From Promethearchaeota archaeon (GTDB lineage Archaea > Asgardarchaeota > Lokiarchaeia > Sigyniarchaeales > SOKP01), in assembly GCA_016839765.1 (NCBI GenBank), contig JAEOTP010000084.1, positions 1 through 25,831 of the forward strand: DNA of 25,831 nt. The letters are read 5' to 3'. The notes under the pieces are model-generated. The model made no database searches. It had not been told where the DNA came from and was given only the letters and a program-made list of their open reading frames with translations. A program made the translations under genes and the position numbers. Positions within the stretch are counted from its first letter, which is position 1, and each line of letters opens with the position of its first letter. Below are positions 1 through 25,831 of this stretch, in pieces.

Positions 1-97
1 AAAAGTGATTCATTGTTAATTTATGAATGAATTATTAAGAAGATTTTAATAAATTGGTATGGAAAAAAAATTATTGATATATGGATATTGAGATAAA

Positions 98-1450
98 ATG
101 ATTGAGAAAAATGATCCAAAACGGAAAGAGAAGTGTGATGAAGTTATTGAAAAAATAAAGGAAGAGGACATTAAATTTATTTATCTACAATTCACAGATA
201 TTCATGGAATTATTAAATCGTTTGAAATTAATGCGAAAAGAATTGAAGAAATTTTTGAACTGGGAGAGAATTTTGATGGAAGTTCGATTACTGGTTATGG
301 TGCGATTGAAGAGAGTGATAAGGTTGCGCTTCCTGATCCAAGTACTTTTTATCTGTTACCTTGGAGGAAGCAGAATAAGGTTGCGCGAGTGATTTGTGAT
401 ATTTACAAACCAGATGGAGAGCGTTATGAGGGTGACCCGCGCGGGATTTTACAGCGAGCAGTTAAAAAGGCTAAAGAGTTAGGCTACAGTTACTTTTGTG
501 CTCCAGAAATGGAATTCTTTATATTAACTCCAGATACCGAACAAGCAGTTAAGCCATCGGATATGAGAGGCTATTTTGATTATGATCCTTATGATATTAG
601 TGAAATGATAAGATATAGAATCGCAGAATATTGTGATGCGATGGGAATTTCAGTGGAATGTGTTCACCATGAAGTTGCATTTGGGCAACATGAGATAGAT
701 TTTAGATATGATGAGGCAATAAATACCGCAGATAATACAATTACAATTAAAGCAATAGTTAAAACAGTTTCTGCGCAACATAATTTAATAGGAACATTCA
801 TGCCTAAACCATTTGAGGGAATAAACGGTTCAGGAATGCATGTCCACCAATCTCTCTGGAAGAATGGAGATAATATGTTTTATGATGAGAATGACATAGA
901 TAATATTTCATTATTAATGAAAAAATGGATTGCTGGTCAATTGAAACATGCAATTTCTATGTGCGCGGTTTTAAGTAGCTGGCCAAATTCATATAAAAGG
1001 CTTGTTCCGGGGTATGAGGCACCTGTCTACCTTGCTTGGGGATTTAGGAATAGGTCTCCGTTAATTAGGGTACCAGATTTTCACGGAAGACCTAATGCTG
1101 CTCGATGTGAGATACGATGTCCTGATCCAGCAGGAAACCCATATCTTCAATTCGCAGTATTGCTTTCAGCTGGATTAGATGGAGTATTATCTAATGAGAT
1201 TGAATTATATGAACCTACTGATAGAAATGTATATCATTTAACTTCAAAAGAGATGGAAAAGGAGGGAATTATTGCATTACCGGGAAGTTTACGACGGGCT
1301 CTAGATGAATTTAAAGAATCGGAATTTATGAAAGAAGTATTTGGCGAACTTGCGTTTAAAAACTATTATTACGCGAAACTTGAAGAGTATGATAAATATC
1401 GCGTTGTTGTAAGTGAATGGGAAAGAGACCGATATATAACCCGTTTATAG
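98..1450 (+). CDS. glnA: Glutamine synthetase type I
   Basis: 450 aa with GSI motifs FDGSSI, PEMEFF, HHEVAFGQHEI, FMPKPFEGINGSGMHVHQSL, YKRLVPGYEAP, NRSPLIRVP and EIRCPDPAGNPYL. Confidence 0.96.
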   Translation: MIEKNDPKRKEKCDEVIEKIKEEDIKFIYLQFTDIHGIIKSFEINAKRIEEIFELGENFDGSSITGYGAIEESDKVALPDPSTFYLLPWRKQNKVARVICDIYKPDGERYEGDPRGILQRAVKKAKELGYSYFCAPEMEFFILTPDTEQAVKPSDMRGYFDYDPYDISEMIRYRIAEYCDAMGISVECVHHEVAFGQHEIDFRYDEAINTADNTITIKAIVKTVSAQHNLIGTFMPKPFEGINGSGMHVHQSLWKNGDNMFYDENDIDNISLLMKKWIAGQLKHAISMCAVLSSWPNSYKRLVPGYEAPVYLAWGFRNRSPLIRVPDFHGRPNAARCEIRCPDPAGNPYLQFAVLLSAGLDGVLSNEIELYEPTDRNVYHLTSKEMEKEGIIALPGSLRRALDEFKESEFMKEVFGELAFKNYYYAKLEEYDKYRVVVSEWERDRYITRL

Positions 1451-1527
1451 TTTTGAATTTAAGTTTTTGTTTAAAACTATTTTCTTTTTATATAATAATT
1501 TTATAAATTGTGAAGTAATTAATATAT

Positions 1528-1547
1528 TTGTACATTTTTGTGTACAA
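1528..1547. promoter_or_regulatory. Candidate operator, 7-6-7 inverted repeat TTGTACA-N6-TGTACAA
   Basis: Perfect inverted arms at 1528-1534 and 1541-1547. It lies 44 bp upstream of the ATG at 1592 and just downstream of TATA-like tracts. Confidence 0.45.
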
Positions 1548-1591
1548 GAATATTCAATATAAGAATAATTTTAGATAAAGAGTGGTAATTT

Positions 1592-1888
1592 ATGGGAAAA
1601 TATTTAGTCCTTTGGCAAGTAGATTGGTCCAAAATTCCAATAGATCGAAAAGAAAGAGGTATAGGTTGGAATGGCTTAGTAGCATTAGTAAAGAAAGACA
1701 TAGAACTGGGTGTAACAAAAGATTGGGGTGCATTTGTAGGTGAAGTAAATGGTTATAGTATCGTAGAAGGATCTGAAGCTGAAATTGGTAAACAATTACA
1801 AAAATATGTTCCGTTTACTAAATTTGAAGTAAAAGCAATTGCAACAGTGGACCAAGTTCAAGAAGTTATTGATGATTTAAAAAAGTAA
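1592..1888 (+). CDS. Small DUF3303/GYD-like dimeric alpha-beta barrel protein, function unknown
   Basis: 98 aa. The pattern KYLVLW...DWGAFVGEVNGYSIVEG...YVPFTKFEV resembles archaeal DUF3303-type proteins (recognised from memory, not searched). Confidence 0.6.
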   Translation: MGKYLVLWQVDWSKIPIDRKERGIGWNGLVALVKKDIELGVTKDWGAFVGEVNGYSIVEGSEAEIGKQLQKYVPFTKFEVKAIATVDQVQEVIDDLKK

Positions 1889-1930
1889 GAAAATCCATAC
1901 TAAATAAGTCAAAGAAAAAAAATTCAAATT

Positions 1931-2650
1931 TTAATTTTTTTTTATAATAGTTTTAGTATTATTTATTTTAGATATGTCAAATTTCCATACTCCATAACTT
2001 AAGAATATAAAACTAATTATTGAAGCAATATGTACTATCTTTTGGGCAACAACTACAATATCATATTCAATAATTATTATTCCTATCACTAAAGTTGAGA
2101 GAGCTATGAAAAAGACTAGTACATATGTTAAAAAGATTATTGAATAAATTCTTGGGAAATCTTTATTTATATAGAGAGCTATAGTGTAAAAAACACCGTT
2201 AAGTGAGAGAGAGAGATATGCTATAGAAGCTAAAATCAAATGAGCTATATCTAAAAGGTCGATTGGAGTAAATACAATTCCAATTATTGATAATGATGCA
2301 ATAATTCCGAGAATTGAACCTATTTTAGCCATTTTTATCTTCAATTCCCCATTTTGGAATAATTCAGAGAATATTAAATAAAAAGGAATAAATAAAATCG
2401 CGTATAACACTAAGGCAATTGAAAATAATATTATTGAAACAGTATTAGGAATTCCTGAATAACCAATTGTTCTTCCTAAATCACTTACAATATTTTCCCA
2501 AAATGAATATCCAGAAACATTAGGATCTTTATAGTTTCCTCCAGTGTAAAATAACATTGCTATAAATAATAAAACGACAAGTAAAACACACCCTAGAATT
2601 TCAGCAATTAGCGCTTTATTTTTCCATTTTTTGAGATTTATTTTTATCAT
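1931..2650 (-). CDS. Integral membrane protein, DUF998-like
   Basis: About 6 hydrophobic segments, a YSFWENIVSDLG motif and a His in a TM helix (IAHLI). I prefer the ATG at 2650 over the TTG at 2656. Confidence 0.65.
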   Translation of the reverse strand: MIKINLKKWKNKALIAEILGCVLLVVLLFIAMLFYTGGNYKDPNVSGYSFWENIVSDLGRTIGYSGIPNTVSIILFSIALVLYAILFIPFYLIFSELFQNGELKIKMAKIGSILGIIASLSIIGIVFTPIDLLDIAHLILASIAYLSLSLNGVFYTIALYINKDFPRIYSIIFLTYVLVFFIALSTLVIGIIIIEYDIVVVAQKIVHIASIISFIFLSYGVWKFDISKINNTKTIIKKN

Positions 2651-2884
2651 TCTCAAATTAAAATTCGATTTTAAATTAATCAGGGAAAAATTAAATCTTA
2701 ATAATATATTGATTTAGAAATTTTTGATTATTTAATAATATAGCAGATTCAGACCTTAAGTCTCCCATCTCTTCAATTTGTTTTATAATATTTTAAACTA
2801 ATGGATACCATTTCAAGAAAATAAAAAATATTCCAGGAGAATTGAATAATATTTATTGAATGAATATTTAACATACTTTTAGTT

Positions 2885-4333
2885 TTAAATTTCGGTGAGA
2901 AACTTATCTACCATATCTTTATTTGGTAGTAACACTTGAGCGTAGGGTAATGCTTTTAGTTTCACTCGTTCTGATTCATATGGATAATAAAAATATAATA
3001 TAATCCACATAAATGAGCCTAATAACCAAAATAATAATACTATTAATATGTAAATATTAAGCATATCGATATTATTTTGAATGAGGGCAGATAATACCAA
3101 ATTTCCGATGATTCCTCCTAAGTTTAACATTAAGTTATTTAAACCATTGACCGAACTCCTAAGTCTTGGAATACATACTTCTGTATATATGGCAAACTGA
3201 TTTCCTACCGCAAAATATGTAAAGAAATACCCAATAATCCCTAAAAATAGAAATGGGTGGATATAAAATCCAATAAGAAAGGAGATTCCAATAAGCAGCC
3301 CCAAAAAGGAGAAGATCATACGACCTCTATTCCGGAAGAGATGATGATATTTATCCCCTAATTTTCCACCAATAATTGATCCTGGAAGTGCTCCTAGACC
3401 AGAGAAGATATAAAGGAAAGTAGCCAATACTTCACTGTTTACTTTATTAGTGAGATAAAATATTGCCCAGTTCCCCAATGTAAAAATAGCAAGACCAGAA
3501 CAAAACACTGAAATTAAAATAGCTGAGACGGATTTAATTTTAAAAAGATTCATTACATCTTTGCTAGTAATTTTATAATTATAGACCGCTGTCGCTTTCA
3601 GATCAACTACTCCTTGTGCAATTCCATGCTCAGAATCAATGCCATGAAAAAAATAGGCACTTAAAATTATTATTCCTATAATAGCCCCTAGCATAAATCC
3701 CATCCTCCACCCAATAATTCCTCCAATAATGATTCCCACCCCATTTCCCAGAAGGTATCCAAATTGCATTAAACCAAATTTTGTGCCTCTTTCTTGAGGA
3801 CTGTAGAAATCACCGATCATTGAAAAACCAATTGGTAAAAAAGCACCAGTTCCTATCGCACTAATAACGAGTAATATAAAAAACATTGAAAAATTTAGTG
3901 AGATGCTGAGTAATCCATAGGAAATTATCCAGATGCAATTGGTAAATATAAAGAGACTTTTTCTGGTAATTTTCTTAGCAAGGTAATTAGTATAATATCC
4001 AAAAAAAATAATGCTTGCCATACTAGTAAGTAAGTTTATTGTAATTAATAATCCAATACCAAATGAGCTTGTACCTTGAAGGTTTAATAATAAATCGTCT
4101 ATATTTGCTGGTAATATCCCCATACTAAAATATATCATCAAATATAATCCAAAAATCAAGCAAAAAGTGTTATTTCGCCGTAATTTAAACCATAGATTAT
4201 CTTGTAATAAAATCTTAAATTTAGGGATTTTTTTTTCAAACCTATAATCTTTTCCAATTTGATGGTCTAAATTTTCTAAAAAGGTATTATGTTCTTCAAT
4301 AAGCCGAATTAATCGTTTATGAGTTATTTTCAT
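2885..4333 (-). CDS. Major facilitator superfamily transporter
   Basis: About 12 TM segments, MFS motifs IGDFYSPQERG and GGKLGDK, and a hydrophilic N-terminal extension of about 50 aa. Confidence 0.88.
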   Translation of the reverse strand: MKITHKRLIRLIEEHNTFLENLDHQIGKDYRFEKKIPKFKILLQDNLWFKLRRNNTFCLIFGLYLMIYFSMGILPANIDDLLLNLQGTSSFGIGLLITINLLTSMASIIFFGYYTNYLAKKITRKSLFIFTNCIWIISYGLLSISLNFSMFFILLVISAIGTGAFLPIGFSMIGDFYSPQERGTKFGLMQFGYLLGNGVGIIIGGIIGWRMGFMLGAIIGIIILSAYFFHGIDSEHGIAQGVVDLKATAVYNYKITSKDVMNLFKIKSVSAILISVFCSGLAIFTLGNWAIFYLTNKVNSEVLATFLYIFSGLGALPGSIIGGKLGDKYHHLFRNRGRMIFSFLGLLIGISFLIGFYIHPFLFLGIIGYFFTYFAVGNQFAIYTEVCIPRLRSSVNGLNNLMLNLGGIIGNLVLSALIQNNIDMLNIYILIVLLFWLLGSFMWIILYFYYPYESERVKLKALPYAQVLLPNKDMVDKFLTEI

Positions 4334-4422
4334 ATAATTTTAAAACCTTAATGATTGAAATAATATAATTGTGAAATTATTAACATCTATATTTAAAGAA
4401 AAAATCTTTTGATTTTATTGAA

Positions 4423-5172
4423 CTAAGTAAAATAAATAGTGATATCAAATGCTTCATCGTTAATTTTTCCTTTAATATCCAAATCGTTATCATAAATCAT
4501 AGAGAACCTTAAATTAAATCGATCTCCAAAACATTTTTCATAAAAATAAATCAATGGCTCACATTTTTTTTGAATTTGTGAAACAGGAATTGATTTTATT
4601 AATTTAAAATAGAGAAATGGATCATATTTAGAACTAAAGATGTAATATAATAATTGAGTATCGCGATCCAAGGCAATAAAACAATTTAAATTCACTTCAT
4701 AAAAGAGTTTAAATCGATCTGTAAAATCTTTCCACTTCAAGATTACGTGTATTAAATCTGTTCCAACTATCCCTTTTACCATTTTTTCCTTGTTTATTTG
4801 GCGATCCATAGAGATGTCGATTAAATCATTGAAGTTATATCGTTCTCTTTCAGTTAAATCAATGAAGGGAATGTTGTAGTTTGAATCATGGAGTAAAATA
4901 TATTTTATTAACTCAGCACTTTCTTCTGGATATCGAGCATAAAGAATTTTTACTGCCTCAGAGCGAACATTACTATTAACGTCTGATAATGCCAAATGTT
5001 TTAAAACCGAAAAAACATCATATTTACCAAAATCGAATTTTGAAAGCTTTATTAGATTAACTAATCGTGCTCTATCATTATCAGAGTATTGGATAATCTG
5101 TAGTAATTCCTCTAGATCCTTTTTTTTTTCTAAATTGTTTATATTGAATTCATTAGTTGAAAACTCTTCCAT
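4423..5172 (-). CDS. Hypothetical protein with an N-terminal HEAT/PBS-like helical repeat region
   Basis: LKHLALSDVNSNVRSEAVKIL is a typical HEAT-like repeat, flanked by similar SDNDRAR and LLHDSN units. The C-terminal half is unrecognised. Confidence 0.6.
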   Translation of the reverse strand: MEEFSTNEFNINNLEKKKDLEELLQIIQYSDNDRARLVNLIKLSKFDFGKYDVFSVLKHLALSDVNSNVRSEAVKILYARYPEESAELIKYILLHDSNYNIPFIDLTERERYNFNDLIDISMDRQINKEKMVKGIVGTDLIHVILKWKDFTDRFKLFYEVNLNCFIALDRDTQLLYYIFSSKYDPFLYFKLIKSIPVSQIQKKCEPLIYFYEKCFGDRFNLRFSMIYDNDLDIKGKINDEAFDITIYFT

Positions 5173-5246
5173 TACTGCTCATTGAGATTAATGAATATTT
5201 TATGAGAATTATTATTTGTAAACCTATTTAAACAAAAAATTCTCTA

Positions 5247-5312
5247 TTAAATCTTCATATTGTCTATTTCATAAATCTATTTTAGAGATTGATGCCTAAA
5301 GTATTGATTATC
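5247..5312 (-). pseudogene. Decayed fragment of the 3' end of the ABC transporter gene at 7075-8877
   Basis: The minus strand translates DNQYFRHQSLK*IYEIDNMKI*, versus the ABC C-terminus YNTYFRHQSLQYIEEMGKT*. TAG stands where the intact gene has TAC (Tyr). Confidence 0.75.
5283..5304. repeat. Direct repeat copy 1 (tagagattgatgcctaaagtat)
   Basis: 21/22 identical to 7105-7126. Confidence 0.9.
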
Positions 5313-5337
5313 TCTCATCTCCTCAATACCTTTTAGG
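5295..5337. other. Imperfect inverted repeat / stem-loop
   Basis: cctaaa-gtattga (5295-5307) pairs with tcaatac-(ct bulge)-tttagg (5323-5337), with a 15-nt loop. It lies just downstream of the serine dehydratase stop. Confidence 0.6.
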
Positions 5338-5374
5338 ATGATTTAAATTCATAAATATCTCCATATAATTTGGA

Positions 5375-6937
5375 TTATGAAATTTTTTCGTGGTATTGTT
5401 CTTCTAGTTTTTTAGCTGACTCAGTTATTGCGAGACCCCCTAATGAGGTACATCGTAATTGAGAAGGTAACATTTTTCCACTCTCATAAGAGGCTTGGAT
5501 ACAGTCGTCAAGATTGATTGGGTTAACATAACCTCCCATTATAAGATCAGCGCATACAAAAGCATTTGAAGCTGCAACAGCATTTCTTGTGTGGCAGGGA
5601 ATTTCACAGAATCCAGCAACGAGATCACAAACTGATCCCATGGTATTTTGTAAAGCAATAGCTGCTGCATTTGTGGCAAAATTTGGGTTTCCATTGGCGG
5701 CCTCAACAACAGCTGCTGCAGCCATTGCAGCAGCGATTCCTATTTCAACTTGACACCCTGCGATTTCAGCAGCAAAAGTTGAATTCATAGCGTTTACTAA
5801 ACCTATTACTCCAGCAACTAGTGCACAATTAACAATCTTTTCTATAGAGAGATTAAAATCATGGTGAAGAGTATAAAGAACAGAAGCGATAACTCCACAT
5901 GAACCGCCTGTAGGTGCAGCACAGATTAAACCGCCAGAAGAAGCTGTATCCATTGCTGCCAATGCTCTATAAGCACTTTTTATATTTATTCCAGGATTAA
6001 ATAGATTTCCATTGATTTCTTCTTGTTGTATTTTACTTGCAGAATGTTCTAATAAGTTCATCGAAGAATTTTTACTTTTTAAGCCCATTTCTACAGAAGA
6101 AAACATTACAGATATCCTTTTTTTAATTTCATCTATAATAATTTTTTTATCTAAATTGAGTAAGGTTGATTCATATTCAAGACCTATTTCTCCAAGTTCA
6201 AATCCTTTACTTTTTGCTATTTTTAACATTTCTGAAGTATTTGTAAATATTGGGATTCCATGTATAGGGAAGACTATAGGACTCGTAATCCAAATATTTG
6301 TTATTTCTACATTTTTTGTTAAAAAATCGATAAAATTTTCTTCAAAACTATAAGGATCTTTTACTTGAATAAAAGATGATTGTTCAATTCTTTGTATATC
6401 AGATATTTTCATAGATTCAAATCTTGATTGGAAATTTTTCTTTATTTCCTCTTCAAAATTTGAGTTAAATTCAACTAAAAGATTATTTAATTGACCATTA
6501 ATTATAACATTCCAATTATTGAGTCTATCTATTAATACCATACCACCCCCTATTGATTTAGCTACAAAAGTTAGAAAATCTCCATTATATAGATATATTT
6601 CTATAAGGATATAATTCGGATGATCCGCATTTGGTAGATCCTTTGTTTGAAAATAATGAGTAATTCCTTGTTTTTTGGCAATTCCTAAAGAATCAAGAAA
6701 GTTGGGGGCTTCCACAGATAAATCAATCAAACCAGCCAGGAAAGCAATTTCACTGTTTTGAGATTTATAGACCCTGCCAAAAGAACTTTTCGAATCAAAA
6801 GTGATGTGAACTTCTTTAATCTTATCTTTACATAGCATTTTGGTTAAACACCCAATATTATAAGATGCTGCGGTATGCGAACTCGAAGGTCCATGCATAA
6901 TCGGACCTAAAACATCATTCAAAATGCTTAAATCTAT
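5375..6937 (-). CDS. sdaA: Fe-S-dependent L-serine dehydratase, fused beta and alpha subunits
   Basis: Beta motif GPIMHGPSSSHTA and SIGGG; alpha motifs CAAPTGGSCG, GCQVEIG and CDLVAGFCEIPC (Fe-S cysteines), plus LRCTSLGGLA. The start is probably ATA at 6937; the ORF track uses TTG at 6922. Confidence 0.92.
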   Translation of the reverse strand: MDLSILNDVLGPIMHGPSSSHTAASYNIGCLTKMLCKDKIKEVHITFDSKSSFGRVYKSQNSEIAFLAGLIDLSVEAPNFLDSLGIAKKQGITHYFQTKDLPNADHPNYILIEIYLYNGDFLTFVAKSIGGGMVLIDRLNNWNVIINGQLNNLLVEFNSNFEEEIKKNFQSRFESMKISDIQRIEQSSFIQVKDPYSFEENFIDFLTKNVEITNIWITSPIVFPIHGIPIFTNTSEMLKIAKSKGFELGEIGLEYESTLLNLDKKIIIDEIKKRISVMFSSVEMGLKSKNSSMNLLEHSASKIQQEEINGNLFNPGINIKSAYRALAAMDTASSGGLICAAPTGGSCGVIASVLYTLHHDFNLSIEKIVNCALVAGVIGLVNAMNSTFAAEIAGCQVEIGIAAAMAAAAVVEAANGNPNFATNAAAIALQNTMGSVCDLVAGFCEIPCHTRNAVAASNAFVCADLIMGGYVNPINLDDCIQASYESGKMLPSQLRCTSLGGLAITESAKKLEEQYHEKIS

Positions 6938-6943
6938 AACTTC

Positions 6944-6950
6944 TCACCCT
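6944..6950 (-). promoter_or_regulatory. Shine-Dalgarno-like site AGGGTGA
   Basis: Matches the archaeal GGAGGTGA consensus and lies 6 nt upstream of ATA at 6937. Confidence 0.6.
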
Positions 6951-7074
6951 CTTCATTTTGAAATTACATTATAAATATTATAAACTTCTACTTAAGAATA
7001 TATTTTCTATACTTGATTAAAAAAATCTTCAGATAATGATTTTTACTTGGTTCAACAAAATAAAAATATTAAGG

Positions 7075-8877
7075 TTATGTTTTACCCATTTCTTCAATGT
7101 ATTGTAGAGATTGATGTCTAAAGTATGTATTATAAAGGGTAGCATAATACCCCTTTTGACTCATTAATTCTGCATGATTACCTTCTTCGATGATTTTTCC
7201 ATTTTCTAAAACAATGATTCTATCTACATGTCGTACTGTCCATAACCGATGAGCGATAACTATAGATGTCCTACCTTCCATAGTTATTTCTAAAGCGTCT
7301 TGAATCCGTGTTTCCGTAAAGGGATCCACTGAAGCTGTTGCCTCATCCAAGATGAGAATCGAGGGGTCTTCTAATAAGACTCTGGCAAAAGCTACCAATT
7401 GGCGCTGCCCCATTGAAAGTAAGCTGCCTCTTTCTCCTACATTGGTATTCAATCCATTTGGAAGGCTGTTTGTCCACTCTGACCCGCCTGCTTTATCTAA
7501 AGCACTGATTACATCTTCACATTTCGCTGAACTACAACCATAATTAATATTGTTTTCAACCGTATCCGCCCATAAAAAAGGTATTTGGGGGATAATACCA
7601 ATTTGACGTCTATATTCAGTAAGATCATAGTCTCTAATACTTATTCCGTCCACTACTATATCACCGCCTTGAAATTCATAAAATCTTGCTATAAGGTTAG
7701 CTAGACTTGATTTACCAGCTCCAGTATGTCCTACTATGGCTAAAGATTCTCCTGGTTTTATCTTTAATGAAAAATTATCGAAAACCTTTTTTCCCTCTTC
7801 ATATTGGAAAATTAAATTTTTGAACTCAATTTCTCCTTTTAATTTTTCAGGTATAAGATTATTTCGTTGCACAACTACTGGAGGAGTATCTATTATAGAA
7901 AAAATTCTTTCAGCTGCTGAAAGCCCAGCTTGAAATTGAGGCCAAAATGATGCGATAGTTAATAAAGGAAAGAATAGCAGATTGAGACTTTGCAAAAACA
8001 TGTTAAAATCTCCAGCATTTATCGAATTAAAGATAAGGAAATTACCACCATAATACACTAAAATAGCTAAAACAATTCCTTGAACAATTCCTAATGTAGG
8101 AAAAATGGCATTTAAAGTAAAAGCTCTCTTTAAATTAACTTTGTATGATTGAATGTTTACCATATTGAATTGATCATATAGTTTTTGCTCTTGTCCAAAT
8201 GTCTTAGCAATTTGAATACCCGAAAAGCTTTCTTTTGCAAATGCATTTACAGATGCTAAAGCTCGCTGCCCTAATAATGTCATTTTTCTAGCTAACTTTC
8301 TGTAAGATAATGCTACAATAAAAAAAATTGGGATGGCAATTAACATTAGAAATGTAAGAAAACTGTTGATTGTTAATAAAAGAAAAATTAATATAAGCAT
8401 AACAAATACGGAAGATATAACTTCTATAGTAAGTTCTACCATTTGTCCAAATTCTCGACTATCTGTATTAATTCTACTTACAATTTTTCCAGTTGGATTT
8501 TTATCAAAAAAAGAAAGATCATGATTTAAAATCGAATTAGTAGCATCTTTTCTCAAATCAAGAACTACATAACCTAATGCTTTTGCTGCATTTTTCTGTC
8601 GATAATAATTAAATAGAAAACTCAATACATTTAAAACTAGAATGAGTAAAATTAGAAAAAGGAAATAAGTAGGGTCTGCATTAAATTGCAAATTAGTAAT
8701 TGCAATAGAAGTGATTAATGGTACGAATGCTGTTGTTAGAGATGAGATTGTGAGAAATAAGATAACAATTCCCATATATTTTTTATATGGAGAGAAGTAG
8801 GAAAATATCCTTTTTATTAATCTACGATCTTTATATTGTCTATCATAGACTTCCGCATCCAAACCAACCCAAACCAT
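7075..8877 (-). CDS. ABC exporter TMD-NBD half transporter, partner subunit of a heterodimer
   Basis: Walker A GHTGAGKS, signature LSMGQRQ, Walker B ILDEATA and H-switch IAHR. The ATG at 8877 is preceded by GGTGA; the track's GTG at 8889 lies within that RBS. Confidence 0.93.
   Translation of the reverse strand: MVWVGLDAEVYDRQYKDRRLIKRIFSYFSPYKKYMGIVILFLTISSLTTAFVPLITSIAITNLQFNADPTYFLFLILLILVLNVLSFLFNYYRQKNAAKALGYVVLDLRKDATNSILNHDLSFFDKNPTGKIVSRINTDSREFGQMVELTIEVISSVFVMLILIFLLLTINSFLTFLMLIAIPIFFIVALSYRKLARKMTLLGQRALASVNAFAKESFSGIQIAKTFGQEQKLYDQFNMVNIQSYKVNLKRAFTLNAIFPTLGIVQGIVLAILVYYGGNFLIFNSINAGDFNMFLQSLNLLFFPLLTIASFWPQFQAGLSAAERIFSIIDTPPVVVQRNNLIPEKLKGEIEFKNLIFQYEEGKKVFDNFSLKIKPGESLAIVGHTGAGKSSLANLIARFYEFQGGDIVVDGISIRDYDLTEYRRQIGIIPQIPFLWADTVENNINYGCSSAKCEDVISALDKAGGSEWTNSLPNGLNTNVGERGSLLSMGQRQLVAFARVLLEDPSILILDEATASVDPFTETRIQDALEITMEGRTSIVIAHRLWTVRHVDRIIVLENGKIIEEGNHAELMSQKGYYATLYNTYFRHQSLQYIEEMGKT
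7105..7126. repeat. Direct repeat copy 2 (tagagattgatgtctaaagtat), inside the ABC gene 3' end
   Basis: 21/22 identical to 5283-5304. Confidence 0.9.
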
Positions 8878-8878
8878 T

Positions 8879-10711
8879 TTATATCTCACCCTTTATTAAG
8901 CGTTCCTCATTTAGATCAAACTTTTTAACAAAAATTTTCCTATATTCTCCAGAAGTTTTAAGAAGCTCCTCGTGTGTTCCCTTAGCGGAAATCTCGCCAT
9001 TTTTTAAAACAATAATAAGATTAGCCCAACGAATTTGACTCAGACGATGCGTAATTAAGAAAGTAGTTCGATTTTTTAAGATATTTTTAATGGCATATTG
9101 AATTTTATCTTCTGTATTAGAATCTATTGCTGATGTTGAGTCATCTAAAATAAGTAACCTGGGGTTTGATAGAAATGCACGTGCAATAGCAATTCTTTGC
9201 CTTTCACCTCCACTTAACTGCACGCCTCTCTCTCCTATCTCAGATTCGTATCCTTTTGCCAAATCTGAAATGAATTCATGAGCTTGAGCCTGATTTGCAG
9301 CGTTTATTACTTCTTCAAGTACGCTTGTTCTCCCAAATGTTATATTATCAAATAACGAAAATGAAAATAAAAAAACATCTTGTTCTATATATGAAATTTG
9401 ATCTCTTAAGGATTTTAATGAATAATCCCGAATATCAATATTATCTACAAGAATTTTACCTTCTGAGACGTCATATAATCTTGATATTAATTTGGTTAAT
9501 GTAGTTTTTCCAGAACCAGTAGTACCGACAATTGCTACCGTTTGACCAGGTCTCACTTCAAATGAAATATTTTTTAAAACATATTTATCGCTTCCTGGAT
9601 ATTTGAAAGAAACTTGATCAAAAACTATTGATCCTTCCAAATCTTTTTTAATACCCTCTGGATTTTCATTAATTTCTGTACTTTGATTCATTAATTCAAG
9701 CAGTCTTTGAGCACTTGAGCCAGCCAACTTAATAATTGCGAATACAAATATTGAGATAAACGTGGGGAATCTCAATAATCCTAATAAAGCTAAATAGGAT
9801 ATTATTTGTCCAATCGAAATCATACCATTTAAATATAAAATCAGAGAATGAGTAAATCCTATTGTAATTATTAATGCTAAATAAAGAATGGGGAGGTATT
9901 TTGCTTGAATTTTCCCTTGTTCTATATACGCGTCCCTATATTTCTCTGCATAGTTTAAATATTTGTTTAATTCGTAAAGTTCTTTAGTTGATCCTTTTAC
10001 AACCTCTATGCCAGAGAGTGCTTCATTTAATGTAGCATTTATCATCCCAAAATTCATCCTTAATTTACCAGTAACAGGTGATAACTTACGGTTATATGAT
10101 CTTAAAGTTATTAAAAACAAAAATGTGAAAATTATTGGTTCTAATACTAATTCTAGAGGATAAAGAAAAATTATGAAGAATAAAGGGATAATTAAAGACG
10201 TAAACGATTCTAAAATTAAAGAAATCGCAGGACTCATCAAAAAATTTAACATTCGGACATCATCGGTAACCCGGGCCATTAAATCTCCTATTTTTTGTTT
10301 ATCATGAAAGGATTGACTTTTCCCTAATAAATTAGTATAAAATTCCTTTCTGGTATCCCTTTCTAATCTCTGAGCTAGTAATTCTCTTTGCATGAAATTT
10401 ATTAATCGAAAAATGGGAGTAATAAGTCCTAAAGTCAAAATTATTATTGTAAATATAATGAGGCTACTTAGGTTAGCATTTAAAAATTCTTCAATAGCTA
10501 AACCAATTATTACTGAAATAATCGATGCTAATATAGACGCCAAAATCGTTGTGAATAATATTATTAAAATAAATGCTTTATTACTTCTATAAAAAATATG
10601 AGATAATATCCAACTACTTACCCCTTTTCTACGTGATTTTTCAAAAGGATCTTTTCCTGGTGAAAACTCTGATAACTGTGTTTCTAACAATGTATCTGAT
10701 TTTTTTGCCAT
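8879..10711 (-). CDS. ABC exporter TMD-NBD half transporter with a degenerate Walker B
   Basis: Walker A GTTGSGKT, signature LSGGERQ and Walker B ILDDSTS (catalytic E to D). Its stop is 1 nt before the next gene's ATG. Confidence 0.93.
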   Translation of the reverse strand: MAKKSDTLLETQLSEFSPGKDPFEKSRRKGVSSWILSHIFYRSNKAFILIILFTTILASILASIISVIIGLAIEEFLNANLSSLIIFTIIILTLGLITPIFRLINFMQRELLAQRLERDTRKEFYTNLLGKSQSFHDKQKIGDLMARVTDDVRMLNFLMSPAISLILESFTSLIIPLFFIIFLYPLELVLEPIIFTFLFLITLRSYNRKLSPVTGKLRMNFGMINATLNEALSGIEVVKGSTKELYELNKYLNYAEKYRDAYIEQGKIQAKYLPILYLALIITIGFTHSLILYLNGMISIGQIISYLALLGLLRFPTFISIFVFAIIKLAGSSAQRLLELMNQSTEINENPEGIKKDLEGSIVFDQVSFKYPGSDKYVLKNISFEVRPGQTVAIVGTTGSGKTTLTKLISRLYDVSEGKILVDNIDIRDYSLKSLRDQISYIEQDVFLFSFSLFDNITFGRTSVLEEVINAANQAQAHEFISDLAKGYESEIGERGVQLSGGERQRIAIARAFLSNPRLLILDDSTSAIDSNTEDKIQYAIKNILKNRTTFLITHRLSQIRWANLIIVLKNGEISAKGTHEELLKTSGEYRKIFVKKFDLNEERLIKGEI

Positions 10712-10934
10712 TTTTGAACTTACTTCTAATTACTCGTAATAAAATTAATAAAAATAATTTCTTAATGAATTTTATTCAATCAAAATAAATGGATAGTGGA
10801 TTTTATAATTTTAACTTATAGATTATTACATTTTAAATTGAACTCTGATTTTTCATATCTCTGAAATACAAAATTAAAAAAAACACAGAATGGGTATAAC
10901 TGTATTTGTTAATAAAGATATTTCATATCAAAAA

Positions 10935-11243
10935 TTATAAATCTGGGTTATAGCGGCAGTATCCGGGACCAATAATCTCAAATTTACCTAGATATTTTGG
11001 GAGATCATTTATATTTTCGACTTCTACAGGTTCCTTGACGTAATATCCGGCGTTGAATTTTTCTACTGCTGAAGTTACTGAAGTTAAGGAATAAAGTTGT
11101 TTTCGTAAAGCAATTACACTTCCATCAGTATATACACGATAAATCATAACAGCCTTTTCCTTGTCCTCGCTCACTTGCACATAGAATTGGTCTCTACCAC
11201 CGATTTTATAATCCAACATTGTAACAGCTAAAATTCTTATCAT
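10935..11243 (-). CDS. Hypothetical protein
   Basis: 102-aa ORF filling the intergenic space, with globular composition and no recognised motif. An alternative start at MLDYK is possible. Confidence 0.65.
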   Translation of the reverse strand: MIRILAVTMLDYKIGGRDQFYVQVSEDKEKAVMIYRVYTDGSVIALRKQLYSLTSVTSAVEKFNAGYYVKEPVEVENINDLPKYLGKFEIIGPGYCRYNPDL

Positions 11244-11344
11244 TATTTCTTTTACTCGAGCTCGGTTCTAATATTCTGTTAATCTCATCAATTAATAATT
11301 TATAGAGTTTCAACTTTTTTAAAAAAGAATAAGATTTTGAAGGG

Positions 11345-11908
11345 TTAGCCTATGATATCATCCTTTTCTATTACGCCATCTTCCATAAGCATTAATCTAG
11401 CAATATTTTCAAATACATTGTCTACATTATCCCCTGTTTTAGCTGAACATTCAAAATAACCTTGCAAATTACTTGATCTTGCTATTTCTATTCCTTCTCC
11501 TGTTGGAACAGATCGATTTTCTTCTAGATCTAATTTACCTCCAACCACTATTATTGGAATATGGTTGTTAGTGGCTTTCATTTCTTCAACGAAAATCGAG
11601 AGCCAGCTGTCAATATTTTTTAAACTCACATATCTAGTGATGTCAAACATGAATATTCCACCTTGAGCACCCTTTACAAAACTTGGAAATAATATCTTAT
11701 AGCGTTCTTCTCCCGCAAAATCCCAAACGTGAAGTCTAACTTTGTGACCATCGACTTCTAAATCTTTTACGCTAAGATCTGTGCCAATAGTCATTTTAAG
11801 ATCTTCTTTAAAAACTCTATCAAGATACCGATGGGTTAAAGAAGTCTTTCCAACTCCACCATCACCACATATACAGAGCTTAAATTTATTCTTTTCAGTT
11901 TTTTCCAT
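11345..11908 (-). CDS. Ras-superfamily (Rab-like) small GTPase
   Basis: G1 GDGGVGKT, G2 TIG, G3 WDFAGEE, G4 GKLD, G5 CSAK. Confidence 0.93.
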   Translation of the reverse strand: MEKTEKNKFKLCICGDGGVGKTSLTHRYLDRVFKEDLKMTIGTDLSVKDLEVDGHKVRLHVWDFAGEERYKILFPSFVKGAQGGIFMFDITRYVSLKNIDSWLSIFVEEMKATNNHIPIIVVGGKLDLEENRSVPTGEGIEIARSSNLQGYFECSAKTGDNVDNVFENIARLMLMEDGVIEKDDIIG

Positions 11909-12107
11909 TTATTTAACCACACTTCAAATTTTAAGGTAAAAGAAAGTTCAGATAAATTCAGTAAAATTTTAAAACAAATTCGTTAAGCTTGCTATACTCA
12001 ATTAAAATATATCTTAATTTTTGTATATTTATGATATTAAAACTTATTATTAAATCTAGTTAAATCAAAATAAAATCTTAATTAGAGATAATTAATTTCT
12101 CAAAAGA

Positions 12108-12536
12108 TTATATGTTATTGAAATTTGAAATTAAATCTTTTTTGATCCACTCATGAATTTGGTCTCTTACGTTTCTAAATGCTAATAATTTTTCGTCTTC
12201 TGTTCCGTTAACCGCAGCAGGATCCGGAAAGGATTTATGAATCATTTTTTTTGCACCAGGAAATACAGGGCATATTTTTTTAGCATTATCACAAACAGTT
12301 ACCACTAAATCAAAATCTGTTCCATAAAAATCTCTCAAATGTTTTGAATAATGATGAGAAATATCAATTCCCACTTCTTTTAAAACTTGAATAGACTGTG
12401 ATCTTACTTCTGAAACTTCAGTACCCGCACTAAAGGCTTCAAATTTATCACTATATAAAGCATTAATTAGTCCTTCCGCCATCTGTGAGCGAGCAGAATT
12501 ATGGGTACATATAATAAGTATTTTCTTTTTTTCCAT
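12108..12536 (-). CDS. arsC: Thioredoxin-coupled arsenate reductase / LMW phosphotyrosine phosphatase family
   Basis: P-loop CTHNSARSQMAE, redox cysteines TVCDNAKKICP and a DP motif. Confidence 0.88.
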   Translation of the reverse strand: MEKKKILIICTHNSARSQMAEGLINALYSDKFEAFSAGTEVSEVRSQSIQVLKEVGIDISHHYSKHLRDFYGTDFDLVVTVCDNAKKICPVFPGAKKMIHKSFPDPAAVNGTEDEKLLAFRNVRDQIHEWIKKDLISNFNNI

Positions 12537-12605
12537 ATTCTATTATCTAAATAAACATACATTTTCTTTATAAACTCAATATAGATAATAGCTCTGTTTT
12601 TCTAT

Positions 12606-13133
12606 CTATTTTGAGATCAATTCATTAGATTTAATCACATGATTTGCCAGGGATTCAAATGCTTTATCTACATTTAATCCATTTTTTGAAGATGTTTTAA
12701 TATAATCAACCATACCGAAACGTTCTTGAGTTTTTTTAGCATAAATGTCAGCCACCATAGAAAATTCCTCTAGATCGCATTTAGCAGCAATTAGAACTAT
12801 CGGTAAATCTTTATACCGTTTTTTTACTAATTGCACCCATTTTCCTATATTTACAAAACTAGTCATGTTAGTAATATCAAAAAGCAATAAAGCTCCTGCT
12901 GCTCCTCTAATATATCTATCAATCATAAATCTGAAACGTTCTTGCCCAGATAAGTCCCATAAAATAAGTTGGCAATTCGCGGAATCTAATTTGGTTTGTT
13001 TAGTGAGAAATTCAACTCCAATTGTCATTGTTGACGTATCTAGAAACTTTCCCTTGGCATATCTATGTAAAAGTGTTGTTTTTCCAACACCTCCGTCTCC
13101 AAGAATGAGAAACTTAAATGCAACTTGCTTCAT
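12606..13133 (-). CDS. Ras-superfamily (Rab-like) small GTPase
   Basis: G1 GDGGVGKT, G2/RabF1 TIGVEF, G3 WDLSGQERF, YIRGA, LLFDIT, G4 AKCD, G5 TSSK. Confidence 0.93.
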   Translation of the reverse strand: MKQVAFKFLILGDGGVGKTTLLHRYAKGKFLDTSTMTIGVEFLTKQTKLDSANCQLILWDLSGQERFRFMIDRYIRGAAGALLLFDITNMTSFVNIGKWVQLVKKRYKDLPIVLIAAKCDLEEFSMVADIYAKKTQERFGMVDYIKTSSKNGLNVDKAFESLANHVIKSNELISK

Positions 13134-13163
13134 TTTGCGATTCAGACTACTTTTCTCACTTTG

Positions 13164-13185
13164 TATATAATTATATAATTATATA
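13164..13185. promoter_or_regulatory. 22-bp AT palindrome / tandem TATA-like element upstream of the GTPase gene
   Basis: tatataattatataattatata is a perfect palindrome located 31-52 bp upstream of the ATG at 13133. It is low complexity. Confidence 0.35.
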
Positions 13186-13238
13186 AAATATAAAGAATTC
13201 AAAAATTTTTAGGGGGTTTAAATTTGTATATGAATTAT

Positions 13239-15380
13239 TTAGCTATCCTTTTCAACTAAATCATAAGCTGATGTAAATATTGCTTTTTTAGCTTTCTTTT
13301 TCTTTGATTTGAAATCCACTGAGGATTTCTGATATACTTTTTCGTTTAGTTCCGATATAAATTGTGAAACTTTTACAAGTTGAGATTCTCTAAACGTTTG
13401 AATAATAGATGGAGATATTAGATATAATTCATCTTTTGCTCTAGTGATTGCTACATAAAATACACGCCTTTCTTCTTCAATAGCTTCAGGATCACCTATT
13501 ACTCTACTTGAAGGAAAAAAATTTTCACATAACATAGGAATAAATACAATTCGCCATTCAAGACCTTTAGCCCTGTGTATTGTAGATAGAATCAAGGGTT
13601 TCTCGTCAATTTGCGGGTTTCCAGCGATTATTGTCTTGGATTCCAAATTAGAGTAATTCAAACTTAAGTTTTCTAAGAATTTTCGAACAGATGGAAAGTT
13701 TTTAGCATATATACTTAATTGGATTAGATCATCTAACCTATCCTGCCAATTTTCAAATTTAGTTTTGATATGATTTTCTAGAATAGGGATAAGATCCTTA
13801 ATAACCTCATCAGCTTTATCTTCAGGTGAAAAGGACAAAAGATTTTTAGTATAAGATACAAGATTTTTTATACCTACTTTAGAGATTTTCGAACCTTTGA
13901 GATTTTCTTCAATAAATAATTTACTTGATATGTTTTGAATCGGATAATTAGTTTTAGAAATTGCTTCAAATAATTTTATCGCTGATTTAGTTCCAATGCC
14001 AGGAATTATTGAAAATATCCTCATCCATGAAATCTCATCATAGTGATTTTCTATTACTTTTAAATGAGCTAGCATATCTTTAATATGGGCTTTTTCGAAA
14101 AAAGCAACTCCCGCTCGTACTTCATAAGGAATATTTTTCGCTCTTAATTCCATCTCAACTCTCATAGAATGAGAACCAGCCCTAATAAGTATTGCCATTT
14201 CATTTAATTCGTAGCCATCTGCTCTTAATTTGAGTATTTGATTGGCAATAAACCGGGCTTGATCCCAATCATCACCAACATTTACTTGATAAGGTTTAAT
14301 GCTATTTTGTCTTGTTGCTTTCATTTTCTTTTGATATTGCTTTTTGTTGTGTTTAATCGAGTTATTAGCTAATTCCAAAATTTGAGGGATACTGCGATAA
14401 TTATAAGCAATTGTATATCTGTTACAATCTTTATAGCGTTTTTCAAATTTCAAAATGTTTTCATAATTAGCACCTCTAAAGGCATAAATGCTTTGAGCAT
14501 CATCTCCAACAGCCATTACGTTATGTTCTGGATTTTCTTTGGCGATTTTATAAATGATTTGATCCTGAATATAATTTGTATCTTGGTATTCATCTACTAA
14601 AATATATTTTATACGTTTTGCTACTAATTTTGCTACAAACCTCTCATCAAGTAAACTGTTCCAAAAAACTAATAAATCATCAAAATCAACAAGATTATCA
14701 TCTGCTTTTTTCTTTCTATAAATTTTGTAAACTTCTTGTAATTTTAAGATAACTGGTTCACTATCAAATTGACTATATTTCCATTGAATGACTTCTCGAA
14801 TTTTTTTGTTGCAATTAATGGAATACGATAAGATATCTTTACACATTGCTGCTGTGGGAAATCTTTCTTCGAGCTCTTCTTTCACCTTTGCTTGTCCAAT
14901 AGCAAGTTTCATTAATCCTTTTGAATCTGTTTCGTCCATAATAATATAATTAGGCTTTAAGCCCATTGTTTTAGCATACATTCTAAGAAATCTATTGGCT
15001 ATTGAGTGAAATGTCCCCGCCCATATTCCCTTCGGTCTTTTTCCAAGAAGTGATTCTACTCTTTTAATCATTTCATTCGCTGCTTTATTAGTAAATGTAA
15101 CTAGCATAATTTGGCTAGGTTTTACTCCTGACAATAATAATTTAGCGACTGAATAGACAATGGTGCGAGTTTTCCCTGATCCCGCTCCAGCAATAACTAA
15201 CATTGGGCCCGAGATATTATTCACAACTTCAATTTGTTCCTCATTTAAATCACTATTAAAATCAACTTCATTATATTCTTCTTTTTTTTCTGGAATTTCT
15301 TCTTCTAAACTTTCTGCATAATCTTCATCATAAAATTCAAAGACATATTCCTCTGCATTTTTGTTTTCTTCGGAAACCAT
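13239..15380 (-). CDS. uvrD: UvrD/PcrA-family SF1 ATP-dependent DNA helicase
   Basis: LNEEQ (Q motif), AGAGSGKT, TFTNKAA, TFHS, LVDEYQD, VGDDAQSIYAFRGA, NYRS, STIHRAKGLEW and EEERRVFYVAITRAK. Confidence 0.95.
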   Translation of the reverse strand: MVSEENKNAEEYVFEFYDEDYAESLEEEIPEKKEEYNEVDFNSDLNEEQIEVVNNISGPMLVIAGAGSGKTRTIVYSVAKLLLSGVKPSQIMLVTFTNKAANEMIKRVESLLGKRPKGIWAGTFHSIANRFLRMYAKTMGLKPNYIIMDETDSKGLMKLAIGQAKVKEELEERFPTAAMCKDILSYSINCNKKIREVIQWKYSQFDSEPVILKLQEVYKIYRKKKADDNLVDFDDLLVFWNSLLDERFVAKLVAKRIKYILVDEYQDTNYIQDQIIYKIAKENPEHNVMAVGDDAQSIYAFRGANYENILKFEKRYKDCNRYTIAYNYRSIPQILELANNSIKHNKKQYQKKMKATRQNSIKPYQVNVGDDWDQARFIANQILKLRADGYELNEMAILIRAGSHSMRVEMELRAKNIPYEVRAGVAFFEKAHIKDMLAHLKVIENHYDEISWMRIFSIIPGIGTKSAIKLFEAISKTNYPIQNISSKLFIEENLKGSKISKVGIKNLVSYTKNLLSFSPEDKADEVIKDLIPILENHIKTKFENWQDRLDDLIQLSIYAKNFPSVRKFLENLSLNYSNLESKTIIAGNPQIDEKPLILSTIHRAKGLEWRIVFIPMLCENFFPSSRVIGDPEAIEEERRVFYVAITRAKDELYLISPSIIQTFRESQLVKVSQFISELNEKVYQKSSVDFKSKKKKAKKAIFTSAYDLVEKDS

Positions 15381-15452
15381 CTAATCCCACTGAGATTTAT
15401 CTCTCTAAATCATAGTATTATAAATATATTTATTGATTATAGCTAAAAATCT

Positions 15453-16280
15453 TTAGGTAAGCAAATATTTTTGAAATTGTAATTCTTCATTAAAGAAATA
15501 TTTAATATCTTGACTCTTTAGAAATTTTAGATGCCTTAAAACATCGAATAGTAAGAAAGTGCCATAAATTTTGGAAAATTTCTTTATGATAAAACGTAAA
15601 GGTAAACCTGGAATTTTTGGTGGGTTAGATGTTTTACATTGATAAGCCACAAATGCATTTAAAAGTCGTATCAAATCATTTTGACATCTTAACCTTAAAT
15701 TTTGATCATTAAAGCGAGCTAATTGAAACCCTTTGCTCCTAAATGTATGAAGATGAAATGTATATATAGGATTCCATACAACGCTTCTCTTAATTGAAGA
15801 TTTTCTATAACGAATCATTCCATATTGGTTTTCTCGCTTTTCATAGTAAGATGCAAAATATACTGCATAAATAGGCGCAATTATTCTTTCCTTTGCCATA
15901 TTAATAAAATAAACCCTACCTTGGTACATATTATGTAATTCTCTTTCTGAGGAAGATGTTATGACTCCTTGTTCATTTTTAGGGATTCGATAATAATAAG
16001 GGCCATTCCCATTTAATATCCAGAGCGCAAAAATACCTTTTTGATTATAATTTCTTGTCCGATTTAATAAGTCCTTTCTATATACCTTTGAATGCTGGAT
16101 TTCTATAGCAATCTTTTTTCCATCTTCTAATTCAACAAATAAATCAATAATTTGATCTCCTATTCTATATTCTTGCTGGATGTTTTTTATTGGATTAGTA
16201 AGTGGAATGTTATCATAAAGGTACTTTTTTATCTTAATATGTTCTATTGATTCGGAAATTTTACCTTCTTTTTCATTCAT
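15453..16280 (-). CDS. CoiA-like PD-(D/E)xK-superfamily nuclease domain protein
   Basis: ESIEHIKIK, EYRIGDQIIDLF...AIEIQHS and RTRNYNQKGIFALWI match the CoiA nuclease core (E..D..ExQ). No N-terminal Zn finger. Confidence 0.75.
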   Translation of the reverse strand: MNEKEGKISESIEHIKIKKYLYDNIPLTNPIKNIQQEYRIGDQIIDLFVELEDGKKIAIEIQHSKVYRKDLLNRTRNYNQKGIFALWILNGNGPYYYRIPKNEQGVITSSSERELHNMYQGRVYFINMAKERIIAPIYAVYFASYYEKRENQYGMIRYRKSSIKRSVVWNPIYTFHLHTFRSKGFQLARFNDQNLRLRCQNDLIRLLNAFVAYQCKTSNPPKIPGLPLRFIIKKFSKIYGTFLLFDVLRHLKFLKSQDIKYFFNEELQFQKYLLT

Positions 16281-16390
16281 TTAATCAATTTTATTATAAT
16301 TTCTAATTTTTAAACTTAGAAGTTTTTTTGTTAAAAATTCTAAAAATAGTGAAAAATGAAACGAAATTTGACGAGATTAAAATATTAATT

Positions 16391-16409
16391 GAAAAATAGG
16401 TTATTTTTC
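16391..16409 (-). terminator. Short hairpin downstream of the methyltransferase gene
   Basis: gaaaaata-ggt-tatttttc has 8-bp arms and lies 11 nt after the stop at 16421. It is AT-rich, so weak. Confidence 0.3.
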
Positions 16410-16420
16410 GAGAATAAATT

Positions 16421-17077
16421 TCAAATATTATAGGAAATAATCCAAAAATATTCTAAAAATTTAATCTTAAGATTTTTAATTTTATTTCCAAGAGTCTCGA
16501 GAATTTCTTTCTTTGTAGGAAAATTCTTCAATATTTCATATTCTCGACCATCCTCTAATTTCCTTACTTGATAAGTATTTCCATCAATGTCAATTCGACT
16601 AATTGGAGTTGAGATTCCCTCAACACGCCGATTATCCATAAAAATAAGAAGAGCGTCTGATTGCAATTTTGAATGAAATAGTGCAAGAAATCTTTTTAAT
16701 TCAGATTTTAATATATGAGACCACCAAAAACCGGCAAAGCCAGCGGAAAAATTATTCTTAATTTTTTTTAATGAATAAACATCATCTTGAATAAAAAACA
16801 CATGATCCGAAGAAATTCCGCGATTTCTTGCTATTTGAAGAACCTCTTCATTTATATCAACAGCAGTAATAAATTTTGAAACAGATGCAATAGTTCTAGT
16901 CCAATAGCCAGTCCCACATGCAATTTCAAGTACCCTATGATCGCTTAAAAGTCTCTTTAGCAATTTATGAAGCTTTTTAATATCTTTCTGGCGTTCAGGT
17001 CTTAAATAAGTTTTATTATATTCATAGGCTCTATCTGCATAATATTTTTCGACATTCTTCTCAATTTTTCTAGACAT
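16421..17077 (-). CDS. Class I SAM-dependent methyltransferase
   Basis: Motif I VLEIACGTGYWT, acidic AVDIN, QDD and FAGFWWSHI. I prefer the ATG at 17077. Confidence 0.88.
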   Translation of the reverse strand: MSRKIEKNVEKYYADRAYEYNKTYLRPERQKDIKKLHKLLKRLLSDHRVLEIACGTGYWTRTIASVSKFITAVDINEEVLQIARNRGISSDHVFFIQDDVYSLKKIKNNFSAGFAGFWWSHILKSELKRFLALFHSKLQSDALLIFMDNRRVEGISTPISRIDIDGNTYQVRKLEDGREYEILKNFPTKKEILETLGNKIKNLKIKFLEYFWIISYNI

Positions 17078-17317
17078 ATATCTACACAATTTTAGATTGA
17101 ATATAACTATATATTTATTAGATATTCTTATTTGATACTGAAATGAATAATTTTTTGATTTTAAATTGAATCCTCTTTTTTTATGCGAATTATATATATA
17201 GAGTATATAGTTATTATTTTAATTTGATCAATTATTTATCTTATATAACTAAACTAATACAATATTGATATTTAAAATTCTATATAGATGTAATATTATA
17301 AGGTTAGGGAATTAAAT

Positions 17318-18325
17318 ATGGAATATAATATTGATACGAGACGTGTTCAACAAACAGGTGGATCTTCTTATATTATAAGTCTCCCAAAGGAATGGATTGC
17401 AAAGCATGGTATCGAAGCAAAAGATACTGTTGGTGTACTATCTCAACCTGATGGTAATTTATTAATTACTCCCTATATAAGCTCTCAAGAGTATGTAAAA
17501 GAGAAATTAATTGATGTAGATGATATAAATAACACTAATTTCTTATTTCGATTGCTAATTGGGGCTTATATTATGGGTTATACTATAATAAAAATTAAAA
17601 CGAGTAGAACGAAATTTGAATCAGAAATTAGAGAGTGTATCGAAAGTTTTATTAACATTGCTGTGGGACCAGAAATTATAGAAGAAACTAATCAATATGT
17701 ATTTATTAAAGATTTACTTAATCCTAAAGAAATGCCTTTTGAAAAAACTATTAAGCGTATGTATATCTTAGCTCAATCTATGCATGAGGATGCTGTTAAG
17801 GCCTTAGAAGCAGGAGATAGAGATTTAGCTGATAAGGTTATCAATAGAGATGATCAAGTAGATAGACTTAACTGGTTGGTTGAACGTCAATCCCATATAG
17901 TCCTGAGGGATATAATTTTATGTCAAAAAATGAATATTACGTTAGAAGATGCGAGTAATTTTCAATTAATAAGTAAATTCTTAGAGCGAATTGGAGACCA
18001 CGCAGTTAAAATAGCGAAAAATGTTTTAAAAATAGATTATAAAATCATTGACAAAAAATTATTTAGAAGTATCACAAATGCAAGTAAAATTTCATTAGAA
18101 TTACTTAACATCAGTTTAGATGCATGGCTTCAAAAAGATTTAAGGCTTGCTAATGAAAATATTGAATCGATTAAAACCTTGACAAATGCTTGTGAAAAAA
18201 TTAGATTTAATTCAGAGAATATTGCCCAATTCGCTGTCGAAATCGGGTATATTATTGAAAGCATAAGAAGAACAGGAGAATATTCAGCAGATATTTCTGA
18301 AATTATAATAAATAATCTTATCTGA
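17318..18325 (+). CDS. phoU: Archaeal phosphate uptake regulator (AbrB DNA-binding domain plus PhoU domains)
   Basis: N-terminal RRVQQTGGSSYIISLPKEW (AbrB/MazE-like), then PhoU motifs RDDQVDRL, LERIGDHA and IRRTGEYSADISE. Confidence 0.9.
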   Translation: MEYNIDTRRVQQTGGSSYIISLPKEWIAKHGIEAKDTVGVLSQPDGNLLITPYISSQEYVKEKLIDVDDINNTNFLFRLLIGAYIMGYTIIKIKTSRTKFESEIRECIESFINIAVGPEIIEETNQYVFIKDLLNPKEMPFEKTIKRMYILAQSMHEDAVKALEAGDRDLADKVINRDDQVDRLNWLVERQSHIVLRDIILCQKMNITLEDASNFQLISKFLERIGDHAVKIAKNVLKIDYKIIDKKLFRSITNASKISLELLNISLDAWLQKDLRLANENIESIKTLTNACEKIRFNSENIAQFAVEIGYIIESIRRTGEYSADISEIIINNLI

Positions 18326-18333
18326 TTTTTTAA

Positions 18334-18639
18334 TTAAGGCTTAAAATTTCTTCTTATACTAATTAAAGTTGTTGTTGTCTCTATCCACTTTCTTAAATCA
18401 TTATCAGTTCTACAAAATGAAATAATTTTATCTAAATCTTCTAAACTACTGAAAATGCATTCTATTAATAAATCCCATCCACCATAAGTAGGAGTAGCAT
18501 AAGAGATTTTCCAATTTTCACCAGAGTTGTTTAAATTAAATTCTTTTAACTTTTTAACAATATCCCATTGAGTATCAATAATCCTAAGCCGAATCAAAAT
18601 ATATCCACGATAATAAATTAATTTAACACCTGAATCCAT
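18334..18639 (-). CDS. Stand-alone Lrp/AsnC ligand-binding (RAM) domain protein
   Basis: GYILI...TYGGWDLLIE...LEDLDKII...IETTTTLI pattern, with no HTH domain. Confidence 0.7.
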   Translation of the reverse strand: MDSGVKLIYYRGYILIRLRIIDTQWDIVKKLKEFNLNNSGENWKISYATPTYGGWDLLIECIFSSLEDLDKIISFCRTDNDLRKWIETTTTLISIRRNFKP

Positions 18640-18856
18640 TAGTTTTACTTATTTTCTTTGCCAAATCTCTAAGTATTTATAAAAATTAGTAAGTTTTTTA
18701 ATATTTTTCAAGCTTTCTATTAAGATAGAAATAATTAATTTTAGAATAAGATTAATTTTAAGATAAAAAATCTTGCACAATTTTTTTATATAAGTTTATA
18801 AAAATATGATTAAACAAGTTATCTTTTTAATTTCTTTAGCAAAAAGGGAAAATTGT

Positions 18857-19816
18857 ATGAATAAAAATGAAATTTTATCTAAAAAATTGTTCCTATTCAT
18901 CGTTATTATAGCAGTAATTACTTTTTTTGTTGGTCTAATTTTAATATTACTAGGATATAATATCACCATTTGTGAATTTTTCTACAATAATGATATAACC
19001 TATACGATTTTCACCGCAATAAGCTATCTAGGAGACACCACTTTTTTAATAGTAGTAATAGTAATAGTATGGTATGTCTACGACGTTACCTTTGCGAAAA
19101 ATTTAGCATTAAGCCTTTTAGGTTCATATTTTGTTAATTCAATTGCAAAAGATATTGGACAGGATCCAAGACCATGGACAAATATAAAGGCAAATGTTGA
19201 AGGACCTGGTTTTCCTTCAGGACATTCTCAACAGGGGGTAGCGGGATATGGATATATAGGTTATGAGGCTTATCAAAAGAATAATAAGGTAATTTCATGG
19301 ATTTTCATAATTCTTGTATATTTAATAGCGATTTCAAGAGTAATAATAGGGGTTCATGATCTTCAAGATATTTGGGGAGGATTATTATTTGGAATGATAT
19401 GGTTAACAATTTTCATAGTATTAGAACCAAAAGTTTCAGAAATTATAACCAAGTTTAGTTTAATGATCAAAATATTATTATCAATAATCATTCCTATTGT
19501 ATTATTCATTATAGCTATTTTAATCTTCCCATACACTGAACTTGATTACGGGTTAATGTGTGGTGGTATGATGGGTTTATCTTTAGGATACATTATAGGA
19601 AATGAGAAAATTGGATATGATCCAAAAGAAATTAGTACAATGCAAAAATTAATTAACTTTGCAATAGGGATTGTAATTACGTTAGGTCTTTATTTAGGTT
19701 TAGGATTCATTCCTTTAGATGATTTAGGTCAAATTTGGGATTTTATCCAGTATTTCATCTTAGCAATACTATTAACTACTTTAGTCCCTTGGTTATTCAC
19801 AAAAATTCAACGATAG
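18857..19816 (+). CDS. PAP2-family membrane phosphatase
   Basis: All three PAP2 motifs (KDIGQDPRP, FPSGHS, SRVIIGVHDLQD) and multiple TM helices. The ATG at 18857 follows AAGGGA; 18806 is an alternative start. Confidence 0.9.
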   Translation: MNKNEILSKKLFLFIVIIAVITFFVGLILILLGYNITICEFFYNNDITYTIFTAISYLGDTTFLIVVIVIVWYVYDVTFAKNLALSLLGSYFVNSIAKDIGQDPRPWTNIKANVEGPGFPSGHSQQGVAGYGYIGYEAYQKNNKVISWIFIILVYLIAISRVIIGVHDLQDIWGGLLFGMIWLTIFIVLEPKVSEIITKFSLMIKILLSIIIPIVLFIIAILIFPYTELDYGLMCGGMMGLSLGYIIGNEKIGYDPKEISTMQKLINFAIGIVITLGLYLGLGFIPLDDLGQIWDFIQYFILAILLTTLVPWLFTKIQR

Positions 19817-19855
19817 GGAAGTATTTTTTAATTTTAAAAATCAATTTTTTTTATT

Positions 19856-22800
19856 TTACCAATAAATTTCTTTTAACGATTGATGATATTCATTGAGAGA
19901 TTTTATCTCAACCTTTTTCTTCCGGAATTTTTCAATAGCATTTATAATAGCTTCAGCTAATTGCAAGTTAATTATAACAGGTATATTAAAATCAATAGCC
20001 ATCCTTCTAATCTTATATTCATCTTCCATAATAGTATTAAATTTTTCTTCTACAGTTGTGGGAAGAGGTATATTAATAACCATATCGATGCGACCGTTTT
20101 GTAAACAACTCATAATATTAGGTTCCATTCCCTGTTCATGAACTTTATAAAGCCGTACAGCTTCAATTCCATTATTGTTTAGAGCTCTTTTTGTGTCTTC
20201 CGTTGCAAAAATAGTAAATCCTAACTCCTTAATTATTTTAGCTAAGGGTATAACCTGTTTTTTTAATTGTTCTCCACCCACTGAGATTAAAATATTCCCC
20301 CCTTCAATAGGTATTTCCTGTTCTGTCGCTTCTAAAGCTTTAATTAGTGCTTCGGGGAAGTCCTTACCCATACAGGCTATCTCTCCTGTGGAAGCCATCT
20401 CAACCCCCAAAATAGGATCTGCTTTGTCTAATCTCATAAAAGAGAACATTGGAGCTTTTACCGATACAAAATTTCCGTAGGGGAGGTTTTTCAATTTATT
20501 AGGAATCAACTTTCCCATAATAATCTCAGCTGCTAGTTTCATGAGATTAATTCCTCTAGTTTTAGACACATAAGGCATACTACGACTAGATCTTAAATTA
20601 CACTCAATTACATATACTTCTCCGTTTTTAACTAAGTATTGAACGTTGAATGGGCCCTGAATTTTAAGAGCAAGTGCAATCTTATTTGTATACTCTTCAA
20701 TTTTTTTGATTATATTCTCTGAAATGGTTTGAGGGGGGATTGCCATATTTGCATCACCAGAATGAACACCTGCGTTCTCAATATGTTCAACTATTGCTCC
20801 AATAAATACATTTTCACCATCACAGACCCCATCGCATTCAATTTCCCTCGCATTTGTAAAAAATTTTGTTATTACAACGGGATATTCTTTTGATACTGAA
20901 GCAGCAAGATCGAGAGTATCTTGTAAAGTTTTTTCATCATAAGAAACTCTCATAGCAGCTCCGCTTAATACATAAGAAGGTCTTACTAAGATAGGGTATC
21001 CTACTATCTTGGCAAACTTTAGAGCATCTTCCTTTGTTGTTAATGCTTTCCATTTTGGTTGCCTTATTTCTAATTGATCTAATAATGCACTGAATTTACT
21101 TCTATCTTCTGCCATATCTATCCGTGTGCCATGAGTGCCAAGAATCTTTAAATTTGTTTTCCGAAAGAATTCTGAATATTTTGCAAATTTAGCTGCTAAA
21201 TTGTTGGCAATTTGACCTCCTGCTGAAACAACAATACCCATGGCTTTTTCTAATTCACAAATATCAAGAACTCTCTCTCCAGATAATTCTTCAAAATATA
21301 ATTTATCTGAAACATCATAATCAGTAGAAACCGTCTCTGGATTATAGTTTATCATAATTGCTTGATCAATTCCTAATTTCTTCAAACCCCATAGACAATT
21401 TACTGATCCCCAGTCAAATTCTACTGAAGCCCCAATACGATATGTTCCGGAGCCTAAAACTATTACTTTTTTAAGATTAGATTTATATTCTTGCTCAAAA
21501 TCGATGTCATGTTCTGAAGCACTATAAGTAAGATAAAGATAATTTGTTTTTGCCGGCCATTCGGCTGCTAAAGTATCAATTCTCTTTACAAAAGGATGGA
21601 TATTTAACTTTCTACGCATTTGTCTTATAAAAATAGTATCTACTCCCATTATTTTAGCAATTTGACCATCTGAGAAGCCAAATCTTTTAGCCCTTTCTAA
21701 CCAATATTTTTTTTCAGCATCGCTAGATTTTAATAAACCAATATCTTGTATTTGGCGTTCAATATCAATTATATTTTTTAATTTGTAAAGAAACCATTTA
21801 TCAACTCTGGTCAAACGATATATTTCTTCTATTGTAATACCCCTTTTAATAGCCTCTCCAATTCTAAAAAGTCTTAAATCAGTAGGATTTTTTAGTGCAT
21901 ATTTTAATTCATTAATATCTTCAATAGGCTCCAGTTCATTCGCTACAAATCCTTTCATTCCAATATCTAACATTCTTATAGCCTTCTGGATAACTTCTTC
22001 GAATGTTCTACCTATCGCCATTACTTCACCAACGCTTTTCATCTGAGATCCAATTCTACGATCAACCTTCTGGAATTTTGTCATATCCCATCTAGGGATT
22101 TTTAGTACCAAATAATCCAATGCTGGTTCAAAGCAGGCTGTTGTGATACCCGTTATTTTGTTTTTTAATTCTGGTAAGGTATAACCGATAGCTAACTTCG
22201 CTGCTATGTATGCCAATGGATATCCTGTGGCTTTTGAAGCCAGTGCTGAGGATCTAGAAAGACGGGCATTTACTTCGATCACCCGAAATTCTTTAGAGAA
22301 AGGATCTAAAGCATATTGAATATTACACTCTCCAATTATTCCTAAATTTCTTATTACACGTATAGAAGCTGAACGAAGCATATGGTACTCTTCATTTGTT
22401 AATGTTTGAGAGGGAGCGATTACAATACTCTCTCCAGTATGAATACCTACTGGGTCAAAATTTTCCATATTACAATTGATAAAACAATTATCTAATGAAT
22501 CCCTCACTACTTCATACTCAATTTCCTTCCAACCCCAAACAGATTCTTCAATAAGGATCTGGTTAATTCTTGATTGAGCTAAGCCCCTTCTTGCCATTCT
22601 TTCAAAATCTTTCATATTTTCAACAATTCCTGATCCTCTCCCTCCCAATGTATAAGCAACTCTAATCATGAGAGGGAAACCAAATACTTTAGTCGCTTTT
22701 ATAGCTTCTTTATAAGAGGTAACCGCTACGCTTCTGCAAACTTTAGCGTTTGCCCTATTCATTGCCTGTACAAATAAATCTCGATCTTCAGTGGCCTCAA

Positions 22801-23167
22801 TTGCTTCAATAGGGGTTCCCAAGACTCTAATATTATATTTTTCTAAAATACCAAGTTCTTTTAATTCAACACCAACATTAAGAGCTGTTTGCCCACCGAA
22901 AGCTAATAATATACCATCAGGTCTTTCTTTTTTGATTACTTCTTCTACATAAGTTACATTAATAGGAAGTAAATATACACGATCTGATAATTGCGGGTCA
23001 GTTTGAATGGTTGCTATATTAGGATTAATTAAAATAGTCTCAATTCCTTCTTCTTTAAGAGCTTTTAATACTTGGCTGCCAGAGTAATCAAATTCTCCTG
23101 CTTGACCAATACGTATACCTCCAGAACCAAGAACCAATGCTTTTTTTATTGTTCTATCTAAGGGCAT
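19856..23167 (-). CDS. carB: Carbamoyl-phosphate synthase large subunit
   Basis: GSGGIRIGQAGEFDYSG, two ATP-grasp halves (IEVNARLSRSSALASKATGYP, IECNLRSSRSMP) and a C-terminal MGS-like domain. Confidence 0.98.
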   Translation of the reverse strand: MPLDRTIKKALVLGSGGIRIGQAGEFDYSGSQVLKALKEEGIETILINPNIATIQTDPQLSDRVYLLPINVTYVEEVIKKERPDGILLAFGGQTALNVGVELKELGILEKYNIRVLGTPIEAIEATEDRDLFVQAMNRANAKVCRSVAVTSYKEAIKATKVFGFPLMIRVAYTLGGRGSGIVENMKDFERMARRGLAQSRINQILIEESVWGWKEIEYEVVRDSLDNCFINCNMENFDPVGIHTGESIVIAPSQTLTNEEYHMLRSASIRVIRNLGIIGECNIQYALDPFSKEFRVIEVNARLSRSSALASKATGYPLAYIAAKLAIGYTLPELKNKITGITTACFEPALDYLVLKIPRWDMTKFQKVDRRIGSQMKSVGEVMAIGRTFEEVIQKAIRMLDIGMKGFVANELEPIEDINELKYALKNPTDLRLFRIGEAIKRGITIEEIYRLTRVDKWFLYKLKNIIDIERQIQDIGLLKSSDAEKKYWLERAKRFGFSDGQIAKIMGVDTIFIRQMRRKLNIHPFVKRIDTLAAEWPAKTNYLYLTYSASEHDIDFEQEYKSNLKKVIVLGSGTYRIGASVEFDWGSVNCLWGLKKLGIDQAIMINYNPETVSTDYDVSDKLYFEELSGERVLDICELEKAMGIVVSAGGQIANNLAAKFAKYSEFFRKTNLKILGTHGTRIDMAEDRSKFSALLDQLEIRQPKWKALTTKEDALKFAKIVGYPILVRPSYVLSGAAMRVSYDEKTLQDTLDLAASVSKEYPVVITKFFTNAREIECDGVCDGENVFIGAIVEHIENAGVHSGDANMAIPPQTISENIIKKIEEYTNKIALALKIQGPFNVQYLVKNGEVYVIECNLRSSRSMPYVSKTRGINLMKLAAEIIMGKLIPNKLKNLPYGNFVSVKAPMFSFMRLDKADPILGVEMASTGEIACMGKDFPEALIKALEATEQEIPIEGGNILISVGGEQLKKQVIPLAKIIKELGFTIFATEDTKRALNNNGIEAVRLYKVHEQGMEPNIMSCLQNGRIDMVINIPLPTTVEEKFNTIMEDEYKIRRMAIDFNIPVIINLQLAEAIINAIEKFRKKKVEIKSLNEYHQSLKEIYW

Positions 23168-23169
23168 TT

Positions 23170-24303
23170 TTATAACCCCAAAAGTTCAATAAATTTATCA
23201 AATAAATATAGAGAATCTAAAGGTCCTGGTGAAGCTTCTGGATGGAATTGGACTGCAAAAATAGGTTTATCTTCAGAAATTAAACCTTCATTCGAATTAT
23301 CATCGATATTCTCAAGAAATCCCTTAAAACCACCTTTTTCGAAATCTCTAATACAAAACCCATGATTTTGTGAAGTTATATAACATTGTTTTGTATTAGG
23401 ATTAATAACAGTTTTATTACCACCCCGATGTCCATATTTTAGTTTATAAGAAGATCCACCTGCAGCTAAACCTATAATCTGATTACCTAGGCATATACCC
23501 ATAGTGGGAATTGCATTTTTAATGAGTTTTTGAGCGACTTCAATCGCATTTCTATATATAGCTGGATCTCCGGGACCATTTGAAATTAATACTCCATCTG
23601 GGTTAAATTCCATAATACTCTCAAAGGTGTAGTTATATGGAACTAGAATTACATTTATTCTCCTTTTTACAAGATTTCTGAGTATATTATTTTTTACTCC
23701 TAAATCTAATACTATTACTTTTCCTTTAGGATTAGATGGAGTAAAATATTTTATTTCTTTCGTTGAAACTTCACTTGCTAAGTGCCTAAGGTTAGGATCT
23801 TTTACTTTTTTAACATCTTCTTTTAATTCTTCAATATTTGGAATTTCCCCTGGATTAAAAACAGTAAGTAAACCAACTTGTACTCCTTCTTCTCTTAAAA
23901 TTTTAGTAATTGCTCTTGTATCAACCCATTCTATTCCAGGAATATCTTCTTCCAGAAGAAATTCATTAAGAGTTTTAATACTTTCATAATGACTTGGATT
24001 TTTACAACATTCATTTACTACAAAGCCACTTACTTTAATTGAATCTGACTCAAAATATTTATGAATGCTATATATATCTTTTTCCCAAGCAGGAACTCCA
24101 TAATTACCAACTAAAGGGTGCGTCATTACAACTATTTGACCCTTGTATGATGGATCTGTAAGAGTTTCATTATAACCAGCTCCCGTAATTGTAGTAAAAA
24201 CAATTTCTCCTCCTACTTTTTTTGTTGCTCCAAAGCTGACACCTTCAAAATACCGCCCATCTTGAAGCATTAAAATAGCTGGTCTTTCTTTTTTATAAAG
24301 CAT
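23170..24303 (-). CDS. carA: Carbamoyl-phosphate synthase small (glutaminase) subunit
   Basis: TDPSYKGQI, SNGPGDP, catalytic GICLGNQ, TSQNHGF and VQFHPEASPGP. Confidence 0.97.
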   Translation of the reverse strand: MLYKKERPAILMLQDGRYFEGVSFGATKKVGGEIVFTTITGAGYNETLTDPSYKGQIVVMTHPLVGNYGVPAWEKDIYSIHKYFESDSIKVSGFVVNECCKNPSHYESIKTLNEFLLEEDIPGIEWVDTRAITKILREEGVQVGLLTVFNPGEIPNIEELKEDVKKVKDPNLRHLASEVSTKEIKYFTPSNPKGKVIVLDLGVKNNILRNLVKRRINVILVPYNYTFESIMEFNPDGVLISNGPGDPAIYRNAIEVAQKLIKNAIPTMGICLGNQIIGLAAGGSSYKLKYGHRGGNKTVINPNTKQCYITSQNHGFCIRDFEKGGFKGFLENIDDNSNEGLISEDKPIFAVQFHPEASPGPLDSLYLFDKFIELLGL

Positions 24304-24548
24304 TGACTCTTTTGTAAGGTTCTTCTTTATTCTCTTTAAAATAAAGATAGCTAATCCTTTTTTTTAAGATTATTTATTAACTAGTTAAACAAATTGTATT
24401 ATAGATAGAGCTATTTTATAATTTGATGTGTATCTGCCATAGTTTTAAAAAATTCATATTTGGTGTTTCCTATAGCTTGAATAAGAAACTTTGAAAAAAT
24501 TTAACTAAAATAAAAAAAAAGAGCTTAAGGTTTTAATTAATAAAAATT

Positions 24549-25106
24549 CTATTTATTTTTTGACTTAAAAACAATAGCGGGTTTAGTTCTCTGAGAATAA
24601 GTGAAGTTGTCGGCATTTTTAATATTTCCATATTTTGATTCTAACTCTTTCAATATGCCCGAATCTAACGCTCTTGTGCGACAAGTTTCAATACATACAG
24701 GTAACTTGCCTTCTAAATGTCTGTCCAAACAAAAATTGCATTTTCGCATTTTTGCTCCTTTTTCAGGCCCAAATTGAGGGGCATCATAGGGGCATGCTTT
24801 TAAACACTTTGAATCACATTCTTCATTACCTAAGCATTTATCACTATCAACAAGAACAATTCCATCTTCTTCTCTTTTAGTGATTGCATTCACAGGACAT
24901 ATTGATATACAAACTGGATCTTCACAATGAAAACAAGGATTAATAAGATAGCTTACAAATACATTAGGAAATTTTCCTTTCTCATTATAAAGAATTCTCA
25001 TCCATTTTTCTGGACCAGCTGGAATGTCATGCCAATCTTTACAAGCTATAACGCACGCAGAACATCCAATGCATCTAGTTTGATCAAAGTAAAAACCAAA
25101 TTGCAT
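24549..25106 (-). CDS. dmsB: DmsB-like four-cluster 4Fe-4S electron transfer subunit
   Basis: MQFGFYFDQTRCIGCSACVIACKDW, CFHCEDPVCISICP, KCNFC and PVCIETC. The ATG at 25106 follows AGGAGG at 25115-25120. Confidence 0.88.
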   Translation of the reverse strand: MQFGFYFDQTRCIGCSACVIACKDWHDIPAGPEKWMRILYNEKGKFPNVFVSYLINPCFHCEDPVCISICPVNAITKREEDGIVLVDSDKCLGNEECDSKCLKACPYDAPQFGPEKGAKMRKCNFCLDRHLEGKLPVCIETCRTRALDSGILKELESKYGNIKNADNFTYSQRTKPAIVFKSKNK

Positions 25107-25110
25107 ACTA

Positions 25111-25830
25111 TCAGCCTCCTTTAAATTTTTTAAATTCAACTAAACACGAGTTTAAAGCAGATGCACCACCGGGAGAGTATGCATCTTTTGTTAAAGTATT
25201 AACACATCCACCTCGATCAATACCATTTTCATCCGGATCGTACCATGATCCTTCAAAAATACTAATTACTCCTGGAATTATTCTTTCTGTTAACCATGCT
25301 TTAATTGTGAGTTTTCCTCTATCATTGAATACAAGTATTTCATCCCCATCTTTTACTCCTCTTACCTCAGCGTCAATAGGATTAATCCATGCTAAATGAG
25401 CTTCAACTTCTTTAAGCCATTGAACTAAATATAATTCTGAATGAACCCTATTTTTAGGATGTGGTGATAATAATTGTAAGGGGTATTTTTTACTTAAAGG
25501 GTCATAGCGTCCTTCCCATCTTTCCATATATTTAGGAATAGGAGGATTTTTAGGATCATTTAGATCCGCAATTCTTTGAGAAAATATCTCAATCTTACCT
25601 GATGGCGTTTTAAATGGTTTATTTTCAATATCTTCGATCTGATCTCTAAATGCCACATAAGGTTCTTCGAGTTTAAGTCGATGAATTCCATCTTGTCTAA
25701 ACTTACTAATATATCTTATTTTCTTTCTAGTGTCTTCTCTTAATTTAATTAAAAATTTTAAAGTTTTATTCTCGTCGGGGTATTTTTCAAATTCTTCTAA
25801 TCCAAGCTTATCTGCCAATTCTTCGGCAAT
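25111..25830 (-). CDS. dmsA: DmsA-like molybdopterin oxidoreductase catalytic subunit, C-terminal part (5' end outside the window)
   Basis: TPSGKIEIFS, YPLQLLSPHPKNRVHS, WINPIDAEVRGVKDGD and DRGGCVNTLT (molybdopterin dinucleotide-binding domain). The frame stays open to the window edge. Confidence 0.85.
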   Translation of the reverse strand: MAEELADKLGLEEFEKYPDENKTLKFLIKLREDTRKKIRYISKFRQDGIHRLKLEEPYVAFRDQIEDIENKPFKTPSGKIEIFSQRIADLNDPKNPPIPKYMERWEGRYDPLSKKYPLQLLSPHPKNRVHSELYLVQWLKEVEAHLAWINPIDAEVRGVKDGDEILVFNDRGKLTIKAWLTERIIPGVISIFEGSWYDPDENGIDRGGCVNTLTKDAYSPGGASALNSCLVEFKKFKGG

Positions 25831-25831
25831 T

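Follow-up and report, generated by a model that had tools for sequence, protein, structure and literature searches.

The window examined here, that is, the whole stretch of 25,831 nucleotides at positions 1 to 25,831 of contig JAEOTP010000084.1 (Promethearchaeota assembly GCA_016839765.1), encodes a UvrD/PcrA-type helicase whose last residues read like the motif through which the recombinase RadA polymerizes. This raises the question of whether a DNA motor has acquired a docking peptide for RadA and, if so, what it does to RadA filaments. A first-pass annotation had described a basic linker followed by IFTSAYDL at positions 13257-13280 and had proposed an Srs2-like anti-recombinase; the letters and coordinates of the tail are as first read (residues 701-708, reverse strand, with F702-A705 at 13266-13277). 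Our preferred reading, to which we give slightly better than an even chance, is that a UvrD-family translocase of bacterial origin acquired a peptide for RadA binding and now works as an anti-recombinase. The features of the gene are as follows.

13239-15380, reverse strand: UvrD/PcrA-type SF1A helicase gene (713 residues; Pfam domains, intact motifs)
15306-15353, reverse strand: acidic-aromatic N-terminal island, residues 10-25 (conservation, pLDDT)
13311-13331, reverse strand: QKSSVDF, residues 684-690, last β-strand of the helicase core
13281-13310, reverse strand: lysine-rich flexible linker, residues 691-700 (variable sequence and length)
13257-13277, reverse strand: putative RadA-mimic motif FTSAYDL, residues 702-708 (conservation, RadA-linker match, complex model)

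The protein is the sole full UvrD of this 3.3-Mb genome, and its close homologues include proteins labelled Promethearchaeota or Lokiarchaeota. Pfam analysis assigns it a UvrD-helicase domain (residues 45-317) and a UvrD_C domain (residues 324-655), the helicase motifs Q, I, Ia, II, III, IV, V, and VI are all intact, and its AlphaFold2 single-chain model displays a mean pLDDT of 81. It nevertheless scores below the equivalog cut-offs of the family, with 445.7 bits for pcrA (cut-off 911) and 388.9 bits for uvrD (cut-off 1144), and the rep cut-off likewise lies far above its score. Members of the UvrD/PcrA/Rep family translocate 3' to 5' (PMC7776575), from which we infer the same direction on single-stranded DNA for this motor. 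As the genome contains UvrB, MutS, and MutL genes, the motor probably keeps the usual duties in excision and mismatch repair, and it is likely to operate in these two pathways as well as in the rejection of mismatched recombination. The MutS protein (1418 residues, G000 C7:14360-18616, reverse strand) contains an intein-like insertion at Walker A, with a Cys at its start and His-Asn at its end before a Ser. At the other end of the helicase, residues 1-32 are predicted to be disordered (pLDDT <50 in the AlphaFold2 model) and harbor the acidic-aromatic island, which is well conserved in 86 aligned orthologues (F14 95%, E15 97%, Y17 94%, D20 92%). The island is found in most Loki-family members, is degenerate in the deeper ones, and is missing in the deepest and in the sister families, the helicases of which exhibit a basic-hydrophobic stretch at this place. 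It is possibly unrelated to RadA.

Alignment with a solved PcrA stops at residue 683 of the helicase and at residue 646 out of 724 in PcrA, leaving 30 residues after the core in the former as compared with 78 in the latter. The PcrA-type C-terminal domain is therefore absent, without space for one, as the first-pass annotation had recognized. However, this absence is not special to the gene, since the whole bacterial-derived subfamily is short: the closest non-archaeal relatives found are bacterial (~40-47% identical) and are mostly as short as the Loki helicase, ending soon after the core. The lack of the domain is thus inherited, and the tail joined a protein that was already short; the idea of the tail as a stand-in for the PcrA C-terminal domain was rejected on the same ground. 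The stretch QKSSVDF had been suggested to resemble a PIP box loosely, which would make the tail a PCNA ligand as in Srs2. In this single sequence, a Gln and a Phe do have the spacing of a PIP box, but position 4 is a Ser and position 8 a Lys, residue 684 is a Gln in 13 of the 86 orthologues and mostly Lys or Arg in the others, and residues 684-687 form the final β-strand of the core in the AlphaFold2 model. Other proteins of the genome have clear PIP-like boxes at their ends, which indicates that this host does employ the canonical form. A PIP box at residues 684-690 was therefore rejected, and PCNA binding by the tail is very improbable.

The first-pass annotation had also cautioned that a four-residue motif can arise by chance, and rightly so. 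A bare FxxA occurs within the last 33 residues of 189 of the 2674 proteins of the genome, as compared with 168 for shuffled tails, and hence is no evidence by itself. When the motif is extended to F-x-[ST]-A-x-[DE]-hydrophobic, it is returned in the same segment for one protein out of 2674, the helicase (shuffled mean 0.5), although this count is post hoc, the pattern being taken from the finding itself. Other RadA ligands were sought in the proteome with the strict pattern and none was retained, the remaining 18 matches being RadA itself or internal to larger proteins; four of these proteins were checked, three of them corresponding to metabolic, transport, or polymerase domains and one being without a family.

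Conservation of the tail within the Loki family is far more informative. FxxA is kept in 106 of 107 scorable close homologues, the remaining one having YxxA, and in 69 of the 70 rows of the Loki clade, the lone exception being interrupted by a contig end. In the alignment of 86 orthologues, A705 is the sole invariant column past the core, with F702 at 99%, Ser or Thr at position 704 and A705 both at 100%, and L708 at 97%; in the linker columns 693-700 the top residue reaches 22-66% only, and the distance from the core to the Phe ranges from 28 to 49 residues. The alignment of orthologues proposed in the first-pass annotation hence returned a conserved F-x-[ST]-A-x-[DE]-L island in a variable tail. 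The consensus can be written F-[KTQI]-[ST]-A-x-[DE]-L-hydrophobic, with an Asp at +4 in half of the variants. Loki-family members with core identities as low as 42% still have the motif, a Gly replacing the Ala in two of them. At the level of sequence, this conservation shows selection on one inherited motif and not many events, because the Loki sequences are kin. Eight residues follow A705 in this protein, and many orthologues end four residues after the Ala. Homologues of the sister Loki families and of another Asgard group end soon past the core without the motif; since the sister-family proteins have none, the motor works without a tail. Two genomes of the motif-bearing family (L051 and L108) encode a second, tail-less helicase that is sister to the motif-bearing clade.

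RadA and RAD51 polymerize via an FxxA motif, and BRC repeats occupy the same site (PMC4855620, PMC5480776). The genome of the helicase encodes two RadA proteins scoring above the NCBIfam cut-off, with cores that are 71% identical.

G000 C3:29244-30497 (L031): RadA copy
G000 C72:15901-16899 (L032): RadA copy

Their linker motifs read FKSAED and FKSADI, which bears out the likeness first noted between the helicase tail and the RadA polymerization motif. Both copies have a near-identical and intact FxxA pocket sequence, and one of them is extended at its N-terminus by a long acidic segment. In the order as a whole, RadA linkers follow F-K-[ST]-A-[DES]-x-[IV]-W (Phe 97%, Ser or Thr 100%, Ala 100%, then Asp or Glu, and a hydrophobic residue at +6), letters that are common to the helicase tail. 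Co-variation of letters between tail and cognate RadA was looked for as well and is lacking in the Loki family, where the tail has Ser and Thr in about half of the cases each and RadA mostly Ser; in Micrarchaeota, the comparison comprises only five pairs, which are related.

Most genomes of the motif-bearing family contain two close RadA copies and the sister families one, and further RadA-like paralogues exist. The tail might therefore select one RadA paralogue, or a RadB-like one, perhaps as a control on the additional RadA of this family, and leave the main filament alone, and a short radA gene does lie directly upstream of the helicase in one genome. This is improbable, as the cores of the two copies are close and their pockets nearly the same, tailed Micrarchaeota have a single RadA each, and duplication and tail coincide on one branch only, so that the coincidence has no statistical weight.

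Modelling of the peptide with the cognate RadA, which the first-pass annotation had called for, used the RadA core devoid of its own linker motif together with helicase residues 682-713. The complex scored 0.82 in three runs, the best of three controls scoring 0.00. Among 80 solved complexes, 58 attain the score mark used, as do 2 of 110 mismatched pairs; these benchmarks are only rough here because own alignments were used. At least 90% of the contacts are shared between runs, with a partner pLDDT of at least 53. Of the tail, only residues 701-706 and 708-709 contact the RadA core in the model, and the RadA-side contacts include L61, T93, Y94, and I113. These align with Pyrococcus I169, Y201, V202, and K221, which are residues of the Phe pocket (PMC5117717). 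F702 and A705 are thus modelled in the FxxA site of RadA. Since complexes of RadA or RAD51 with FxxA peptides have been solved many times, the model may owe its score to these known structures, and it reports likeness to FxxA complexes and not binding. Isolated FxxA tetrapeptides bind weakly, in the range of hundreds of micromolar (PMC4855620). Taken with the conservation of the tail, the model suggests that the helicase tail very probably binds the RadA FxxA pocket.

There is a small chance that the likeness to RadA is a coincidence, and that the motif has its docking site within the same helicase, on a further helicase copy, or on some different partner. The single-chain model gives some substance to this idea: the linker is variable in length and falls below pLDDT 50 (residues 693-699), yet residues 701-710 reach a pLDDT of ~67 and include a short helix (residues 705-711) that could reflect docking on the helicase itself. 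Bare FxxA is common besides, and the other terminal peptides of bacterial relatives suggest that tails are easily gained in this subfamily. In contrast, the combination of a near-invariant Phe, an invariant Ala three positions further on, and a Ser or Thr in the interval is the hallmark of the RadA pocket, the linker varies by about 20 residues in length, and homologues from distant archaeal groups terminate in this pattern, as does none of the bacterial ones checked.

This distribution deserves closer description. Among 300 Asgard genomes searched at E 1e-60, the helicase is found in 64 of the 68 genomes of this family, in 5 of 7 of the sister family, and in 4 of the 225 others, counts that rest on incomplete genomes in which non-detection does not equal absence. 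None of the 77 named bacterial homologues whose tails are complete shows the extended motif, and neither does any of 80 further, mostly bacterial matches; bare FxxA occurs in other contexts in 4 of 79 bacterial homologues. A search at 50% identity returned two distant homologues ending with F-x-R-A-D-E-L. One belongs to a Micrarchaeota genome whose single RadA has FETAD; in this phylum the helicase is found in 17 of 301 genomes, with FxxAD at or near the end in 6 of the 16 complete ones, and the tailed members have one RadA each, with linkers FESAD or FETAD. The other falls in a group in which names are available for Woesearchaeota and Aenigmatarchaeota only, and one member of this group adjoins histone, CDC48, and PolB genes. 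In this Woesearchaeota-type group, F-x-[STR]-A lies within the last nine residues of 5 of 21 proteins, that is, of 5 of the 6 long-tailed ones, these five rows being placed by 54-71% within-group identity and by the tree. In our sample, the motif is restricted to RadA-bearing hosts. Other endings occur as well: an acidic stretch with PF or PW, resembling the SSB C-terminal tail, terminates 13 of 79 bacterial homologues (L121-L199), and in several homologues (P0157, P0171, P0180, P0190, and P0369), of which one cluster is named Parcubacteria, the last 16 residues contain the related-looking peptide [FI]-L-[RT]-x-[VI]-[DG]-x-L, which we speculate to be a distinct docking signal that might address RecA.

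A tree of 65 rows, built from helicase cores only with the tails removed, places the Loki motif-bearing rows on one branch (SH-aLRT 98) inside an Asgard branch (96) that includes motif-less rows, and the DPANN rows on a separate branch (97) where rows with and without the motif are interspersed. The core tree requires at least six changes of motif state, and a single clade of all 24 motif-bearing rows is rejected (p-AU 0.0017). This topology fits repeated gains or one early gain with many losses alike, and the two cannot be separated because the rows from Asgard archaea and those from DPANN may form one common grouping (support 86), which includes two rows of unassigned origin. That archaea with a short-tailed bacterial UvrD added a RadA motif more than once, in the Loki family, in Micrarchaeota, and in the Woesearchaeota-type group, and thereby made it a dedicated RadA anti-recombinase, is a tentative proposal to which we give somewhat less than an even chance.

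The genes around the helicase were also considered as support for a link with RadA.

15453-16280, reverse strand: CoiA-type nuclease gene (72 bp upstream)
11345-11908 and 12606-13133, reverse strand: two small Ras/Rab-type GTPase genes (downstream)

The neighborhood is not conserved and provides no such support: radA adjoins the helicase in 1 of ~110 loci, a CoiA-like gene adjoins it in six loci only, all from close relatives, and the GTPase genes are ordinary for Lokiarchaeia. The single radA neighbor is the short copy mentioned above (L083:243-1241, or G032 C8:3757-4752), directly upstream of the helicase on the same strand.

What would such a tail achieve? If we assume that it binds the pocket, an anti-recombinase outcome is fairly probable. 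The motor would travel 3' to 5' along single-stranded DNA and reach the end of a RadA filament that exposes one free FxxA pocket. The tail would plug this pocket and cap the filament end, the RadA subunit would be removed, and every removal would bare the next pocket, so that the cycle could repeat; the tail may in addition keep the released subunit from rebinding. An FxxA ligand has been placed at the 3' end of the filament (PMC6440994), hence on the side that a 3' to 5' motor meets first. Each half of this scheme has precedents, UvrD, PcrA, and Srs2 clearing RecA or Rad51 from single-stranded DNA (PMC13238157, PMC8865920). On the peptide side, RECQL5 F666 aids RAD51 removal (PMC7797033, PMC12526125), F666A halving the stripping speed (PMC7797033), the FxxA of FIGNL1 aids RAD51 removal and its mutant loses about threefold (PMC6440994), and Srs2 residues 875-902 are required for contact with Rad51 and efficient clearing (PMC2777448). 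The occurrence of such tails in Loki-type and DPANN archaea, and in none of the bacterial relatives checked, makes it likely that these helicases regulate archaeal recombination filaments.

The least secure part of this mechanism is the direction in which the tail acts, because FxxA motifs also serve filament builders such as Rad52 (PMC12218292), SWSAP1, and BRCA2 (PMC6440994). The tail might bind the RadA pocket and yet serve recombination, by recruiting the helicase to D-loops or stalled forks, where it would extend, migrate, or release the joint, or by chaperoning RadA monomers in the manner of Rad52 and BRCA2. All the sequence and model evidence for binding fits this equally well, the Rad52 and SWSAP1 motifs promote filaments (PMC12218292, PMC6440994), and Srs2 and RECQL5 are reported to act in synthesis-dependent strand annealing as well. 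We nevertheless consider it unlikely, about a one-in-five matter, as the tail is a single short motif without a second binding module (the eight residues after the Ala leave no space for one of the BRC type), and as it is carried by a motor whose family removes recombinases.

Human RECQL5 is the nearest working analogue, a 3' to 5' motor in which a short, Phe-anchored recombinase-binding peptide aids the stripping of single-stranded DNA (PMC7797033, PMC12526125). It is, however, a eukaryotic protein with a RecQ (SF2) motor and an internal BRC-type motif containing F666, whereas the Loki helicase has a UvrD (SF1A) motor and a terminal, putative recombinase-binding motif that copies RadA's own sequence. 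With S. cerevisiae Srs2, it shares a UvrD-family core and a predicted recombinase contact located C-terminal to this core (PMC2777448). Srs2 differs by its long C-terminal region, in which residues 875-902 form the Rad51 site and the PCNA site occupies the extreme end (PMC2777448), as compared with a 30-residue tail devoid of a PIP box, so that the term Srs2-like holds as an analogy and fails as a statement of membership: the two are set apart by architecture. An ancestor of eukaryotic Srs2 is not supported either, the helicase being patchy in the 300 Asgard genomes, a distribution that points to convergence. Bacterial UvrD, PcrA, and Rep have the same fold and motifs, and UvrD and PcrA displace RecA filaments (PMC13238157, PMC8865920). 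The Loki helicase lies below the equivalog cut-offs and belongs to a short-tailed subfamily, also present in PVC, Omnitrophota, Syntrophorhabdaceae, and Patescibacteria; an FxxA tail is missing from all of the bacterial members checked.

FIGNL1, the BRCA2 BRC repeats, Rad52, and SWSAP1 mimic the polymerization motif and use its pocket (PMC6440994, PMC4855620, PMC12218292). All are eukaryotic, none is a UvrD helicase, most have extra binding modules, and some build filaments while others remove them. BRC repeats possess a second module ~20 residues past FxxA, which is absent in the Loki helicase with its eight residues after A705. Like these ligands, the Loki tail has a conserved Phe, a Ser or Thr at +2, and an Ala at +3, and faces a cognate RadA with an FxxA linker and pocket. 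A literature search, outside which most subscription papers lay, returned RadB and SsoRal1 as archaeal recombination mediators, but neither an archaeal helicase bearing an FxxA ligand nor a dedicated RadA anti-recombinase; a preprint on Asgard recombinases reports nothing about paralogues or helicases. For the disassembly of RadA filaments in archaea, the tailed helicase is now a named candidate. If our reading is correct, the FxxA mimicry of motor proteins exemplified by RECQL5 and FIGNL1 arose independently in archaea, plugging the polymerization pocket of a recombinase, the BRC-type trick, is not a eukaryotic invention, and a foreign enzyme can gain this trick after its transfer into an archaeal host.
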